The notes beneath the pieces are model-generated. The model did no database searches and was not told the origin of the DNA. It saw nothing but the letters and a program-made list of their open reading frames with translations. From Escherichia phage DK-13: 64,000 nucleotides of DNA. The stretch lies in the sequence record MT611523.1; one strand, given 5' to 3'. The position numbers and the translations under genes are program-made. This document shows positions 1 through 64,000 of the stretch, in pieces; position 1 is the first letter of the stretch, and every line of letters starts with the position of its first letter.

Positions 1-171
1 ATCAGTCAGAGTATTATACCCAGAAACCATAGCTGCGTTTTGAGTAATAGGTTCAATCAGTTGATAAGTTTTGTTAATTTCAATAGTCATATTTTGTTTC
101 TCAAGTTTTAATGGTTTAATTGGGCGAACATACATACTTACAACATCAAAGTCAATAAATTCTGGTTTCAT
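1..171 (-). CDS. hypothetical protein, N-terminal fragment (ORF runs off window start)
   Basis: ATG at 169-171 on minus strand, 57 sense codons to the window edge; start overlaps stop of ORF 171-428 (TAATG). Confidence 0.3.
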   Translation of the reverse strand, partial: MKPEFIDFDVVSMYVRPIKPLKLEKQNMTIEINKTYQLIEPITQNAAMVSGYNTLTD

Positions 172-428
172 TATGCAACCTTATTGAACATCGCCAGTTG
201 ATTAGGTTGTACAACCATAATTTCACGACGACCTTTTGCATTTGACACGTTCAGGTAGATGCCTTTGTTCATATCAGTTTCTTTATCATATACCGCAATT
301 TTATTGACAGTAAAGATTTTACCACGAATATTTGTAAATGCACATTCAAACGCTTTAGTCAGACCTGCTTCAGCAGCTTGAAGAGCAGACATTTCATATT
401 GTTGGCCAATTTCAAAAGAAGTAATCAT
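171..428 (-). CDS. hypothetical early protein (85 aa)
   Basis: ATG 426-428 lies 7 nt after GAGGA; ORF-track start at 476 is an in-frame read-through of the conserved leader (STTDEDNKM artefact). Confidence 0.5.
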   Translation of the reverse strand: MITSFEIGQQYEMSALQAAEAGLTKAFECAFTNIRGKIFTVNKIAVYDKETDMNKGIYLNVSNAKGRREIMVVQPNQLAMFNKVA

Positions 429-459
429 TTTGTTATCCTCATCAGTAGTTGATGAGATG

Positions 460-488
460 ATTATGTCTCTTTCCATTGGCCTTGTACA
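460..488 (-). promoter_or_regulatory. sigma70-type early promoter with class-A leader
   Basis: minus-strand -35 TGTACA (483-488), 17-nt spacer, -10 CATAAT (460-465), then conserved CATCAACTACTGATGAGGA leader carrying the SD. Confidence 0.5.
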
Positions 489-495
489 CTACTTT

Positions 496-1182
496 TTATC
501 GTTTTTTCGGTAAAGATAACGGGTCTGCATCTTCTTCGGAAGGAACTTCATCTAAACCAAGAGCATAGCGCTGGGCATACTTTAACATCAAAATATCTTT
601 CGCGCAGTCATGTACCGAATCGTGCGCCACAAATCCATCTAAAGTCCCTTTCGGTAATGGGGTTTCACACATCTTACGGACGAGTGATAGGGCTTCGATG
701 GCTGTCCTAATATCTCGCTGGTTCCAGAATACAACCGGCTCCAGGTTATAGGTATTCAATTCACGCTCAGGAATCCCCTCATTGCGCTGTAGGTCGCGGA
801 TAAGGTCAACAAACAACGGGAAGTCAAAAGACATCCCACGGCACCACATAAGGCTTTCGTATTTGTTAATTCCATTGCCATTCAGATAGTCAATCGCCTG
901 TTGGATACCGGTCAGAGTATCAACATCTTGCGCAGAAGGAGCCAGGTTAACACGGGCTTCTGCTGATTGCTTTTTCCACCAACCCATGGTTGTTGTATCA
1001 AACAGACGTTTTCCTTTTTGGTATTCGAGACTGAACTTAATACGTTTGCCGCGATTAACCAGAGTTTCGAATGATTCCACAATAGCAGGGTCAGATTCGA
1101 ACGTAATCAGGGCCAGGTCAATAACGGCTCCCTTCGAGCCGTTTCCCAGAGTTTCAAAGTCAATAATAGCATCAATCATCAC
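496..1182 (-). CDS. dexA: exonuclease A (DEDDh 3'-5' exonuclease)
   Basis: 228 aa; D-x-E motif (IDFET) near N-terminus and H-x4-D (HDSVHD) near C-terminus; T4 position next to dda; GTG start in ORF track. Confidence 0.75.
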   Translation of the reverse strand: MMIDAIIDFETLGNGSKGAVIDLALITFESDPAIVESFETLVNRGKRIKFSLEYQKGKRLFDTTTMGWWKKQSAEARVNLAPSAQDVDTLTGIQQAIDYLNGNGINKYESLMWCRGMSFDFPLFVDLIRDLQRNEGIPERELNTYNLEPVVFWNQRDIRTAIEALSLVRKMCETPLPKGTLDGFVAHDSVHDCAKDILMLKYAQRYALGLDEVPSEEDADPLSLPKKR

Positions 1183-1447
1183 ACATCTCTTTTAATTTCT
1201 GAATTTCACCAGCAACATAATCAGAGATAAAAATCCCTGGCTCTTCATTGTTAAAATATTCAATCGCGGCCATACGTTTCCGAATAAGATTCAGTTCCAG
1301 TAAAACGTAATTACCCTGCACGACGATAGTCGAATTATCTTCGAAAAATTCAACCGCGTCTTTAATACCGTAGATAAGATTATCTAAATCTTCTTTATGT
1401 ACTTTATACATAATATGCGTCGTACCTCGCTCGTGTGATTCCAACAT
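1172..1447 (-). CDS. hypothetical protein (dda.1 position)
   Basis: co-oriented ORF between dda and dexA; likely true start at internal Met (about 1411) because the 5' end overlaps dda. Confidence 0.4.
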   Translation of the reverse strand: MLESHERGTTHIMYKVHKEDLDNLIYGIKDAVEFFEDNSTIVVQGNYVLLELNLIRKRMAAIEYFNNEEPGIFISDYVAGEIQKLKEMCDD

Positions 1448-2732
1448 AAGCCAACTGGCTCGCTAATGAAGCTTCGGCCATATGGATGCATGGGGTATAG
1501 ATGAATGCTTTGTCTACTGAAACGCCCTGGGCCTTGTGGATTGTACTGACCGGAAGAGCACGAACTTTCAAGAAGGTCCGGCGAGCTTTCCAGAAGTCTT
1601 TCCACTCTGGACGTTTGCCAGCGGCTTTCATCTGTTTGTATGTGTCAGCAACTTTCGCCAGGTATGCCTGGAATTTTGGTTGCTGGTCTTCAGGTAAAAC
1701 TTTGATGCGGTCAACCTGATATTCTTCATCTTCATCAATTGACTCAACTTCCAGGTCCCAGTAATTAATCACCAACTGGTGCGATTCACCTTTACAACGG
1801 AGAATGGTGGAAGTGTATTTGCAATCCTTGATGCGAACCAACTGACCATTATTAAAAATGGTTTCGCTGAATTTCTTGCCTTCAAATTCCAGCTCTTTCA
1901 TGTGTGGCTCTTGCATAACCAGGACTTCATACGGTAAAAATGCTTTATCCGTTTCATAGAGCTTGCGACGAATAATATTGTTCAGTTTTTCAACTGATTT
2001 ATTCGTGTACGCGTACATCCTGTTTTCCATCAGCATATCAGCATCTTTTACAATACTGAAATAGTTTGCCATGAAATCCTTTAAAGCGGTTTGTGAGGTG
2101 AAACCCTGTACACCATGACCCTCATACATACAGTCACGGAACCAACCACCATTACGAATTTCTGTCGCCACTTCAATGATAGGAGCATTGCTTCGCATGA
2201 CCTCAGTCAGATGAATCTGTTTGAACTTAGGATGCGTAAAGAATGGGCTTATCTTTTGTTGTGTGCTTCCTGGGTCAACTGGCTGCAGCTGGTGCATATC
2301 ACCAATCCCAAGAATAGTACACCATTCTGGAACAGAGTTAAGAATAATCTTAAACAGAGACCCGTCATACATACTTGCTTCATCACAAACCAGAACATTA
2401 CATTTTGACATGTCAGGCATTTCGCGCTGTTCAAAAACGTTTTGGTCTTCATATGTGGTCGGGTTAATCTTCAGGATACTATGGATTGTATTCGCCGTTT
2501 GACCAGACAATTTAGATAGAACCTTTTTTGCCTGGTGAGTTGGTGCGGCAAGCACAATTCCCATAACTCCATTACGCACTAAGTGGTCAATGACAAATTT
2601 TGTCAGAGTAGTTTTACCTGTACCAGCTGGACCATTCAGAGTGATACATTCCCCTGAACGTCGTTGAATAGCTTCAGTGATATAATCAAAAGCTTCTTTT
2701 TGTCCTGTGTTCAAGTCTTCAAATTTAATCAT
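1404..2732 (-). CDS. dda: Dda DNA helicase (SF1)
   Basis: 442 aa; Walker A GPAGTGKTT; collinear similarity to T4 Dda over full length (MTFDDLTEGQK-type N-terminus, C-terminal YVGVTR motif). Confidence 0.92.
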   Translation of the reverse strand: MIKFEDLNTGQKEAFDYITEAIQRRSGECITLNGPAGTGKTTLTKFVIDHLVRNGVMGIVLAAPTHQAKKVLSKLSGQTANTIHSILKINPTTYEDQNVFEQREMPDMSKCNVLVCDEASMYDGSLFKIILNSVPEWCTILGIGDMHQLQPVDPGSTQQKISPFFTHPKFKQIHLTEVMRSNAPIIEVATEIRNGGWFRDCMYEGHGVQGFTSQTALKDFMANYFSIVKDADMLMENRMYAYTNKSVEKLNNIIRRKLYETDKAFLPYEVLVMQEPHMKELEFEGKKFSETIFNNGQLVRIKDCKYTSTILRCKGESHQLVINYWDLEVESIDEDEEYQVDRIKVLPEDQQPKFQAYLAKVADTYKQMKAAGKRPEWKDFWKARRTFLKVRALPVSTIHKAQGVSVDKAFIYTPCIHMAEASLASQLAYVGITRARYDAYYV

Positions 2733-3028
2733 GCCAATTTTACTCGCTTAACATATAAAGTATCTAAAACTAATTTCAATTCTCGTGCGTGTTCTTCAGT
2801 AGGAAAAACAGTTTTTGTTTCCCGCTTATCAAACCACCATTTTCTGGGAATATACCGTGTTTCAATACGTCCCATGCGTAAATAGCGGTTTGTAGTATAT
2901 GAATAGTTGGCAAGTTCATACTCTGCGCCCGGTTTTGTGGTGTATAAGGTAACCTTTCCATCATACTCCAATGGGCGTTCAAAACCATCTTTATCTTTGT
3001 GAACCAGCACATATGCGTAGTACATCAC
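2729..3028 (-). CDS. hypothetical protein (99 aa)
   Basis: co-oriented ORF, stop/start overlap with dda; no recognisable motif. Confidence 0.4.
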   Translation of the reverse strand: MMYYAYVLVHKDKDGFERPLEYDGKVTLYTTKPGAEYELANYSYTTNRYLRMGRIETRYIPRKWWFDKRETKTVFPTEEHARELKLVLDTLYVKRVKLA

Positions 3029-3029
3029 A

Positions 3030-3776
3030 TTAACCTCTAATCAGTTTAAAAATTGACGCGTTCAAAGGTAGACCACGTTTCAGTTTTAATTTACCAATAA
3101 AACCAATCTTCTCAAAACGCTCAAGACCTTGAATGATTTTATCATAGCAATCAAAAAGCGTTTCAGCATCAGTTAATTTCTTGGTAACTTTCCAGTCATT
3201 ACCTTTGAGCAGGACATTCAATTTAGTAAGCTCATGTCCTTCCGCAACACGGGAACCATCAATGCGAGCCTTCAGAGCAACCATTTTTAATTGGTTTTCT
3301 TTGGACTGCTCTGATTTACTCATTTGAGCATAATGCTTAACGCGATTATCACGTTTGTGCTGGATGTTCTTGATATGAGTATATGACTTTTTAATCTGTT
3401 CCCATTTCTCTGAAGTCAGATTTAACTTTTCAATCTTCTTGGCAGAGGGGCGAGCAATTTTTACAGCAACATCATCGCGACGTTGTTTAAGCTCATCCAG
3501 GGACCAATCAGAACGCATGGTATTGTATTTCTTTTTAACAGGAATAACATTACCCTTGATATAACCAATATCATTGTTAAAACGCTCTAATGATAACTTC
3601 TCACCTTCAATAGAGTTATTAAATGCTTCACCAGAATAGGCACAAACTTTTTGGTCAAGAATGTTAACCAGGTAATTGAAATCCAGGTTAAAGTCTTTAC
3701 CGCGGCGTTTAGCGGAAGCTTGAGTGTGTTCCAAACGACGTTTAACTTTCAGCGTTTTGGTTTTTGATAAAGTCAT
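3030..3776 (-). CDS. hypothetical early protein (248 aa), in the T4 srd position
   Basis: ATG 3774-3776; own class-B promoter upstream; lysine-rich; srd assignment is by position and size only. Confidence 0.5.
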   Translation of the reverse strand: MTLSKTKTLKVKRRLEHTQASAKRRGKDFNLDFNYLVNILDQKVCAYSGEAFNNSIEGEKLSLERFNNDIGYIKGNVIPVKKKYNTMRSDWSLDELKQRRDDVAVKIARPSAKKIEKLNLTSEKWEQIKKSYTHIKNIQHKRDNRVKHYAQMSKSEQSKENQLKMVALKARIDGSRVAEGHELTKLNVLLKGNDWKVTKKLTDAETLFDCYDKIIQGLERFEKIGFIGKLKLKRGLPLNASIFKLIRG

Positions 3777-3822
3777 GATATTTTTCTCATCTTACGGACG
3801 ATTGAAAACTCAGTATGGATTC

Positions 3823-3850
3823 ATTATATACTATTCATCTTTTATGTACA
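3823..3850 (-). promoter_or_regulatory. sigma70-type early promoter with class-B leader
   Basis: minus-strand -35 TGTACA (3845-3850), 16-nt spacer, -10 TATAAT (3823-3828), leader GAATCCATACTGAGTT. Confidence 0.5.
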
Positions 3851-3932
3851 CTACTTTTTCACCTTTAACGCTTTTATTTTTACTGTGTATAATGGTTCTA
3901 AGGTCTTTGGCCTTTTGTTAACCCAGAATACT

Positions 3933-4547
3933 TCAGTAAGAAAGAACGGAAAGATTCCATAATTTATAGTCTTCCCATCTATAAATGCTCTCAATAGAGT
4001 CCACGCGTAGCGTAGTTCCCGCAGGGAACATCATCTCATCTTCATCATTTACTAATTGCAAGTTTGAAGAACGAGTTATTTCAGGATATAGTCCGTTGAA
4101 CTCTTCAGGAGGTGCCGCACAAATCATTTTAAAAATCGCTTCCTGATAATCAAATGCGAATGGTGCATCATTAATACAGAAAATATTTTTGGTTCCATAG
4201 AAGCTAAAGGAAGCAAAGTTACGCGCAACACTGAAATCTTTGGAGAAACTCATTACACGGTCAAACTCAATCGTAGCACCAACACATCCTACGGTTTCAA
4301 GATATGCCAAAGTTTTCTTAGAAATCCCGCGATATAACTTACCAGGCACAGCAGAAGTCAAATTCTTACGAATAATTTTGTTCAAAGTTTCCTGGATAGT
4401 GTCTGGCTTATTTTCCATACACTGCCAGAGTGTACTCTGTTCCAACTCAGAGTAAATTTCATCAATTTCAATCTGGGTATTTTCACGAAAATATTCACAT
4501 TTAACTGCATTGATGTACTCTGCTAATTGGTGACTTGCGTACAGCAT
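3933..4547 (-). CDS. modA: ADP-ribosyltransferase, ModA-like
   Basis: about 204 aa from ATG 4545-4547; LYRG ... SFSKDFSVARNF ... E-rich motif set shared with adjacent paralogue; T4 modA/modB position; ORF-track start 4580 is a leader read-through. Confidence 0.6.
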   Translation of the reverse strand: MLYASHQLAEYINAVKCEYFRENTQIEIDEIYSELEQSTLWQCMENKPDTIQETLNKIIRKNLTSAVPGKLYRGISKKTLAYLETVGCVGATIEFDRVMSFSKDFSVARNFASFSFYGTKNIFCINDAPFAFDYQEAIFKMICAAPPEEFNGLYPEITRSSNLQLVNDEDEMMFPAGTTLRVDSIESIYRWEDYKLWNLSVLSY

Positions 4548-4578
4548 TTTATTATCCTCATCAGTAGTTGATAGGAAC

Positions 4579-4608
4579 ATCTTAACGTGTCTTATTGCTC
4601 TTGTACAC
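4579..4608 (-). promoter_or_regulatory. sigma70-type early promoter with class-A leader
   Basis: -35 TGTACA (4603-4608), -10 TAAGAT-like at 4579-4585, conserved CCTATCAACTACTGATGAGGA leader. Confidence 0.45.
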
Positions 4609-5152
4609 AGTCAAGAACATAATAATCACCAACAAATCCAGCATCAACTATCACGAATTTCTGGTCAACTGGAACAAACCATTCAAGCTCAGAATCAATC
4701 ATGTCCATGTATTCTTCACGTCTTAACGTTGCCGCCTGTTCGGAACCAGAAGCTGTATTGAAGAATTCCAGTGGAACATCAAGCGCGAGCTTACGCATTA
4801 CATCATGGTAACAAAAAGCTTTTGTCTGATTCAATCTGACGATAGTCCTTGTCACATATTCCATTGCAGCAAAATCCCTGGCAATACCATAGTCTTCTGT
4901 AAAGGAGGTTATCCTTCCAAATTCAAAAGGTTGCATTGATTCTTTTGCTTCATCTAACAAATCAATCTCTTGCTGGGTCACCCCACGATACAAGACTGTA
5001 TCAGGTATAGACAACCTTGACTTGATGATTGAGTTAACGTTTGAATGCAAGGTCTTATCAACCTTTGATGTGCGGCATTCAAATAATGAAGCTATCTCCA
5101 TTTCACTAAATTTTAACTGGTTGGGTTCGGTATCAGATTTGATGATGTTCAT
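4592..5152 (-). CDS. modB: ADP-ribosyltransferase, ModB-like
   Basis: 186 aa; paralogous to the ModA-like ORF (LYRGV ... TSFTEDYGIARDFA). Confidence 0.55.
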   Translation of the reverse strand: MNIIKSDTEPNQLKFSEMEIASLFECRTSKVDKTLHSNVNSIIKSRLSIPDTVLYRGVTQQEIDLLDEAKESMQPFEFGRITSFTEDYGIARDFAAMEYVTRTIVRLNQTKAFCYHDVMRKLALDVPLEFFNTASGSEQAATLRREEYMDMIDSELEWFVPVDQKFVIVDAGFVGDYYVLDCVQEQ

Positions 5153-5208
5153 AATGGCCTCTCTGTTGTAAGAAAGACCATTATGTCATTAGGAGGGGAG
5201 TAAGTAAA

Positions 5209-5463
5209 CTACTTAAATACTCCAAGTGGGACGCCAAAGACTGCAATGTCTACGGCCATGCCAATCGGAGATTGATATGATGAGTAAGAACTTTTCGATT
5301 CTGTCGGGCGTTTGACTTTAATTGTCTCGGATTCAGTCTTAAGCCTTTGTAAGCGATTAATTTTTTGTTGCTCAATTTCCTTATGATCGTGTTTACGGTC
5401 GATATCCAGCGTCGATGTGGGGATATTTGTTAACCAGTTCATCGTTTCACCCATGGTGCCCAT
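5209..5463 (-). CDS. hypothetical protein (84 aa)
   Basis: co-oriented ORF in early array. Confidence 0.4.
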   Translation of the reverse strand: MGTMGETMNWLTNIPTSTLDIDRKHDHKEIEQQKINRLQRLKTESETIKVKRPTESKSSYSSYQSPIGMAVDIAVFGVPLGVFK

Positions 5464-5617
5464 GGAGGTGGGTCGTCGTAATATGAGGCCAGGTCGCGTA
5501 GAACTTCCATTGGAAGACTAAAACCATGCTTCTGTATAATCGCATCAAGTTCGTCAACTAGGTCCACACGGGCTTCTGCGGGAGCTTTAGGCTCTTCAAA
5601 AAGTTCAAATAAATCCA

Positions 5618-6106
5618 TTAGTAGCCACCGATAGGACCGTAACCATACATACGAGCACGCATTTTAGTATCTTGAATAGCTTCTTCTGTTAAAGTAAAGC
5701 GCAAGCCGATATCAAAGTGCTTCCAAATCTGACGTTCGACTTCAGCAAGGTCGTCGGTAGTGGAAATCAGATATGTGCGACCTTGAAGACGTTCAGTGGC
5801 CATTTTATCTCTATCTTTATAGAAAATATCCGCAGTACCTTCTGCATATGGGTCCGGGTGACGATAGCCTTTGATGTGCAGAGCTTCAGAAACAGTAAAC
5901 GGACACCCTTCGGCAACATCAACGTTTTTTCTATGAAATACCTTCAGCATAACGTTTTCTGGCATCGTCAGGTTCATTAATTTTGTTTCCAATGCAGTGA
6001 CCGAATCCATGCCATTGTAAACCATGATAAGGCATGCGGTAGCATCGTAAGGTCGTGTTTGACCTGCCGAATCACGGACATAGAATTCTAATTCATATAC
6101 TTTCAT
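5618..6106 (-). CDS. hypothetical protein (162 aa), in the T4 mrh position
   Basis: co-oriented ORF; size and position match T4 mrh but no sequence-level confirmation. Confidence 0.45.
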
Positions 6107-6248
6107 AATGTTTTCCTCTTACCGACTAATGGACCATCAGGAACTTTATTTTCCTTGATGTACTTTTCGTTTTCTTCCATCATTTTACTGCCAATTTTCA
6201 AAAGCAAATCCAGTGCTTCTTTTGCTCGGCGTTCAGCATCTTCTTGTG

Positions 6249-6443
6249 TCATGATTTATCTCCGTAGATATCACGCATCAGTTTAAGCGCTGCTCGTTCA
6301 GTCTTCTTTTCCTGCATGGCTTTAAGCCCGTTAACGGCCCATTCTTCAGCTTCGCGCTGCATTTCTTCCTCGGCCCTGGCTACCCAGGAATCATCAATCC
6401 CTGGAGTAACCAACCAATCTTTAAGCCAACTTGTAATTCTCAT
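6249..6443 (-). CDS. hypothetical protein (64 aa)
   Basis: co-oriented ORF, acidic/helical. Confidence 0.35.
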
Positions 6444-6785
6444 TTAATCACACGAGCTGGAAGACGAATCACAGCTTCCCGAATCATAGGAGGAATAAGA
6501 CGAATCACCGGTCCACGAACTAACTGCGGCAGCGGTGACCACAATCGAAGTAGTATCGATACTGCTTTGCGCTTGGGCTCTTTGTTCTTGCAGTCGAGTT
6601 AAACGTTTTTGTAAGTCTTCTTCTGACATTGTAGAATATAGGTCTTTTGATTTCGATTTGACCACTTCTTCCATCATGCCATCACCCATGTAAACATATT
6701 CTCTTAGCTTGACATCTGGTATGCTAACAGGAACCACACCTTCACCCGGTTTGGTCTTGAATAAATTCTTGAGCCAACTAATCAT
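6444..6785 (-). CDS. hypothetical protein with Ser/Cys-rich C-terminus (113 aa)
   Basis: co-oriented ORF; C-terminal tail GDSSYSSYDSGSCDSSSSSCD. Confidence 0.4.
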   Translation of the reverse strand: MISWLKNLFKTKPGEGVVPVSIPDVKLREYVYMGDGMMEEVVKSKSKDLYSTMSEEDLQKRLTRLQEQRAQAQSSIDTTSIVVTAAAVSSWTGDSSYSSYDSGSCDSSSSSCD

Positions 6786-6979
6786 AGGAAACCACGTTTA
6801 AATTCAACTTTACCATCATCACAACGGATTTCAATATTGAATTCTAAAGAATCATCATCGTGCATCATAAACGAGTGCACGACAACCTCGTCAAACACAC
6901 CCAGACCATACTTAAAATGTACATCATGGGCAATAACTTCGTCTAAAGTTTTGTTCGGTTTAATCCAACGGTTTAACAT
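6782..6979 (-). CDS. hypothetical protein (65 aa)
   Basis: ATG 6977-6979 preceded by class-A-type leader (TATCTCAACTACAGAGGAG). Confidence 0.4.
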   Translation of the reverse strand: MLNRWIKPNKTLDEVIAHDVHFKYGLGVFDEVVVHSFMMHDDDSLEFNIEIRCDDGKVEFKRGFL

Positions 6980-7021
6980 AGTATTCTCCTCTGTAGTTGA
7001 GATAATTATACCATCTCTATT

Positions 7022-7050
7022 AAAAGCAAAAAGGGAACCCGAAGGTTCCC
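7022..7050 (-). terminator. rho-independent terminator downstream of soc
   Basis: GGGAACC-CGAA-GGTTCCC hairpin followed by T-run on the minus strand. Confidence 0.55.
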
Positions 7051-7055
7051 TATAA

Positions 7056-7289
7056 TTAAACTACTGGGGTAGGCGTAAACATCGCCGCGTTCTTAGTTCG
7101 CCAATCAGCTGCACTAGACGCTACGGTGACATAAGCGGCCTTTTCGGAAGGAAAAGTCTGATAGTGTGCATTAGCAATACGGTGCTCGTTCGAATAGATT
7201 TCAAACGGAACAGATACTTCAACACCTTTAACTTCAACACCTTCACCAGCTGGATGCGTAAAGGTTTTGATATTAACGAAACCACCCAT
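7056..7289 (-). CDS. soc: small outer capsid protein Soc
   Basis: 77 aa; GxVNIKTF ... AHYQTFPSEKAAY matches T4 Soc; canonical late promoter upstream. Confidence 0.85.
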   Translation of the reverse strand: MGGFVNIKTFTHPAGEGVEVKGVEVSVPFEIYSNEHRIANAHYQTFPSEKAAYVTVASSAADWRTKNAAMFTPTPVV

Positions 7290-7320
7290 AATTAACTCCT
7301 TTGTTGTTTAATTACAGGTG

Positions 7321-7328
7321 TATTTATA
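7321..7328 (-). promoter_or_regulatory. T4-type late promoter TATAAATA (soc)
   Basis: exact TATAAATA on minus strand about 30 nt upstream of soc ATG. Confidence 0.55.
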
Positions 7329-7332
7329 CTGC

Positions 7333-7566
7333 TTATTTTATCATAACCTTTTTAGTTAAAAGCTCGTCGGGATGCCTTCTGGCGTATGAAGGGCTTTCTT
7401 TTACTGGGGTATTTGAAATAACATCACTTAATTTATCAGCTCTAGCTTTTAATTCTACGTGTTCTTTTGAATCTTTAAAAGGATGACTAATTATTTGCAA
7501 ATTAAGACCATGTAATTCATATTTAAGCCCTTCCATAAATCTTGCTGGGCACCCGTAATTATTCAT
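7333..7566 (-). CDS. hypothetical protein (77 aa)
   Basis: co-oriented ORF between HNH gene and soc. Confidence 0.3.
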   Translation of the reverse strand: MNNYGCPARFMEGLKYELHGLNLQIISHPFKDSKEHVELKARADKLSDVISNTPVKESPSYARRHPDELLTKKVMIK

Positions 7567-8407
7567 TTTCGAACCTCTTTACCATGTTTATATAATTTTC
7601 GTCTGGATAACCTAAACTAACTGCTAACTTTCTAAAATTCACATATTTAGGTTTGTTATTACTAAGCCATAAATCTCTAAGCTCAATTTCATAATTCCAT
7701 TTAAGCTGGTTTCCTCTAGCAGTTTTGCTCAAAGTTTTTCCTTTATCTTTTAGAGCTTTTTCCGAAGACTGTTTTAATTTTTGGAGATTTAAAACTTCCT
7801 CAACAGATAAATTATTTTCTTCTGCATAGCGCGCACAAAAATCTTTTACTGTAGCTATTAGACAGTTTTTGTGGGTACCTAAAACTTCCGGATTATTTTC
7901 TTCAACCAAAACTCCCCAGTATCTTCGATAGCGAGGCATATCCCGCGAAATCCAGTCATTATACCAGAAATCAAAATTAGAATACATAAAGGATTTTCTT
8001 TTACGGAGAATGTCTTGCTCTATCCACTCCCCGCGTTTATCGGCCCATAACTTAATAGTAAGGTCTTTCTCTAAATCAGAAAGCTTCTTAAACTGGGCAC
8101 TATTTGTTAGTGTCATTCTCTGGAATGCATTAAGCAAACCCAACACCCGAGTTGAGCACAAAAGATAATGAACATATATGTGTTGGTATATAGGAAGATA
8201 CACCCTATTCCAAGGAGAGATTTTAAAATCGCTGTATTCTGGAAATGCACACTTCGGAAGTATATGATGAGCTTCCGTTTTAGATTTGGTATGGACGTTT
8301 AGTTTATACTTATCTATAATTTTTAAGTAATCATCTAAAAGTTCCCATTGCGGGAACTTTTCTTTAAGAACGGATTTGAAATTAATATCCATTGTCCTGA
8401 CGTTCAA
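7559..8407 (-). CDS. HNH homing endonuclease (Mob-like), freestanding
   Basis: TEAHHILPK HNH core motif; sits at the gene 56/soc junction where T4 carries segF; 5' end overlaps gene 56 so exact start is uncertain. Confidence 0.75.
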   Translation of the reverse strand: MNVRTMDINFKSVLKEKFPQWELLDDYLKIIDKYKLNVHTKSKTEAHHILPKCAFPEYSDFKISPWNRVYLPIYQHIYVHYLLCSTRVLGLLNAFQRMTLTNSAQFKKLSDLEKDLTIKLWADKRGEWIEQDILRKRKSFMYSNFDFWYNDWISRDMPRYRRYWGVLVEENNPEVLGTHKNCLIATVKDFCARYAEENNLSVEEVLNLQKLKQSSEKALKDKGKTLSKTARGNQLKWNYEIELRDLWLSNNKPKYVNFRKLAVSLGYPDENYINMVKRFENE

Positions 8408-8897
8408 AGTTGTGTTTATTTTTCAAATAATAAAGTTTAAACATTTCTTCGGCTGACATATTAAGACCAATAGCCATATTGAATACAAAGTGCATAATGT
8501 CAATTAATTCAAATTTAATTTCGAGTTGGTCTTCAGGAGACATTTCTGAAATAGGTTTAGCTTGTGCTTCCAGATAACGAGCTTTCCATTTTTTCCAGAC
8601 ACCTGAAGCATCTTTTTCACCTTTAGACATTTCACCGAGAGAAGTCAAAAGTTCACGGAATTCATCATCAATACAGTCTTTCTGTTCGCGCATCCAGGCA
8701 ACTACATCGCCTGCAGTGGCCAGTTTATCCGGATGGTAGCAATAATCACGGTCATTAGCCAGACGAACCTGCAATGATTTCTGCATATCAAGCATAACTT
8801 GCAGTGGGTCAGTGCCTTCAAAAATTGCATTATCATAAGCGCCTTGAGCTTTATCAACACCAGCAATCAGTTGAGAACACTCGTTAAAATGAGCCAT
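8382..8897 (-). CDS. 56: dCTP pyrophosphatase (MazG-like) gp56
   Basis: near-collinear match to T4 gp56 from MAHFNEC onward; ORF-track start 8915 extends 6 codons upstream. Confidence 0.9.
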   Translation of the reverse strand: MAHFNECSQLIAGVDKAQGAYDNAIFEGTDPLQVMLDMQKSLQVRLANDRDYCYHPDKLATAGDVVAWMREQKDCIDDEFRELLTSLGEMSKGEKDASGVWKKWKARYLEAQAKPISEMSPEDQLEIKFELIDIMHFVFNMAIGLNMSAEEMFKLYYLKNKHNFERQDNGY

Positions 8898-8957
8898 TAT
8901 ATTTTTCCTTATCAATTCATGTTGTTTGTATGTTAATTATATCGTATTGGTTTAAAG

Positions 8958-8965
8958 CATAAATA
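8958..8965 (+). promoter_or_regulatory. late-promoter-like CATAAATA
   Basis: CATAAATA 16 nt upstream of plus-strand ATG 8982; one mismatch from TATAAATA. Confidence 0.3.
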
Positions 8966-8981
8966 CACGGAAGGAGGATAT

Positions 8982-9179
8982 ATGCTCAAACTATCTAGTC
9001 TAATTCAAGCCATCAAAGGCAGTCGTAAGCGAACGATTCTGGTCCTTTCGATACTCTGTTTAGTTCTACTCTGGAACTTCGTTGTTGCCCCTATTGCATT
9101 GGCACATGGTGTTATATTGCCAGTCGTCGCGCTCGAATCAGTTGTAGATGTTTCACTGGCATTAATCGGCCTTATATAG
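8982..9179 (+). CDS. small hydrophobic protein (65 aa), plus strand
   Basis: strong SD GGAAGGAGGA 7 nt before ATG; two predicted TM segments; opposite orientation to the surrounding array. Confidence 0.5.
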   Translation: MLKLSSLIQAIKGSRKRTILVLSILCLVLLWNFVVAPIALAHGVILPVVALESVVDVSLALIGLI

Positions 9180-9221
9180 GTGGAACTATGTGAACATTAT
9201 TCTATCAGATTTGGAAATTAA

Positions 9222-9362
9222 CCAGTAAGAAAAGCCCATGATGTTTCTCTGTGGAACTTACTGGTTGTGCCTATCGCTGCAACACAAGGGGTGCACTTAC
9301 CTCAGGTCACAACGGAACATATCCATTCCATCATCGGTTACTTTACCGGAATCCCTTCCTAA
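9222..9362 (+). pseudogene. start-less, rearranged partial copy of the 8982-9179 gene
   Basis: translation ...LWNLLVVPIAATQGVHLPQV aligns with ...LWNFVVAPIALAHGVILPVV of the upstream gene; no start codon; preceded by a copy of that gene's 3' end. Confidence 0.35.
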
Positions 9363-10108
9363 ACTTTTGCGTACTTCCAAAAATGGCCGTTTGACCTATA
9401 CATTCGGCCTGTCTTTTTATTTCTTTTACAAGCTGTGTATATATTTTGAGTATTGCCCGCCAATTGTAATAATTCCTTTGCCTCAGCTCCCGAATTATAC
9501 TTTTCAAGTATATTACCAAATTCATCGCATCTACAAACCGGTGTTCCAGTTGCCTTTCGGCATGCTTCTCGGCGCAACTTTTTCGTTTCTTCGGTTTGCG
9601 GATTTTCTTTAAATCGTCTCATTTGTGCATCGCGATTCTTTTGCCGTTGTTCATCAGTAATTGGATTATTTTGATAATACAATTTTAATGAGTTGGCTAT
9701 TTTGCTTTTGGTTTTATCAGACGCAGGGTGGTCGTTATGTCGCTTGTGTAAAGCAATTAACATTTTGTCTTTAAACTCGGATTGACTCCATAAGTTTGAC
9801 ATATGTTCACTAACGGCTTTACTATGTTCTTTTCGCATCCATTCATATTTTGCGCTATCAAATTTGTCACCACACATCCGGTGTATAGCAAACATTAATT
9901 TAGAAAGTCGATAAATTTTAAAAAGTAACAAATGCGCAATAAAATGTTCTCTTGCTGATAACAATACCAAATTATCTTCGGTGTCAGGCCCACCCAAACA
10001 CCTTGGTAGTATATGATGGGACTCCGTATAAAATGGGATATTCTTTTTGTTTAGGCCCCTTGCGAGGCCTTTGTCTATTAATTTATTATATAATTTTAGA
10101 TAATTCAT
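9359..10108 (-). CDS. HNH homing endonuclease (Mob-like), freestanding
   Basis: ESHHILPRCLGG ... N ... H HNH motif; ATG overlaps gene 61 stop (ATGA). Confidence 0.8.
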   Translation of the reverse strand: MNYLKLYNKLIDKGLARGLNKKNIPFYTESHHILPRCLGGPDTEDNLVLLSAREHFIAHLLLFKIYRLSKLMFAIHRMCGDKFDSAKYEWMRKEHSKAVSEHMSNLWSQSEFKDKMLIALHKRHNDHPASDKTKSKIANSLKLYYQNNPITDEQRQKNRDAQMRRFKENPQTEETKKLRREACRKATGTPVCRCDEFGNILEKYNSGAEAKELLQLAGNTQNIYTACKRNKKTGRMYRSNGHFWKYAKV

Positions 10109-11133
10109 ATTTTTGCATATTTGGATAATCGAAGTTTTGCCATTAAACCTTGTGCAATATTATCATTCATATAGGCTTCAATTTGCTCAGGCGTTGCTCC
10201 TTCCGATTTAATCATTTCATTTATATCTTTCGTATGCCACGGTGCATTGTCCCAGAACATAACAGCTTCTCCTGCATCGACTAATTTCTTCATACGTTTA
10301 ATTGTATCAGGATGTCTTGCTTCTGAATCCATCACCCATACTCTGGTTTCTGGATAAGGAACAGCTTCCAATGACAATGTTCCACCAGTTATCGCAATGC
10401 TGTTAGGGATAAACAAACTATCAATCGGACCTTCCATTACCCATACACGTTTACGCTCATCAATCTTGTCTACGCCATAGACTTTGGAAGCTTCTGGGTG
10501 AGCTTTGATTGTGATATATTTTTGTGGTGCATCTTTGCGAAGAGCTCGTCCTTGGAAAGATTCGATTTCTTTTTTGCCGTTGAAGATAGGAATAACCAAG
10601 CGTGGTTCATTCGTTTCATTCTTATACGTCCCAGGATTAACGGAGTTAACTAATGCGGGCCATTGGTTTGTAAACCATAACCGGTTCCAAACATTGCTCG
10701 GAATACACCGACTTTTTACATACTTAACTATCGGATGCGCTTCTGGTAAAGTATCGAGTCTTTCACAAAAAGCAAGCTGCTCAATAACCGGAGTTTTTTC
10801 TGGTTCTTTCGGAGTTTCAATGACTTCATTGCGTTGTCGCCCGAAGGCGTTCTCCTTATACTTCTCAACCATATATTCCCGGTGTAAATCCGGCTCAAAC
10901 TCTTTTATGTATTTGCTTATATGCGTGGAGTAGTCACAGTTAAAACATTTCACGTAAACCGCACCATCAGCCGGATTAGTATACGCCCAGAATCGAGCCT
11001 TGTGTGAATCTTTCTGGGAGTCCCCACAAACCTTGCAACGACAGTTTGCTTTAAATGTGCTCCCGGTGACTTCTCTATAACGTGGTTGATACGATAAAGC
11101 TCTGACTGCAAATTCTTTATCAATATATGACAT
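10105..11133 (-). CDS. 61: DNA primase gp61
   Basis: 342 aa; N-terminal CxxC...CxxC zinc ribbon and TOPRIM-like core; T4 gene order 56-61-41. Confidence 0.9.
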   Translation of the reverse strand: MSYIDKEFAVRALSYQPRYREVTGSTFKANCRCKVCGDSQKDSHKARFWAYTNPADGAVYVKCFNCDYSTHISKYIKEFEPDLHREYMVEKYKENAFGRQRNEVIETPKEPEKTPVIEQLAFCERLDTLPEAHPIVKYVKSRCIPSNVWNRLWFTNQWPALVNSVNPGTYKNETNEPRLVIPIFNGKKEIESFQGRALRKDAPQKYITIKAHPEASKVYGVDKIDERKRVWVMEGPIDSLFIPNSIAITGGTLSLEAVPYPETRVWVMDSEARHPDTIKRMKKLVDAGEAVMFWDNAPWHTKDINEMIKSEGATPEQIEAYMNDNIAQGLMAKLRLSKYAKI

Positions 11134-11165
11134 AGTTTCCTCATTTCAATGGCCCCGAAGGACCA

Positions 11166-11333
11166 TTATACTGTAGGTTTATCGTCTTTGTTCTTACGCT
11201 TTTTTGATGGGATTTGTTCAGGGCCTTTATTGACAACTGCCCCGGAAGTGGTACCTGTTGCGATATTAGTTGGGTTTCCACCTGCATCACCGGCAACCAT
11301 ATTTTCGTTGATAAAATCTTTGAATGTTTTCAT
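11166..11333 (-). CDS. small protein with capsid-targeting-like N-terminus (55 aa)
   Basis: MKTFKDFINE followed by I-x-E resembles the T4 internal-protein CTS (MKTYQEFIAE); exact TATAAATA 17 nt upstream. Confidence 0.4.
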   Translation of the reverse strand: MKTFKDFINENMVAGDAGGNPTNIATGTTSGAVVNKGPEQIPSKKRKNKDDKPTV

Positions 11334-11349
11334 AACACCCCCTTTCCGC

Positions 11350-11357
11350 TATTTATA
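11350..11357 (-). promoter_or_regulatory. T4-type late promoter TATAAATA
   Basis: exact TATAAATA on minus strand upstream of ORF 11166-11333. Confidence 0.45.
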
Positions 11358-11544
11358 CAACGAAGATAGCTTTATCACCATTTGCATCAGTCACTTCATA
11401 AGTGTCTTCATGATACAATGGAATAATCCAGGTAACACCATCATCAGCGATAACATGGATTGCTTCTTGGTCTTGCGACACGATTTCATATTCTTCAAAA
11501 ATCTGGAAGACGGAAATCTTAGAGCCCGTACACATTGCACTCAT
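11353..11544 (-). CDS. hypothetical protein (63 aa)
   Basis: co-oriented acidic ORF. Confidence 0.3.
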   Translation of the reverse strand: MSAMCTGSKISVFQIFEEYEIVSQDQEAIHVIADDGVTWIIPLYHEDTYEVTDANGDKAIFVV

Positions 11545-11740
11545 ATTGTTCCCTTCTTTTAATCAGTTGGCGATGTGCCTTTTTAAGTTTACGAATCTGA
11601 CGTTTAGTCGGTCGAGCAACGTAAGCTTGAGTAGTTACTCGTCCAAAAACTCCATACTTGGGAGACGGAGTATCAATAAAGACTTCCCATTGACAAGAGT
11701 AACTATATATTGCTTTAGAGAATTGGGTCAAAACAAACAT
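11519..11740 (-). CDS. small basic protein, PTKRQIR paralogue 1 (73 aa)
   Basis: W..hI ... Y.ARPTKRQIRKLKK motif shared with ORFs 12887-13126 and 35730-35915. Confidence 0.45.
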   Translation of the reverse strand: MFVLTQFSKAIYSYSCQWEVFIDTPSPKYGVFGRVTTQAYVARPTKRQIRKLKKAHRQLIKRREQYECNVYGL

Positions 11741-11741
11741 A

Positions 11742-12095
11742 TTAACCTCGCTTCATGAAGGCATTAAAAATCTGGTCGTCAACAGACTGTTCTTGAGCTT
11801 TGACCCAAGCTCCTTCCAGAATGTCATTCGCTTCAGTAGATATCATGACCCCAATTTCAGGGTTTCCTGTTATCCATGCTGCACAATCGCGCACATTCTT
11901 TTTATCAAATGGGTAGCCGCGAGTATCTTCATAAGGTCCATTCATTACCATAAATGAGCGAGCCTTTATGATAACATCATCTTTAACGATAATATAACCA
12001 ATCGCCTGATTAAACCGAGGCTCACGGAATTCATAATGAGCATTACCGTCATTATTGCTCGCTAGTTCAAAATTCAGAAAATTATAATAACTCAT
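11742..12095 (-). CDS. hypothetical protein (117 aa)
   Basis: C-terminus VDDQIFNAFMKRG encoded by the 37-nt direct repeat shared with the next gene. Confidence 0.45.
   Translation of the reverse strand: MSYYNFLNFELASNNDGNAHYEFREPRFNQAIGYIIVKDDVIIKARSFMVMNGPYEDTRGYPFDKKNVRDCAAWITGNPEIGVMISTEANDILEGAWVKAQEQSVDDQIFNAFMKRG
11747..11783. repeat. 37-nt direct repeat, copy 1 (CTCGCTTCATGAAGGCATTAAAAATCTGGTCGTCAAC)
   Basis: identical to 12102-12138; encodes the last ~12 codons of both adjacent genes. Confidence 0.8.
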
Positions 12096-12096
12096 A

Positions 12097-12534
12097 CTAA
12101 TCTCGCTTCATGAAGGCATTAAAAATCTGGTCGTCAACTGAATATACAGGGGTTTCCAGAATTTTCAAAAGACTGTTTTTGATGTACTTACCCGGGATAC
12201 CCATATTAACAATACTGTCATTCAATTCATTGTCAGGGTTGATGTCTTTAAATTCAAACCCGTCAAACTCAACCTTGTCAGGAATACCATCAGCGAAAAA
12301 ATAAACCAATTGGTGCATTGTATTGCACGAAAATAATTTGGACTTGACCGCAATAAGTTCTTTCCAATGGTTTAATTCTTTGTTAAGAAGCTTATGAGCA
12401 AACGTAATTCTATCATCACTATCAACAAGAAAATAACCCAGGTATTGAATGTCGTCGCTCCAAAACACCCGGTATGCCTGTGCATTTGGATTTTTACAGC
12501 GAAGTTTTTTGATAACTAAATTTCTGTTAATCAT
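12097..12534 (-). CDS. hypothetical protein (about 145 aa)
   Basis: internal Met start chosen to avoid overlap with upstream ORF; C-terminus SVDDQIFNAFMKRD from repeat copy 2. Confidence 0.4.
   Translation of the reverse strand: MINRNLVIKKLRCKNPNAQAYRVFWSDDIQYLGYFLVDSDDRITFAHKLLNKELNHWKELIAVKSKLFSCNTMHQLVYFFADGIPDKVEFDGFEFKDINPDNELNDSIVNMGIPGKYIKNSLLKILETPVYSVDDQIFNAFMKRD
12102..12138. repeat. 37-nt direct repeat, copy 2
   Basis: identical to 11747-11783. Confidence 0.8.
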
Positions 12535-12535
12535 T

Positions 12536-12829
12536 TTATTCACCTGTAACCCATTGAACAATTTTGCTATTGTCAAATGAAGCATCGCAATACAGAACAT
12601 AGTTATACTGCATAACGTCACCAGAAGTCAATTTGTCAGATACTTCTTTAACCATATCAGGGCGGTCACGTTTAGTTATGTTCATAATATCAGCATAAAT
12701 CTGATGTTCAACATCAGTCTGGTCGGCAGTCATAGACCACTCACAAAGGTCTTTATCAAGTCCAGCAGTAACTGGAGCTGTACCACATGATGCTACGGTA
12801 AGAATTGCCGCGATTAATAACTTTTTCAT
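12536..12829 (-). CDS. secreted lipoprotein/periplasmic protein (97 aa), possibly Spackle-like
   Basis: signal peptide with lipobox-like VASC; T4 sp position between 61 and 41; own class-A promoter. Confidence 0.45.
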   Translation of the reverse strand: MKKLLIAAILTVASCGTAPVTAGLDKDLCEWSMTADQTDVEHQIYADIMNITKRDRPDMVKEVSDKLTSGDVMQYNYVLYCDASFDNSKIVQWVTGE

Positions 12830-12857
12830 TTCAATCTCCTCAGTAGTTGATAGGGAT

Positions 12858-12886
12858 AATATACAGCATTATCCCTTTGTTGTACA
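12858..12886 (-). promoter_or_regulatory. sigma70-type early promoter with class-A leader
   Basis: -35 TGTACA (12881-12886), 17-nt spacer, -10 TATATT; leader CCCTATCAACTACTGAGGAG. Confidence 0.5.
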
Positions 12887-13126
12887 CTATTTTAATGCAT
12901 CTTCCAGATAAATTTTGCGGAATTTGCGTTTTGTCTGACGAATCTGACGCTTGGTAGGTTTCACAGGAAATTCGAAGAACTCTACGTATTCTTGTTCATA
13001 ATCATTGTGGCCGACTGAAAGAACTAGTTCCCAGCTGCTTACGGTGCGTTGGATAAACATATTATGCTTACCAAAAGATTTATTCCAAAAAGAACTAGGG
13101 GTAGGTTTCATTAATGCGATATTCAT
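12887..13126 (-). CDS. small basic protein, PTKRQIR paralogue 2 (79 aa)
   Basis: VKPTKRQIRQTKRKFRK C-terminal motif. Confidence 0.45.
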   Translation of the reverse strand: MNIALMKPTPSSFWNKSFGKHNMFIQRTVSSWELVLSVGHNDYEQEYVEFFEFPVKPTKRQIRQTKRKFRKIYLEDALK

Positions 13127-13330
13127 TTAAATTTCCTCAATGCGGGCATCATATTCAAAAACTTTATTGTCATTAACAAAGGCTTTAACCAGCGCATTAT
13201 TCACTTCTGCATACTGCACTGTAACCCATTCAATCATATTTTTGTCACTAACATCCAGCGCGGTTTCTTTGGTAAACATATTACCGTTTTCAAACCAACC
13301 AATAAATACTACGTTCTCTAATTTATACAT
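13127..13330 (-). CDS. hypothetical protein (67 aa)
   Basis: co-oriented ORF. Confidence 0.4.
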   Translation of the reverse strand: MYKLENVVFIGWFENGNMFTKETALDVSDKNMIEWVTVQYAEVNNALVKAFVNDNKVFEYDARIEEI

Positions 13331-13648
13331 TTAGATTTCCTCGCAGAAGGCCCAGGCAGCGTGATAAACTGTTGCGCCTTTAGTATCATTTAAACAAACC
13401 ACGTCAACCGGTGCAATCACACGATAAAGACGGGGTTCTCCTCCATATGAGCGAGCTGCTCTTCCTGCATAGATACGTGCCAAACCAATATCTTCAGTAA
13501 AAAACACACGCCCTAAATTTTTCTTACGCCCAACTTCTGACAGAACACCAGTTGCATCAGGAGGGCAAAGCATATTTTGGATTCCAGCATTAGAGCTTGA
13601 CCCATGATAATAAACTTTGTATTCTGCCTTGCAATCAATGGTTTTCAT
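13331..13648 (-). CDS. small Arr-like ADP-ribosyltransferase-fold candidate (105 aa)
   Basis: YYHGSS ... FFTED ... GGEPRLYRV pattern resembles minimal Arr-type ART motifs; first gene after gene 41 where T4 has dmd. Confidence 0.3.
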   Translation of the reverse strand: MKTIDCKAEYKVYYHGSSSNAGIQNMLCPPDATGVLSEVGRKKNLGRVFFTEDIGLARIYAGRAARSYGGEPRLYRVIAPVDVVCLNDTKGATVYHAAWAFCEEI

Positions 13649-13674
13649 TTTATTCTCCAGTAGTTGATAGGGTC

Positions 13675-13703
13675 ATTATAACATAAGAAAAAGGGGCTGT
13701 AAG
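13675..13703 (-). promoter_or_regulatory. early promoter with class-A leader
   Basis: -10 TATAAT at 13675-13680; -35 lies inside the terminator hairpin; leader GACCCTATCAACTACTGGAG. Confidence 0.4.
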
Positions 13704-13708
13704 CCCCT
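13686..13708 (-). terminator. rho-independent terminator downstream of gene 41
   Basis: AGGGGCT-GTA-AGCCCCT hairpin followed by T-run on minus strand. Confidence 0.55.
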
Positions 13709-13719
13709 TTTAAAATATT

Positions 13720-15159
13720 TTAAAATTTCATTTGAGCAGCAAGGTCGTCCAGGTCGCTCCTGTTGACCCTGGTTTGTCGATTCATTTCAGCCTGGCGATT
13801 CATCTCACCGGTGGCTTCTTTAACTGTAGGGCCTTGTTTAGGAGCCGAATCATCATCAACCTCATACCAGCGCTGATTACCTTTCTTAACACCCATCTTG
13901 AATTTATTATAGTAGTTCTTATCACCATAACGAGACTTAAGCTGTTTGATTAACTGCAGCCCCATTTGAGCGAATTCTTCGGTCTCAACAACACCCAACA
14001 TAAAGTCAGCTGTATGAGCAATACCAAAGGATTCTGCGATGTCAGCCATATCAATCTCAGCTGCAACGTTCGCGCCCCTGGTTGTCTGCGCTGCAGTCCA
14101 CAGGACCACATTTTTCTCGACTGCCAGACCACGAAGTTCTTCTGCAACCATCTTAATCAGACCGTAACTATTTTCGGTAAACGTTTTCAGTCTTGAGCTT
14201 GCACAGATTGCCAGGTAGTCAACAATAATCACATCTGGTACAAACCCTTGCTTCAGCTTGTACTCGTTCAGTAATGCACGGAAGGTGTCCGCATGAGCAC
14301 CGCCAGTTGGATATTGTTTTATCTTCAGAGTCCCAAGAGTCCCGGAAGCACGCCATTTTTCCATCTTAGCTTTATATTCCGCCCATGACACATGACCTTC
14401 ATCAATATCATCCAGAGATACATCCAGCAAGTTGGCATCAATACGTTTGGCACATACTTCTTCAGCCATTTCCATGCTTATATAAAGCACATTATGACCA
14501 GTCTGAAGATAGTCAGCGGCTAACGAACAAAGTCCAAGGGATTTGCCGACGTTCGTCCCGGCCAGTAAAACGTTCTCTGTACCGTACTCAACCCCACCCT
14601 TTGTGATTTTATTCAGGATGTTAATACGGAACGGAACCTTCTTCGATTTGTTCAGATAAGTCTGGAATCGAGCTTCGTAATCGTTTAACCAGTCATGGCC
14701 CAGAGCGGAGTCAAAACAGATAGACAATGCATCGCGCATGATGTCGGGGATAGCACCAATATCCGGGATTCGTTTATCACGTTTATCTTTAGGAAGTTCG
14801 GCATTACTCTGGATTTCGATAATCCTGGATGTGGCATTGAACATCGCAGACTTCTGTACATACTTCTCGGTTTCTTTAACCAACCAGTCCTGGTCTTCTG
14901 GAGTATCGGCCAGGACTCCTAAGAGTTTCTTTGTGCCTTCATATTCGACTTCAGAAAGGTCAGAACTGTCGAGCGCGATATCAAGTGCAGTCTTAGTTGG
15001 TACCGCTTGATATTCTTTTACGTGTTCGTTAATCGTATTAAAAAGGGTCTTTGCAGGACCCTTTTCAAAATATGTGTTATTCAGATATGGCCAGACTTTA
15101 ACAAAATATTCCTTGTTAAAGAGTAGCTGGGATAAAATAGTTTCTACCACTTCCACCAC
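13720..15159 (-). CDS. 41: replicative DNA helicase gp41 (DnaB-like)
   Basis: 479 aa; Walker A GTNVGKS; T4 gene order 61-41-40-uvsX. Confidence 0.9.
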   Translation of the reverse strand: MVEVVETILSQLLFNKEYFVKVWPYLNNTYFEKGPAKTLFNTINEHVKEYQAVPTKTALDIALDSSDLSEVEYEGTKKLLGVLADTPEDQDWLVKETEKYVQKSAMFNATSRIIEIQSNAELPKDKRDKRIPDIGAIPDIMRDALSICFDSALGHDWLNDYEARFQTYLNKSKKVPFRINILNKITKGGVEYGTENVLLAGTNVGKSLGLCSLAADYLQTGHNVLYISMEMAEEVCAKRIDANLLDVSLDDIDEGHVSWAEYKAKMEKWRASGTLGTLKIKQYPTGGAHADTFRALLNEYKLKQGFVPDVIIVDYLAICASSRLKTFTENSYGLIKMVAEELRGLAVEKNVVLWTAAQTTRGANVAAEIDMADIAESFGIAHTADFMLGVVETEEFAQMGLQLIKQLKSRYGDKNYYNKFKMGVKKGNQRWYEVDDDSAPKQGPTVKEATGEMNRQAEMNRQTRVNRSDLDDLAAQMKF

Positions 15160-15488
15160 CTCTTTTTCATTTTAATCTTATCAATTTCATCTTGTATTTG
15201 CATTGTAACACACTTTTCTACATGCACAGCAAGCTCCGCTTTGCGGTCTTCGGAAGGGGTACCGAAATCAACTGAAACTTTTCCAGATGGTTCAATTTTA
15301 ATTCCGGTTACGTACACAATGTGACTGGACCCATCAGGGAGTGATAACAGAATTTCCTGTCGTACAGTTCCCATGGATTGCCGGATAATCTCCAAACTTT
15401 TTTCGTAGTAAGGTACAGAAGGAGCCTTAGCTCCCTCCGCATCTTTCTCGAAATTATCTAAATCAGATAAATCGATATCATTCATCAA
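15144..15488 (-). CDS. hypothetical protein (114 aa), in the T4 gene 40 position
   Basis: co-oriented ORF between uvsX and 41; assignment by position and size only. Confidence 0.4.
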   Translation of the reverse strand: MMNDIDLSDLDNFEKDAEGAKAPSVPYYEKSLEIIRQSMGTVRQEILLSLPDGSSHIVYVTGIKIEPSGKVSVDFGTPSEDRKAELAVHVEKCVTMQIQDEIDKIKMKKRWWKW

Positions 15489-16656
15489 GGTCTTCCATCA
15501 TATCTAAATCGTTTTCGATATCTGCAGCGGACGGTTTTGTCTTACCTTCAGGAGCAGAGTATTTTTCAACCTTGGAGGCAATAAGCGCATCAACTTCGGC
15601 ATCAACAACAGCATTGCTATCGATTGCACCCAGTTGGTAATGGCGTTTGATTGCATCACGGAAAGGTTCGTGTTTAAACAGCGGCCCCCAGAATTCGGTG
15701 CAGTTAGTATCTTTTGCGCGCCATGATTTTTCTTCGCGGACCATTTCCCCGGTCTCAACATCAAGATATTCACGGTTATACCAACCAACTTTTGGTTTAA
15801 CCACAAATCCGATTTCTATTGCCATATCAAGCAGGCCAGAATACGGGTCAATACCACCATCGAATTTTACATCAATGAAGAATTTACTTTTCTCTTTGAC
15901 CATACGAGATTTTTCGGCGTTCAGAACAAATTGGAAGCCTTCAAGTTCTTTACCAGTTTCTTTAATCTGACGTTTACCGATAATGAATACAGTGTCCGCG
16001 GAATACATAACACCTGTGCCACCGGTCATAACGGTTTTACTGTACATCTCAATCGTCTCGATTGTATGGTTAACCGCGACACAAGGAATATCCTTGATAC
16101 TAAAATAAGGGGTAACAATACGGAACAGAGATTTCAGGGATTTAGCACGAGTCATATCGCCAACGACTTTTTCGTTCATCGCATCTTCTGTTTCTTTTTT
16201 CGACGCCATGTTACCGATTGAGTCAATAAAGATAATGACTTTTTCACCACGCTCAATTGCTTCAAGCTGGTTAACCATATCAACTTTCAATTGTTCAACC
16301 GACTGGATTGGTGTATGGATAACACGCTCCGGGTCTACTTTCATTGCACGAAGATATGCTTCTGTGATACCAAATTCTGAATCATAGAACAAACAGATTG
16401 CGTCGGGGTATTTGTTCATATATGCAGAGACCATCGTTAAACCCATATTGGATTTAAAGTGTTTTGACGGACCAGCAAAAATAGTCAAACCTGACTGCAT
16501 ACCACCATCTAGTGCACCGCTGATTGCAATGTTCAGCATCGGGATTTTTGTACGAACTACATCTTTATCATTAAAGAACTTGGACTTGGTAAGAGTCGCA
16601 GTCATTTTGGATGTAGAAGCTTTAATCAAACGGGATTTCAAATCTGCAATAGACAT
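15478..16656 (-). CDS. uvsX: RecA-like recombinase UvsX
   Basis: 392 aa; Walker A GPSKHFKS; RecA-fold core. Confidence 0.9.
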   Translation of the reverse strand: MSIADLKSRLIKASTSKMTATLTKSKFFNDKDVVRTKIPMLNIAISGALDGGMQSGLTIFAGPSKHFKSNMGLTMVSAYMNKYPDAICLFYDSEFGITEAYLRAMKVDPERVIHTPIQSVEQLKVDMVNQLEAIERGEKVIIFIDSIGNMASKKETEDAMNEKVVGDMTRAKSLKSLFRIVTPYFSIKDIPCVAVNHTIETIEMYSKTVMTGGTGVMYSADTVFIIGKRQIKETGKELEGFQFVLNAEKSRMVKEKSKFFIDVKFDGGIDPYSGLLDMAIEIGFVVKPKVGWYNREYLDVETGEMVREEKSWRAKDTNCTEFWGPLFKHEPFRDAIKRHYQLGAIDSNAVVDAEVDALIASKVEKYSAPEGKTKPSAADIENDLDMMEDLDE

Positions 16657-16735
16657 TCATTTTTTCCATAGGCACCATTATATTTTTCTCACAGGTTTAA
16701 GATAGGATAATTATATCACTGTATTTTCAGAGCAA

Positions 16736-16864
16736 TTAACGATTGAATCCACGATTAATTGCACGTTCAACAATCTTCCGGGTCTGACGTTTGTCCCACC
16801 AGTACATAAAACCAATACCAAATGCAGACAACAGCCATAGGCTAATCAATAACATACCAATCAT
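16736..16864 (-). CDS. small membrane peptide (42 aa)
   Basis: hydrophobic N-terminus and basic tail; below the 60-aa track cutoff, found by hand translation. Confidence 0.3.
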   Translation of the reverse strand: MIGMLLISLWLLSAFGIGFMYWWDKRQTRKIVERAINRGFNR

Positions 16865-16885
16865 AATATTCTTCTCGCAGTTTGT

Positions 16886-17389
16886 TTAGTTAATACCTTG
16901 GCGTGCTTTCTCTTTAGCTACACATTTATTAATATAGCTCAGACGGTTTTGAGCAGAACGCTGATACATATCGCGGTACTCATTAGCTTTTGGAGAACCC
17001 GTCTCTGCTGCCTGATAAGCTTCTGCGCGCATGATGTTTATCTGCATATTGATGTATGACATGCAGACCTGTGAAATCTGGTTAACAGTATCCAGGTCAT
17101 TTTGTCGCTTGGTTTCTGCTTCCAGCTTGGCAATGATTTCGTCATGCTTCGCAGCTTGCTCGCGTTTGTACTCAATTTCTTGTTGAGCATATTTCGCGCA
17201 GTTGTTTCCACATTGATTGTTGTCGCGTTTGTAGATAAGTCCAGTACCACCTTTGAAATCAAAGGAACCATTATGCACCTGACGGTCTGCAGCAATTCGC
17301 GCTTTACCAATCTCGTTGGCATTAACAACATCACCCTGGTAAGCACAACCAGATAGCAGCATAACAGCTGCGATAGCTAACTTTTTCAT
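16886..17389 (-). CDS. lipoprotein (167 aa)
   Basis: signal peptide plus lipobox LLSGC; occupies the locus where T4 has beta-gt and gene 42. Confidence 0.6.
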   Translation of the reverse strand: MKKLAIAAVMLLSGCAYQGDVVNANEIGKARIAADRQVHNGSFDFKGGTGLIYKRDNNQCGNNCAKYAQQEIEYKREQAAKHDEIIAKLEAETKRQNDLDTVNQISQVCMSYINMQINIMRAEAYQAAETGSPKANEYRDMYQRSAQNRLSYINKCVAKEKARQGIN

Positions 17390-17397
17390 TTTGCTTC

Positions 17398-17541
17398 CTA
17401 ATTAAAACATTCATAGCGGGCTTGGAGCCCCAAAAATACCCAACCCAAAATTAAAGTTGGAATCATATGTGGAGTCATTATTGCCCAGTAGATTGACATA
17501 CTAAAAAATGCAATCAGTACAATAATTGTAATTATCTTCAT
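17398..17541 (-). CDS. small membrane peptide (47 aa)
   Basis: ATG overlaps imm stop (ATGA); hydrophobic; hand translation. Confidence 0.35.
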   Translation of the reverse strand: MKIITIIVLIAFFSMSIYWAIMTPHMIPTLILGWVFLGLQARYECFN

Positions 17542-17780
17542 TTTGATTCCTTGATGATAATTACTTGTGCGTTTGATTTACGTTCAGCAACGAGTGCCCA
17601 GATAAATGCAATAAACCATCCGACCATTGTCCAACCTAACAGAAGGTTAACAAAGAAGATTCCGCAATTACTTTTGGTACCACGCAGCAGCGCGATAATC
17701 CACGGCAGAAAATATGCCAGTGCAGCCAGGAAGAAAGAACCAGCCCCAAGAACAACAGTACCCGCAATTAATGTTTCCAT
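17538..17780 (-). CDS. imm: superinfection immunity membrane protein Imm-like
   Basis: 80 aa, two TM segments, LLGWTMVGWFIAFIWAL motif; T4 imm position adjacent to gene 43. Confidence 0.6.
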   Translation of the reverse strand: METLIAGTVVLGAGSFFLAALAYFLPWIIALLRGTKSNCGIFFVNLLLGWTMVGWFIAFIWALVAERKSNAQVIIIKESK

Positions 17781-17817
17781 TTTAATATCCTTAAGTTATT
17801 CATCAGTTGATGAGGTA

Positions 17818-17847
17818 ATCATACGGCAATCCATTGCCGTTGTAAAC
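17818..17847 (-). promoter_or_regulatory. early promoter (-35 GTTTAC / -10 TATGAT) with class-A leader
   Basis: T4-like GTTTAC -35 at 17842-17847, 18-nt spacer, TATGAT, leader TACCTCATCAACTGATGA. Confidence 0.5.
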
Positions 17848-17849
17848 AC

Positions 17850-20564
17850 TTAAAAGTCAAACATGTCAAAAAGAGTTGCTTTCTTTTCGTAATCAACCTT
17901 TGCAGCTTCAGAGAAACCTGTTAATGGCTTAACAAAAGTCTTCTGGAACAGTGTGTTGTAGTCCATCCACTGCAGAACCTGGTCACGGATTTCAATCGGG
18001 AGTTCAATCCCAGATGGCCATGCAATCACGGTTTCACCAAACGGGTTGCCGACTTTAAGAGGAAGTACATACACCTTTTCCCCTTCCATGATTTGCGGAA
18101 CAGTCTTCAGACCTTTAGTTGCACGCATATAAGCAAGCACACCTTTGATATGAGCCGGGCACTTAAATCCAGGGAAACCACCTTCATTATATTTCTGGAT
18201 GTTGTTAACCGATGATACACCTGCGATGGTCATGTAGTTAAGCTCATTAAATTCCTTATTGAATTCCTTGAAGTATGTCTGCAGAGATTCTTCACCTTCT
18301 TGCAGCATGCGGCGGATACATTCTTTCAGAGCTTTCTGACATGCCTTTGGAGTACTCGACTTTTGAGTTTCCAGACCCATAATTTTCAGTTTCGGAACAG
18401 CATAACGTGTGCCTTCCATATCGTACACGTTCAGCGCATAACGCTTCTTCGCCGTCCAGAATCCACCCACACCTTTAGAACCCAGCGGAGGACATGCAAT
18501 CGCCTCACGGTCCATAAACATAAGGTGCTGTTTGTTGTTCATGTATTCAGCCAGCTCACGGAAAGCTTTATCGATTGCCGGTTCCAGACGGTCTTTCGCA
18601 AACTTGTCCATGAAGTCAACCAGGTGGTTTGTATCACGGAATTTAGATTCGCCACCAACCTTTTTAATCAGGTTATCACACTGGATATAAATGGAGTCAG
18701 TATCGCCATAGAACACATAAGTTTCGCCGCTTGTCCCACAAACACTATCGAAGTATTCGTTAACTTTACGCTCAATCCACTGCAATGCAAGTTGTCCGAA
18801 AGATGTAATCGCGGTTGCATTTCGCAGGTCAAAGTAACGGAACCAGATATTGCCCAGAGCGCCATAACAGCTGTTGATAAGCAGCTTACGGTTAATCTGT
18901 GCGGTCATGCCTGCAACTTCTTCCATCTGCGCTTTATACAACATACCATTTAGGACTGTTTGATTCAGACCATGCAAGGTTGTTTTCATATTGTCATCAA
19001 AGTCATGACGATAATCAACTTCAGGTTCGGTTGTACCAGTTCCTGGATTGCGCAGAGCTTCCTTAATCAGTTCACCATTACGTTGAGCCGCAAGCATATA
19101 GCCTTTGTGCTCTTTACGCTGATTAAACACCTTGGTGACTTCTGTCGGAATAATACCCGCAACATCTTTAAAATACATCATACCATTTGGAGCACAACTA
19201 AATGTATCAGATGGACGGTCAGCAGTTCCGGCGATGTATTCATGCATTTGCGCAGGAGCAAATGAACCGGCAATCGTTTCTGGACTGATGTTAATCTGTC
19301 GGATAATGCTCGGATACAGAGATGTTAAGTCACAGCTCATTACATATTTGTACGCGTTCGGAATAGGTTCCTTAACAAATGCACCAGGGAACGATTGACG
19401 AACATGCGATTTGGTTTCCGGAATGACTTTGTTTTGAGTCTTCAGGCTGTTAAAGATAATCGCATCCCAAGTTTTGATTGGGCTGAATACAGACTGAATC
19501 TGCATTTTTGCGTAATAACCCATTGACTGACTCAGGTTAATAAACTGCCGCTTACGGTCAATCTGCACAACACGATAAACGTCGATGATGTTATAAGAAA
19601 TATACCGCTGGTGATTTGATTCGCGCAGTTTAGAAATCGGGCCATCATACGGGAGTTTACCAACACCCAGTTCAGATTCCGCAACATAATCCAACGAATA
19701 AGACGGTTGGTTTGTGAAGCTGAACTTTTTATACAGGTCCAGATAATCCAGAACAGAGATACCCAGAATCTGAATGATTTCTTGTTCTTCACCAAAGCCA
19801 TTGTTAATGACCTTAACTTTTGTACGACGATGTGGGCTCAGACGTTTTGCCGTAGCTTCACCAAATACATTTTTAAGGCGGTTGTAGATATATGGAATAT
19901 CAAATTTCTCGATGTTCCAACCAGTTAACATAACCGGAGTTTTCTCGTTCCAGAATACCAAATACTGCTGGAGCATTTCTTCTTCTGAATCGAAAGCCAT
20001 ATAAACAATTTTTTCCAGGATTTCTTCAGGGACTTCATCACCGCCGTCTTCCTGCAGCTTAGCAGCAATATCAATAGACCATTGCTCCACAGTGGCGTAT
20101 GGTGAGCCCAAAAGGTCAAAGACATAGAATTTATCGTCTACCGAATCATAGTGCGTCAGGGCATCAATAGGGTGACGTGCTTCAGACGGTTCAGGGAACC
20201 CATCAGGAGATGTCACCTCGATATCGAAGTTAGCAACACGGATTTTACTTGAATCATATTTGATTTCGTGTGGGTAACGGTCGGACAAGTATGCGAGTTT
20301 AAAGTCATCCATACCCATAGCTTCGAGACCCATGTCATTCATTCGCTTCATCCACTGGGATGCATCACGCATGGAATCGAATTCTTTTTTCACACAACCT
20401 TTATTATAGATGTCTGTATACTTTGCAGCCTGGCCTTCCCGGGCGTGCATAAACAAGCATGGGGCATAAGGGATTTCACGAACACGTTCATGACCATTCT
20501 TGTCAATATATCGTTCGAGTAGGTTGTCACCGATTTGTTCGATAGTTAAATAAAATTCTTGCAT
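17850..20564 (-). CDS. 43: DNA polymerase gp43 (family B)
   Basis: 904 aa; exo motif FDIEV, pol motifs DLTSLYPSI and YGDTDS; collinear with T4/RB69 gp43. Confidence 0.95.
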   Translation of the reverse strand: MQEFYLTIEQIGDNLLERYIDKNGHERVREIPYAPCLFMHAREGQAAKYTDIYNKGCVKKEFDSMRDASQWMKRMNDMGLEAMGMDDFKLAYLSDRYPHEIKYDSSKIRVANFDIEVTSPDGFPEPSEARHPIDALTHYDSVDDKFYVFDLLGSPYATVEQWSIDIAAKLQEDGGDEVPEEILEKIVYMAFDSEEEMLQQYLVFWNEKTPVMLTGWNIEKFDIPYIYNRLKNVFGEATAKRLSPHRRTKVKVINNGFGEEQEIIQILGISVLDYLDLYKKFSFTNQPSYSLDYVAESELGVGKLPYDGPISKLRESNHQRYISYNIIDVYRVVQIDRKRQFINLSQSMGYYAKMQIQSVFSPIKTWDAIIFNSLKTQNKVIPETKSHVRQSFPGAFVKEPIPNAYKYVMSCDLTSLYPSIIRQINISPETIAGSFAPAQMHEYIAGTADRPSDTFSCAPNGMMYFKDVAGIIPTEVTKVFNQRKEHKGYMLAAQRNGELIKEALRNPGTGTTEPEVDYRHDFDDNMKTTLHGLNQTVLNGMLYKAQMEEVAGMTAQINRKLLINSCYGALGNIWFRYFDLRNATAITSFGQLALQWIERKVNEYFDSVCGTSGETYVFYGDTDSIYIQCDNLIKKVGGESKFRDTNHLVDFMDKFAKDRLEPAIDKAFRELAEYMNNKQHLMFMDREAIACPPLGSKGVGGFWTAKKRYALNVYDMEGTRYAVPKLKIMGLETQKSSTPKACQKALKECIRRMLQEGEESLQTYFKEFNKEFNELNYMTIAGVSSVNNIQKYNEGGFPGFKCPAHIKGVLAYMRATKGLKTVPQIMEGEKVYVLPLKVGNPFGETVIAWPSGIELPIEIRDQVLQWMDYNTLFQKTFVKPLTGFSEAAKVDYEKKATLFDMFDF

Positions 20565-20621
20565 TTGATTTCCTTTATAGTCGAGTGATTGACTTTTGTT
20601 TTATGACTTGACGCTATTATA

Positions 20622-20646
20622 CTACAAAAGGGACCGAAGTCCCTTT
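20622..20646 (-). terminator. hairpin/terminator upstream of gene 43
   Basis: AAGGGAC-CGAA-GTCCCTT hairpin followed by TTTTG on minus strand. Confidence 0.45.
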
Positions 20647-20649
20647 GCT

Positions 20650-20877
20650 TTAAATTTCTATTATACGACGTTCGATAGTCGGATTACCATTTTCATCTTT
20701 AGTTCTAACCATAGCCTGGAAGACTCTCTGTCCAGGATGCAATAATTTATTGAGTTCCTTTTGAAATTCTATTTGAAGTTCTTCGGAAAGGTCAAAAATG
20801 GTTTGAGTTGGGGAAAGTCCATATATTTCTTTAAGGCGTTCACATGTTTCAATTTCATGCTTCATATCAATTACCAA
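20650..20877 (-). CDS. hypothetical protein (75 aa) inserted between regA and 43
   Basis: co-oriented ORF; 5' end overlaps regA 3' end by 11 nt. Confidence 0.4.
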   Translation of the reverse strand: MVIDMKHEIETCERLKEIYGLSPTQTIFDLSEELQIEFQKELNKLLHPGQRVFQAMVRTKDENGNPTIERRIIEI

Positions 20878-21235
20878 TTGTATATTTGGCTACGAGCTTC
20901 CAGTCATCTTTTTGTTTGAATGAGATAACACGGAAGTTATTTGTTACTGCGAACAATTCATTATGCTCTTCTTCTTTGATAGCGATTAAGCCCCAGTCTT
21001 CGAGCAATTGGGCGATGGAATCACGGCGCTGATAGTCTTCGCCGTCAATATCCACCTGACGACCATCCATGCGCAGCATTTCTTTGAAGTGAACAATATA
21101 ATAACGACCTTGCTTCTGGAGGATGTGGCAGCTCTGGTACAGCACACGGTCTTTATTATTTGCGATGCCCATACGGGTCAGAGTTTCTTTAACTTTCAGG
21201 AAGTCTTCAGGTTGCTTTAATGTAATTTCAATCAT
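20867..21235 (-). CDS. regA: translational repressor RegA
   Basis: 122 aa; MIEITLK...FRVISFKQK...KYTIGN closely matches T4 RegA. Confidence 0.9.
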   Translation of the reverse strand: MIEITLKQPEDFLKVKETLTRMGIANNKDRVLYQSCHILQKQGRYYIVHFKEMLRMDGRQVDIDGEDYQRRDSIAQLLEDWGLIAIKEEEHNELFAVTNNFRVISFKQKDDWKLVAKYTIGN

Positions 21236-21236
21236 T

Positions 21237-21815
21237 TTACCATTCCAATATTTGTTTTTTAATTTCTTTTTGTTCTTTCACATTACTGGTAACGGTCTTT
21301 AAGAATTCATCCGTCACCAGACCTTTTGTCTTTTTCAAAACATCTTTAAGACTACCTTTGACTTTCAATGTTTCCATATACATCAAAGCATCATCTGCAT
21401 TAATTGTATAATATTTCATTAAAAGCTTTAACACAAGCTGGACGCTGACTACATCCGGCTCAGCCTTCGCCCATTTACCATAACGCTTGCCTTGCGGAAC
21501 CGCATGCAGCAAATAATTATAATGCTGTTGGTCTGTTAACCCGGAACCAATTAAGTTCATCACGTTCACCTGCATGATGCAATCGACATGTTGGCTCAAT
21601 GCGTTTTCTAACCAGAATTTATTGTAGTTTTCCGATTGAATCAGGTTCCGTGGTTTTTTACTAACGGTTATGTCATTAAGAATCGCGAACAATTCATTTT
21701 CTGCTTTCTCTTTGTATGAATCGGACAATTCCTGAATTTTGTTAAAGTCGCGTGATTTCCACGCAACCTCATGTTCGTTTAATTGAACGTCATCATCAAA
21801 GAGACTTACAGCCAT
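21237..21815 (-). CDS. 62: clamp-loader subunit gp62
   Basis: 192 aa; directly downstream of gp44 with overlapping stop/start. Confidence 0.75.
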   Translation of the reverse strand: MAVSLFDDDVQLNEHEVAWKSRDFNKIQELSDSYKEKAENELFAILNDITVSKKPRNLIQSENYNKFWLENALSQHVDCIMQVNVMNLIGSGLTDQQHYNYLLHAVPQGKRYGKWAKAEPDVVSVQLVLKLLMKYYTINADDALMYMETLKVKGSLKDVLKKTKGLVTDEFLKTVTSNVKEQKEIKKQILEW

Positions 21816-22765
21816 TTCATTTCCCCAGCCAGTTGAGCAAACAGATAAGTCAAGTGAACTTCGGTATTGGCTGCAATGCCATGATACTGATTATTCTCAC
21901 CCACAATCTCATACATACGGATGATGCTTGCACCAGTCAGTTTGCCATACATTTCATCAGCCAGCTTTGCAATGAAGCTTGAATAATCATTTGCATGCTT
22001 AGGAGCCAGCCCACGGAGAACTTTAAAGTTACGGTCCTTAAGGGCATCAATCACATCATCAATTGGTGTGCGATTGTTTGTCACGATGCTCAGAATACCG
22101 GAATCGATAACACCTTTTGCAGAGTAACGGTCAAGCTCATTAATTGTCTTACGCAGGTCCGGGAAGTTATGCTTAACCAGAGCAGCAACAACTTTCAGGT
22201 CTTCGATTTCAACGCCTTCGTTTTTACATATCGCGACTGCACGATGAATCATCTCTTTCATCATAGTAGTCTGGTCAGCTGGAGTTGCTTCACCAAACTT
22301 AATTACGCGGCAACGAGACTGCAACGGAGTGATGATACCATCGATATTGTTCGCGGTCATAATGATTGAACAGTTGCTCGAATAAGCTTCCATAAAGCTA
22401 CGAAGGTGTCGTTGTGATTCAGCCAGACCCGCACGGTCAAACTCATCGATAACGATTACCTTACGGCGTCCTTCGATTGATTTAGATGATGCAAAGCGAG
22501 TCAATTCATTACGCACAAAGTCAATTCGACAATCGGAGCCGTTAACAAACAGCATATCAGAATTCGTATCCGCACACATAGCTTTTGCAACTGTTGTCTT
22601 ACCAGTACCAGGGGAACTACTGACCAGAATCAAGTTAGGAATCAAACCTTTTTTAACAATCGCCTCTAATGTTTCTTTATCATGAGCCGGAAGAATACAC
22701 TCTGATAATGTACCTGGACGGTATTTTTGTTCCCACATGAATTCTTTGTCATTAACCGTTAACAT
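21806..22765 (-). CDS. 44: clamp-loader ATPase gp44 (RFC-like AAA+)
   Basis: 319 aa; Walker A SPGTGKTT, Walker B VIVIDEFD, SRC motif QSRCRV. Confidence 0.92.
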   Translation of the reverse strand: MLTVNDKEFMWEQKYRPGTLSECILPAHDKETLEAIVKKGLIPNLILVSSSPGTGKTTVAKAMCADTNSDMLFVNGSDCRIDFVRNELTRFASSKSIEGRRKVIVIDEFDRAGLAESQRHLRSFMEAYSSNCSIIMTANNIDGIITPLQSRCRVIKFGEATPADQTTMMKEMIHRAVAICKNEGVEIEDLKVVAALVKHNFPDLRKTINELDRYSAKGVIDSGILSIVTNNRTPIDDVIDALKDRNFKVLRGLAPKHANDYSSFIAKLADEMYGKLTGASIIRMYEIVGENNQYHGIAANTEVHLTYLFAQLAGEMKWL

Positions 22766-22800
22766 ATATTTTCCTCATATTAGTTTCTACTTTGTACTCC

Positions 22801-22818
22801 ATGGGGCCGAAGCCCCAT
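22801..22818 (-). other. intercistronic RNA hairpin between 45 and 44
   Basis: TGGGGC-CGAA-GCCCCA perfect hairpin, no T-run on the sense strand. Confidence 0.4.
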
Positions 22819-22821
22819 TTA

Positions 22822-23517
22822 TTAATCTTGGAATTCGTGGCTAGAACCTTGTTCCATTGCAATCACATAGCTTGCTTGTGTACCTTCAAACTTCGTAGCA
22901 AATTTATCGTCTTTCGCCCAAAGCATAACACGGTAATCAGCCGGAATCATTTTCATGTTCAGTTTGTTAATGATAAATTTAAACGCTGCATCACCTTCGT
23001 AATCGCCACACACCAGGGAATACAATGGACGCGCTAACTCTTTATCTTCGAGCTGATTATAACCATGGATAACAATCTTACCGTCTTTGTTGGTGATTGC
23101 AAAAGTATCCAGTGACAAACCACCAGCCACACGCAGAAGTTGCTGCAGGTCACTACCTTTCAGGTCGAAGATAACCTTAGCTACCGGGAAAGGAATCTTC
23201 TTAGCAGGGAACACGATAGTGCTCGGGTCAGCCGCTGGCCAGTGAATCGTTGAACGTTGGTCTTTGATAATGATATTCGATGCATCTTCAGCCAGAGATA
23301 CTTCGGCTTGGTCAGTTACCAGGCCCAGGATACTTAAGAAGCCGTTCAGGTCATAAATTGCAGCTTCAAAGTCGATTGTATCATTGATTTCAGATTCACC
23401 ATATGACGCTCCAGTCACAGAACGAGTCAGGATGGTATTACCTGGCTTAAGCATAATGCCAGAGTAAATGGAAGTGAAGTTTTTCAGAACTGCGATAGTG
23501 TCTTTAGAGAATTTCAT
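22822..23517 (-). CDS. 45: sliding clamp gp45
   Basis: 231 aa; collinear with T4 gp45 (MKFSKDT...PADYRVMLWAKD). Confidence 0.9.
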   Translation of the reverse strand: MKFSKDTIAVLKNFTSIYSGIMLKPGNTILTRSVTGASYGESEINDTIDFEAAIYDLNGFLSILGLVTDQAEVSLAEDASNIIIKDQRSTIHWPAADPSTIVFPAKKIPFPVAKVIFDLKGSDLQQLLRVAGGLSLDTFAITNKDGKIVIHGYNQLEDKELARPLYSLVCGDYEGDAAFKFIINKLNMKMIPADYRVMLWAKDDKFATKFEGTQASYVIAMEQGSSHEFQD

Positions 23518-23547
23518 TTAATTACCTTTTATTCAAATCAAAATTAA

Positions 23548-23979
23548 TTAAGCAACAACTGCCATTTGTTTGCGGATAGCTTCCGGAAGAGATTCAATAT
23601 ACTCTGGAAGTTGCGCAGCAATAATAGAACCAGCTTGGACCAGGTGGTCGTCGAAGTCAACACAGTAATCATCTTCGAGACGTTCGGAACCGTCACGGTC
23701 GATAACCAGTTTAGCACCAGCAGCCAGTGAATCGTTGTAGTGATTACGCATCAGTTCAATCCACTTATCAGATACATCAGTATCAATCACACCGTACAGC
23801 ATGAATTTAATTTCTTGCGGCAGAGACTGCAGACGGGCAGCAGATGCTTCATCACATGCCAGGACCCAGGATTTGCGGATGCGGTTTTGGTTGTGTGGGT
23901 TGGCGTCGGTGCGGATGGTTTTAACTTGGATATCTTTAGCAGTTACGTTGTTCATAATATTCTCTCTATTCATTATCAA
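23548..23979 (-). CDS. hypothetical protein (143 aa), in the T4 rpbA position
   Basis: co-oriented ORF between 46 and 45; assignment by position only. Confidence 0.4.
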   Translation of the reverse strand: MIMNRENIMNNVTAKDIQVKTIRTDANPHNQNRIRKSWVLACDEASAARLQSLPQEIKFMLYGVIDTDVSDKWIELMRNHYNDSLAAGAKLVIDRDGSERLEDDYCVDFDDHLVQAGSIIAAQLPEYIESLPEAIRKQMAVVA

Positions 23980-24198
23980 TTAATCAAAGTATTCATATGC
24001 AAACCAGGCATTGTGTCTGTTCGCGATTATTTTAACATATTCTTCACCGAAAGCGTTTTGTAAGTCACGTTCAGTAACAAGGTGTTCATCTTTCGAAAAG
24101 GTATTAACTAACACATATCGTTTAATTTCAGGGACAGCCAGTAAATGCTGCCCGGTTAAAAAATTGCTCATAAATAATATTATCCGTTGCAGTATCAA
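23980..24198 (-). CDS. hypothetical protein (72 aa)
   Basis: co-oriented ORF. Confidence 0.35.
   Translation of the reverse strand: MILQRIILFMSNFLTGQHLLAVPEIKRYVLVNTFSKDEHLVTERDLQNAFGEEYVKIIANRHNAWFAYEYFD
24169..24176 (+). promoter_or_regulatory. late-promoter-like CATAAATA
   Basis: CATAAATA 35 nt upstream of plus-strand HNH ATG. Confidence 0.3.
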
Positions 24199-24211
24199 AC
24201 AAGGGTCTGAT

Positions 24212-24928
24212 ATGAATTATAACATCATTTACCAAAAGCTTATTAGCAGAGCATTGAATCGCAAATTAACCACATACTCTGAAAGTCATCACATTATACC
24301 CCGTTGCATGGGTGGGGCAGACGACGCTTCAAATCTTGTTGATTTAACTCCCGAGGAACATTTCGTTTGTCATCAACTGTTGGTCAAAATGCATCCAAAT
24401 AATGCTTCTTTGGTCTATGCCGCGCGCATGATGACAGTTTCCTCACCAAACGCCGACAGAAGCAAAAACAAATTATTTGGATGGCTTCGTCGTAAAAACT
24501 TGGAAGCTCAACAAAATAAAATTTTCTCCGATGAAACCAGAAAGAAAATGTCAGAATCCGCCAAATTAAAACCGAGAGTTGAATGTCCACACTGTGGAAA
24601 AACCGGTCTCGTTGGCAATATGAATCGTTGGCATTTTGATAACTGTTCCAAAGGTCCAAACAAGGTTGTTCATACTATTCCAGAAAAACAAAAGCAAAAA
24701 ATTTCAGTAGGATTAAAACAAGCTAAACATGAAATTTTAACTTGTGAATTTTGTGGTCTTGAAGGTAAAAAGTGTGTTATATCCACTCACCAACAATTCT
24801 GCAAATCCAATCCAAACCGGAAGAAAAAGGTGGACCCCAAAATTCAGTGTCCACATTGTAATGTAGTCGGTACGCCAGCCAATATGAAACGTTGGCATTT
24901 TGATAACTGCAAAATGAAGCCTCAATAA
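24212..24928 (+). CDS. HNH homing endonuclease with C-terminal zinc-finger repeats, plus strand
   Basis: SESHHIIPRCMGG...N...H HNH core; three CxxC-x(n)-W/HxFDNC repeats; ATG 24212 chosen (ORF track starts at 24011). Confidence 0.75.
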   Translation: MNYNIIYQKLISRALNRKLTTYSESHHIIPRCMGGADDASNLVDLTPEEHFVCHQLLVKMHPNNASLVYAARMMTVSSPNADRSKNKLFGWLRRKNLEAQQNKIFSDETRKKMSESAKLKPRVECPHCGKTGLVGNMNRWHFDNCSKGPNKVVHTIPEKQKQKISVGLKQAKHEILTCEFCGLEGKKCVISTHQQFCKSNPNRKKKVDPKIQCPHCNVVGTPANMKRWHFDNCKMKPQ

Positions 24929-24933
24929 GAGGC

Positions 24934-26616
24934 TCATTCCAGAACAGTAAATCGACCGACTTTTTTCATTTGAAGATGCTGTCCATATGCTTCTGGGTCG
25001 TGTTCACGATGGCTAATGATAAACACGTTTTGACCTTCCAATTTATTAATAATTGCCTGGATAGCTTTGATGCCTTCGGCGTCAGTGGCTGAATCCATGA
25101 CCTCATCCAGAATCAACGTACTAATTTGCACACCAGATACTTTCGCAGCAATATCACGCCATGTAAACAGCAATGCGATATCGATACGAGCTTTTTCACC
25201 CTGGCTAAATGATGCATAGCTGAAGTCTTCACGTCCACGAGATTTAATCGTTTCGTTGAACTCTTCATCTAACGTAAAACTATAATCAGCTTCCATAACT
25301 TTAAGATAAGCGTTTATCTGCTTATTAAAGATAGGAATATATTTCTTAATAATCGCGCCCTTAATACCAGAATCTTTCAACATATCCGTTAAGATACCAC
25401 GTTGATATTTTTCCATCACAAGGTCGGATTTTTGTTTGACTATTTTATCAAGCTGGTCTTGAAGCATTTTAATGTCTGCTGCATGGTCAATAAATTCCGA
25501 CTTAGCTTGCTCGATTAATGCTTTAACCTTTTTAGCTTTTTCGACAGTCTGGACTAAGGTTTGTTTCTTAGTTTGAATGTCTTGAGCTATTGTACGCTGG
25601 TTTTGTCTTGCCTTGGTATACGCATCAAATTGCTCTTGAACAGCATTCTGGCGAGCTTTATGCTTATCAGCTGATGCATTACATTCTTCAATCTTTGACT
25701 CAATCCTGGCGACAATGGGGTCTCCTGGATGCAACTGACTGGCACAAGTCTGACAACAACCACCTTTCTCGTACAGACCAACAACCTTTCGGTAATCGTC
25801 TATCTTCGACTTAATCAGGAATGATTCCTGCTTTAACTTCGTGAGTTCATGCTCAGGGTCTTCTCCCAAGATTATCTCGGTCAGTCTTGTTGTTGCTTCT
25901 TCGATAGTCGTCTTGATTCCACGTGCTTCTGTGGCAAGTTCATCATACATCGTTTGCAGCCGCAACAGATTATCACCTGATAATTTTCTTTGACGGTCTT
26001 CGTTGTCCTGATAGATTTTAATCTGTTGAACAATACCATCATGCTGCACATCCATCACCTGGATTTGACTATTGACTTCACGGATAAGAGATTTGTTCAG
26101 CTTATCCATATCGGCCAGTACAGAAACCTCTAAAAGGTCTTCGACGAGTTTTCTTCTTGCAGGAGTGGATAGGCCCATAAAAGGGGTATATCCAGCTGTG
26201 CCGAGTACGACAATCTGTTTGAAGCTTGCGTAGGACATTCCAATGAGCTGTTCAAATTCCGCTTGGAAGTCTTTACTGCTGGCAGATTCATCAAGACGTT
26301 TACCGCCACAAGAGATTTCAAAAACATTGGGTTTTTGCCCGCGTTTGATATAGTATTCTTTTCCATCATATTCCATCCACAATTCAACGAGCATATCTTT
26401 TTTGTTGCTCGAGTTAATCAACTGGCCTTTCTTTACATCACGGAAAGGCTTACCGAACATAGCAAAGGTAACCGCTTCAAGGAACGTAGATTTACCCGCA
26501 CCATTCTTGCCGGTGACCAGAGTTTTTTGGACTTTATCCAGTTCAACAGTAATCGGTTGAGCACCAACCGACATAATATTTTTATAGATAACTTTCTTAA
26601 GCTTAAAAGTCTTCAC
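24934..26616 (-). CDS. 46: recombination nuclease subunit gp46 (Rad50/SbcC-like)
   Basis: 560 aa; Walker A GKNGAGKST, zinc hook GGCCQTC, Walker B LILDEVMD. Confidence 0.92.
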   Translation of the reverse strand: MKTFKLKKVIYKNIMSVGAQPITVELDKVQKTLVTGKNGAGKSTFLEAVTFAMFGKPFRDVKKGQLINSSNKKDMLVELWMEYDGKEYYIKRGQKPNVFEISCGGKRLDESASSKDFQAEFEQLIGMSYASFKQIVVLGTAGYTPFMGLSTPARRKLVEDLLEVSVLADMDKLNKSLIREVNSQIQVMDVQHDGIVQQIKIYQDNEDRQRKLSGDNLLRLQTMYDELATEARGIKTTIEEATTRLTEIILGEDPEHELTKLKQESFLIKSKIDDYRKVVGLYEKGGCCQTCASQLHPGDPIVARIESKIEECNASADKHKARQNAVQEQFDAYTKARQNQRTIAQDIQTKKQTLVQTVEKAKKVKALIEQAKSEFIDHAADIKMLQDQLDKIVKQKSDLVMEKYQRGILTDMLKDSGIKGAIIKKYIPIFNKQINAYLKVMEADYSFTLDEEFNETIKSRGREDFSYASFSQGEKARIDIALLFTWRDIAAKVSGVQISTLILDEVMDSATDAEGIKAIQAIINKLEGQNVFIISHREHDPEAYGQHLQMKKVGRFTVLE

Positions 26617-26831
26617 AAAAGATTCCTTTTAATGTATCTTTTAGACCATTCTATCATATCATCATAATCTAAAAAGCATTCATCAAATTCAGCCATGTAA
26701 ACCACTCCCTGCGCCGTTTTTGATGTGATATAAATTATTCCGACATATCTAGAATCTTCTTCGGTATAATCAATATTTGCTACAAATTCATCATCAAGAT
26801 TAAATTCAAAAGTCTTCATCATAATAAGCAT
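26613..26831 (-). CDS. hypothetical protein (72 aa)
   Basis: co-oriented ORF between 47 and 46. Confidence 0.4.
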   Translation of the reverse strand: MLIMMKTFEFNLDDEFVANIDYTEEDSRYVGIIYITSKTAQGVVYMAEFDECFLDYDDMIEWSKRYIKRNLL

Positions 26832-27069
26832 CCTTGATGCATGATTCAGCCATATGAATTAATGTCTCTGGAGTATCATCTTCCATTACATTAAAGCTAA
26901 ATTCCACGGCCCAATCGGTGACTACATAGACTTTGATAAGTTGACCAGTTTCCCGGTCAGTGATAGCTTCAAACCAATACTTAATAGTATTCGGTTGATT
27001 ATCGTCGTCAACCACAGCACATTCGCGGATATGTTCAAGACCCGCTTCATTAAAATCATAAAGTCTCAC
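26806..27069 (-). CDS. hypothetical protein (87 aa)
   Basis: co-oriented acidic ORF. Confidence 0.4.
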   Translation of the reverse strand: MRLYDFNEAGLEHIRECAVVDDDNQPNTIKYWFEAITDRETGQLIKVYVVTDWAVEFSFNVMEDDTPETLIHMAESCIKDAYYDEDF

Positions 27070-28085
27070 GGTTGCACCTCAAGGTATAATTTGTTGGCCA
27101 ATGCTTTGAGAGCTTTTGATTCTTTCTCATTGGCGTCAGGTAATGCATCGATATATTCTGCCATCATATCTGTTAAGCGTTTTATGTCTAACTCTTCATC
27201 AGAGTCTGATGTGTCAACACTGTTATCAACCTTATTGACAACACGCAATTCATGCACACGCTTTTCTAATTCAGATTCGAACTTGGTCAGGTCTTTATCG
27301 ACTTTTTCTACAATAACACGGACTGATAAGTCTTTGAAGTCGTCGTAGTTAATAGTTTCGTTTGGATAGAAAATCTTCCGATGCCAGGTGGTTTCATTCG
27401 GAATAAATTTCATCTCTTCGGTTTCGGTATCAAATTCCCAGAACCCGCGCGGGTCGTTCTCGTCACCTGCTGTTAATGTCCATGGTGTCCCGATGTACTT
27501 AACGTTTGCAGCTTCTGAAATTGTGTGGAAGTGACCAGACCAAACTTGCTTGTACTTCTTAAGGAAATCAGGCTCAAGTCCGTGGGATTTCAATCCTTTA
27601 TAGAAATAAAACCCGGTTAATTCCCAGTGACCGATGCAATATTCAGCCCCAGAAGTTTTGATATGTTGGTGAATGTCAGTTGCGTTCTCGTCACACATCC
27701 ATGGAATCATATCAATCTGACAACCGTCAAAATCAACAGTCGTTGGCTTATCGTAGATTTTAACATGGTCATACTTATTCAGGAGTTCAGTGATAGCATT
27801 AGGATGAATCTTATTCTTCAGATTCATGTCATGGTTCCCGACTATCGTGTGCATAGTAATTCCTGCTTCACGAAGGAGTTCCATAATCTCACGGCTGAAT
27901 TCCATCGTCTTATGCGTTACGGCCTTACGGACGTCAAAAATATCACCATATTGAATCCAGACTTTAATCCCATTCGCTTTGGAATATGCAATCGCCTGTA
28001 AAATACCATCGCGTTGAATGTTTTGAGCCCATGGGTCGTCAGCTTTGACACCTAAGTGCCAATCACCTAAATTTAAAATTTTCAT
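27066..28085 (-). CDS. 47: recombination nuclease subunit gp47 (Mre11/SbcD-like)
   Basis: 339 aa from MKILNLGDWHLG; phosphoesterase motifs D-x-H, GDIFD, GNHD; ORF-track start 28112 is 9 codons upstream. Confidence 0.92.
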   Translation of the reverse strand: MKILNLGDWHLGVKADDPWAQNIQRDGILQAIAYSKANGIKVWIQYGDIFDVRKAVTHKTMEFSREIMELLREAGITMHTIVGNHDMNLKNKIHPNAITELLNKYDHVKIYDKPTTVDFDGCQIDMIPWMCDENATDIHQHIKTSGAEYCIGHWELTGFYFYKGLKSHGLEPDFLKKYKQVWSGHFHTISEAANVKYIGTPWTLTAGDENDPRGFWEFDTETEEMKFIPNETTWHRKIFYPNETINYDDFKDLSVRVIVEKVDKDLTKFESELEKRVHELRVVNKVDNSVDTSDSDEELDIKRLTDMMAEYIDALPDANEKESKALKALANKLYLEVQP

Positions 28086-28225
28086 AAGCCAAGCGCCGTT
28101 ATCGCAGTGCAAAATAAAATTATTGAAATGAACCCGTCAGGAGTGGAAAAGAATCCTATCCAACAAGCTCTTGTGAATGTGTAGAATGCCATGAATAGCA
28201 CGACATATCCTAAAAATAATTCCAT
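28082..28225 (-). CDS. small hydrophobic peptide (47 aa)
   Basis: SD GAGGAG, stop overlaps gene 47 ATG (ATGA); hand translation. Confidence 0.35.
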   Translation of the reverse strand: MELFLGYVVLFMAFYTFTRACWIGFFSTPDGFISIILFCTAITALGL

Positions 28226-28264
28226 ATACTCTCCTCAGTTGGTTCATTTTATCATCCCGAATAT

Positions 28265-28292
28265 AAAGCAAAAAAGGAAGCACTAGGCTTCC
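28265..28292 (-). terminator. rho-independent terminator
   Basis: AGGAAGC-ACTA-GGCTTCCT hairpin followed by T-run on minus strand. Confidence 0.5.
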
Positions 28293-28514
28293 TTTCCAAT
28301 TAATACACCATACAGAGGTTCATGAGAAGACCTGAACTTGATAGGCTTATAGGTAATAGTACCTTCATTTTCTGCTTTAATACGAGCAGCTTCAAATTGA
28401 AGAATCATCTCGTTTTTGTCAGATTTAATCTTATCAAAATCCGTCGAATTCGTCATTCATATGACCTCTTAAAAATCTGGATGTTCGTCGTTCATTAGCC
28501 ACCTGTCCATGTTA

Positions 28515-28715
28515 TCATCGTTGCCACCATTTCTTAAGTTGATGAGAATCGACCCAAACCTTGGCTACAGGCTCAATCTGAAAAATACCATCAGAATATT
28601 GGCCCATCATTTTGTATTCGGTTTCGGTTTGCTTGATACAGATATTACCGTATGAGCGAAGTCTGAAAGCGGCTCCAACAAGAAGCCGTTTAAAAGGTTT
28701 ATTTACTAATGCCAT
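28515..28715 (-). CDS. hypothetical protein (66 aa)
   Basis: co-oriented ORF in the locus where T4 has alpha-gt. Confidence 0.35.
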   Translation of the reverse strand: MALVNKPFKRLLVGAAFRLRSYGNICIKQTETEYKMMGQYSDGIFQIEPVAKVWVDSHQLKKWWQR

Positions 28716-29010
28716 TTACGATTTCCCAAATTTGTTTGCGAGTAGAATCCCACATCAACTTAATCAGGTCTTCCGTAACTGGTTGGCGGTAAATTCCACG
28801 CAGTTTAACAAGAGCATATTTGTATGCTTCAAAATTGTTTTCCAGCACTGCCCCTTGAGCATGCTTATTCAGTCGTGCAATTTCACGAGCATTCTTTTTC
28901 AGAATCTTCGCTGCTTGACTGGTTGCTTCGAGTGCGTTCGCTTCTTCGAGACGTTCCTGTGCTTCTTCAATCTGCTTATCGGTCAGTTGAGAAATATCTG
29001 GAGCTTGCAT
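28699..29010 (-). CDS. hypothetical protein (103 aa)
   Basis: co-oriented helical ORF. Confidence 0.4.
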   Translation of the reverse strand: MQAPDISQLTDKQIEEAQERLEEANALEATSQAAKILKKNAREIARLNKHAQGAVLENNFEAYKYALVKLRGIYRQPVTEDLIKLMWDSTRKQIWEIVNGISK

Positions 29011-29011
29011 A

Positions 29012-29281
29012 TTAATCCTTGGGAGTTAACTCAATTGTAAAATATAGATTAGCATTATCCACATGATAACGGTAATCAACGTTATTGTCCGGAGAAGTAA
29101 ATTCCAGATTCCGGACGTTTAAAGGGTCGATATCAATTGGAAGACCTTTTATGTCTCGCAGATAAAGTTTAATGAAATATGGGAGAGCCGTAAAGTCTTC
29201 CTCGATTTTATCTAAAAAATCGGTAATATCAAATTGATGTTCCATATAAAAAATCCAAATCACCCTCTTTATCTTTGGCAC
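29012..29281 (-). CDS. hypothetical protein (89 aa)
   Basis: co-oriented ORF; 5' end overlaps gene 55 so true start is probably internal. Confidence 0.35.
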
Positions 29282-29786
29282 TCTTATCAGACCCTGGCGC
29301 TTTAACTAAGGAGGATTCGTACTGTGTCATTTTGTCATAGATGTCCTGGATAAATGTTTCATCAGCCAGAGCCACCATATCGTCATCACGTGAATCATAT
29401 ACGTTATGGACGAAGTAGCTATATTTCTTTGCCATTTCTTTACGTTCTTTTTTGATACGCTGAACGAAAGCATTGAAGCAAGCCATTGTTATGTAAGCAT
29501 GTGGATTATCGTATTTTGTTTCGTCGAAGTTGTGAAGACCTTTTATTGCGGCCTCAATACCGTCAGCAATCATTTCTTGCTTCCAGGATTGGGTATATCC
29601 GGAGAAGTTGAAACGTTTGCTAAGACCTTCGGCTATAAGCATAATCGCCAGACCAATAACATCGTTCTGGCGAATAATTTTGTTCGGGTCGGTGTTCGCA
29701 TTCAGCTTCTGTTTCCACTCCGAAATAGCTTTCAAAAGCTCTTTATTATTTACATAGTTATTCTTGGTTAATTTAATTTCGTTCAT
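29229..29786 (-). CDS. 55: late sigma factor gp55
   Basis: 185 aa; NYVNNKELL...[18 protein letters not shown] collinear with T4 gp55. Confidence 0.92.
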
Positions 29787-29834
29787 ATCGCCTCACTTAG
29801 TATATGAATATTATATCATCCTTTATACAAAGCA

Positions 29835-30101
29835 TTAGCGAAGTAAACAGTAAGCCTGAAAGACCTTCTCCATAATTGCCTTAAATTCATGGATGTCAAT
29901 ATAAGGGATAACCTCGGCATCACTAATGAATTCCATCAAACGGTCATGCTCGTTGCGGTATTGTCCTTCATTCAACATGCCGATATGGGACTCCCAAGAG
30001 CCATACCCTTCTACGTGTGGGAAGAATGTTATTTTCATGAATTCATCCACCCAAAACGTTCCCAGGTCCTGGATGGATATCATTGTATGATTGATGTGCA
30101 T
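29835..30101 (-). CDS. hypothetical protein (88 aa)
   Basis: co-oriented ORF. Confidence 0.4.
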   Translation of the reverse strand: MHINHTMISIQDLGTFWVDEFMKITFFPHVEGYGSWESHIGMLNEGQYRNEHDRLMEFISDAEVIPYIDIHEFKAIMEKVFQAYCLLR

Positions 30102-30367
30102 CAGTACACCAATTGGGCAGCTTCTAAAACATCATCAAGCTTATCAAACTGGTCAATATAATCAATCCCACCAACTTCATCTTTAGCATACAACCAATAT
30201 TGGTGAAATTCATATTCAATAATAAAGTGGTCACCTTCAATCTGGAGAACGCCAGCATTATTAAATTGAACTGCATAACCCGTAAAGCGAACATCATTCA
30301 GGAGTTCTTCTTTCATAGTAATCATTTCCAAGTTTTTATCGTAATTAGAGAGTTTTATTTTAATCAT
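30101..30367 (-). CDS. hypothetical protein (88 aa)
   Basis: co-oriented ORF. Confidence 0.4.
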   Translation of the reverse strand: MIKIKLSNYDKNLEMITMKEELLNDVRFTGYAVQFNNAGVLQIEGDHFIIEYEFHQYWLYAKDEVGGIDYIDQFDKLDDVLEAAQLVY

Positions 30368-30623
30368 TTAAGTAGTCCAGGAATTCGTCTAATGTCATGC
30401 CTTCCGCCCAAGCTTCCCAAGCATCGATTTTAGTGTACTTGGTTTTAGTACACATAGGATAGATTTTGAATTCATATCCCATTGAAATGAAATAATTTAA
30501 AGTCCTTTGTAAATAGTAACCTTGACTAATTTTATGAGCTCGGCGAATTCCATTAGCATACGTATGTTTGTATGATACTATTACCGCAACACCTTCAGGT
30601 AATTCAATAGCAGGACACATCAT
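30360..30623 (-). CDS. hypothetical protein (87 aa)
   Basis: co-oriented ORF. Confidence 0.4.
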   Translation of the reverse strand: MMCPAIELPEGVAVIVSYKHTYANGIRRAHKISQGYYLQRTLNYFISMGYEFKIYPMCTKTKYTKIDAWEAWAEGMTLDEFLDYLND

Positions 30624-30946
30624 TTCGCACCCTTAACAATTTTCAGGTCAACAAAACCTTTCTTACGTTGGGAATTCATACGCTTGATGGCTTTGTCAGA
30701 AACTTCTTTGTTTTCACGTGGAAGCGGCAGACCAAACGCTACTACATCAAATTCATTCAGGATATACTGAACAAGACTTTCACGAATACGCGCTTTACCC
30801 ATTGTCTGACCTTCTGCAATAATCAACTTCTGTACATCGCCTTCCCACTGGTCCAGAATCTCAGGGGTAACGAAACCAGATTTCATCAGAGTGTTAACTT
30901 TAGCAAATGCGAAATTAGCGATGATGTTAGTGATAGATGCAGTCAT
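30620..30946 (-). CDS. hypothetical protein (108 aa)
   Basis: co-oriented ORF. Confidence 0.4.
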   Translation of the reverse strand: MTASITNIIANFAFAKVNTLMKSGFVTPEILDQWEGDVQKLIIAEGQTMGKARIRESLVQYILNEFDVVAFGLPLPRENKEVSDKAIKRMNSQRKKGFVDLKIVKGAK

Positions 30947-31018
30947 GATATATTCCTCAGTCTCATTAAATTAAAATTTTATTATCCTGGGGCCATTATA
31001 CCATGACCCCGTTGGTTT

Positions 31019-31216
31019 TTACTGCGCTTTAGCGCCTTTCCAACCTTCATACATCATCGCGGCGGAAATTAATATTGCTCCTGCACATTTTGAATAATAG
31101 AGATTCCAAAACCAGTTTAGAAAAACTTCATCATCAATACCTTGAGCTATCATATTTTCAAAGAACTGACGACGAGATTCAGCAATTCGCTGTGATAATT
31201 TAGATTGTGGATTCAT
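31019..31216 (-). CDS. hypothetical protein (about 65 aa)
   Basis: internal Met start chosen; the longer track ORF overlaps 31224-31517. Confidence 0.3.
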   Translation of the reverse strand: MNPQSKLSQRIAESRRQFFENMIAQGIDDEVFLNWFWNLYYSKCAGAILISAAMMYEGWKGAKAQ

Positions 31217-31223
31217 ATTTTCC

Positions 31224-31517
31224 TCAGCTGTAACGATAACACTCGTTTGATTTACGTTTTGCAACACGATGAGAAGTATTATAATCCAAATCATCCTCAA
31301 CGTATACATCTTTTTTCAACTGACGAACTTCTTTACGCAGTTGACGATTCATCTCATTCTTGACTTCTGAATCAACGCCACGCATACGCTTCCATTTGTC
31401 TGAACGGAAGATATTTTCTTCAACTTGTTCTTGACTTACACCATCAGGCGCCTGACGACGCCCTGAATAATAAAAATCTTTTACAGACAATTCTTTGCGA
31501 CGAATAGTTTTACCCAT
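31224..31517 (-). CDS. hypothetical basic protein (97 aa)
   Basis: co-oriented ORF, Arg/Lys-rich. Confidence 0.35.
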   Translation of the reverse strand: MGKTIRRKELSVKDFYYSGRRQAPDGVSQEQVEENIFRSDKWKRMRGVDSEVKNEMNRQLRKEVRQLKKDVYVEDDLDYNTSHRVAKRKSNECYRYS

Positions 31518-31519
31518 AG

Positions 31520-31774
31520 TTACCTCAGCAGTTTGTATCCAATAAGATTTTTAATGTACTGGATATCTTTGACATCCAAATCCAACTTAAGGTCTTTCAG
31601 ACGGTCACCCAGGGTCAAAAAGGTTACATGTTTCCAATTCTTCACTGGGCAACAATAAGTCTTAGGACCATTTGCAATTTCAATATTCTTATCAGTGACG
31701 GTGAGAAAAATCAGGCGCTCATCATCCAGATTAAGGGTAATGATATTTTTCATTGAGTGTAATTTCAGGCTCAT
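31520..31774 (-). CDS. hypothetical protein (84 aa)
   Basis: co-oriented ORF; ATG overlaps upstream stop. Confidence 0.4.
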   Translation of the reverse strand: MSLKLHSMKNIITLNLDDERLIFLTVTDKNIEIANGPKTYCCPVKNWKHVTFLTLGDRLKDLKLDLDVKDIQYIKNLIGYKLLR

Positions 31775-31947
31775 AATTTAATTTCCTTAGCTACTGAACA
31801 AAATACACCACGGTCACAAATCATTTTAATATTAAGGTCAATTATGGTATACCACACATCCAGGCTAGATATTTCAGTTACTAGAACAGCTTTGCCGTTG
31901 ATTGAATAATACTGGTTGACTTTAATTTCTTTATCTTGGATAGTCAT
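31771..31947 (-). CDS. small protein (58 aa)
   Basis: ATG 31945-31947 directly after class-A leader; stop overlaps next ATG. Confidence 0.4.
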   Translation of the reverse strand: MTIQDKEIKVNQYYSINGKAVLVTEISSLDVWYTIIDLNIKMICDRGVFCSVAKEIKL

Positions 31948-31978
31948 TATGTTTTCCTCATCAGTAGTTGATGGGATA

Positions 31979-32007
31979 ATGATACATCATTCAAAGGGGC
32001 TTGTACA
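31979..32007 (-). promoter_or_regulatory. early promoter with class-A leader; -35 sits in a hairpin loop
   Basis: -35 TGTACA (32002-32007) inside the AGGGG...CCCCT hairpin, 17-nt spacer, -10 TATCAT, leader CCCATCAACTACTGATGAGGA. Confidence 0.5.
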
Positions 32008-32015
32008 CCCCTTTT

Positions 32016-32333
32016 TTAATCTTCAATTAAGTCCTGGTCATACCCCAGGGATATCAGTTTTGTTTTAAAGGCAGGAATATTGGTCATTTTTTCATCATTG
32101 ACAAAAATCACCGGGTAACGAATGTTAAGGGTAGGATATCCAGCACGCTTAGCCAGAGACACGATTAAAGGCCTGTCATAAGCGATTTCAGAGCCTTGTT
32201 TGTTAAGGACTGAATAGAATGTATAAGGAAGGTTTAAGGAGCCCAGAAGGCTCCTGACGTGCATACAACCAGGGCATCGACCGACTTCTTCGGGGATACC
32301 ATAGATTTCAATCTTAGTCGAGTTTTGGCCCAC
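32016..32333 (-). CDS. nrdH: glutaredoxin-like NrdH
   Basis: 105 aa; CPGC redox motif near N-terminus; upstream of nrdG/nrdD. Confidence 0.65.
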   Translation of the reverse strand: MGQNSTKIEIYGIPEEVGRCPGCMHVRSLLGSLNLPYTFYSVLNKQGSEIAYDRPLIVSLAKRAGYPTLNIRYPVIFVNDEKMTNIPAFKTKLISLGYDQDLIED

Positions 32334-32613
32334 AGGAAATCACTCCTTGGTAGTTCCAGGTTTTAATAACTTCTTCATCGCTGGCAGTTGCGTACGGGAC
32401 ATAAACCTGTACAAGAAAACCCGTGTCATCGAAAGAGAAATAAACCGTCGGTTTGATTCCGTGAATCTCTGATAGAGCATAGATGTCTTTAAGGTCTTCT
32501 TCCTTATCGACAAAGAATTCCGGGTTCAGGTCGCAGTCATGGAAGTACCATTCATCGCCGAACTTGTCCCATGCGGTCCAATTAATAGTTACATATTCTT
32601 CAAAACGTTTCAT
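32314..32613 (-). CDS. hypothetical protein (99 aa)
   Basis: co-oriented ORF. Confidence 0.4.
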   Translation of the reverse strand: MKRFEEYVTINWTAWDKFGDEWYFHDCDLNPEFFVDKEEDLKDIYALSEIHGIKPTVYFSFDDTGFLVQVYVPYATASDEEVIKTWNYQGVISCGPKLD

Positions 32614-32849
32614 TCTTTCACCTTCATCATTTTAGCAATAACACTATGGACAGCCTGGATTCGTTTGTCGAACTCAGACCCTTCAAGACCCTTTTCAGTA
32701 CTCAGGGCACCAATCATCACAAACAGCAATCCAAATGGGATAACCAGGATTAAAAGGCACACAATAAACAGAACAAATGTAATATTGGCCAGAATATCTG
32801 CTGCAGCATTACGAAATTTATACATATTTACCCTTAATTGATTAACCAA
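32610..32849 (-). CDS. small membrane protein (79 aa)
   Basis: co-oriented ORF with a long hydrophobic segment. Confidence 0.4.
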   Translation of the reverse strand: MVNQLRVNMYKFRNAAADILANITFVLFIVCLLILVIPFGLLFVMIGALSTEKGLEGSEFDKRIQAVHSVIAKMMKVKE

Positions 32850-32939
32850 GCATTGATAAGCACTAAACTATACTGCGAATAAAATTCTGGACCAAAATGA
32901 AAAATCATATCATTTATAGTATCCATAATATAATTAAAT

Positions 32940-33410
32940 TTAATCATGTTTCCACACCCCATTGGTATTTGACCAAAGTCGCTGATTATCTGACCCTCGC
33001 CACAGTTTTTTGGTCGGAAGATTTTTCTCATACTTCCCATCAATAATAACATCAACATATTTAAGCATTTCTAGTTGTTTAATATCTTCAAACTTATATC
33101 CTGTCCACAGCCAAATGTTTTTATTGGGATAAAGATTTTTAATAGTTTGAACCACAGAGTGAATAACATCTCGGTTATCAGGATAGAGAGGGTCTCCTCC
33201 AGTTATAGTTAATCCTTCTATATAATCATTATTCAAACATTCAATTAATTGTTCTAGTGTTTCACCAGTGAATGGAACACCATTTCTAGCATTCCATGTT
33301 GATTTATTATAACACCCTTCGCATTTATGCAAACAACCTGTAACGAAAAGAACGACCCTACATCCAGGGCCATTCACAAAATCGCAAGGATAAAATCTAT
33401 CATAATTCAT
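32940..33410 (-). CDS. nrdG: anaerobic ribonucleotide reductase activase NrdG (radical SAM)
   Basis: 156 aa; CxxxCxxC cluster (GCLHKCEGC). Confidence 0.88.
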   Translation of the reverse strand: MNYDRFYPCDFVNGPGCRVVLFVTGCLHKCEGCYNKSTWNARNGVPFTGETLEQLIECLNNDYIEGLTITGGDPLYPDNRDVIHSVVQTIKNLYPNKNIWLWTGYKFEDIKQLEMLKYVDVIIDGKYEKNLPTKKLWRGSDNQRLWSNTNGVWKHD

Positions 33411-35224
33411 TGGTGTTTAACCCTATGCATGATTTCTTTATTTTTGCCGAGATTAAATCCGCGTTCGTTCGGATTTCCCAAATAGCCGCATGTTCTTCTT
33501 ATTGTGTTCATCTTTTTAGGGTCAGTTTCTCCACAAATAGAACAAACAAATCCGTTTTCAGTAGGAGTCATTTCATGGGTACTTCCACATGTAAAACATT
33601 TATCCACTGGCATATTAACACCAAAATAATCTAAATGCTGTGCAGCATAATCCCATACAGCCTCAAGACCTTTTAGGTTATTTTTCATATCAGGAAGTTC
33701 AACATAAGAAATGTGACCGCCTGTCGCAATGAAATGATATGGGGCTTCACGAGAAATCTTTTCAAACGGGGTAATATTTTTTTCTACTGAAACATGGAAA
33801 CTGTTAGTGTACCAGCCTTTATCGGTAACATCTTTTACACTTCCATATTTTTCGGTATCAAGTTTACAGAAGCGATAGCACAGGTTTTCAGCAGGAGTAG
33901 AATACAAACTAAAAGCAAATCCGGTTCTTTCAGTCCACTGCTTAAGACGAGCATTCATTTTAGTCAAAATTTCTTGCCCAATATCACGACCGGCAAGAAT
34001 ATTCAATTCGTGAATACCGATGTATCCTAGGGACACTGAACTTCTACCGTTTTTAAATAACTCAATTATATCATCATCAGGTTTAAGACGAACCCCGAAT
34101 GCACCTTCTTGGTAAAGAATAGGAGCAACAGTCGCTTTAACTCCTTTTAAGGAACTAATTCTACACATCAAAGCTTCAAAACATAAATCCATTCGCTCAT
34201 TGAACAATTCAGTAAATTTCTGTTCATTGAACTGTGTTCCAATATAAGAATCTAACGCAATACGAGGAAGATTCAGTGTTACAACACCAAGATTATTACG
34301 TCCATCAAGAATTTCATTACCAGTCGAATCTTTCCATACGCCCAAGAAACTACGGCAACCCATTGGAGAAACAGGAATAGATGAACCGGTGATAGCTTTA
34401 TTGTTCTTAGCCGAAATGATGTCAGGATACATTCTTTTGCTTGCACACTCTAGAGCAAGCTGCTTAATATCATAGTTCGGGTCGTCTTTATAAAGATTAA
34501 CACCTTCTTCAACAAACATAACAAGCTTAGGGAAAATAGGAGTTATCCCATCGCGACCGAGACCTTTAATACGATTTTTCAGAATTGCTTTCTGAATCAT
34601 TCGTTCGGTCCAGTCAGTTCCGGTACCAAATGTAATTGTTACAAAAGGCGTTTGTCCGTTTGAACTAAAGAGAGTATTTACTTCATATTCATAAGCTTGG
34701 AATGCATCATATACGTCTTTTTCTGTTTTAGATTGAGCATAATTCAACGCATCAGTGATTTGCCATTTTTCCGCGTCCTCAATATGTTTCGCATAGGTAC
34801 GTTTAACATAAGGAGAAAGTACTTTATCTACATTCGCAAAAGTCGTTCCGCCATATTGATGGGAAGCAACCTGCGCAGTAATTTGTGCCATAATTGCAGT
34901 AGCAACACTGATTGATTTAGGAGTTTCAATCTGTGCATTACCGAGCTTAAACCCGTTCTCAAGCATTCCTTTTAAATCTACTAAACAGCAATTAGTAAAT
35001 GGAAGAGCAGGGGAATAATCAATATCATGGAAATGAATAATTCCGCTTTCATGTGCTTTCATAATAAAAGACGCGACCATATTTTTGGCAATGTGTTTAG
35101 ATACAATACCAGCCATAAGGTCACGTTGAGTTGGAAAAACACGAGAATCTTTATTAGCATTCTCGTTTAAAAGGTCTTTATTAGTTTTATGAATCAATCC
35201 TTCAATTTCGTTTTCAATTGTCAT
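33407..35224 (-). CDS. nrdD: anaerobic ribonucleoside-triphosphate reductase NrdD
   Basis: 605 aa, same length as T4 NrdD; C-terminal glycyl-radical motif RTCGYLG and Cys cluster; uninterrupted (no intron). Confidence 0.93.
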   Translation of the reverse strand: MTIENEIEGLIHKTNKDLLNENANKDSRVFPTQRDLMAGIVSKHIAKNMVASFIMKAHESGIIHFHDIDYSPALPFTNCCLVDLKGMLENGFKLGNAQIETPKSISVATAIMAQITAQVASHQYGGTTFANVDKVLSPYVKRTYAKHIEDAEKWQITDALNYAQSKTEKDVYDAFQAYEYEVNTLFSSNGQTPFVTITFGTGTDWTERMIQKAILKNRIKGLGRDGITPIFPKLVMFVEEGVNLYKDDPNYDIKQLALECASKRMYPDIISAKNNKAITGSSIPVSPMGCRSFLGVWKDSTGNEILDGRNNLGVVTLNLPRIALDSYIGTQFNEQKFTELFNERMDLCFEALMCRISSLKGVKATVAPILYQEGAFGVRLKPDDDIIELFKNGRSSVSLGYIGIHELNILAGRDIGQEILTKMNARLKQWTERTGFAFSLYSTPAENLCYRFCKLDTEKYGSVKDVTDKGWYTNSFHVSVEKNITPFEKISREAPYHFIATGGHISYVELPDMKNNLKGLEAVWDYAAQHLDYFGVNMPVDKCFTCGSTHEMTPTENGFVCSICGETDPKKMNTIRRTCGYLGNPNERGFNLGKNKEIMHRVKHQ

Positions 35225-35694
35225 TTTAAACTCTTTCTAAGCTGCTTCTTAAATGAAGCCATTAATTGTGTTTTTGTGTCAGATTCATTATAAGTCATAC
35301 CGTTCAAAAGCATTTCCCGAATCATTTCTTCTTTCCCCAGACGACCGAACTCTTTGGCTTTGTCTGTTACAAAATTGGGGTGAATATTGTTTTCGGTATA
35401 ATCAGATTTCAGATAGACAAGCAAACTCTCCAACCATTCCAGGTAGTCAACATTGCGACCTTTCAGACCCGAACGGCTGAACTTATGCTTCATTTGCCCT
35501 TCTGTTCCATTGCACAGATTGCATAGTAACCCGCGAACCTTACCAGCTTTTGGCCCGTTCAATTCGTGGTCATGGTCAAGATGGTTGGCCTGAACATCGG
35601 AGTCCAAATCACGGTGGCAAATTGGACACTTACCAGCTTGTGCATCATAAAGTTTTTGTTTTTCTTCTTTGTATAATTTGCCAGTCAACAACAT
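35221..35694 (-). CDS. 49: endonuclease VII (Holliday junction resolvase) gp49
   Basis: 157 aa; HLDHDHELNGPKAGKVRGLLCNLCN block nearly identical to T4 gp49. Confidence 0.93.
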   Translation of the reverse strand: MLLTGKLYKEEKQKLYDAQAGKCPICHRDLDSDVQANHLDHDHELNGPKAGKVRGLLCNLCNGTEGQMKHKFSRSGLKGRNVDYLEWLESLLVYLKSDYTENNIHPNFVTDKAKEFGRLGKEEMIREMLLNGMTYNESDTKTQLMASFKKQLRKSLK

Positions 35695-35732
35695 AATAAA
35701 CCCTTACCATTATTAGATAAGGGTATTTATTA
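35695..35732 (-). promoter_or_regulatory. gene 49 leader: SD-sequestering hairpin plus late-promoter-like AATAAATA
   Basis: minus strand AATAAATA-ACCCTTATC...GGTAAGGGT-TTATT-ATG; the stem closes just before the start codon. Confidence 0.45.
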
Positions 35733-35915
35733 TTTTTCAAATGTGCTATAGAACGAACGATGCAACCGTTTAAATTGACGAATCATCTTTTTGGTAGGAC
35801 GAGTATACAATCCCACACAGGTGGCCATAAACTGGTCAGTAGGACTTCCTTTAATAAGAAGTTTCCAGACCTTGTCACCGTTTAACTTTTCGGTATAGAC
35901 TAATTTAGTTTTCAT
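35730..35915 (-). CDS. small basic protein, PTKRQIR paralogue 3 (61 aa)
   Basis: TRPTKKMIRQFKRLHR motif shared with ORFs 11519-11740 and 12887-13126. Confidence 0.45.
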   Translation of the reverse strand: MKTKLVYTEKLNGDKVWKLLIKGSPTDQFMATCVGLYTRPTKKMIRQFKRLHRSFYSTFEK

Positions 35916-36214
35916 ACAGCCTCAAATTCATTATCATCGTTAGTCCAAAAACACCAGAATGCAGATTTGGTGCCTTCATACATTTCTTTGGTGTATTCAT
36001 ATACCTTACCATTGAACTCAATAGCAGTCACACCAATGATTTCAGGATTGCCCCAGGGAGAAATCTCCACCTTCAAGATTTTAACTTTTGCACCTTCACA
36101 GAGCTTACCAGATTCAAAACCGCGATTTCCGTTTAATTCAGGCCAGTCAACATAATGGTCAACGGTTTCTTCAGTAATACGAACAGTTTTACCTTCAAAT
36201 TCAAATAAATTCAT
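35912..36214 (-). CDS. hypothetical protein (100 aa)
   Basis: co-oriented ORF. Confidence 0.4.
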   Translation of the reverse strand: MNLFEFEGKTVRITEETVDHYVDWPELNGNRGFESGKLCEGAKVKILKVEISPWGNPEIIGVTAIEFNGKVYEYTKEMYEGTKSAFWCFWTNDDNEFEAV

Positions 36215-36503
36215 CAGAATGCCTCATCAGAAAAGCGGAGTTGAGCTTCAAGCCAATGAATGTAGTCAGCTGCAGCAAAAATTAAAGCAGATTCTTCATC
36301 GGGTAACTTATGAGAATCTGACAATTCGTAAAGTGAATGCTCAATCAGACGGCCTTTGTGACGGCCAACTTCAATTTTGGTACTCATATCCAAACTCCAT
36401 ATCGATTAACTCATTGTTTGAAGGTTCATTATAATCTATTTCGGAATCGTTGTAAACAGGTTCCTCTGGCTCGACAGTTTCAAATCTACATACAAACCAA
36501 GGT

Positions 36504-37274
36504 TTATTCATTATTCTTTTTCCTAGCATCAGAAGCAGCTTTTCTTCTAGTTCTAGTCCTTTCTAAATCAGCAGCAATCAAATTAGCTATATTAGTAACC
36601 GGATTACCAAATTCATCATAAGTAATATATTTCCAAGCATATCCAAATGTATGATTTCTCTCATTAAGCAGGCACCTTTTAATAGCGCTGCCTGCTTTAT
36701 AAATTGAAAGAAATTTAGCTGCATCTGGTAAATAATCAAAAGTTTCTACCAATTCACCTGAACTTAAATCAAATGCACCAAAAAGCTCAATAGTGTATTT
36801 ACTCCTATCAAGACTGGCTTTAGCTTCATGCTTTAAGTGGTTTATTTCTTTTAGAATTTTAAGGTCTAATTGTCCTGGTATTTTATCTATCTGTACACCC
36901 ATTCTAGATAAAGCATACCCCATTTTATAGTTTCCTGATTTGGCCAACCAATAGTGAGCCATAATATGGCTTTCTATACTTAGATTTACAAGATTCCATT
37001 TAGACGTTTTAAATTCAGGAAATAAGGATTTAGGTAATATATGGTGAGACTCGGTTTTACCTTTTATTAAAGGCCCGGAAGACTCTATTAAAGAGAAATA
37101 GTTTTCAGCAAATTGCCAATAAGGCAATTTGCTTTTAAGAAGTTCTTTAATTTCGTCTAAGGTTTTAGTAGGCTTAACGGTCACTCCAATAGCTTGATAC
37201 TTCAAAATCAGGCTCGCCGTCGTCCCAGTACCAGGGACCCACCGGATGCCAATCGCCATGCTTATCTTCTTCAT
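36504..37274 (-). CDS. HNH homing endonuclease (Mob-like), freestanding
   Basis: TESHHILPK...N...H HNH core; 5' 100 nt overlap the upstream ORF, so the true start (possibly GTG near 37184) is uncertain. Confidence 0.7.
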   Translation of the reverse strand: MKKISMAIGIRWVPGTGTTASLILKYQAIGVTVKPTKTLDEIKELLKSKLPYWQFAENYFSLIESSGPLIKGKTESHHILPKSLFPEFKTSKWNLVNLSIESHIMAHYWLAKSGNYKMGYALSRMGVQIDKIPGQLDLKILKEINHLKHEAKASLDRSKYTIELFGAFDLSSGELVETFDYLPDAAKFLSIYKAGSAIKRCLLNERNHTFGYAWKYITYDEFGNPVTNIANLIAADLERTRTRRKAASDARKKNNE

Positions 37275-37482
37275 ATTCTATAGATTCAAGCCCAACGTAT
37301 TGCCATTGGACTTCATAAGCAGTGCCCCCGATTACAACAGTGTTCTCACCATACGGGTTAGCCACAGCAAAGTCAATACCTTCTTCCTTTGCCAGGGCTA
37401 CCATGTATTCATAGAGTTTATATTCCAGGTCGTCTTCGTTGCCGTCACCCAGATAAATTGTTTGTCCGTCTAATTCACTCAT
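37174..37482 (-). CDS. hypothetical acidic protein (102 aa)
   Basis: co-oriented ORF. Confidence 0.4.
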   Translation of the reverse strand: MSELDGQTIYLGDGNEDDLEYKLYEYMVALAKEEGIDFAVANPYGENTVVIGGTAYEVQWQYVGLESIEYEEDKHGDWHPVGPWYWDDGEPDFEVSSYWSDR

Positions 37483-37504
37483 AATTCCACCATAAATTCG
37501 TCAA

Positions 37505-37672
37505 TCATTTAAAGTTCCAGAATGAAGCACCGACCAGAAATAAAGGCCAACAAATCATAGACGTCAGCCACCAACAAAAATCACCTGCACCGAAATCATC
37601 TAATTTAGCTAGGGTCTTAGCATAACCAATACCGATGATAAGATACAAAATACCCAACAATAATTCAATCAT
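37505..37672 (-). CDS. small membrane peptide (about 55 aa)
   Basis: ATG overlaps nrdC stop (ATGA); hydrophobic; hand translation, ends approximate. Confidence 0.3.
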   Translation of the reverse strand: MIELLLGILYLIIGIGYAKTLAKLDDFGAGDFCWWLTSMICWPLFLVGASFWNFK

Positions 37673-37932
37673 TTAAAATATTCTCGCAGTTGGTCAAAGC
37701 CACCAATATGACTTCCATCAGGGGCAAATACTTGCGGCATGGTCAAACCAATTTGGGATTCGCGACCAAGCGCAACCAGGAGTTGAGCAATCTTCTCATC
37801 ATCAAACACACCTTTTTCCGGCATAACATTGATGAACTCGTAAGGTTGTTTTTTAACGTCAAGTAAACGTTTTGCATTGTCGCAGAAAACGCAACGATGA
37901 ATGTTTGAATCGTAACCATATACTTTAAACAT
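37669..37932 (-). CDS. nrdC: glutaredoxin/thioredoxin NrdC
   Basis: 87 aa; [22 protein letters not shown] nearly identical to T4 NrdC. Confidence 0.92.
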
Positions 37933-38170
37933 CTTGAATTCCTAATACTTGTTTGAATACTTCAGAGCGGTCGAGCTCTGTTCCGGTTTCTTTAAGATGT
38001 GCATTTCTGATATCATGCACTTCAGTAAGGATATTATTATACGAACGAGTTAAAGCAGATTTCAATACCGAATAACTATCCGGAAATTTACCATGTTCTT
38101 TATAATAGGCCAGAGTTAATTCACGGACCACCCTTTCAGCGGTCTCAACATATTCTTTACGCTTTGCCAT
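37925..38170 (-). CDS. hypothetical protein (81 aa)
   Basis: co-oriented ORF. Confidence 0.4.
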
Positions 38171-38483
38171 TATCTACAATCTCATTATAAGCGGTATGGG
38201 CTGCTATTACAATACGCTCTTCTGGCGGTAAGTTTGTATTTGGCTGGTTCAATAAAGCCGAATTGGCGCAGATTTTAAAAACAGTAATGTCATAATCAAT
38301 TGAAGCTTGAATATTACGATGGATGGAATCTATACTAACTGTTGTACCGCAATCTTCAACGTATTGGAGACATATTCGGGTCGTTAATTCCTGAAGTTCT
38401 TTAAACAAGCCTTTCATCTCATCAGTCTCAATGATATTTTGACTTTTAAATGGGTTTAAATTATTCATTTTCTTCTCGCTCAA
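38157..38483 (-). CDS. hypothetical protein (108 aa)
   Basis: co-oriented ORF. Confidence 0.4.
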
Positions 38484-38799
38484 ATCGGTGTTTACAATGT
38501 CTGCATTTATAACGAAGATTACTAGTCTGCCAATGGACTAACTGGACCTGCTCAGTTCCACATTCTGGACAGTTTGGAATACGCTTAGAAGCACGTTCAC
38601 GGCGTCGAACCATAGTCATTACCATATCCCAATCAGTAACCTGACTATAATCGTCACAGCCATGAATCTTTCCCAACTGCACAAGGTCAGCACCCTCAGC
38701 GTTTTCAATAAATTTTAAAAGACCTTTATTAACCCCCGCAGCGGGGGTCCATTCTGGAAATGCAGTTTCTGCAATATCTTCAGCTAAACGTTGTTTCAT
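38461..38799 (-). CDS. zinc-ribbon protein (112 aa)
   Basis: CPECG...CRHC four-Cys motif. Confidence 0.4.
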   Translation of the reverse strand: MKQRLAEDIAETAFPEWTPAAGVNKGLLKFIENAEGADLVQLGKIHGCDDYSQVTDWDMVMTMVRRRERASKRIPNCPECGTEQVQLVHWQTSNLRYKCRHCKHRFEREENE

Positions 38800-39785
38800 T
38801 TCAGCAGCTCCAGAGCCTGTTCCAGTTTATCCAGACGATTAGTTGATTCTTCCCAAAGTCGCTTGGCTTTGGTATAGTCTTCAGTTGCCTTTTTATTAAC
38901 AGCAAGAGCTTTATTATACGCCATTTCCAGAGCAACAATTTCAGGCGCTTTTTGTTCCACTGGCTCATTATTCAGATTATCAATCAGGTCTTCAAGGGTG
39001 GTTTCTTGTGGTGCATTCATAATTTCCTCACTTTTCTTTTTATAAATTTCTGCAACAGTTGGTTGTTTTGCACATTTAACTTCATGCAATGTCGTCACAA
39101 TTTTCCAACCTTTCCAACCATGAGTACTGGTGATAGGGTCTACTTTAATTTTTTCAACAGTACGCATATAGTTAAGGGCACACTGCAGCTGATGAGTAAG
39201 AACGCATGCAACGTCAAGATACTTTTTGACATTTTCTGGAGTAGCCACTGGTGTAAAGAACTCATACTTAACTGTAATAATTACCTGGTTTTCACCAGAC
39301 TCTTTAACATTTATCATGTGCCCAGCCAGATGGGAGATAGTGCGATAATCGCCACCCATCAATTTTGTCGCTGATTTGATGATAGACATTTTGTTATCTC
39401 TGAATTCACGAGCCCAACAATTTGCGAATTCAGAAGCAGTATAGCCTTGTTTATCAAGATAGTATTTTTCAACATCGCCAAACCAATGATATCCAATTGT
39501 ACCTTTACCACGTCTGGATTCAACACCAAACTTGTTAAGAATGTCTTTATTAACCAGGTATGCCAGGACTCGGGAACTTTTAAAAGTTTTCTTGATATCA
39601 TCGTTACCAGCACGACTCGCAATAGTTGCAATGTCTTTCTTGAAGCGGCCAGATGCAACAATCGTCGAGTCAATCTGATTTAACCAATAATTGATAATTA
39701 AAAGGATAGCCGATTCGCCTATCAATGGTTTTACTTTTGTGTCGATAGTTGCGTTAAAGGCCTGGATATATTCGTTACGTGTCAT
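38796..39785 (-). CDS. hypothetical protein with C-terminal coiled coil (329 aa)
   Basis: long co-oriented ORF; heptad-like C-terminus ...LDKLEQALELLK. Confidence 0.5.
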   Translation of the reverse strand: MTRNEYIQAFNATIDTKVKPLIGESAILLIINYWLNQIDSTIVASGRFKKDIATIASRAGNDDIKKTFKSSRVLAYLVNKDILNKFGVESRRGKGTIGYHWFGDVEKYYLDKQGYTASEFANCWAREFRDNKMSIIKSATKLMGGDYRTISHLAGHMINVKESGENQVIITVKYEFFTPVATPENVKKYLDVACVLTHQLQCALNYMRTVEKIKVDPITSTHGWKGWKIVTTLHEVKCAKQPTVAEIYKKKSEEIMNAPQETTLEDLIDNLNNEPVEQKAPEIVALEMAYNKALAVNKKATEDYTKAKRLWEESTNRLDKLEQALELLK

Positions 39786-39843
39786 AGTGTTCTCCTCATA
39801 AAGTAGGAATTCATTATACTCCCTCCATCCTTGGAAGTAAACA

Positions 39844-40743
39844 TTATTTTAATGCTTTGATTGCAGCTTGCAATTTATTGCGTTGTTTTTCCATGTTCTT
39901 GATGCGATTCAGAACATCCTGGATACCCTTTTTCTCATCTTCAATCAGACCATTTAAACGGTTGACTGATTCCTGGATAGCATCAGCATGATGTTTCTCA
40001 ATAGGCTTCATTGACGGGTTAAAGCTAGCCGATTGGTCTTTCCATTGGTACATATTTTTAACGCCCAGCGGTGAAATAGGCTGTGTTTTATATTGTCCTG
40101 CAAATGCTGGACCATATTCTGCAGTAGGGATACGTTCTGCCATTTCTGGTTCCTTTTTCTCTTGATAAGGAGCATAAGACAAAAGATATTCCTTTGTCAG
40201 TTTAATATCGATAGTTACGGTTTTAAGGAATTTTTCCGTTTGGTGGATATAATTGGTATCTTCATCAAACGTGTACGATTCAACAGCATGGCGCATATAA
40301 AGCAGCGCAATACCCATAACCTCTTTAAAGTTATGACAAAGAGCAACATCGCCCTTGGTGGTTGGTTTGAACTTAATCTGTACACCATCATTCTTGATAT
40401 TGATAATCAAGTTGTCAGAGTTAAAATTATAGTTCTTGATGTTAACCGGAGCTTTACGAATACGAAATCCGCCGGCCAGAATTTCCTTGATACTCTTACG
40501 AACCGTGGCACCAAACAAAAACGCTGGGCGGCGGCAGTAATCATTCAGAGAGTTAATTCTTACAATACGTTGACCATACCCCTGGGTAGCAGAACCTGAT
40601 TTGATTTTGCCAAAGTTAACCAAAGAATTCATTGCGATAAGACGAGTCACACGACCGTCATGTGGTTCATAACTACTAGCATATTCAGCGCGAGTTTTAA
40701 TTTTCATATCATAGTCCAAATAATTTTTCATAGAATTTAGCAA
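39844..40743 (-). CDS. hypothetical protein with C-terminal coiled coil (299 aa)
   Basis: long co-oriented ORF; C-terminus ...KLQAAIKALK. Confidence 0.5.
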   Translation of the reverse strand: MLNSMKNYLDYDMKIKTRAEYASSYEPHDGRVTRLIAMNSLVNFGKIKSGSATQGYGQRIVRINSLNDYCRRPAFLFGATVRKSIKEILAGGFRIRKAPVNIKNYNFNSDNLIINIKNDGVQIKFKPTTKGDVALCHNFKEVMGIALLYMRHAVESYTFDEDTNYIHQTEKFLKTVTIDIKLTKEYLLSYAPYQEKKEPEMAERIPTAEYGPAFAGQYKTQPISPLGVKNMYQWKDQSASFNPSMKPIEKHHADAIQESVNRLNGLIEDEKKGIQDVLNRIKNMEKQRNKLQAAIKALK

Positions 40744-40924
40744 TAGGCCAAAACACCATCATAATTGCCCAAACAAACCAAAGCAGAGGCCATACTAGTG
40801 TAATGAATACTGCGTCATAGCTTGATTCAATTTCGATTGGATTCCAATCACCCGATTTATGAATGATAATGGTCGTTATGAATCCTAGCACAAAATAAAG
40901 GAGAATAAAACCTACTATTTCCAT
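40709..40924 (-). CDS. small membrane protein (71 aa)
   Basis: co-oriented ORF with two hydrophobic segments. Confidence 0.4.
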   Translation of the reverse strand: MEIVGFILLYFVLGFITTIIIHKSGDWNPIEIESSYDAVFITLVWPLLWFVWAIMMVFWPIAKFYEKLFGL

Positions 40925-41008
40925 ATTAACCTACAATATTTGAGAATATCAGCCACAGAATACCTGTGGCAACGATTACATAACCAAGAACAGCAAGCCA
41001 TTCCATTA

Positions 41009-41854
41009 TTAATCCTTAAGCAATTCAATGACGTTCATCAGTTTCTGACGTTCAGCTTTCGCTGCACTGTTCAACCCTGACAGGCGGAAAATTTCATCAT
41101 CTTGTTGCTGGATGGTGATGTTAAGTTCTTCAATCTGTTTAGTGAAAAGCTCAATTTGCTCTGAATATTTTTCATTGCTTCGCACTGGAACAGGTTCCAT
41201 TTTAGGAGCTTGTTCTGAAGGACTGACTTCAACTTGGTCTTTAATTTGACATAATTTAATACGCTGGACGCCTCCAGTTTTAACATCATAAAAGGTAAGA
41301 ACACCATGGCATTCCAGTACAGACAACGCCAAACGAAGATGGAATTTCCAGTTTTCGTATTGACATCCACTAAAAGAAGAAATACTGTATTCACCTTCAT
41401 TTTGACCTTTAATAACATTAAATAGTTTATAATCTAAAGAATTATTGGTTTTAAAGGTCATTTGTTTATCTTGACCACTTGCAAGACGCGCGCCAAGCGC
41501 CAGTAAACGACGTTGGTTCTTCCAAAGGTCTTTGACCACTTCATCAAATGTCATGGTGCTAATCGCACGACCATAAAGGTCATAGCCTTTGTTATAATTT
41601 TTAAGTAGAATTTTAGCATTAGCACGAGACAACATACCTGAACGATGAAGAGATTTCATGACTCGGTCTTCTAATGTAAGCAATCCTGTTGTTTTATTAA
41701 AGATTTTAGTGAATTCAGCAGAATTAGTACAAACATTGAACTTATCCCACATCATATATAGAACCTTTAAAACCACATCTTTAGTACTTGGAATACTGTT
41801 AAATTTAACAACTTTTTTAACTTCAGAACGAATTTCATTAATTGCTTGCGACAT
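41009..41854 (-). CDS. hypothetical protein with C-terminal coiled coil (281 aa)
   Basis: long co-oriented ORF; C-terminus ...KLMNVIELLKD. Confidence 0.5.
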   Translation of the reverse strand: MSQAINEIRSEVKKVVKFNSIPSTKDVVLKVLYMMWDKFNVCTNSAEFTKIFNKTTGLLTLEDRVMKSLHRSGMLSRANAKILLKNYNKGYDLYGRAISTMTFDEVVKDLWKNQRRLLALGARLASGQDKQMTFKTNNSLDYKLFNVIKGQNEGEYSISSFSGCQYENWKFHLRLALSVLECHGVLTFYDVKTGGVQRIKLCQIKDQVEVSPSEQAPKMEPVPVRSNEKYSEQIELFTKQIEELNITIQQQDDEIFRLSGLNSAAKAERQKLMNVIELLKD

Positions 41855-41917
41855 AATAATTTCCTCAATAGATTAATCAAAGGTCAGAACCATTATACCA
41901 TCCTTGGTATAAAGCGT

Positions 41918-42442
41918 TTATGCGAGAACCGTCTTTAAACGCTCTTCAAACTTCTGAAGGAGTACCTGGCGCTCTGCTCTTTGTTTGGTATAGGTTTCAA
42001 TACGCTCTGAAGTGAGATTGTATTGTTCATTAACTGATTCCCGCATGAATTCAGGAATCTCTTTACATGCTTTGATTTCATTGAACTTATCAAGCACCGC
42101 TTGTTGTTCAGCAATCAGACCATCATAATATTGGATATCTGATTTGATGTTTTGTACATCAGATTCAGTAGGCATATTTTTCTTCGCTCTTGCCGCTTGA
42201 TATTCTGCATTAGTCTCTCTTGACCAGAACAAAGAGCGGTTTTTGTTGGTGTTTTTATACACATCAACAATACCAACTGAATCAACAGTCGCAATCCAGT
42301 TCCAGGCGTTTTTATAAGTCTGACCACCTGATACTGTAATCTCACCCGCACAAGCAACATCATTAAAGAACTTACTTTGTGCTTCTGATTTAAAATTACC
42401 ATTATTGTAATTAATCAGATTAAAGATTGATTTGGCTTCCAT
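41918..42442 (-). CDS. hypothetical protein (174 aa)
   Basis: ATG 42440-42442 after class-B leader. Confidence 0.45.
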   Translation of the reverse strand: MEAKSIFNLINYNNGNFKSEAQSKFFNDVACAGEITVSGGQTYKNAWNWIATVDSVGIVDVYKNTNKNRSLFWSRETNAEYQAARAKKNMPTESDVQNIKSDIQYYDGLIAEQQAVLDKFNEIKACKEIPEFMRESVNEQYNLTSERIETYTKQRAERQVLLQKFEERLKTVLA

Positions 42443-42478
42443 TTTATTCTCCAGTATTTGGTAACTCAGTATGGGAAC

Positions 42479-42508
42479 ATTATACGTCTATCCCCATACT
42501 ATGTACAC
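42479..42508 (-). promoter_or_regulatory. early promoter with class-B leader
   Basis: -35 TGTACA (42503-42508), -10 TATAAT (42479-42484), leader CCATACTGAGTTACCAAATACTGGAG. Confidence 0.5.
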
Positions 42509-42510
42509 AT

Positions 42511-42813
42511 TTAATTAAAAGTTCTTTCAGTATTTTCACCGCTGAACCAGACGCTCTTAACGGCTTGCTGGGCGCGATGGAGCTGCTCTGCCATATAAAC
42601 ACCAAGGGCCTCAGCTTTACGTGCCCTGTGAGCTTCTGCGGCGACTATTTGCAACTTATCCATCATGATAAGAGCTTTACATTTCTCCTTCAGAGCATAT
42701 CGCTTCTTCTCTTCTGGGGTTTTGACCATTCCTCTTAACTTGTGCATTTTCAACTTAAAATGGTCAGCAGATTTCAGACATGCCTCAATCATGTCAAGTT
42801 CATACTTTTTCAT
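42511..42813 (-). CDS. hypothetical protein (100 aa)
   Basis: co-oriented ORF, Lys/Ala-rich helical. Confidence 0.4.
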   Translation of the reverse strand: MKKYELDMIEACLKSADHFKLKMHKLRGMVKTPEEKKRYALKEKCKALIMMDKLQIVAAEAHRARKAEALGVYMAEQLHRAQQAVKSVWFSGENTERTFN

Positions 42814-42819
42814 AATTCC

Positions 42820-43026
42820 TCACTTGCGACGACGTTTTGGTAATGGTTTAGGGAAGAACATTGCTTTACCTGCAGGGGTCAAAGTCACACGCAAAGCATT
42901 ACCAATACCAAGGGATGCTTTAACCAGACCTTTGGCTTTTAACTCACCAAATGCTTGACGTTGTTCAGGGTCACGAGTGTTAACCATCAGACCTTTTTCA
43001 CCAGCAGCTTTGATTAATTCTAACAT
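42820..43026 (-). CDS. small basic protein (68 aa)
   Basis: ATG after class-B leader; C-terminal KPLPKRRRK tail. Confidence 0.4.
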   Translation of the reverse strand: MLELIKAAGEKGLMVNTRDPEQRQAFGELKAKGLVKASLGIGNALRVTLTPAGKAMFFPKPLPKRRRK

Positions 43027-43067
43027 TTTATTCTCCGTTTGTTTATTTGGTAACTCAGTATGGAATC

Positions 43068-43096
43068 ATTATGCCTCATGACCATCTGGTTGTACA
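43068..43096 (-). promoter_or_regulatory. early promoter with class-B leader
   Basis: -35 TGTACA (43091-43096), 17-nt spacer, -10 CATAAT (43068-43073), leader GATTCCATACTGAGTTACCAAATAAAC. Confidence 0.5.
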
Positions 43097-43143
43097 CATA
43101 TACTAAATAAAAATACTTAATAAAACCATAAAGGAGAAAGTTT

Positions 43144-43890
43144 ATGATTTTATCCGGAAGAACTGTTGATGAACTCAATGAAAAAGTCCAGGCTGCCTTG
43201 GCTGATAATTGGTATTTGTTTGGTTCTACTATGGTGTTGCCGAATACCCCTACAGATAGCAAAGAGCGTTTTTTCCAAACTATGTCCAGCTCGGAAACTC
43301 AGATACCGGGTCCGCCTGGTCCCAAAGGAGAACCGGGTGTACCCGGACCAAAAGGAGACCCAGGTGGGGATGGAAAATCTTCTTATCAGATATGGCTTGA
43401 CTTGGGAAATACAGGAACTGTTGATGATTTTTTAACTGATACAGCAGGAAAGAGGGAAAAATCCGAGGTGTTTTGGAGTGGTATAAACGTTCTATTAACT
43501 AATGGTACGACTTCAAACATAATTAGTGTTTTAAAGGGGATTCCACCGACTGCAGGGACTCTATCTCCGTTTTTTAGAACCACTGATGATAAGTTGTGGC
43601 CATATAACCAAGACAGAAGCCTAATGTTTAAACTCAACCTTATTGGTAATTTTGCAGGAGCCTCGCAAGCTCGAAGTATAACATTAAATTTCGTTGGAAC
43701 CAACGGAAACACTTATATACAGAATCGTCCGGAAAATGCTACAGATATTTTGTCTTTTACAACGTTCTTTAGCATTGATAAAGATGGGGCAATGGCAACC
43801 AATGGTACAGCTATAACTGTTATGCCAAATGGCGGCAACTTTACAATAACCTCCGCATTGTTAGTAGCCGAACAAACAGTGACTTCATAA
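43144..43890 (+). CDS. collagen-repeat protein (248 aa), plus strand
   Basis: SD AAGGAGAAAG 5 nt before ATG; seven consecutive G-X-Y triplets (GPPGPKGEPGVPGPKGDPGGDG) after a ~60-aa N-terminal domain, then a ~165-aa Gly/Thr/Asn-rich C-terminal domain. Confidence 0.6.
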   Translation: MILSGRTVDELNEKVQAALADNWYLFGSTMVLPNTPTDSKERFFQTMSSSETQIPGPPGPKGEPGVPGPKGDPGGDGKSSYQIWLDLGNTGTVDDFLTDTAGKREKSEVFWSGINVLLTNGTTSNIISVLKGIPPTAGTLSPFFRTTDDKLWPYNQDRSLMFKLNLIGNFAGASQARSITLNFVGTNGNTYIQNRPENATDILSFTTFFSIDKDGAMATNGTAITVMPNGGNFTITSALLVAEQTVTS

Positions 43891-43913
43891 ACAAAAAAGG
43901 GCCATCCGGCCCT
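43891..43913 (-). terminator. rho-independent terminator
   Basis: AGGGCC-ATCC-GGCCCT hairpin followed by T-run on minus strand. Confidence 0.5.
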
Positions 43914-44155
43914 TAGATTGCACTCCAAAAATTATGGAATCTTATAGTATTGATAGCCCAGTTAACAAACCTGCGAGTTTGTTTGGGAGTTGGTTTGCAT
44001 ATGTACTTATTGTTGATTCGTCTGCCAGTTTCCCGACAGACTGCTTCGAGATACCAGCGCCGACCTTTATTAGGTCTTCCGTATGATAAGAAGACCTTCA
44101 TTTCTTCATTAACGATAATAGGAATTGTGGTTGTCAAGGTATACCTCTTCAACAA
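43913..44155 (-). CDS. hypothetical basic protein (80 aa)
   Basis: co-oriented ORF; overlaps the 3' end of the nucleotidyltransferase-like gene in another frame. Confidence 0.3.
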   Translation of the reverse strand: MLKRYTLTTTIPIIVNEEMKVFLSYGRPNKGRRWYLEAVCRETGRRINNKYICKPTPKQTRRFVNWAINTIRFHNFWSAI

Positions 44156-45119
44156 ACTTGTCCCAGAACTTCATGTCTACCTTATCAGGCATACCATTCT
44201 TAGCAGCCTGGATGGCCAGAACTTCAACTAAATCGACAGTATCTTCAAGAAGTTCTTGAACTTCTTTAAATGGTAATTCACCAGCTTTAATCAGCTTAAT
44301 GATAGAGGCTTCACGCAATGGGAATACCAAGTCACCTGTTTGGTAGATTTCCATCAATTGATACCCTGCACGATAAGCATGGCTCAGTGCTTTCCAATCA
44401 ATACCTTCGTTAGCTTCTGCTTTACGAGCACGTTCACCATATTCGGCGTCGAGTTTATTCAGAGATTGCTTGAGCTCGATTAATGACAGAGTAGTTTGGT
44501 ATTTACGACCGAGGACAGTATAGAACGTTTGAGGACCTGTTTTCTCATGGTTATGAAATACCCATTCGCAGAACTCGTTTTCAGGGAGTCTGTGTTTGAT
44601 ATCTTCTACCTTAGTACGTCGTTGCTTAGCGGAACCATCTTCTTGATAGTCAACCCATTGTTCAGGAATCTGGTTAACAATTTCCAATACACCACGCAGT
44701 GCAGCCAATCGAGAACCTTTAACACCATATTTGGAAGCTTGCTTACGGACGTACCCCAAATAGGCTTTCATGTTAGTTGTATAGAACCGTGAACGGTTGT
44801 CCTGAATAAACTTCCATACATCTGGTAAATCGGATTTGACTACCAGGTCAGCCGGGGTGTGAATCATATCCAGAGCAACGGTTTCGCCATCGGCCGCCAG
44901 TTTAAAGAAATATTTCAGACTATAAAGTTCATGGTCAACATCATCTTTTGTATTTTTGGTGGCCGTGTTATTCGTGTTCAGGTTGGTATGGTTCATCGCC
45001 GTCCCAAGTAGAATATCACGAGGATGCGGAACAAAGATTTCTTTAAAATCGACATCAGATTCTGGGGTACTTGTTCCATAAAGGTGGCTACCGAAGTAGC
45101 CTTTCATAACTGTTCTCAT
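44109..45119 (-). CDS. Pol-beta-superfamily nucleotidyltransferase-like protein (about 336 aa)
   Basis: G-S-x9-D-x-D motif (GSHLYGTSTPESDVDF) with a third acidic residue ~60 aa later (LDMIHT); ATG 45117-45119 overlaps upstream stop (ATGA). Confidence 0.55.
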   Translation of the reverse strand: MRTVMKGYFGSHLYGTSTPESDVDFKEIFVPHPRDILLGTAMNHTNLNTNNTATKNTKDDVDHELYSLKYFFKLAADGETVALDMIHTPADLVVKSDLPDVWKFIQDNRSRFYTTNMKAYLGYVRKQASKYGVKGSRLAALRGVLEIVNQIPEQWVDYQEDGSAKQRRTKVEDIKHRLPENEFCEWVFHNHEKTGPQTFYTVLGRKYQTTLSLIELKQSLNKLDAEYGERARKAEANEGIDWKALSHAYRAGYQLMEIYQTGDLVFPLREASIIKLIKAGELPFKEVQELLEDTVDLVEVLAIQAAKNGMPDKVDMKFWDKFVEEVYLDNHNSYYR

Positions 45120-45568
45120 TTTTTGTCCTCGAAGTGGATTACAGGACACATCTTAGATTTACGAGCTTTAATGTATTGAATAACGATGTTTTCTTTAGTT
45201 TCCTTTCCTTCACGTTTGGCTAGAATACGTTGCCATTCCTTTTCTTCTTTACGTAAATCATACCATGCGTGTAAATTCATCGCACCTAATGCCAAACCAA
45301 TGGATAGTGCAATAATAAGAGCTATTGCAACCAACCCTAAAACAAACCCTAGACTCAACAGAACAGGAGTACTTAATACAAAGAAATTCTCTAATACACC
45401 AACGCCTGCAACAGTTAATCCGAAAAGCGTACCACCTGCAACAACAGCACAAGCAAAACAAGCCCAAACCATTTTCCAGAAATAAGCACATAGAGAGTGC
45501 GGTCGAGAATGACTGTCATAAAAACGGTCATGTAATTTAACGTGCCAAGAGTTTGCATTGATAATCAT
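45116..45568 (-). CDS. membrane protein (150 aa)
   Basis: co-oriented ORF with three or four hydrophobic helices. Confidence 0.45.
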   Translation of the reverse strand: MIINANSWHVKLHDRFYDSHSRPHSLCAYFWKMVWACFACAVVAGGTLFGLTVAGVGVLENFFVLSTPVLLSLGFVLGLVAIALIIALSIGLALGAMNLHAWYDLRKEEKEWQRILAKREGKETKENIVIQYIKARKSKMCPVIHFEDKK

Positions 45569-45578
45569 AATATTTTCC

Positions 45579-46139
45579 TTAAGAGTTCATAGTTGGGATA
45601 ACAGAGTTCAGATAAGAGACTAAAACTTTTAGCTCGTCCTTAGTAAATACCACTTCATTAAAACCATCGTGTACTTGGGTAATACATAGTTGGTCACGAC
45701 CGCCATGTTGAACAACAGCCAGTTCAGTATTATAATTCAATTCTTCTTCGTCGCCATCAAAGGTTTCACTGGAGCGAATCAGCGCATCTTGACCTGGTAC
45801 TTTCCATTCAACTTCTGGCTTGCATTCTTCCTGGAAGAGTTTGAAAATACAATCAAAGAATTTATCAGAATCGCTAATGCTTAAGCATTCTGTATCGGTT
45901 TCAATATTAAACCCATCTTCATTTTTATAAACTTTGACCCATAAATCATAATTGATATCAAACGATGCACTATGACGTCCACCAAGATAATCCTGTTTAT
46001 CTAAAACCTTTAAATCATAAAGCGGTTTAATATCTTGGATAGTCAGTACGATTTTATCGTCTTCTTGACAAAGTTCAATTGCATTATTAACTACTTCAGC
46101 GGTCAGTTCGCCAAACAATTCAGTTGTTTCAATAATCAT
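45579..46139 (-). CDS. hypothetical acidic protein (186 aa)
   Basis: co-oriented ORF. Confidence 0.45.
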   Translation of the reverse strand: MIIETTELFGELTAEVVNNAIELCQEDDKIVLTIQDIKPLYDLKVLDKQDYLGGRHSASFDINYDLWVKVYKNEDGFNIETDTECLSISDSDKFFDCIFKLFQEECKPEVEWKVPGQDALIRSSETFDGDEEELNYNTELAVVQHGGRDQLCITQVHDGFNEVVFTKDELKVLVSYLNSVIPTMNS

Positions 46140-46149
46140 TTTCTGTTCC

Positions 46150-46440
46150 TCAACGGTTATGTTTTAAAATACTATAAAGTGCTTCTACTTGGCTTGCATC
46201 CAGGTAAATAACATCATCATCTTGCTCAATGGAAATCCCACCGGTATTTCCTTTAACAAAATTACATTCGCATACTTCAACTGGGCGGTATACGTCACCA
46301 ACTGGATGCTCAGGCTCCAGAACAATCACACCATTTTCAGAATTACCACTTGGGTCATATAACATTACAGTTTCCTCGCTAACCATGAAAAGAATAAACC
46401 AATTAAAACAGGCCCTACAGCCATTGTTAACCAAGCCCAA
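46150..46440 (-). CDS. hypothetical protein (96 aa)
   Basis: co-oriented ORF. Confidence 0.4.
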   Translation of the reverse strand: MGLVNNGCRACFNWFILFMVSEETVMLYDPSGNSENGVIVLEPEHPVGDVYRPVEVCECNFVKGNTGGISIEQDDDVIYLDASQVEALYSILKHNR

Positions 46441-46456
46441 GGTTCAAGATAGTAAA

Positions 46457-46714
46457 TCATCTCATGCTCCTGTGCCAGCAATTTCGTGGCTCACGTTTAA
46501 AAATTTTGTCGTGCATTGATTGACAACCAACACAATATATCACACCTTTAATCGCTTGTCTCCGCGCTTCAGGAATTTTTTCGTCGCAGTCAAAACAGAA
46601 TTCAGCAGACTCCCTTTCAACTGCAACTTGTGCTCTCGCATGGGTGATAGCGGCTTGGACAACCGCTTCCATCTCTAACTGTTCAGCACCATCTTTTGCA
46701 AATCCAACAGCCAT
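46457..46714 (-). CDS. TraR/DksA-type C4 zinc-finger protein (85 aa)
   Basis: CFDC-x17-CVGC four-Cys motif near C-terminus. Confidence 0.45.
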   Translation of the reverse strand: MAVGFAKDGAEQLEMEAVVQAAITHARAQVAVERESAEFCFDCDEKIPEARRQAIKGVIYCVGCQSMHDKIFKREPRNCWHRSMR

Positions 46715-46896
46715 TATTCTTTCAACTCATTCAGATAAGCAATTAATTCTTCTTTAGAACTATTCAAATCACGCTTGCACTGCTCTATTCCAGAATATGA
46801 ATAACCTTCACAATATTCAACAGCCAGGTCATTAGCAGCATTTTCAATATGCCATGCGAGTTTAATAATTTTTTCAATTTGTTCAGTAGTTAACAT
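46714..46896 (-). CDS. hypothetical protein (60 aa)
   Basis: co-oriented ORF. Confidence 0.35.
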   Translation of the reverse strand: MLTTEQIEKIIKLAWHIENAANDLAVEYCEGYSYSGIEQCKRDLNSSKEELIAYLNELKE

Positions 46897-46900
46897 AATG

Positions 46901-47137
46901 TCACCAGTATTTGTTAATGGTAGAAATTAATTCTTGGACTTGAGTGGTCTTCAGCTTGCACCCACAACCCTTTAAGGTGTCTTTAAGGAGCCATGGTTCC
47001 TTGAGCTCATCCTTTTCCAGGCGGATTCTATATCCGCGGTAATCAGCAAATATGCTTCCGTCATCAAATATCTTAATTTCAAGAATATGATTATTGGTTT
47101 CATATTCCAATGAAACCATGGTATTTGTAAGTTTCAT
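46901..47137 (-). CDS. hypothetical protein (78 aa)
   Basis: co-oriented ORF. Confidence 0.4.
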   Translation of the reverse strand: MKLTNTMVSLEYETNNHILEIKIFDDGSIFADYRGYRIRLEKDELKEPWLLKDTLKGCGCKLKTTQVQELISTINKYW

Positions 47138-47340
47138 TATTCCACCACATATGATAATGAGAAAATTGCTGATGAAAGATGGGTAGCATCTTCTTCACAC
47201 AGTTCAAATGGAGCTTTCTGTAAGAGTTCAACCACTTCTTCATCAGTGGCACTGTCCATAAAGATTGCATAATTATTAAGATAGATAACAACCTCATCAC
47301 CAGTATTAACTGCATCAATCTTGATATTTTTAATTCTCAT
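47137..47340 (-). CDS. hypothetical acidic protein (67 aa)
   Basis: ATG directly after class-A leader (CCCATCAACTACTGAGGAG). Confidence 0.45.
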   Translation of the reverse strand: MRIKNIKIDAVNTGDEVVIYLNNYAIFMDSATDEEVVELLQKAPFELCEEDATHLSSAIFSLSYVVE

Positions 47341-47409
47341 TGTGTTCTCCTCAGTAGTTGATGGGATAATAGTACACCCTTTTTATGGTGATGTAAACCC
47401 CCTAAATGA

Positions 47410-47438
47410 AAAAAGGTCCACCCGAAGGCAGACCTTTT
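47410..47438 (-). terminator. rho-independent terminator
   Basis: GGTCTGCC-TTCG-GGTGGACC hairpin followed by TTTTT on minus strand. Confidence 0.5.
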
Positions 47439-47441
47439 GAA

Positions 47442-47825
47442 TTACTCTAGTGTTAACAGATACTTAGTCTGAAAGAAAACTCCAACGATATCGTCCAGAG
47501 TCGATTGAATAGCCTTGGGTACAACTTTATAGACTCTTTCCGAGCTTTTAATCATTTCATCTAAAAACAAAATTGTATCTTTCGGCAAGTCCGAGGCGGA
47601 CGGTAATGCAGCTTTGTATTGTTTCCCGCTGTAACCTAACCATTGCTCACTGAACTGGTCGAGTGGACCTTGGATTTCTGTGAAGTAGAAATCATAAGCT
47701 TTATGGCGGGCGTAACTTTTGGTTTCAAGATGGGCGGACTTAAAATAAGCCAAAGAGACTAACAACCACCCAATATATGAATCCACCTCAGACCCACGAC
47801 CCGTTACGAAATCATCAAATTTCAT
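47442..47825 (-). CDS. hypothetical protein (127 aa)
   Basis: co-oriented ORF. Confidence 0.4.
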   Translation of the reverse strand: MKFDDFVTGRGSEVDSYIGWLLVSLAYFKSAHLETKSYARHKAYDFYFTEIQGPLDQFSEQWLGYSGKQYKAALPSASDLPKDTILFLDEMIKSSERVYKVVPKAIQSTLDDIVGVFFQTKYLLTLE

Positions 47826-48108
47826 CTTCCAATTTTACCTTCATTAATTTAGCGTACTCTCTCGCCGCAGCTTTACCATCGCTTTTGCAGGTAATTTCAG
47901 TTTCGCATTGGCTTTTGTTGTTCCATTCAGTCTTGATAAACGCCCAGAACTGTTCGGATTGGTGCACGCTTGGTTCTTTGAATTGCGAATAAATCTTCAT
48001 CGCACTATCTGCATATTGGGTAAACTTCCCATCTGTTGCAGAGGACAGATTTGGACCTAAACAGCCCAGGATTATTAGACTTAATGAAAGTCCTCGAATA
48101 AGGTCCAT
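47815..48108 (-). CDS. rI: lysis-inhibition regulator rI-like
   Basis: 97 aa; N-terminal signal anchor; SEQFWAF and KLE motifs; adjacent to tk as in T4. Confidence 0.5.
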   Translation of the reverse strand: MDLIRGLSLSLIILGCLGPNLSSATDGKFTQYADSAMKIYSQFKEPSVHQSEQFWAFIKTEWNNKSQCETEITCKSDGKAAAREYAKLMKVKLEDEI

Positions 48109-48180
48109 AAGGACTCCTATTGTTGGTCATGATTACGCTTTGCAGCCTTAACATAGCGGAATACTAGTTAGTAACTGTAT

Positions 48181-48456
48181 TTATAATCTTTTAAAATTAA
48201 AGCAGTACTCTGAAAATAAACTTGCAAAATTACGTTCGACCCAGACCCGTTGTTTTGGGCTGGTAATCGTTGACAAATAGTACGCTTGTTGCAGGCTTAT
48301 TCCGTTTTTATTCGGGCACTCTTTGTTGAACGAGTGATAGGTACTTGCAACGATTTCGACTTCGCGCTCATACCTTTCCTGGTCCTGTTGCATAGGAACA
48401 AAAACCAAAACCAGGAATATCAAAATAGAGATATACGTCCAAACCTTGTATACCAT
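48181..48456 (-). CDS. membrane-anchored protein (91 aa)
   Basis: co-oriented ORF with N-terminal TM helix. Confidence 0.4.
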   Translation of the reverse strand: MVYKVWTYISILIFLVLVFVPMQQDQERYEREVEIVASTYHSFNKECPNKNGISLQQAYYLSTITSPKQRVWVERNFASLFSEYCFNFKRL

Positions 48457-48463
48457 GCGAACC

Positions 48464-49036
48464 TCAGCTTGTTAATTCGAGCCAATGTTTTCTGCACAAA
48501 GATACGTACGATTCATTCCCACCGACCAATACTTGCTCGCCGTCCTTTACAGCAGCACCGTCGATTACTCGAGCGGTCATGGTTGCTTTCCGGCCGCAAT
48601 GACAGACGCCCTTTAATTCAACCAGTTTATCCGAAATAGCCAGAAGTCTGGCCGAACCGGGAAATAATTGACCCCGAAAATCTGTTCTTAACCCGTAACA
48701 CATAACGGGAATATTGTAATTATCAACCACTTGAGCTAACTGGTCAATTTGCTCTGGTAACAAAAATTGAGCTTCATCGACCAGGACACAATGGATATCC
48801 TTTTGAGACTCGGCCCATTTATAGAATTCAAACAGGTTCATGTCGGCCGTTACCAGGTTTGCTTCCTGGCTAATACCGATGCGTGATTTAATTTCGCCTT
48901 CCGAGTCCCGATTATCAATAACAGGTTTTAGCAAAAGCACACTCATTCCACGCTCTTTATAGGAATAAGCTGCAGTCAGCAATGAAGCTGTTTTGCCTGC
49001 ATTCATTGCTGCGTAATGATAAATTAAACTCGCCAT
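48464..49036 (-). CDS. tk: thymidine kinase
   Basis: 190 aa; P-loop YAAMNAGKT; C-terminal CHCG...C zinc motif; collinear with T4 Tk. Confidence 0.93.
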   Translation of the reverse strand: MASLIYHYAAMNAGKTASLLTAAYSYKERGMSVLLLKPVIDNRDSEGEIKSRIGISQEANLVTADMNLFEFYKWAESQKDIHCVLVDEAQFLLPEQIDQLAQVVDNYNIPVMCYGLRTDFRGQLFPGSARLLAISDKLVELKGVCHCGRKATMTARVIDGAAVKDGEQVLVGGNESYVSLCRKHWLELTS

Positions 49037-49045
49037 ATCACCTTC

Positions 49046-49231
49046 TTAAAGCGTATTCACATAAGCTATTAATTCGTTTTCTTTCGCATCAAATCGATTG
49101 GCAAATTCTTCCTGATGTTCGGCATCTATTGGACCGTATTCATCATAAAAGGCGTTTGCTTCTGTATGCTCATCCAAAAGCTCATGGATAAGCTCAAATA
49201 ATCTACTTTTCTGACTAATGCTTAAACTCAT
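49046..49231 (-). CDS. hypothetical acidic protein (61 aa)
   Basis: co-oriented ORF. Confidence 0.35.
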   Translation of the reverse strand: MSLSISQKSRLFELIHELLDEHTEANAFYDEYGPIDAEHQEEFANRFDAKENELIAYVNTL

Positions 49232-49434
49232 TTCGGTTCCCCATATCGCACAAATTTAGGATGTTCGCAATAACCAGAATGAAAACCTTCACCCTTATGA
49301 TTAGAACATCCTTTATTAGAACAGTACCACCAGTAATCAAATTCACATTCCATTTCATCGTTGCACAAAGCTGCGATTACTGGCCATTCACATTTTTCAC
49401 ATTTGGCCGTTTTAAGAATTCGGGCTTGGCTCAT
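49228..49434 (-). CDS. Cys-rich small protein (68 aa)
   Basis: multiple CxxC pairs (CEKCEWP...CNDEMEC...CSNKGC). Confidence 0.4.
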   Translation of the reverse strand: MSQARILKTAKCEKCEWPVIAALCNDEMECEFDYWWYCSNKGCSNHKGEGFHSGYCEHPKFVRYGEPK

Positions 49435-49593
49435 AATTCAATTCCGTCCATAGCCAAAATTCTTTTTCGTTGGGCCTTGAGAGCCTCGGCAGCTTGGTCA
49501 TAATCTTCTTTACTGCCGTGGGGTTGTAAAGCTGCCACCTTTTTAGCTAAATGAATAAGCTTATCTAAGTTTTCAACAATACGTTCTTGTTCT

Positions 49594-50058
49594 TCATTCA
49601 GGCTCATAATCCACCACTATCAAATCAATGTCAGGGGTAAAAATATCAATTAACATAGAGACCTTTTCCCAATCTCCACCTGCAATACCACATCCAATCC
49701 GTGGGATATAAACCACTGGTCGGAATAGTGTTCCTTCACTCAGGACTCGATTTAATTCTACCATACAATTTACTAAAGCATGATAATCAAGATTTGGTCC
49801 TGGTTCATATTGGGTGTAAAGATTAAAGCAAGTTGACGGACCTCGGGAATATTTGAAAACAATAGACATATCGCCTAGTTTTCCTCTGTAACCATAGTCG
49901 GTTGAGGTTTTGTCTATTTCTAAAATCCTTGGATAAGCCTTCGCCAACTGACCAGCTACTCCTGAACCCATTGTATGGAAGCAATTGCAACCATGTGCAA
50001 TGTTTTTACCACTAAGAAAGAGGGCGACGATATCGCCCTTAATATACTGGGTAATCAT
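49594..50058 (-). CDS. macro-domain protein (154 aa)
   Basis: IKGDIVAL ... AHGCNCFHTMGSGVAGQL follows the macro-domain ADP-ribose-binding pattern (GDIT...NAAN...GGGVAGAI). Confidence 0.55.
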   Translation of the reverse strand: MITQYIKGDIVALFLSGKNIAHGCNCFHTMGSGVAGQLAKAYPRILEIDKTSTDYGYRGKLGDMSIVFKYSRGPSTCFNLYTQYEPGPNLDYHALVNCMVELNRVLSEGTLFRPVVYIPRIGCGIAGGDWEKVSMLIDIFTPDIDLIVVDYEPE

Positions 50059-50414
50059 TTAGAGTTCAACCCTCTATTATATGAATCCACTAACCTGTCA
50101 ACCATACTGGTGCAGGCCGCCTTATATTTTGCACTTGAAAGAATGCAATCCATTTCAAATAATTTCTTTTCATATTTGTTGGATAATACATTCTTTTTCA
50201 AAAGTGTATGTTCAACATCATTTTGGCCATCTTTATATGCCGCGGTGAGCTTGGCGCTGAACTGGATTACACAATCCACATTGCTTGGTGCGCAATAATC
50301 TTTAGCCGTCCTCGTTGCATATTCTATGATGCTGTTGTTGTCATCGCTCTGTACTGAAGCTATTCCTCCCATGCTGAATACTAACCCTATGGCTAAAGTG
50401 ATAACTCTTACCAT
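50055..50414 (-). CDS. secreted protein (119 aa)
   Basis: N-terminal signal peptide; six Cys. Confidence 0.4.
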   Translation of the reverse strand: MVRVITLAIGLVFSMGGIASVQSDDNNSIIEYATRTAKDYCAPSNVDCVIQFSAKLTAAYKDGQNDVEHTLLKKNVLSNKYEKKLFEMDCILSSAKYKAACTSMVDRLVDSYNRGLNSK

Positions 50415-50416
50415 TT

Positions 50417-50959
50417 TTAATCCACCGTTTTTAATAGGCCTCGTGATTTTAAGTAGTTAGCTTTTTCTAGGACCTGTGAAGCATACGTATTACCAGCTTT
50501 CACATTCCATCCTGCGTTATATGATGATAGTGTTTTCCTTATATCCCCCTTATGAATATTCAACCAGTATGAAAGCTCAATGTAAGCCCAGCGTGCACTG
50601 TTCTCTCTCTTGCTTATCATCTTGATTATTTCTTTATCTGTCATTGTCCACCCAACCTGTTTCACGCGTTCGCGCACGGTTGGAAGATAATTTTGGAATA
50701 TACCATATGCATGATGCTTATCTTTATTTAATCCAGTATTAATCCCAGCAGAACTCTCCTGCCAGGTTAAACCAGCCATGATATATCCCAAACCATTATG
50801 TTGGTGCGGATTTTCTTTGTACTTACCATTTTTCTGGAACTGTTCTCCAAACGCATAAGCATATTGGAGGTTTTCCATTTGTTCATTACTGAAAGTAGGC
50901 TCTACGCTATGGGCAGACATACTAACTGTCAATAGTAAGGTGGCGATTACTTTTTTCAT
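50417..50959 (-). CDS. secreted lytic-transglycosylase-like protein (180 aa)
   Basis: signal peptide; SLT-like TWQESSAG ... AYGIFQ motif. Confidence 0.45.
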   Translation of the reverse strand: MKKVIATLLLTVSMSAHSVEPTFSNEQMENLQYAYAFGEQFQKNGKYKENPHQHNGLGYIMAGLTWQESSAGINTGLNKDKHHAYGIFQNYLPTVRERVKQVGWTMTDKEIIKMISKRENSARWAYIELSYWLNIHKGDIRKTLSSYNAGWNVKAGNTYASQVLEKANYLKSRGLLKTVD

Positions 50960-50969
50960 GAATTCCCCA

Positions 50970-51428
50970 TTAGATATAAATCACTTTTGTGCTAATTTTT
51001 CCTTCCAGACGATTAGAGTTAACAAACGCCATACGACAACACATGGTCGGAGACTTCCCAGGAATAGCGGGGTTAACTGTCATTCCTAACCACAGGTTCT
51101 TGTCCGTGATTTCCAGACGAAGTGGACGGTAGTTCACATTCGGGTCAATTTGTGCTTCAACTTCCGGGAGTGGTTTCATCTCCAAGAATTCAACGATTTC
51201 TTTTACATGTGGTGTGATTTTTCCAAACAAGTCAAAAACATATTGTTCATCAATTTCACGTTGGATTGCACGGTCCAACAGGTGTGGACTGTACTTAATG
51301 AAGAATGCCTCAAGGCCTGCTTCTTTACAAGCCTTGTTGATAGCATTATTAATTTTGAGGAACTCCGTTTCAAAAATGCGACGAAGTTTATTGCGGCGAA
51401 TGTAAACACTTGAATCGATAGTAGTCAT
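50970..51428 (-). CDS. regB: endoribonuclease RegB
   Basis: 153 aa from MTTIDSS; VYIRRNKLRR...KYS.HLLDRAIQREIDE.YVF collinear with T4 RegB; ORF-track start 51485 overlaps the promoter -35. Confidence 0.9.
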   Translation of the reverse strand: MTTIDSSVYIRRNKLRRIFETEFLKINNAINKACKEAGLEAFFIKYSPHLLDRAIQREIDEQYVFDLFGKITPHVKEIVEFLEMKPLPEVEAQIDPNVNYRPLRLEITDKNLWLGMTVNPAIPGKSPTMCCRMAFVNSNRLEGKISTKVIYI

Positions 51429-51455
51429 GATTATCTCCTTTTGTTTGATGGGATA

Positions 51456-51484
51456 ATCATAACTCATTTCAATCTGCTTGTACA
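51456..51484 (-). promoter_or_regulatory. early promoter with class-A-variant leader (regB)
   Basis: -35 TGTACA (51479-51484), 17-nt spacer, -10 TATGAT (51456-51461). Confidence 0.55.
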
Positions 51485-52064
<580 letters not shown>

Positions 52065-52068
<4 letters not shown>

Positions 52069-52283
52069 TTTACTTCCTCATCAGATGCAGTATCATATTC
52101 TACCAAACGAAGGCCATCATATCCACCACGAACAGAGATATATGTGCTCGGATAAACAATTTCTTTACCGTTCCATTGGCCGCCGTCCCAACATTCCATA
52201 AAGTCTTGTTCGCCTTGTCCCTGGAACCAATCAACAAACATCTTCAGAGCTTCATCAGAGCCTTCAATTGTCAATTTAGACAT
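52065..52283 (-). CDS. hypothetical protein (72 aa)
   Basis: co-oriented ORF. Confidence 0.4.
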
Positions 52284-52572
52284 ATTTTTTCCAATCAGAA
52301 ATCATATGAATCTCTTGGTCATAAGTCAAGAGACTACGAGTAATAATACCCTTACAAGGCCCAGAAATAAATTCCAGAGTAAAGTAAGGAACCTGTTTCA
52401 TTAATCGGATGCTTGGCGCATGACATCTAAAACGAGAGCCCTTAAAGGGCCCTGTCATGAATACATATTCTAATGGATAGAAATAAGCATATTCGAAATT
52501 TGTAGTAAGGTCCTCTCTTCGGACCTTACGTGAGAAATAGCAGAACTCAAAAAGTTCTTCATCAGTCATCAT
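52276..52572 (-). CDS. hypothetical protein (98 aa)
   Basis: co-oriented ORF. Confidence 0.4.
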   Translation of the reverse strand: MMTDEELFEFCYFSRKVRREDLTTNFEYAYFYPLEYVFMTGPFKGSRFRCHAPSIRLMKQVPYFTLEFISGPCKGIITRSLLTYDQEIHMISDWKKYV

Positions 52573-53096
52573 TGCATTCCTATCACAAAGAACAGTGGCA
52601 GAGGTTTAGAACCTTGGCACATAAATTTATTCATCATTGTCTGATAAGCTTCATAGAACTTATCCATCGCTGGTAGGCGAATAGGCTCTTCAATAATAAT
52701 CAATAATCGGGTAACAGACAGTCCACGATATTTGTGAAAATGATCTTCATCTAAAAATGAACGAACAGTATCATATACAACAAAACCAGGTCGTTCAACA
52801 TTAAGATGTGGCTGTGCTTTAGAAACCCGCTTTATTATATCACAGATTTCTCGTGAGCGATGCGAAGAACTCGACATAACAATTACATCATTACCCTTAG
52901 AAACCCAATCCGCAGCAAATTGTGCAATGGCACTTGTTTTACCTGTTTGCCTTCCGCCGTCAAGTCTAAGAGTACCAAACTCTTGCATTCTTGAAGCGGG
53001 TTCATACCAGGTGTATTGGTCTGAATCTAAGCGTTCAATGGCGCGTTCAGCGAAGGCGTGCATTAAGGTTAGATAAATGGGAGTTAAAAATTTCAT
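52569..53096 (-). CDS. small P-loop NTPase (175 aa)
   Basis: Walker A GGRQTGKTS and Walker-B-like LLIIIEEP. Confidence 0.5.
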   Translation of the reverse strand: MKFLTPIYLTLMHAFAERAIERLDSDQYTWYEPASRMQEFGTLRLDGGRQTGKTSAIAQFAADWVSKGNDVIVMSSSSHRSREICDIIKRVSKAQPHLNVERPGFVVYDTVRSFLDEDHFHKYRGLSVTRLLIIIEEPIRLPAMDKFYEAYQTMMNKFMCQGSKPLPLFFVIGMQ

Positions 53097-53256
53097 AGTT
53101 GCCTCTTAGTTGTGGGGCCGTTCCTTGGCACATAATTCATCCGTGTATCCGTATGTAAACCCTTTACCGCACTTGGGCTCGACCTTATTACAGGTAGGGA
53201 AAGGTCCATCACTCAGAGGACGCAACGTTCATGAGGAGAGGGTCGGCTTGCCTTTA

Positions 53257-53565
53257 TTAGAAAGAACCAGAGCCTTTAATTGTGTTCTGGCGACCTTTAT
53301 TTTCTAATTCAGAATGGTCGATTTCGTATGCTTGTGCTACACCAAAGGCCTTTTTAACTTTAGCTAAAGAACCTTTAGATGTAACAATATTAAAAGTATT
53401 ACCTTTGGTAAAATCAACCAAATCAACCAAATCAACTTGTACACCCTGTTTACCGAGGCTTGCGACAATAGCATCAACATATTGTTGGTCTAAAGTACCT
53501 TGGACTCCAATTTGGAATGCTTTAGGGGCTTTGGCTTCTGTGATAAATTCTTGATAAGTTTTCAT
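53257..53565 (-). CDS. internal (head) protein with capsid-targeting sequence, IPIII-like
   Basis: starts MKTYQEFITE (T4 CTS MKTYQEFIAE) with I-x-E processing-type site; ORF-track start 53604 lies upstream of the promoter -10. Confidence 0.6.
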   Translation of the reverse strand: MKTYQEFITEAKAPKAFQIGVQGTLDQQYVDAIVASLGKQGVQVDLVDLVDFTKGNTFNIVTSKGSLAKVKKAFGVAQAYEIDHSELENKGRQNTIKGSGSF

Positions 53566-53595
53566 TTTATATTCCATTGTTTGGCTGATAAAATC

Positions 53596-53624
53596 ATTAT
53601 ACAACCTTTTTAGTTAAGCGTACA
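53596..53624 (-). promoter_or_regulatory. sigma70-type early promoter (internal protein gene)
   Basis: -35 TGTACG (53619-53624), 17-nt spacer, -10 TATAAT (53596-53601). Confidence 0.45.
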
Positions 53625-54030
53625 CAGCTTTCCCATAGTATTTGTACCAAGCAGGCTTTTGAGAAATTTTCTCATTCAGTCTGGCTTGACTGATTTCAAT
53701 TGACCAGATTGATGGTTGATAATCATTCTTCCATTCATCAGGAATATCAGTTAAATCTTGGGTAGAAATATCTTTTATGTTAAACCCTCGCTTTAAACAT
53801 TCCGCAATAAGTTCTTGATGCCGGTTTTTAAGGAACAAAAGCTTATCATAAAAGAAGGTGACATGACCAGTCCCTAAAAGGAAAGATGATGGGATTTTAA
53901 AGTCAGAAACCTTTTTACCATTTTGCACATGCTTACGAACAGCACCAAACACGCGAGGAAGCTCACGATATTCAGCCATAAGGTGTTGGTCAGCAAGTTC
54001 AGATACCAGGGTCAAATTAATGCGAGTCAT
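53614..54030 (-). CDS. denV: endonuclease V (pyrimidine-dimer DNA glycosylase)
   Basis: 138 aa, same length as T4 DenV; [12 protein letters not shown]...[10 protein letters not shown]-terminal catalytic region. Confidence 0.92.
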
Positions 54031-54056
54031 GTTTGTTCTCCGTAGTTGATAGGGTC

Positions 54057-54085
54057 ATTATAACCCTATCGTTTGGAGATGTACA
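54057..54085 (-). promoter_or_regulatory. early promoter with class-A leader (denV)
   Basis: -35 TGTACA (54080-54085), 17-nt spacer, -10 TATAAT (54057-54062), leader GACCCTATCAACTACGGAG. Confidence 0.55.
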
Positions 54086-54355
54086 TCATTTCTTAGAGTA
54101 TTGACCCATAAGTTTAGCGATATCACCCAATTTCTGATTAAACAAATAATCCACTTCTTTGCCAGATTTATCTACAATTTGCCACTGGCCATTTCCTTTG
54201 TTACCAAAGGTCCAATCACCAACTTTAAATGAAGTTCCATTAACTTTTTTAATAGAAGTAAACTCAAAGCCTTCTTTCTTAGCTAAAAATGCCATGCGGC
54301 TTTCATCTGATTCATTTAATACAGATTCAGCCAAAAATTCTTGATACGTTTTCAT
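54086..54355 (-). CDS. internal (head) protein with capsid-targeting sequence, IPII-like
   Basis: starts MKTYQEFLAESVLNE; 89 aa. Confidence 0.6.
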   Translation of the reverse strand: MKTYQEFLAESVLNESDESRMAFLAKKEGFEFTSIKKVNGTSFKVGDWTFGNKGNGQWQIVDKSGKEVDYLFNQKLGDIAKLMGQYSKK

Positions 54356-54363
54356 ATTTTACC

Positions 54364-54855
54364 TTATTTGTATGCGTCAAAAGTTCCGGTGCGGAAAGTT
54401 TCAATAACTCGTTTAGCCCGGTTCGGAGTCTGGACTTTATACCATCTTGAGTCTGCCAGTTCCTTGGCAGCCGCTTCCCATGATTTAGCCTTCAGCAATC
54501 GCATACCCTTAGGAAAACCAGCAACACCAGCAACACCCATCTGGAATACCATATTAATGAGTGCACAACGACGAACTTCATCAAGTACATCATAAACAGG
54601 TTTTAAGACAGGATGCCTCAAGATTCCGGCTTTAGCTTTTTCGACCGAACGGTTAAACAATGTTTCAGCTTCGTGCTGGGTTATGCGACCATTACAGACG
54701 CGACCCATGAGCTTATCGAGCTCAGCACGAGCAACATCTTTTGATGGGTTCTTAGTTATCAGTTGCCCAATACCAATGGTCCAAAAACCTTCGGTATCTT
54801 TATACAAATCTAACTTACAACCTTCATCTATGCGTAACATTTCGAATATATTCAT
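54364..54855 (-). CDS. e: lysozyme (T4 e-type endolysin)
   Basis: 163 aa; [12 protein letters not shown]...YKDTEG...TIGIG with E11/D20/T26 catalytic residues; collinear with T4 lysozyme. Confidence 0.95.
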
Positions 54856-54883
54856 AATACCCCCTTATATAGGGGTATTTATT
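54856..54883 (-). promoter_or_regulatory. gene e leader: SD-sequestering hairpin plus late-promoter-like AATAAATA
   Basis: minus strand AATAAATA-CCCCTATATAAGGGGGTATT-ATG; 8-bp inverted repeat AATACCCC/GGGGTATT flanks the SD. Confidence 0.5.
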
Positions 54884-55343
54884 ATCCGAAAATTTGAGTC
54901 ATTACCTTGTACATCGATTTGCCCATCACATACTGCCATTGACTCGGTTTAATCAGAGCAAATGCATCGAACTCTGGAACCGAACTACCATCCGGGAAGG
55001 TATGATAGGCAGAGCATTTACTATGTCTGAACTGCTCATGCTCGACCGGAACCGTGTACAGAAACAGGTGAAGATTTTTGTTATCTGAATAACGGAATTC
55101 ACCCAGGTCCTTTAAGAATGCTGGGTCATATTGGGTAAACCCGGTTTCTTCTTCGGTTTCACGGATAGCAGCTTCAATCGGGGATTCACCAGCTTCAACA
55201 TGACCCTTAGGGATGTCCCATTTGTGTGCAGGCATACCTGGTTTACGAGAACCAGTCACACGACCCATGAATAACTCTTTATCTTCAGTCATGAAAATAA
55301 TACCAGCAGATAATTCTTTCACCTTGTTTTTCTTACTCATCAT
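54882..55343 (-). CDS. nudE: Nudix hydrolase NudE
   Basis: Nudix box GHVEAGESPIEAAIRETEEETGF; internal Met chosen (ORF track begins 42 codons upstream); adjacent to e as in T4. Confidence 0.8.
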   Translation of the reverse strand: MMSKKNKVKELSAGIIFMTEDKELFMGRVTGSRKPGMPAHKWDIPKGHVEAGESPIEAAIRETEEETGFTQYDPAFLKDLGEFRYSDNKNLHLFLYTVPVEHEQFRHSKCSAYHTFPDGSSVPEFDAFALIKPSQWQYVMGKSMYKVMTQIFG

Positions 55344-55569
55344 CGCGTTCCCAAGATTTTTTAAAGATTTCAGCCATAATAATTTCGATGCGTGTTTCTG
55401 TTGAAGGCGATTCACTATCAGAAGTTTGAACTCTGTATTCAGAAATCGGGCAGAACAAGTCCAGGTCAATTTCTAAATCATCTTTGATTTCAATTTCGGG
55501 TGTACCTGTATCATAGGAATACAGATAAGAATCACATGACTCAGATTTAATATAAATTGCAATACTCAT
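55333..55569 (-). CDS. hypothetical acidic protein (78 aa)
   Basis: co-oriented ORF. Confidence 0.4.
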   Translation of the reverse strand: MSIAIYIKSESCDSYLYSYDTGTPEIEIKDDLEIDLDLFCPISEYRVQTSDSESPSTETRIEIIMAEIFKKSWERDDE

Positions 55570-56150
55570 TTACGGCATTCCTCAATAAAAGAATTTAATG
55601 TATTTTTCTTAGCGATATCGTCGTATACCTTTTTAACTTTAGAAATACGAAAAGGTACTTCAATAGCCATAGTCCATAAAAATGATGCAATAAGACCTAA
55701 GATAGCGGCAGAAATCGCTGAAGCGAATACACAAATAGGCAGGTCGTTATCTGTTGTCAGGAAAAACCCTAGGAGTGGGAAAAATAATATCCCCATCCAA
55801 ACATAGAACCTAGAACTCACTAATTTGTCATATTCATCACTCCAGGTACGAAATCCATATTTCTTACTATAAGAAATTAATGGGTCGGGTGTCTGTTCTT
55901 TGAGTGGTTCCGGTTGATACCCATTAACAATATATCCCATTTTATATTCCTTAATTAAAAGCTCTTTCACATGACGATTACATCGCGACCAATCAACGTT
56001 TTCAACCTTGATTCCTTCATCACCATCATCAAGGTCCGCCCAATATCTTTTGGTAATCATAAATTCGTCTCTTGAGACAATAATTCCGGCATTTTCTGGG
56101 CGACGGATGAAGTTTACATCAACACCCATACAACCAGGTTCATACAGCAT
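55566..56150 (-). CDS. membrane protein (194 aa)
   Basis: co-oriented ORF; two C-terminal TM helices. Confidence 0.45.
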   Translation of the reverse strand: MLYEPGCMGVDVNFIRRPENAGIIVSRDEFMITKRYWADLDDGDEGIKVENVDWSRCNRHVKELLIKEYKMGYIVNGYQPEPLKEQTPDPLISYSKKYGFRTWSDEYDKLVSSRFYVWMGILFFPLLGFFLTTDNDLPICVFASAISAAILGLIASFLWTMAIEVPFRISKVKKVYDDIAKKNTLNSFIEECRK

Positions 56151-56836
56151 TACCAGCCCTCCATAGGGAATTCCAGATAAACTTGAGCATTAACGCGGAT
56201 TTCGTTTGTAATCTTTTTAACACGGTCAGTGTTACGAGATACACGACCAAACCAACGCCAACCGTTACTTACTGCGCGAGAACCTGTATGCCATGTCTGC
56301 CAATCAAACTGGAGCAACGTGCGGTCAGGAGCATCCCACTTGGTTAATTCATTGGACTCAATTTTTTCCAGAACTTCTTTATGCCACTGGCGATAGATAA
56401 GTTCGCCTTCAGGAATCTGACTAAATTGCGCAGTTCCGGTTGCAAAATAAGTAGGACACACATCAGCGTTAACAAGACCAAGAATATGTTCAGAATGGTA
56501 ACGAGGATTATCATAATCAGGTTGCCCTGCGGTAATAAAGTGTTGACCAACCGGAATATCCGGGCGTGGTACATCATCATGGTGATAACCTGGGATAGCG
56601 GGGTACCAACCAGGCATCAGCATATGAACCCGAGAATCAAATACAACCTGGTCGGTGTTCCAATCATCCGGCAGACTCATGATAAAGCTACGAGTAATAG
56701 GGCCACCATTGTCAAAAGCGAAAGCCAATGAGCTGTTAAAGAACATAGTTTCGTTTTTGATTTTATCATTAGAAATTTTACCAGCGAAACTGCCTACTGC
56801 ATGAGCTTGAGAATTAAAAGTTTTTGGACCGTTCAT
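56150..56836 (-). CDS. hypothetical protein (228 aa)
   Basis: ATG 56834-56836 after class-A-variant leader; His/Asp-rich patch YHHDD. Confidence 0.5.
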   Translation of the reverse strand: MNGPKTFNSQAHAVGSFAGKISNDKIKNETMFFNSSLAFAFDNGGPITRSFIMSLPDDWNTDQVVFDSRVHMLMPGWYPAIPGYHHDDVPRPDIPVGQHFITAGQPDYDNPRYHSEHILGLVNADVCPTYFATGTAQFSQIPEGELIYRQWHKEVLEKIESNELTKWDAPDRTLLQFDWQTWHTGSRAVSNGWRWFGRVSRNTDRVKKITNEIRVNAQVYLEFPMEGW

Positions 56837-56863
56837 AATATTTTCCTCATTGATTGTGGGACC

Positions 56864-56892
56864 ATTGTGTCATAGCCCCACTTGGATGTACA
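56864..56892 (-). promoter_or_regulatory. early promoter with class-A-variant leader
   Basis: -35 TGTACA (56887-56892), 17-nt spacer, -10 CACAAT, leader ...CAATCAATGAGGA. Confidence 0.45.
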
Positions 56893-56895
56893 CAA

Positions 56896-57855
56896 TTATT
56901 TTTCGAAAGGGCGAATTAAATGCTGGTTAGCTTTGAAACGTTTAACATAGTCTTCGTGACCCAGGGTGTTATACATATTAACCACTTCCTGGTAATGTTC
57001 CCAGGCATACTCACGGAACCATCCAGAAGTAATGGAGGTGCAGACTTTTTCCAGCGCAATATGGAAGCTCACGGATGGAGAGATATTGAACTCATTGGGA
57101 ACCTGCGAACGCTCCAGAGCAAGTACACATGCTTCTTCATAAACCCCTGCCAGTTTAATAATCTCAGGGAGTGCTTCAAATTTTTCACGCGAGGTCATAA
57201 CTTCTGAATCATCTTTCATATAGAACTTATATGCAGGCTTATCAGCAAGCGCCACGGCCTCGTGGATGGAGTCATGGTCAAGGGTATAGATTGTATCATT
57301 AAAGAAAGTTTTCTTGCCCACGTCTAGTTTAGGGTGACTATATGACAATGTTTCTGCCTGGCGCTGCAGCATGATTTTATGCAGTTCGTCATTAAGAACA
57401 ACACCCTTATTGCGAAGGTAATTAATATGACTCATAGTCTTCAGGAAGAATGGATTGTTCTTCAGGTAACGATGAGACAATTTAATTGCCAGACAAATAT
57501 CAGGAGTCGCCCAATAGAAACCTGTAAGACGGTCTTTCTTAATATGATTTTCAGCGTATTTCAAGAGACGATAACTTGAGGTAAAATCTTCCTCTTGCAA
57601 CTCATCAGTCAGCTCACGAACGCTTGTCAGCGCGCGGACAATGTACGCTTCAAAATAGGTTTCTTTACCATTGTGCATACATTTAAAAGCTTGGACATCA
57701 GGGTTATCCACAGGAACATGAGCACCGAACATACGTGCTTTAAAGTGGTTCCAGGAGCCCTGGTCAGCGATAAAGTCCCAATCAGAGTTTTCAATTTTCT
57801 GACTTTCAATCAGACCAGAGTTATGTAATGCACGAGAACCAATAACTAACATCAT
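56896..57855 (-). CDS. hypothetical protein (319 aa)
   Basis: long co-oriented ORF with own class-A promoter. Confidence 0.5.
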   Translation of the reverse strand: MMLVIGSRALHNSGLIESQKIENSDWDFIADQGSWNHFKARMFGAHVPVDNPDVQAFKCMHNGKETYFEAYIVRALTSVRELTDELQEEDFTSSYRLLKYAENHIKKDRLTGFYWATPDICLAIKLSHRYLKNNPFFLKTMSHINYLRNKGVVLNDELHKIMLQRQAETLSYSHPKLDVGKKTFFNDTIYTLDHDSIHEAVALADKPAYKFYMKDDSEVMTSREKFEALPEIIKLAGVYEEACVLALERSQVPNEFNISPSVSFHIALEKVCTSITSGWFREYAWEHYQEVVNMYNTLGHEDYVKRFKANQHLIRPFEK

Positions 57856-57883
57856 AATATTTTCCTCATTAGTTGACGAGATA

Positions 57884-57912
57884 ATGATACTACGTTTCTT
57901 TAGACTTGTATA
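57884..57912 (-). promoter_or_regulatory. early promoter with class-A leader
   Basis: -35 TATACA (57907-57912), 17-nt spacer, -10 TATCAT, leader TCTCGTCAACTAATGAGGA. Confidence 0.45.
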
Positions 57913-57956
57913 CTAAATCTTGTACATAATTTTCTTATCACATCCTTGTGATTAAA

Positions 57957-58184
57957 TTATTTTCCTAACGAAATACGAGTAGGTTTTTTGCCAAAATATT
58001 CTTCATAAGAACCATCTAAACGACCCGCTTTAGACCGACAGTATGAATCGTACTTTTTGTAATAAGTCATCTCAGTATTATAACGCGGGTGTCTATCAGC
58101 CATAATAATACTTAATGGCCAACCTTTGGCATAATCGCGAAGACCATTTATTTTACTAATGTATCTTTTCTTTAATTTTAGCAT
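57957..58184 (-). CDS. hypothetical protein (75 aa)
   Basis: co-oriented ORF. Confidence 0.4.
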   Translation of the reverse strand: MLKLKKRYISKINGLRDYAKGWPLSIIMADRHPRYNTEMTYYKKYDSYCRSKAGRLDGSYEEYFGKKPTRISLGK

Positions 58185-58402
58185 GAGCTCGGGTACCAGA
58201 TTTTACCGTCGGCGCGGGCAACGAAGGTACGACCAGCTTCTTCGCCGTAACAAGAGCTATTCAGCCAATCTTCAAGACGAACTTCACCGTCATAATCATC
58301 TAGCTCAACACCAAAATCCTGAGCAGAAGCCATATCTTTTACTTTCTTATACAGGGCAGCCAGTTCAAGAGCAGCTTTTTCTAATTCGTTAATATCAGTC
58401 AT
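58178..58402 (-). CDS. hypothetical acidic protein (74 aa)
   Basis: co-oriented ORF. Confidence 0.4.
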   Translation of the reverse strand: MTDINELEKAALELAALYKKVKDMASAQDFGVELDDYDGEVRLEDWLNSSCYGEEAGRTFVARADGKIWYPSSC

Positions 58403-58411
58403 TTTTATTCC

Positions 58412-58624
58412 TTAGCATTCGTAAGAGGAGGACACCCAAGAGGTACCACTAATTGTAATACAACCATTATAAAGCGTAATATGTCGTTCTAGGTCACGAA
58501 CACCATCAATGTAGATATCAGCTTCTTCGCGTTCTTCTTTACAAATCTGGATAACGTTTTCAATAGCTGCCGCGGCAGTACGGATTGCACAATCTAATTC
58601 ACGAGACATATAATTCCTTAACAT
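58412..58624 (-). CDS. small protein, WVSSSxxC paralogue 1 (70 aa)
   Basis: C-terminus SWVSSSYEC shared with the two next ORFs. Confidence 0.45.
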   Translation of the reverse strand: MLRNYMSRELDCAIRTAAAAIENVIQICKEEREEADIYIDGVRDLERHITLYNGCITISGTSWVSSSYEC

Positions 58625-58899
58625 TCAGAAGAGGAGGACACCCAACCGCCATTTTCCAGGTCAGTTGTATAGTCATGAGTGTTAACAATAGCCCATTCAG
58701 GATGGCCATATTCTTCCCAATGGGCAAGGTCAGCTTTCAAGGCACCAAGAGAATAATAGTCACCGCCCATACCGCGAGCAGGGTATATATTAAAATGAGT
58801 CTCATATTTGTTTGCAATTTCCTCGGCACGCCGAATAGCTTTATGGATGTCATTTACTGCGTTAGCCAGTTCTTTATTTTTACGGTAATCATTCACCAT
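58618..58899 (-). CDS. small protein, WVSSSxxC paralogue 2 (93 aa)
   Basis: C-terminus GWVSSSSEC. Confidence 0.45.
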   Translation of the reverse strand: MVNDYRKNKELANAVNDIHKAIRRAEEIANKYETHFNIYPARGMGGDYYSLGALKADLAHWEEYGHPEWAIVNTHDYTTDLENGGWVSSSSEC

Positions 58900-58908
58900 A
58901 ACGTTTCC

Positions 58909-59199
58909 TTAGCACATTGCCGAAGAGGAGACCCAAGCACCAACTGTAACGACACCGTTTTCAACTTCACCGCCGTTGTTTTCAATTTCATCTTTAAACC
59001 ACTGGGAGCATTCATAACCGACAGGATAATATGTACGGCCTGAACCATAATCACCGGTACCGAATTGGATACCATATTCATCTGCGATTTCTTCGCAGTG
59101 TTTTTCAATTTCAGAGGTCTTATTTAGAAGAGAATAGATGGCTTTTTCTGCAGATTTCTCATCATAATACTTGGGGATAGCAATTTCAATTTTATTCAT
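58909..59199 (-). CDS. small protein, WVSSSxxC paralogue 3 (96 aa)
   Basis: C-terminus AWVSSSAMC. Confidence 0.45.
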   Translation of the reverse strand: MNKIEIAIPKYYDEKSAEKAIYSLLNKTSEIEKHCEEIADEYGIQFGTGDYGSGRTYYPVGYECSQWFKDEIENNGGEVENGVVTVGAWVSSSAMC

Positions 59200-59642
59200 G
59201 ATTTACATTCCTTAATAAAGGTTTCAAGGTCATTACGTTTTGTTTTGTCTAGGAACTTATTATACTCAGCCATTGCCGAAGCATATCTCTTACGGCTAGG
59301 AGCATTCACTGCATTTGTGTGACAGATATCATAAACAACCGGGATAAAATAAGCCACAACAGCCGGAGCAATTATCATAAAGAAGCCCATCTCAATAGGC
59401 ATGACTCCCTCGATTGCAGCCATAACCGTGGTCATTACCAGACCAACCAAACCACCGAGCATACCGGTGACAATTCCCAATAATAAATTGCCGCCAATAT
59501 CATATTCAGCCAATTGATAAACATGTGATGCAAGACTAGGCCGTTCCATTACGAACCTCCTTAATAAATTCTTCGGCACATTTAATTTTGTGCTCTTCTT
59601 GTAGGGAAACACATTTTTGTTCCCACGCTTTAACTCGCCCAC
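59196..59642 (-). CDS. membrane protein (148 aa)
   Basis: co-oriented ORF with three TM helices. Confidence 0.4.
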   Translation of the reverse strand: MGELKRGNKNVFPYKKSTKLNVPKNLLRRFVMERPSLASHVYQLAEYDIGGNLLLGIVTGMLGGLVGLVMTTVMAAIEGVMPIEMGFFMIIAPAVVAYFIPVVYDICHTNAVNAPSRKRYASAMAEYNKFLDKTKRNDLETFIKECKS

Positions 59643-59931
59643 GATAACCTTTATTCATATGATTTTGATGCCACACGTTTATCAATATCATGCTCAGGAC
59701 TGTAATAAAAGGTGCTGCAATTATTAGTGACCAGGCGACTCCAACACTGATAATATCCATATCCCCACAAACCACCATCATTATAACCCCAACAATGCAC
59801 ATGGACAAAGCTCCAAATGGAGGCATAAGGTCTTTATCAATCTTGTCTGCGTATACAAATTTTTCTGGTTTACTTGGCAGATATAACGTTCGCATTTTGA
59901 ACCCCTTTAGCATATTCACGACATTCAGCAA
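59536..59931 (-). CDS. membrane protein (131 aa)
   Basis: co-oriented ORF with TM helices; overlaps neighbours at both ends, start uncertain. Confidence 0.35.
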   Translation of the reverse strand: MLNVVNMLKGFKMRTLYLPSKPEKFVYADKIDKDLMPPFGALSMCIVGVIMMVVCGDMDIISVGVAWSLIIAAPFITVLSMILINVWHQNHMNKGYRGRVKAWEQKCVSLQEEHKIKCAEEFIKEVRNGTA

Positions 59932-60442
59932 TAAAACGATTAAGCTTACGTTTCCGTTTACGACCCTCTAATGTATACTCAGCCGCCAAATCAAGAAGCT
60001 CATCTTTATCATAATTTTTAATATCAGTATAAGTTGGGCGGCGGTCAACCATTCCAAAGTGGTCACCATTTTCCAACATCAAATAACACACCAAATGGTC
60101 ATCATCGTCCGCATTAATAAGCTGCTTATAATCACTTGGTTCATTTAACGCATACACAGAATAACTCAGCCCAGCGAATTCCACTCGTTGAATACCCAGA
60201 TTTACGTCAATAATTTCCAAGGCATCTGCAAAAGAAAGGTCTTCAGCTAAAGCAAAAATAAAAGGCAATTTGGTAGTATCGCCGCGACTTGTTGTTCTTC
60301 TTAAGAAATCATTGGAATAGCCCAAGTCGCGGCGGATTCTATAAAGAACTGTGTTAGTTTCAGTGGCAAGACCACTACCGCCAAACCATTCCACATTTGA
60401 TAAAAGATTATCATATAAAGTCATAATTTTCTCCTCTCCCAA
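59870..60442 (-). CDS. hypothetical protein (190 aa)
   Basis: co-oriented ORF. Confidence 0.45.
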   Translation of the reverse strand: MGEEKIMTLYDNLLSNVEWFGGSGLATETNTVLYRIRRDLGYSNDFLRRTTSRGDTTKLPFIFALAEDLSFADALEIIDVNLGIQRVEFAGLSYSVYALNEPSDYKQLINADDDDHLVCYLMLENGDHFGMVDRRPTYTDIKNYDKDELLDLAAEYTLEGRKRKRKLNRFIAECREYAKGVQNANVISAK

Positions 60443-60466
60443 TTAGGGGGCTTTGCCCCCTTTATC

Positions 60467-61060
60467 TTACTTAAGTGAATTAATGTATTCTTCAATGTCA
60501 GCGGACGTGGTATCCACACCAACCTGTGGGCCTTTGAAGGTTTCAACACGCATCAGAGTGTCTTCAATATCAATCTTAGTCAATGCAGCGATTTCAACAA
60601 CATCATCTGCAGTCGCAATACCCAGGGCAGATACCTTACGGGTTTCGCGGATGTATTCCAGTTTAACAGCTAGTTCCTGACGAGAATCATCCAACTCTTT
60701 AACTTTCAATTTAATTTCATTACGCATTTCAACATAATCATCTGCCTTCTTACGAAGTTGTTTAGCAGTACGACGATACAGGAGACCCAGTTTAGCATGG
60801 ACCTGGACATCCGCACCATCAGCAATCAGTTTGCGGATTTCACGCTCTTTTGAAGCGGCGAGTTGGTCTTTTTCATTCGCTAACTCACGGATGCGTTTTT
60901 CTTCATTAACCGACTTAACGTGGGCGGTCTGGAGCTCAGTAATCTTGTCAATCAGGGTAGACGCTGCTTGAGTATATTGGTCTTCAATAGACAGATTTTT
61001 TGTCATTGCAGTACCCAGTTTGGAGCGGATGAATTCAACAAGTTTCTTTAAAGTATTCAT
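60467..61060 (-). CDS. coiled-coil protein, possibly PspA/IM30-like (197 aa)
   Basis: continuous heptad-rich helical sequence of PspA-like length. Confidence 0.3.
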
Positions 61061-61126
61061 GGTATTTCCTTCAGTTGGTTAATATTTTATTATCCAATGT
61101 TTTATTGTGTAACTCAGTATGGAATC

Positions 61127-61155
61127 ATTATGCCTTAAAGCAGGGGGCTTGTATA
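61127..61155 (-). promoter_or_regulatory. early promoter with class-B leader; -35 in hairpin loop
   Basis: -35 TATACA (61150-61155) inside the GGGGG...CCCCC hairpin, 17-nt spacer, -10 CATAAT. Confidence 0.5.
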
Positions 61156-61167
61156 CCCCCTTTTGAA

Positions 61168-61611
61168 TTAAATTTCAAATTCTTTGCGGAAGTTGGAAGC
61201 ATAAGACTGAACTGATGCTTTGTTGAATCCAAACTCACGCACAATCATATCAATAACAGCTCTGCGAGCAGCACCATTAGACATATTAACAGTTTTGAAC
61301 ATATCATAGCATAAATCTTTGTTGCTCATACCGGAGCGTTTAGGTGCCTTACGTTCAGCTTTTGGTTCAGTCTTAGGAGTAGGTTTAACTTCTGGTTTAA
61401 CCTGTCCATCATTCAGACCTTTAAAAATTTTACCTGCCAGAGTTGCCAGTTTAGCAGCTTCGCCACGAGTGATACCAAATACTGCCGGGTTAAATGAAAT
61501 ACCTTCAGCTGTCAGACGTTTGAAGAACATACGTGCGGCGGATTGTGCTTCAGCTTCAGAAGAGTTGTTTAATGCCAGTTTAATGTACTTAACCAGTTTT
61601 GAAGTTTTCAT
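61168..61611 (-). CDS. hypothetical protein (147 aa), paralogous C-terminal domain
   Basis: C-terminal block NGAARRAVIDMIV...VQSYASNFRK shared with ORF 62064-62489. Confidence 0.45.
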   Translation of the reverse strand: MKTSKLVKYIKLALNNSSEAEAQSAARMFFKRLTAEGISFNPAVFGITRGEAAKLATLAGKIFKGLNDGQVKPEVKPTPKTEPKAERKAPKRSGMSNKDLCYDMFKTVNMSNGAARRAVIDMIVREFGFNKASVQSYASNFRKEFEI

Positions 61612-61653
61612 TTTATTATCCCGTTTGTTTATTTGGTAACTCAGTATGGAATC

Positions 61654-61682
61654 ATTATGTCTTAGTTAAATTCCAAAGTACA
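61654..61682 (-). promoter_or_regulatory. early promoter with class-B leader
   Basis: -35 TGTACT (61677-61682), 17-nt spacer, -10 CATAAT. Confidence 0.45.
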
Positions 61683-61684
61683 CA

Positions 61685-61981
61685 TTAATTTTCAGAAGTT
61701 GGGAAATAAACTTCAAAGTCATACATGTTTACTACCGCAGACGCGATTGCCTGGTACTGCATACCTAAGAAAGTTTTCTTATTCTTGCGCCACAAGTTAA
61801 CCATTTCTGTTTTGATGCATGCCAGGGAATAGTTGGATGCAGGATACTGTTTGATGATTGCAACAACTTCTTCAGAAGCAGTTTCACACAATTCATTCAG
61901 TTGAGCTTCAATTTTAGCAGAAATGATTGCTTTGTTTTCTTCTTGAGCTTGGGTAGCGTGCCATGCAGGTGCGTTAAACAT
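61685..61981 (-). CDS. hypothetical protein (98 aa)
   Basis: co-oriented ORF with class-B promoter. Confidence 0.45.
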   Translation of the reverse strand: MFNAPAWHATQAQEENKAIISAKIEAQLNELCETASEEVVAIIKQYPASNYSLACIKTEMVNLWRKNKKTFLGMQYQAIASAVVNMYDFEVYFPTSEN

Positions 61982-62022
61982 TTTATTCTCCAGTGTTTTA
62001 TTTGGTAACTCAGTATGGGATA

Positions 62023-62051
62023 ATTATACACTATCCCACCTGGAAGTAAAA
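62023..62051 (-). promoter_or_regulatory. early promoter with class-B leader
   Basis: -35 TTTTAC (62046-62051), 17-nt spacer, -10 TATAAT (62023-62028). Confidence 0.45.
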
Positions 62052-62063
62052 CACTTTTCTCAA

Positions 62064-62489
62064 TTATTTTTGAGCTTTGCGGAAGTTGGAAGCATAAGAC
62101 TGAACAACAGTCTTTTTGATATCATGGGTGTTAACCAGAACATCAATCAGGGCGCGGCGAGCTGCACCATCTGCCATATCAATTTCTGCAAATGCCTGGA
62201 AGCAAATGTCGCGGGCGTTACCAGATTTAGACTGGATTTTTTCTTCTTTAACTTCTTCAATTGGGAATTCAATCATTTCAGCTTGGATTAATTCAATGAT
62301 AGATTCTTTTGACTGTTTGGTGTTTACCTTCAGTTCAGAATTAAGGGACTTGGCGATGGCAACAATCTGGGTTGAAGTCAGATGAATAAGTGCATCTTCA
62401 CGAATGCAGATTTCACATACTTCGTCAGCAACCATTTTGTTGGTGATGCGGGTAACAGAGAATGCAGAGGTCAGGGTCAGAAAGTTCAT
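62064..62489 (-). CDS. hypothetical protein (about 141 aa), paralogous C-terminal domain
   Basis: start at MNFLTL (ORF-track start 62570 overlaps the promoter -35); C-terminal DGAARRALIDVLV...VQSYASNFRK. Confidence 0.45.
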   Translation of the reverse strand: MNFLTLTSAFSVTRITNKMVADEVCEICIREDALIHLTSTQIVAIAKSLNSELKVNTKQSKESIIELIQAEMIEFPIEEVKEEKIQSKSGNARDICFQAFAEIDMADGAARRALIDVLVNTHDIKKTVVQSYASNFRKAQK

Positions 62490-62540
62490 TTTATTTCTCC
62501 AAAGTTTTGTTTGATTCAGTGTGTAACTCAGTATGGAATC

Positions 62541-62569
62541 ATTATGCATCCAGTCAATTCGGATGTACA
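62541..62569 (-). promoter_or_regulatory. early promoter with class-B leader
   Basis: -35 TGTACA (62564-62569), 17-nt spacer, -10 CATAAT (62541-62546). Confidence 0.5.
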
Positions 62570-62604
62570 CTACTTTTTGAAGAAAATTTCAAATTTATTC
62601 GGGG

Positions 62605-62629
62605 TATAAAAAAGCCCGCATTGCGGGCT
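62605..62629 (-). terminator. rho-independent terminator
   Basis: GCCCGCA-TT-GCGGGC hairpin followed by TTTTTT on minus strand. Confidence 0.55.
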
Positions 62630-62630
62630 G

Positions 62631-63185
62631 TTAGTTCTTATAAAAGCGGAACGGATTTATATGAAAGGCGAGCATAGCCTTAGGGATTGGTCGGGACAGA
62701 AGACTCTTGAGCTTCCAGCCACAATAAACGCGCAGATAAAAGGTGATTCCACCGACCTTGAGATAAGGAACAGAAGCAAAAACACCCCAGGCATTATCCG
62801 TCCACATAAAGAGCCATCCGTGATGAGCTTTATCCGGGGAGCCGGATTCAACATCAGGATTACCTTTATAATGGAATTCTGAATTGCAATCACGACCGAG
62901 CTTGTGGTAAGCAAAATTGTATGCTTTGTTTCGCCAGAGCCAAGCCACTCGTTGGAAGTAAACACCTAACGGCCATTTTCGGATTTTTGACCAACGCTCG
63001 ATATGACCCCGGTCGCCATCAATCGGATTATCATAAGTCATCATCCAATCAAACCCGAACGGAAGTTTACCAGTCTTTTTATTATGGAACGGAACTACAA
63101 ATGGAGCCAGGATAACGGCCAGAATCATGGAGATAAAATCCAGTGGAACTAACAGAATCCAACTCAAATATTTTAACAGTTTCAT
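62631..63185 (-). CDS. membrane-anchored protein (about 184 aa)
   Basis: start at MKLLKYLSW with N-terminal TM helix; late-like TATAAATC about 20 nt upstream. Confidence 0.45.
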   Translation of the reverse strand: MKLLKYLSWILLVPLDFISMILAVILAPFVVPFHNKKTGKLPFGFDWMMTYDNPIDGDRGHIERWSKIRKWPLGVYFQRVAWLWRNKAYNFAYHKLGRDCNSEFHYKGNPDVESGSPDKAHHGWLFMWTDNAWGVFASVPYLKVGGITFYLRVYCGWKLKSLLSRPIPKAMLAFHINPFRFYKN

Positions 63186-63206
63186 ACGTTTCTCTTTAGT
63201 TGATTT

Positions 63207-63237
63207 ATAAAAAAGCCCCAACCTTTCGGAAGGGGCT
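63207..63237 (-). terminator. rho-independent terminator overlapping a late-like promoter
   Basis: AGCCCC...GGGGCT hairpin followed by TTTTTTATAAATC on minus strand. Confidence 0.45.
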
Positions 63238-63274
63238 ATACCTTGTCGGGGTTCCACCTGCAAGGCAAGTGTTC

Positions 63275-63658
63275 TTATCCGCGAGCGAATGCCATTGCAG
63301 CGCGTTCGTTGGCACGGTCAGTGATGTTCAAGAATTTATCACGAGCGATTTCGATTGGAGCACCAACCCAGTCAGCAGCACCATTACCTGGAGACTGTTT
63401 AGGGCGAACCATATAAGTTGAAACTTTGGAACCGGCTAGTTTGGCACCTGGTGCCGCGGCATTTTTAACGTCTTTAGCTTTGATGCCAAACCCAGTTACG
63501 ATACCCCAAGAAACACCATTAACGGGTTTCTTGAACATAACACGGTCACCAATTGAAACACCGGCTTTTTCTGGAGCCACTAAAGAAAATTTGCCAGCTT
63601 CAGTCAGTACGGATTCGGTGATGGTATTGCGATTTAAAAATTCTGCATATGTAAGCAT
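63275..63658 (-). CDS. internal-protein-like protein with CTS-like N-terminus (127 aa)
   Basis: starts MLTYAEFLNRNTITE (two I/L-x-E sites); exact TATAAATA 32 nt upstream. Confidence 0.45.
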   Translation of the reverse strand: MLTYAEFLNRNTITESVLTEAGKFSLVAPEKAGVSIGDRVMFKKPVNGVSWGIVTGFGIKAKDVKNAAAPGAKLAGSKVSTYMVRPKQSPGNGAADWVGAPIEIARDKFLNITDRANERAAMAFARG

Positions 63659-63689
63659 TTTGTTTTTCCATTATTAGGGTTGTTGTTAA

Positions 63690-63697
63690 TATTTATA
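63690..63697 (-). promoter_or_regulatory. T4-type late promoter TATAAATA
   Basis: exact TATAAATA on minus strand upstream of ORF 63275-63658. Confidence 0.5.
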
Positions 63698-63703
63698 TTC
63701 CAT

Positions 63704-63771
63704 AGTACCGGATGCACCATCCGCTCGGATTTCTCATACTACCGGGCGCACCGCCCGCTCTGGAAAAACTC
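63704..63771. repeat. tandem ~34-nt repeat, each unit carrying a 13-bp palindrome
   Basis: GGATGCACCATCC (63710-63722) and GGGCGCACCGCCC (63744-63756), each followed by GCTC(T)GGA; arms differ but stay complementary. Confidence 0.6.
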
Positions 63772-64000
63772 CGTAAAAGGGTGCGCCGTTTCTGCTGTGA
63801 TATAAGGGGACATCAACAAATCGTAAAGATTTATTAATGTCAGTCCTTAAACAGGGAACATCAGTCCGACGACTTACCGGTAGCGACCCGGTTTCTCATT
63901 CAATTGTAATAGCTAATTTGACTTTAACAACCTTATAATTGGAATCAAGGTCATTGAATTCCATAAAATTTGTTGCTAGTCTGCGAGTCGGGAAACTTAG

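Follow-up and report, generated by a model that had tools for sequence, protein, structure and literature searches.

Four small cytoplasmic proteins are encoded in tandem, by translationally coupled genes, in the window (the whole 64,000-nt stretch of Escherichia phage DK-13 that was analysed, record MT611523.1). All four carry the same C-terminal tail, G-x-W-x-[SAP]-S-S-x(0-3)-C, which is found at the end of 4 of 4 window proteins and of about 165 of 173 homologues. Comparison of phage genomes indicates that their family is linked with a gene for a DUF7277+DUF7275 protein of ~300-325 residues across at least five phage lineages. As the family almost always adjoins this one enzyme-like gene, the conserved pair points to an undescribed two-part phage module. 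In such a module the tail could be the common handle by which the DUF7277/DUF7275 protein docks on the small proteins or modifies them, a reading that we hold tentatively and put somewhat short of an even chance.

A tandem array of tail-bearing genes

The window shares 99.5% identity with the T4-like Gaprivervirus vB_EcoM_RZ, an Escherichia phage, and the array region corresponds to the accessory genes between T4 e.2 and e.6, all of them on the minus strand. The sequence-only reading had recognised three consecutive ORFs with a common ending (58909-59199, 58618-58899 and 58412-58624). These three are present, but their number falls short by one, as the next gene (58178-58402) is a fourth carrier; the four are named here types A to D (Table 1). 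The chains of types A, B and C terminate in ..GAWVSSSAMC, ..GGWVSSSSEC and ..TSWVSSSYEC, respectively. Type D ends in ..KIWYPSSC and contains a second, internal DWLNSSC; both motifs are kept by its orthologues in other genera. Of the 698 six-frame ORFs in the window with 40 residues or more, 4 show the tail pattern, and the 4 are adjacent; residue-shuffled window ORFs give a mean of 0.08 matches, and 141 kb of T4 give none in 1187 ORFs.

Table 1 Positions of the array genes, their tails, the junction repeat and the neighbouring genes in the window.
Feature	Position	Strand	Basis
Type A, family member, 96 aa	58909..59199	-	ORF; PHROG 899, E 3.7e-23; AlphaFold pLDDT 90.7; tail kept in homologues
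Type A tail codons (WVSSSAMC)	58912-58935; stop 58909-58911	-	
Type B, family member, 93 aa	58618..58899	-	ORF; PHROG 899, E 4.4e-19
Type B tail codons (WVSSSSEC)	58621-58644	-	
Type C, tail-bearing gene, 65 aa	58412..58609	-	phrog_4882, E 3e-36
Type C tail codons (WVSSSYEC)	58415-58438	-	
Type D, family member, 74 aa	58178..58402	-	ORF; PHROG 899, E 6.4e-10
Type D motifs: terminal WYPSSC; internal WLNSSC	58181-58198; 58250-58267	-	
33-nt direct repeat (RBS + stop + tail codons)	58407..58439; copies 58613-58645 (91%), 58904-58936 (70%)		repeat search
75-aa gene, between the array and the DUF7277/DUF7275 gene	57957..58184	-	phrog_7065
319-aa protein: DUF7277 (residues 2-101) + DUF7275 (residues 120-305)	56896..57855	-	Pfam, E 1e-26 and 1e-75

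Type C had been given 70 residues, from an ATG at 58624. Its start is most likely the ATG at 58609, giving a protein of 65 residues (MSREL..), because an AAGGA RBS precedes this codon and the close homologues have 65 residues; a few GenBank records annotate homologues of type C with 67 or 70. The genes are separated by junctions of 6-10 nt or overlap. The 75-aa gene that follows the array starts at an ATG that overlaps the last Cys codon of type D and its stop; it is restricted to close relatives and is therefore not a core part of the module.

The bodies of the proteins had been described as unrelated. Types A, B and D all match PHROG 899, to which no function is assigned, so that their bodies are related; sequence comparison makes the three paralogues in one phage-only family. 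A fifth member, type E of Shigella phage SP18, matches the same PHROG (E 3.5e-15). The membership of types A and B comes from full-length PHROG matches. For the others, the tails were cut off and the bodies alone were compared with the family, profile against profile, by hhalign: type E gives a probability of 95.6% (E 1.2e-8) and type D one of 66% (E 5.6e-5). The 65-aa type C matches phrog_4882 instead, and its body gives a probability of 6% with a non-significant E value, that is, no similarity is detectable without the tail. The earlier description may still hold for type C alone. Type C and type A have in common the segment NGxITIxGxSWVSSS, and what type C has in common with the others is limited to a helix-then-hairpin layout and ~15 residues at the end of the chain (NGxITIxGxSWVSSS..C), since the rest of its body shows no detectable similarity. 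The family signature consists of a long N-terminal helix, an AExIADxxG..F..YGxGxTYYPxG loop and the C-terminus G-x-W-x-S-S-(S)-x(0-3)-Cys.

The AlphaFold2 model of the 96-aa protein (pLDDT 90.7) has a helix at residues 14-42, then a small sheet. Its last strand is formed by residues 88-91 (AWVS), and residues 92-95 make a short helix or turn; the last six residues have a mean pLDDT of 76, compared with 96 in the preceding block. No relative of this model was found among solved structures, and a fold search with the family model returns only proteins of PHROG 899 and phrog_4882 type. The model of type C is poor (pLDDT 58), too poor for comparison. The small proteins have no match in Pfam, NCBIfam or PADLOC, and N-terminally extended members of the family show no informative domain. 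The long N-terminal helix gives weak, coiled-coil-like matches.

At the corresponding position, Gaprivervirus, Dhakavirus-like phages, Mosigvirus, Marfavirus, Kanagawavirus and Muldoonvirus have arrays that range from one member to five, with five in 14 loci and three in 7. The subtypes are recognisably orthologous, which dates the duplications far back. Aeromonas phages and a T4-like contig from an aquatic metagenome carry a single copy. The search for viral loci was seeded with type A alone (the whole family has no conserved stretch of 7-10 columns); all its matches lie on contigs of T4-like size, mostly 100-173 kb, apart from two short fragments. A scan for the tail pattern GxWVSSS[EAD][MQL]C through 185,579 genomes of bacteria and archaea yielded no relative, and on these searches the family appears to be phage-only. 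A T4 member with a known phenotype was sought at T4 positions 1-90000 and 119000-168903 and was not found: these regions hold neither a member of the tail family nor a DUF7277/DUF7275 gene by phmmer, just tk.1, which has weak similarity to the family and no tail.

Conservation of the tail as protein

A 17-sequence profile was searched against 1.84 billion representative proteins and retrieved 168 clusters at E<=1e-3, with nearly all alignments reaching the last residue of the match. The tail, in the form G-x-W-x-[S/A/P]-S-S-x-x-C, stands at the C-terminus of about 155 of the 173 sequences retrieved, and about 10 more have one extra residue; the remainder are truncated or unrelated. The profile included the tail, which biases it towards tail-bearing matches. 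A counterweight comes from the matches at E<=1e-10, of which 15 of 17 bear the tail, since their scores rest largely on the body.

Aligned over 171 sequences, pre-selected for the tail, the Trp, the second Ser and the Cys are 100% conserved. The same alignment reveals a second conserved motif, IAD..F..Y.G..G.TYYP.G, and a half-conserved W..S element on the strand preceding the tail. Homologues of type B (P0008-P0017) keep GGW[VI]SSSxEC. The Cys follows Ser-Ser after 1, 3 or 4 residues, yet it nearly always closes the chain. The member from Acinetobacter phage ZZ1, recognised by the family HMM with an E value of 2.7e-13, has a terminal Ser instead, ..GEWSASSENS. There is no second conserved cysteine in the family, so the tail Cys cannot belong to an intramolecular pair.

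The DNA beneath this conserved peptide is far from constant. Among 92 distinct tail DNAs, sampled at 34 loci of other phages, serine is written as TCN 205 times and as AGY 66 times, a switch that takes two base changes. Cysteine is TGC in 58 cases and TGT in 35, and the stop codon is TAA after 80 tails, TAG after 7 and TGA after 5. Of the 92, just 45 have a GG after the tail. The last genes of arrays have stem-loops or a terminator behind them in place of an RBS, and they too retain the tail (loci L003, L012, L013, L015 and L016).

The sequence-only reading had allowed for selection at the level of DNA, RNA or protein, and had named a tail that is lost in homologues, with the RBS alone conserved, as the outcome that would count against its idea. 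The comparison clearly gave the opposite: the tail is kept in distant homologues, in other codons and also where no downstream RBS exists. Selection on the tail acts at the protein level, not on DNA, RNA or the RBS, as is seen from the switching between TCN and AGY, the mere 45 of 92 tails with GG and the lack of an RNA fold. Conservation of the protein in distant homologues with different codons supports the functional protein tail that had been proposed.

The near-identity of the 3' DNA, reported earlier for all three genes, holds for two of them: the tail DNAs of types B and C are identical at 16 of 16 nt (TGGGTGTCCTCCTCTT), but that of type A differs from both at synonymous positions (GTC, TCT, TCG). 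Orthologues of the 93- and 65-aa genes in other genera have different tail codons, and the near-identity of the two tail DNAs is local. The junctions have the layout TGY TAA GGA A N4-6 ATG, so the next RBS begins at the stop codon and the tail codons are not part of it. The earlier suggestion that the conserved 3' DNA provides the RBS of the next gene is right for TAAGGA, which opens with the stop codon, but the tail codons contribute nothing to it.

An RNA hairpin, or an anti-RBS pairing by the CCUCC of the tail, was considered and rejected. Junction RNA folds no better than shuffled controls (z +2.0, +0.95, -0.5 and -0.1), no inverted repeats were found at the junctions, and Rfam has no match for the junction RNA. 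A search for promoters and terminators at the junctions gave no match.

Type E, which is present in SP18 and most relatives, is absent from the window. In SP18 the type E gene is bordered by TGCTAAGGnnATAAAATGACT junction repeats, so the junction repeat probably helps cassette loss. Such help would be a by-product and is not the cause of the conservation.

That the tail is instead selected as nucleic acid (for translational coupling and the RBS, as an mRNA hairpin, or as a recombination site for cassette shuffling) would agree with the 33-nt direct repeat across RBS, stop and tail at three junctions, with the overlap of the stop codon and the TAAGGA RBS, and with the loss from the window of a type E gene that is flanked by TGCTAAGGnnATAAAATGACT in SP18, but since the Ser codons switch between TCN and AGY, the stops and third positions vary over the 92 tails, half of these tails have no RBS after them, and the RNA shows no structure, inverted repeat or Rfam match, explanations of this level are essentially excluded and have hardly any credence left.

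The DUF7277/DUF7275 neighbour

In the loci anchored on the small-protein family, phmmer finds a homologue of the 319-aa protein, downstream and on the same strand, wherever there is enough sequence: in the window, in L001-L005, in L011-L025 and in L027-L042. The loci without a match are L010, a 3-kb contig with one family member, and L026, whose contig ends at the array. On the distant aquatic contig L003 a single tail gene has the DUF7277/DUF7275 gene 56 nt downstream, while in enterobacterial phages the array and the enzyme gene are separated by unrelated small genes, one to three in number.

The linkage is also seen from the side of the enzyme, in a tblastn search that matched 731 phage records, from which 11 loci were sampled. 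At least one family member lies within 3 kb, on the same strand, at 8 of 8 loci whose enzyme is full-length (300-325 aa); these are Phapecoctavirus Ro121lw, Otagovirus phiPsa347 and PPSC2, Menderavirus Ps15, the jumbo phage Mimasvirus XbC2, Shewanella phage Thanatos-1, Acinetobacter phage ZZ1 and Tegunavirus. At the 3 loci with a short, divergent homologue (from Streptomyces, Gordonia and KVP40-like Vibrio phages), 0 of 3 have a tail gene nearby. Counted as records per host genus, the two genes are almost equally represented: tail family versus enzyme, the numbers are 197 versus 259 for Escherichia, 57 versus 59 for Aeromonas, 34 versus 36 for Enterobacter and 17 versus 18 for Shigella. The genes that flank the pair differ between lineages (gp41 helicase, nrdD, dexA and tRNAs, a Ser/Thr phosphatase, or e.3/e.4), which argues that the pair moves as a unit. 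The adjacency of the tail family and the enzyme gene could come from co-transfer alone.

The 319-aa protein has enzyme-like features in both of its domains. In the N-terminal one, G6, S7, D25 and D27 are invariant over 13 diverse homologues (VIGSRAL..x15..SDWDFIA, with spacers of ~10-18 residues), and an acidic residue on a later strand is conserved in most sequences. At motif level only, G6-S7..D25-x-D27 has the form of hG[GS]x9-13Dh[DE]h, which we take to be the signature of Pol-beta-type nucleotidyltransferases. The C-terminal domain holds the invariant residues K125, H128, R129, H174, D193-H194-D195, H198, E240-E241 and E248-R249, together with KVCTSITSGWFRE; these suggest a metal-dependent site. 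In the two actinophage homologues, which have no tail gene nearby, the Cys of KVCTSITSGWFRE is replaced by Ile, a hint that this residue may covary with the tail genes. Pfam and NCBIfam return only DUFs for this protein, and its HMMER profiles have no match in the PDB. When it is compared by hhalign with the aminoglycoside nucleotidyltransferase AadA, for which an approximate query sequence was used, SDWDFIAD falls on SDIDLLVT with a probability of 0.9%. One GenBank homologue (H114) is annotated as a 'putative nucleotidyltransferase'.

Possible roles of the tail, and known systems

In the reading that we prefer, the small-protein family and the DUF7277/DUF7275 protein would be parts of one module. 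The single enzyme-like partner would recognise the invariant tail on each small protein, either docking on it or modifying it covalently, with the Ser-Ser hydroxyls or the terminal thiol as the acceptor. The bodies would have diversified so that each could meet, early in infection, a different target in the host or its defences. One enzyme serving several clients is the simplest account of a single identical tail on up to five divergent bodies, one of them of no detectable similarity to the others. A reactive, accessible end also seems to fit better than a packed end or a fixed metal site, given the varying distance between Ser-Ser and a Cys that remains terminal, the Ser end of the ZZ1 member and the lower confidence at the tip of the model, although each of these points is weak.

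The preferred reading has a narrower form, in which the DUF7277/DUF7275 protein installs a hitherto undescribed covalent modification, for example a nucleotide or a group derived from one, on the Ser-Ser...Cys C-terminus, and up to five small proteins serve as carriers, covalent inhibitors or decoys against targets in the host or its defences. We consider this form rather unlikely. That the tail is a site of modification had been one proposal of the sequence-only reading, and it may be right: the linkage to the enzyme-like gene, which that reading had not seen, lends it indirect support. As for the type of modification, the hGS..DxD signature in the N-terminal domain of the partner makes nucleotidylation the leading guess.

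The tail may also work on its own, which we regard as possible, if unlikely. It would then act as a claw for a metal or an anion, made of the terminal thiol and carboxylate and two serine hydroxyls, or occlude the active site of an enzyme of the host or of a defence system; or Cys residues from several subunits or paralogues would together bind a metal. Trp, Ser-Ser and Cys are indeed invariant on bodies that diverge, and the lack of a second conserved cysteine leaves no intramolecular pair. The lower model confidence at the tail end fits exposure; moreover, up to five co-translated paralogues could hetero-oligomerise, and the coiled-coil-like matches of the N-terminal helix, weak as they are, would be in keeping with this. 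However, an autonomous tail leaves the linkage to DUF7277/DUF7275 unexplained and has no known target. The Ser that ends the ZZ1 variant would be a poor metal ligand, and the variable spacing from Ser-Ser to Cys speaks against a fixed chelating geometry.

A purely structural tail, with the Trp in the core, Ser capping the last helical turn and the Cys packed against the helix, is improbable. The predicted model does place AWVS (88-91) as a strand in the sheet and 92-95 in a short helix, and the half-conserved W..S on the preceding strand suggests a Trp-Trp hairpin. But Cys and Ser-Ser are invariant between clusters less than 50% identical, where packing would normally admit Ala, Val or Thr, and the Cys stays terminal at a spacing of 1, 3 or 4, which is unexpected of a packed residue. 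In addition, the tail is retained by type C, whose body shows no detectable similarity.

The proposals of a degradation tag and of a lipidation signal, both made from the sequence alone, find no support and are very improbable. Either would fit a conserved peptide at the C-terminus of proteins that otherwise diverge. Nevertheless, the small proteins start with hydrophilic, helical N-termini and have no N-terminal signal peptide or lipobox, and their conserved Cys ends the chain, unlike the lipobox Cys of a lipoprotein. To our knowledge, the tail resembles no bacterial C-terminal degron, being unlike the ssrA-type (..LAA) and MuA-type ClpX motifs; its Trp-Val part is predicted to be a strand within the folded domain, and Pfam, NCBIfam and PADLOC match nothing in these proteins.

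Sequenced phages with the gene pair number in the hundreds, on Escherichia, Klebsiella, Aeromonas, Acinetobacter, Pseudomonas and other hosts; many of these phages are candidates for therapy, and every copy is annotated as 'hypothetical'. If the narrower reading, a covalently modified tail, is true, it would amount to a new enzyme-plus-tag system, spread over several lineages of large virulent phages that infect Gram-negative bacteria. Study of the module could uncover a novel kind of protein modification, or an unfamiliar way for phages to deploy families of small effectors.

Among catalogued families, the window proteins are by HMM members of PHROG 899 and phrog_4882, which include RB69ORF139c, Aeromonas phage 31 ORF064c and JS98 gp126-129. 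A full-text search of the literature turned up no publication about the family or about DUF7277/DUF7275. In the sources searched, the family is catalogued and uncharacterised, and neither the tail signature nor its linkage with DUF7277/DUF7275 is described.

Precursors of RiPPs and lanthipeptides are leader-core peptides, in contrast to the folded domain modelled here, and no RiPP-enzyme Pfam domain occurs among the neighbours within ~2.3 kb downstream and ~1.9 kb upstream. The tail proteins also differ from the sulfur carriers ThiS and MoaD, whose ubiquitin-like fold ends in Gly-Gly.

In GlnD-PII, GlnE-glutamine synthetase and MNT-HEPN, a nucleotidyltransferase modifies a hydroxyl of its client protein. 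The likeness to the phage pair lies in an enzyme-like gene, with hGS..DxD and a His/Asp-rich helical domain, that is paired with partners of ~65-100 residues, which here have invariant Ser and Cys in their terminal segment. No sequence or profile similarity to these systems was detected, however. The acceptor would be a Ser or Cys at the extreme C-terminus, whereas in the known systems it is a Tyr in a loop, and here one enzyme would have up to five paralogous clients, in the context of a virulent phage.

The C-terminal Cys of HypE (..PRIC), SoxY (..GGCGG) and DsrC/TusE acts as a 'swinging arm' that carries covalent intermediates. The phage proteins likewise have an invariant Cys at or near the C-terminus, on the less ordered end of a small domain. 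They differ in that there is no homology, the motif is W-x-S-S-S, and no partner for sulfur or cyanide transfer is encoded nearby.

Finally, the PeSL promoter/stem-loop cassettes account for modular shuffling in the hyperplastic regions of T4-like phages (PMC4122927). As in those regions, small accessory genes lie here in a variable region, and close relatives differ in their sets of members, with gain and loss at short repeated junctions. The intergenic stem-loop terminator followed by an early promoter, which defines PeSL, is absent from the array junctions; the repeat here consists of coding sequence and an RBS, and it is conserved as protein. Repeated junction DNA in the variable regions of T4-like phages can thus arise as a by-product of a conserved protein motif.

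Gain and loss within the array

A fifth member, type E, ends in ..GFWFNSSMSC and sits between types C and D in phage SP18 and most relatives (L017-L025). The array of DK-13 has no type E gene, and in one relative (L022) it is type C that is absent instead. The SP18 type E cassette carries TGCTAAGGnnATAAAATGACT junction repeats on its flanks. The window's type D has the N-terminus MTDINELEK, apparently a chimera of the type E and type D starts.

Features of the array, the enzyme gene and related loci
Feature	Location	Remarks
Type E	L002 (SP18) 3518-3745	corresponding window site 58403-58411, without type E
Family member, Acinetobacter phage ZZ1	L046 1036-1224	family HMM E 2.7e-13
Truncated type A copy, RB69	RB69 69855-70034 (H64)	P0032 (RB69ORF139c-like, 71 aa)
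..ELIAYLNEL.. paralogues	window 46714-46926, 49046-49255; L008 11347-11756	the last are T4 tk.1 and tk.2
phrog_1843 gene	window 56150-56836	228 aa; second conserved neighbour, downstream of DUF7275 gene
Intergenic gap	window 57856-57956	100 nt; upstream of DUF7275 gene
Sigma-70-like promoter matches	window 57912-57884, 57879-57851	minus strand; inside the gap
Stem-loops	L012 ~6790-6830; L013 ~7052-7090; L016 ~6816-6850	3' of array-terminal genes
Shorter DUF7275 homologues	L047 2878-3633; L048 2809-3600	Streptomyces and Gordonia phages

The tail and the enzyme cysteine

The terminal cysteine of the tail is replaced by serine in only one natural variant observed, the family member of ZZ1, which ends in GEWSASSENS and lies 1.4 kb upstream of a DUF7275 gene. 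In RB69, the type A copy extends no further than the YGSGRTYYP loop and has no tail; the truncation points to decay of this copy, even though it carries a gene annotation. Another family of small paralogous proteins, with ..ELIAYLNEL.. ends, is also devoid of the tail, both in the window and in T4. Its weak matches to the family HMM run through the N-terminal helix and a YG..TYY-like segment, and may reflect either a distant relationship or merely helical bias. Some GenBank records name the tail-family proteins 'tail completion protein', 'major capsid protein' or 'group I intron endonuclease', which are evidently propagated annotation errors.

No tail genes occur near the DUF7275 homologues of the Streptomyces and Gordonia phages. 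The otherwise invariant cysteine of KVCTSITSGWFRE is an isoleucine in these two homologues (KKTITSFSKGWF, RRTITSLTKG), and may covary with the presence of Cys-ended partners. In both loci, a gene of ~100 aa overlapping the enzyme's stop codon might encode a different partner.

Neighbours and putative expression signals

With 24 hits, the phrog_1843 gene follows the DUF7275 gene in enterobacterial T4-like phages and in a single Aeromonas phage (AS-szw); it was found neither in the aquatic contig (L003) nor in any of the eight enzyme-anchored loci checked, and is therefore probably outside the core module. Given the two sigma-70-like matches in the gap preceding it, the enzyme gene may have its own predicted promoter in addition to read-through from the array. 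In three genera, stem-loops that resemble one another and share a TGTTATAGT loop lie 3' of the last gene of the array. The stem-loops, of which GGGTCATGTTATAGTGACCC is one, may represent PeSL-like terminator/promoter elements.

Follow-up and report, generated by a model that had tools for sequence, protein, structure and literature searches.

What two closely spaced palindromes do ahead of a late promoter in a T4-type phage genome, and whether they do it as DNA or as RNA, is the question raised by this locus. The window analysed here, the whole stretch of 64,000 nucleotides from Escherichia phage DK-13 (MT611523.1), is the DNA of a VR20-like Gaprivervirus, a T4-type phage, and the genes around the palindromes are all on its minus strand. 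The first-pass annotation had described two adjacent units of about 34 nt, each with a 13-bp palindrome centred on CAC, and the sequence is as described. On the plus strand the palindromes are GGATGCACCATCC (63710-63722) and GGGCGCACCGCCC (63744-63756). Each extends by one pair to a 6+3+6 arrangement, CGGATGCACCATCCG at 63709-63723 (CGGATG-CAC-CATCCG) and CGGGCGCACCGCCCG at 63743-63757 (CGGGCG-CAC-CGCCCG). Read as minus-strand (sense) RNA, 63743-63757 is hairpin A, CGGGCG-GUG-CGCCCG, with a 6-bp stem, a 3-nt loop and a folding energy of about -11 kcal/mol, and 63709-63723 is hairpin B, CGGAUG-GUG-CAUCCG, of about -8 kcal/mol. Each is carried by a 34-nt repeat unit of the minus strand. Unit A (63730-63763) consists of CCAGAG, hairpin A and GUAGUAUGAGAAA, and unit B (63696-63729) of UCCGAG, hairpin B and GUACUAUGGAAUA; the last 2 nt of unit B lie within the late promoter box. 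A repeat search recovered the units as a 26-nt direct repeat, 81% identical, at a spacing of 34 nt (63701-63760, plus strand). Four of the five differences in the 26-nt core amount to two compensated base pairs, which bears out the earlier remark that the arms differ between the copies and stay complementary.

Single perfect 6+3+6 palindromes are common, with 27 in the 64-kb window, 8 of which have at least four G-C pairs. What sets this locus apart from chance is therefore that two copies stand side by side and in register, their loops and flanks being identical. The motif GAGCGGNNGGTGCNNCCGGTA, with its inner positions left free and up to three mismatches allowed, occurs twice in the window against 0.02 expected, and motif searches at this threshold give just the two adjacent copies. 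A covariance model built from variants of the 34-nt repeat unit scored unit A at 55.8 bits and unit B at 54.8 bits; at E<=10 it detected no third copy, either in the window or among 19 other T4-like loci. Since both kinds of search yield two copies only, a dispersed repeat or MITE is ruled out. The hairpin pair is found at one place per genome in 15 phages. A distant blastn search of phages returned these 15 clade members and nothing further, and scans for divergent relatives (an IMG/VR pattern scan and a metagenome scan) returned only VR20-like DNA and chance matches in G+C-rich coding sequence. The known distribution is one clade, comprising 15 sequenced phages and one metagenomic contig.

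In minus-strand sense the hairpin pair lies directly 3' of a homolog of rnaD, the T4 species 2 RNA (63780-63899, minus strand, 88.5% identity to T4 rnaD), and 5' of a T4-type late promoter. The promoter box, TATAAATA at 63690-63697 (minus strand), stands 31 nt before an ATG and is invariant in 15/15 phages. The palindromes had been placed upstream of this box, which is correct in the minus-strand sense of all local genes and incorrect on the plus strand. They had also been placed in a non-coding stretch of about 340 nt, and this did not survive: the rnaD homolog occupies 63780-63899, and a conserved 79-aa ORF of the minus strand (VR20 gp146; L001 3647-3886), which runs past the window edge, has its 3' end at 63896-64000. 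The suggested setting, the tRNA and small-RNA region of T4, was right, the hairpins having rnaD on one side and a late gene on the other, within a cassette that replaces rnaC. Beyond position 64000, tRNA-Arg and tRNA-Met of VR20 start about 155 nt past the window edge, and the hairpins are not related to tRNA.

The 79-aa ORF sits between tRNA-Arg and rnaD, a pair that is adjacent in T4, and its TGA stop (63898-63896) overlaps the first bases of rnaD. The rnaD homolog is not annotated as an RNA gene in any of the related GenBank records examined. Its closing stem is backed by covariation, and its outer stems covary as well, for example by a U-A to A-U exchange (CUGAUG/CAGCAG versus CUGAAG/CAGCUG). 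The central hairpin is swapped among relatives for unrelated hairpins of similar size, of at least three types. For the 3' tail ACGGCGCAC, the predicted pairing partner is GUCGUCG, close to the 5' end. On the plus strand, short 41-aa ORFs run across the hairpins and rnaD (63680-63837), and their equivalents appear as hypothetical proteins in some GenBank records (e.g. P8 ORF060, M719 WMU95760); these are probably spurious gene calls over RNA elements.

The hairpins belong to a cassette of 506 nt (63274-63779, minus strand) composed of a leader with the hairpins, the late promoter and ORF127; the leader is 121 nt long and holds both hairpins. In the window and its 14 GenBank relatives, which together make up the 15 VR20-like Gaprivervirus phages, this cassette is an exact substitute for rnaC. 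Its junctions, which follow GGCGCACC and precede AACACTTGCC, were placed by comparison with RZ, SP18, CJ20, T4 and phages without rnaC. The sister phages RZ, SP18 and CJ20 have rnaD, then a T4-like rnaC, then the shared terminator, and in T4 the tRNA-like rnaC begins 6 nt after rnaD. Five IMG/VR genomes lack exactly rnaC, with GGCGCACCG joined directly to AACACTTGCC. Among T4-like phages rnaC thus shows three states: it is present, it is missing with exact boundaries, or the ORF127 cassette stands precisely in its place. The comparison covered window 63274-63779 together with L004-L006, L057, L065, L066, L070 and L073, and the flanks of the slot were always GGCGCACC(G) and AACACTTGCC. Fixed junctions across the three states indicate that rnaC is an exchangeable, dispensable module, and this natural series offers isogenic-like phages in which the roles of rnaC and rnaD can be asked. 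The cassette shares with T4 rnaC (species 1 RNA) its slot between rnaD and the shared terminator, but it has no sequence similarity to rnaC and no tRNA-like T arm or acceptor, and the slot here also holds a protein-coding late gene. The intrinsic terminator, GCCCCUUCCGAAAGGUUGGGGC followed by a U run (63209-63236, minus strand), is common with the rnaC-distal terminator of T4; window 63210-63273 matches the sequence and terminator 3' of T4 rnaC. This shared terminator stands after ORF127 only. A scan between the tRNA genes and ORF127 gave no terminator-like site, a weak negative since the same scan missed the known terminator at 63209-63236.

Judged by its substitution pattern, ORF127 (63275-63658, minus strand, 127 aa) is a real and strongly constrained gene: its variable sites among the 15 phages are 44 synonymous and 1 non-synonymous. 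The first 41 nt show no variation at all, synonymous sites included, so that the conserved leader block extends into the coding region. ORF127 belongs to no Pfam or PHROG family, and no homolog beyond the clade was found by tblastn of phages or in a search of 5.8 billion proteins. An AlphaFold model from the single sequence was uninformative (pLDDT 36). The N-terminus, MLTYAEFLNRNTITE/SVLTEA, resembles the capsid-targeting leader of internal head proteins. It aligns with VR20 ip6 and gp281 (MKTYQEFINE), with T4 IPI (MKTFKEF...TITE/A) and with an ORF located behind the terminator in L065 (MKTYNEFLNE/SVLTEA), and residues M1, T3, E6 and F7 are invariant in this alignment. It carries the pattern M-x-T-[YFL]-x-E-F followed by the [LI]-x-E cleavage motif that marks internal head proteins, with TATAAATA upstream. 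This match makes it plausible that the predicted ORF127 product is a late, packaged protein. A second TATAAATA, at 11357-11350, precedes by 16 nt a 55-aa ORF (window 11166-11357, minus strand) with the N-terminus MKTFKDFINEN, another internal-protein-like leader. Nothing like the hairpins was found at the other three TATAAATA sites of the window, and a general theme of hairpins before late promoters is therefore rejected.

Comparison of the 15 phages shows what has been kept in the hairpins. The fourth pair of hairpin A is G-C in 6 phages (CGGGCG/CGCCCG) and A-U in 9 (CGGACG/CGTCCG). That of hairpin B is A-U in 13 phages (CGGATG/CATCCG) and G.U in TH44 and TH40 (CGGGTG/CATCCG), a state that pairs on the minus-strand RNA and is a C.A mismatch on the other strand and a G.T mismatch in DNA. 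The palindromes are present in all 15 phages, and every stem change keeps the pairing. On the minus strand 292/292 pair cells are standard, against 31-55% in slid controls. One pair has changed on both sides, being A-U in 8 distinct rows and G-C in 6. Two single changes lead to G.U, one from A-U in hairpin B and the other from G-C in the closing pair of the P8 Shine-Dalgarno (SD) helix described below. When the paralogous units are compared with each other, two pairs are fully compensated; among all unit variants the fourth pair is A-U, G.U or G-C and the fifth C-G or U-A.

The leader is under purifying selection, and the hairpins preserve their structure on the sense strand. Variable positions number 5/68 in the repeat units and 12/123 among the leader columns, compared with 37/73 at the fourfold-degenerate sites of ORF127 (Fisher 1e-8 and 8e-11 against units and leader, respectively). 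The units are thus about 7-fold less variable than fourfold-degenerate sites 100-400 nt away. Together with the A-U/G-C exchange and the G.U pair that exists on the minus strand only, this low variability favours sense-strand RNA hairpins over a DNA binding site. The symmetric covariation would be left unexplained by one dimeric protein, which would have to bind both GGGCG and GGATG half-sites. The initial proposal of a selected structure, either a protein site or paired RNA hairpins, can accordingly be narrowed: RNA hairpins of the minus strand are favoured, and a dimeric DNA site is disfavoured by the G.U pair and the symmetric covariation. However, the covariation consists of three events in one shallow clade of close relatives, and the support it lends to the pairing is suggestive, not conclusive. 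Within the units, loops and flanks (2/44 variable) are conserved at least as much as stems (3/24), a hint of sequence-specific recognition that lies outside the SD model.

The T4 tRNA region is transcribed before replication. A sense transcript of the equivalent region here would read through the tRNA-Met/tRNA-Arg/ORF/rnaD unit into ORF127, and the two palindromes would fold in it as RNA hairpins. Because they lie upstream of the late promoter, the hairpins would be present in read-through (prereplicative) RNA only, and transcripts started at TATAAATA would lack them. A candidate anti-SD segment lies just 5' of unit A: GUUUUUCCA (63761-63769, minus strand), a perfect 9-nt complement of 63670-63662. 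In read-through RNA it would pair with the SD region of ORF127, UGGAAAAAC (63662-63670, minus strand; ATG at 63658). This SD/anti-SD helix would be the closing stem of a three-way junction, with hairpins A and B as its remaining arms, and the closed junction would hide the ribosome binding site of ORF127. Late transcripts, which would lack the 5' strand, would be translatable. The leader may in this way insulate an internal-protein-like late gene from upstream early/middle expression, as do the leaders of T4 e, soc, 49 and I-TevI. Read-through transcription, the long-range helix in vivo and any contribution of the hairpins to that helix are parts of the model that we infer. Silencing of the late gene by SD sequestration in read-through transcripts is the likeliest role, to which we give real but tentative weight. 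We have fair confidence in the more general conclusion that selection maintains the palindromes as sense-strand RNA hairpins, within a leader that is confined to read-through RNA and would insulate a late gene.

Folding calculations were used to examine the helix. Of 2000 dinucleotide shuffles made from the upstream 85 nt, 0.85% reached a 9-nt complement (p about 0.0085), and a duplex-energy shuffle test of the SD/anti-SD pairing was weak (p about 0.07). For RNAs starting after the rnaD 3' end, RNAfold gave the SD helix a probability of 0.66-0.97, with the SD unpaired at 0.02-0.20; in late transcripts the SD is unpaired with a probability of about 0.5. The helix appears in the minimum free energy structure of 12/15 phages. 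In three phages the SD region has lost 1 nt; a local helix is predicted for them instead, and their SD is unpaired at 0.40. The segment between the hairpins, GAGAAAUCCG (63726-63735, minus strand), is an alternative local partner of 63773-63763 both in the RNAalifold consensus and in the folds. RNAalifold prefers this local helix (63773-63763 with 63735-63726), which extends hairpin A, over the SD helix; among the phages GAGAAAUCCG carries one G.U-compatible and one disruptive change. When the rnaD tail GGCGCACC is included, it pairs with GGUGCGCC of hairpin A, and the probability of the SD helix falls near 0.

The model keeps the SD helix without the hairpins. Its probability, 0.88 in the wild type, is 0.95 when both hairpins are removed, and shuffling of the hairpin segments gives a median of 0.96; a role of the hairpins as helpers of the SD/anti-SD helix is therefore unsupported by the nearest-neighbour model. 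It follows that the selected structure of the hairpins themselves is not explained by the helix.

The closest likeness in working is to the late-gene leaders of T4. In e, soc, 49 and I-TevI, a structure that sequesters the ribosome binding site has its 5' strand upstream of the late promoter (PMC3014915). The arrangement is the same here, TATAAATA lying between the upstream complementary strand and the SD, so that only the longer, read-through RNAs could hide the ribosome binding site; the order is anti-SD at 63769-63761, TATAAATA at 63697-63690, SD at 63670-63662 and ATG at 63658. Unlike the single local stem-loop of the known leaders, the two strands are about 91 nt apart and bracket two covarying hairpins and the promoter. 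A competing local helix is also present, and the case here comes from sequence and folding. The hairpins are a real, selected and local regulatory feature, and they do not constitute a new kind of system. If the SD-sequestration model is true, a late virion-protein gene inside an early stable-RNA operon has brought or acquired its own silencing RNA leader, and the e/soc paradigm would extend to a branched, long-range structure. The scope is narrow, being a single clade.

Alternatively, the tandem G+C-rich stem-loops could act as a transcriptional attenuator or insulator, pausing or terminating polymerase that arrives from the tRNA/rnaD region before it reaches the late promoter. Their part would then be that of the stem-loop in the promoter-early stem-loop (PeSL) cassettes known from T4-type phages (Arbiol et al. 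2010, PMC2839356; Comeau et al. 2014, PMC4122927), or that of the terminator found right next to the late promoter where rnaC is missing. In such rnaC-less phages an intrinsic terminator stands 7 nt before the TATAAATA of an internal-protein-like gene, and hairpin B occupies the equivalent position, 11 nt before TATAAATA. PeSL stem-loops attenuate transcription (PMC2839356), and PeSL-like elements flank the VR20 internal protein genes. The locus also shares with PeSL cassettes a G+C-rich stem-loop and promoter before an ORFan, a hyperplastic region and cassette-like replacement between close relatives. However, the promoter here is late (gp55-type), not sigma-70-like, and there are two tandem stem-loops. 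No sigma-70-like site with the -35/-10 elements of PeSL cassettes was found at the hairpins, and in place of dispersed copies there are two adjacent ones in 64 kb and none in 19 T4-like loci. A motif that is unique in the window cannot act as a repeated recombination linker. As intrinsic terminators the hairpins were rejected: the sequences 3' of them are GUAGUAUG for hairpin A and GUACUAUG for hairpin B, neither with a U run, and the minus-strand scan gave no terminator there. The stems are just 6 bp long, and a genuine terminator is retained downstream of ORF127. We consider attenuation unlikely.

The VR20 internal protein genes were themselves found to be preceded by a near-identical element, GTGTAC..GATGGGATAA..GTATAATTATCCCATC (L001 5500-5560, 5793-5850 and 6126-6180, minus strand). 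It forms a stem-loop enclosing a -10-like TATAAT and resembles the PeSL cassettes of RB49 and phi1.

Equally doubtful is an element for RNA processing or stability, which would protect or define the RNA end after excision of rnaD, or a small stable two-hairpin RNA of about 70-110 nt that replaces rnaC functionally. The hairpins lie exactly where the sister phages have rnaC, the cassette has removed an RNA that in T4 follows rnaD within 6 nt, and conservation is high in the loops and flanks. The final 8 nt of rnaD (GGCGCACC, 63780-63787) are moreover the exact complement of the loop and 3' arm of hairpin A (GGUGCGCC, 63744-63751), and folds of long transcripts favour this pairing over hairpin A. 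Against this, the complementarity is only marginally above chance (p about 0.07-0.09), and the rnaD tail has another predicted role, that of closing the covariation-supported stem of rnaD itself. The pair matches no Rfam family and has no tRNA-like fold, nor is it flanked by a terminator or a known end-forming signal. A bolder version would make the two-hairpin segment a functional RNA in its own right, either a small stable RNA released by processing or a tandem operator recognized by an RNA-binding protein, in the rnaC slot and perhaps coupled to the rnaD 3' end. A switch between three pairings, in which the tail engages hairpin A or the anti-SD engages either the local segment or the SD, would then set the time at which an injected internal protein is expressed. 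This version seems to us improbable.

A double-stranded DNA site is likewise improbable. It would consist of a tandem pair of palindromic operators, bound by a dimeric protein of phage or host, or of a recombination site, next to the late promoter. The palindromic form, the presence of two copies, one per 34 bp, and the strong conservation of non-stem bases would suit such a site. However, the half-sites are unlike between copies and covary symmetrically, the G.T variant of TH44 and TH40 breaks the DNA symmetry while remaining an RNA pair, and the motif is unique in 64 kb. T4 late promoters, which depend on the gp55/gp33/gp45 system, require no upstream activator site.

The absence of any function, with a recent 34-nt tandem duplication whose arms were kept complementary by template-switch correction of quasi-palindromes during replication, a mutational mechanism that Ripley reportedly first proposed for T4, would suit the mere three variable stem sites but has little chance of being right, given units about 7-fold less variable than neutral fourfold-degenerate sites and a G.U state that persists uncorrected in two phages.

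Several other identities were considered and set aside. E. coli REP/BIME elements are also short, G+C-rich, clustered palindromes in untranslated intercistronic RNA, but the copies here are direct and not inverted and the stem is shorter. No blastn match to the hairpins was found in 5,426 complete E. coli genomes (E<=10), and a REP or host origin is rejected on this ground. A tRNA or tRNA relic was excluded: ARAGORN found 0 genes in 60000-64000, and the likeness to the rnaC T arm, judged by eye, is limited to CGGG...CCCGG. Rfam 15 (E<=10) gave four weak matches, none of them at 63696-63771, the best being a terminator-like hairpin at 63207-63259. The RegB endoribonuclease recognizes GGAG with an A-rich tract, GGAGRAYARAA (PMC3014915). 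The GGAG at 63772-63769 is followed by UUUUUCC, which is U-rich and not A-rich, and was rejected as a RegB site. A MotA-type middle promoter was rejected as well. TGCATCC lies 12 nt before TATAAA and agrees with 4/7 positions of the MotA box; unit A has no equivalent, and the pairing would stay unexplained.

A long inverted repeat, 63666-63684 with 63926-63944, is 79% complementary. By a rough estimate about one such repeat is expected by chance, and the 63926-63944 arm lies in an ORF found also in cassette-less phages, so it was discarded. Finally, two neighbouring hypothetical genes, at 61168-61611 and 62064-62489 (both minus strand), have a common C-terminal domain (44% identity over 73 aa, E 1e-18) with the motif GAARRAxID..VQSYASNFRK, and they appear to be paralogs.
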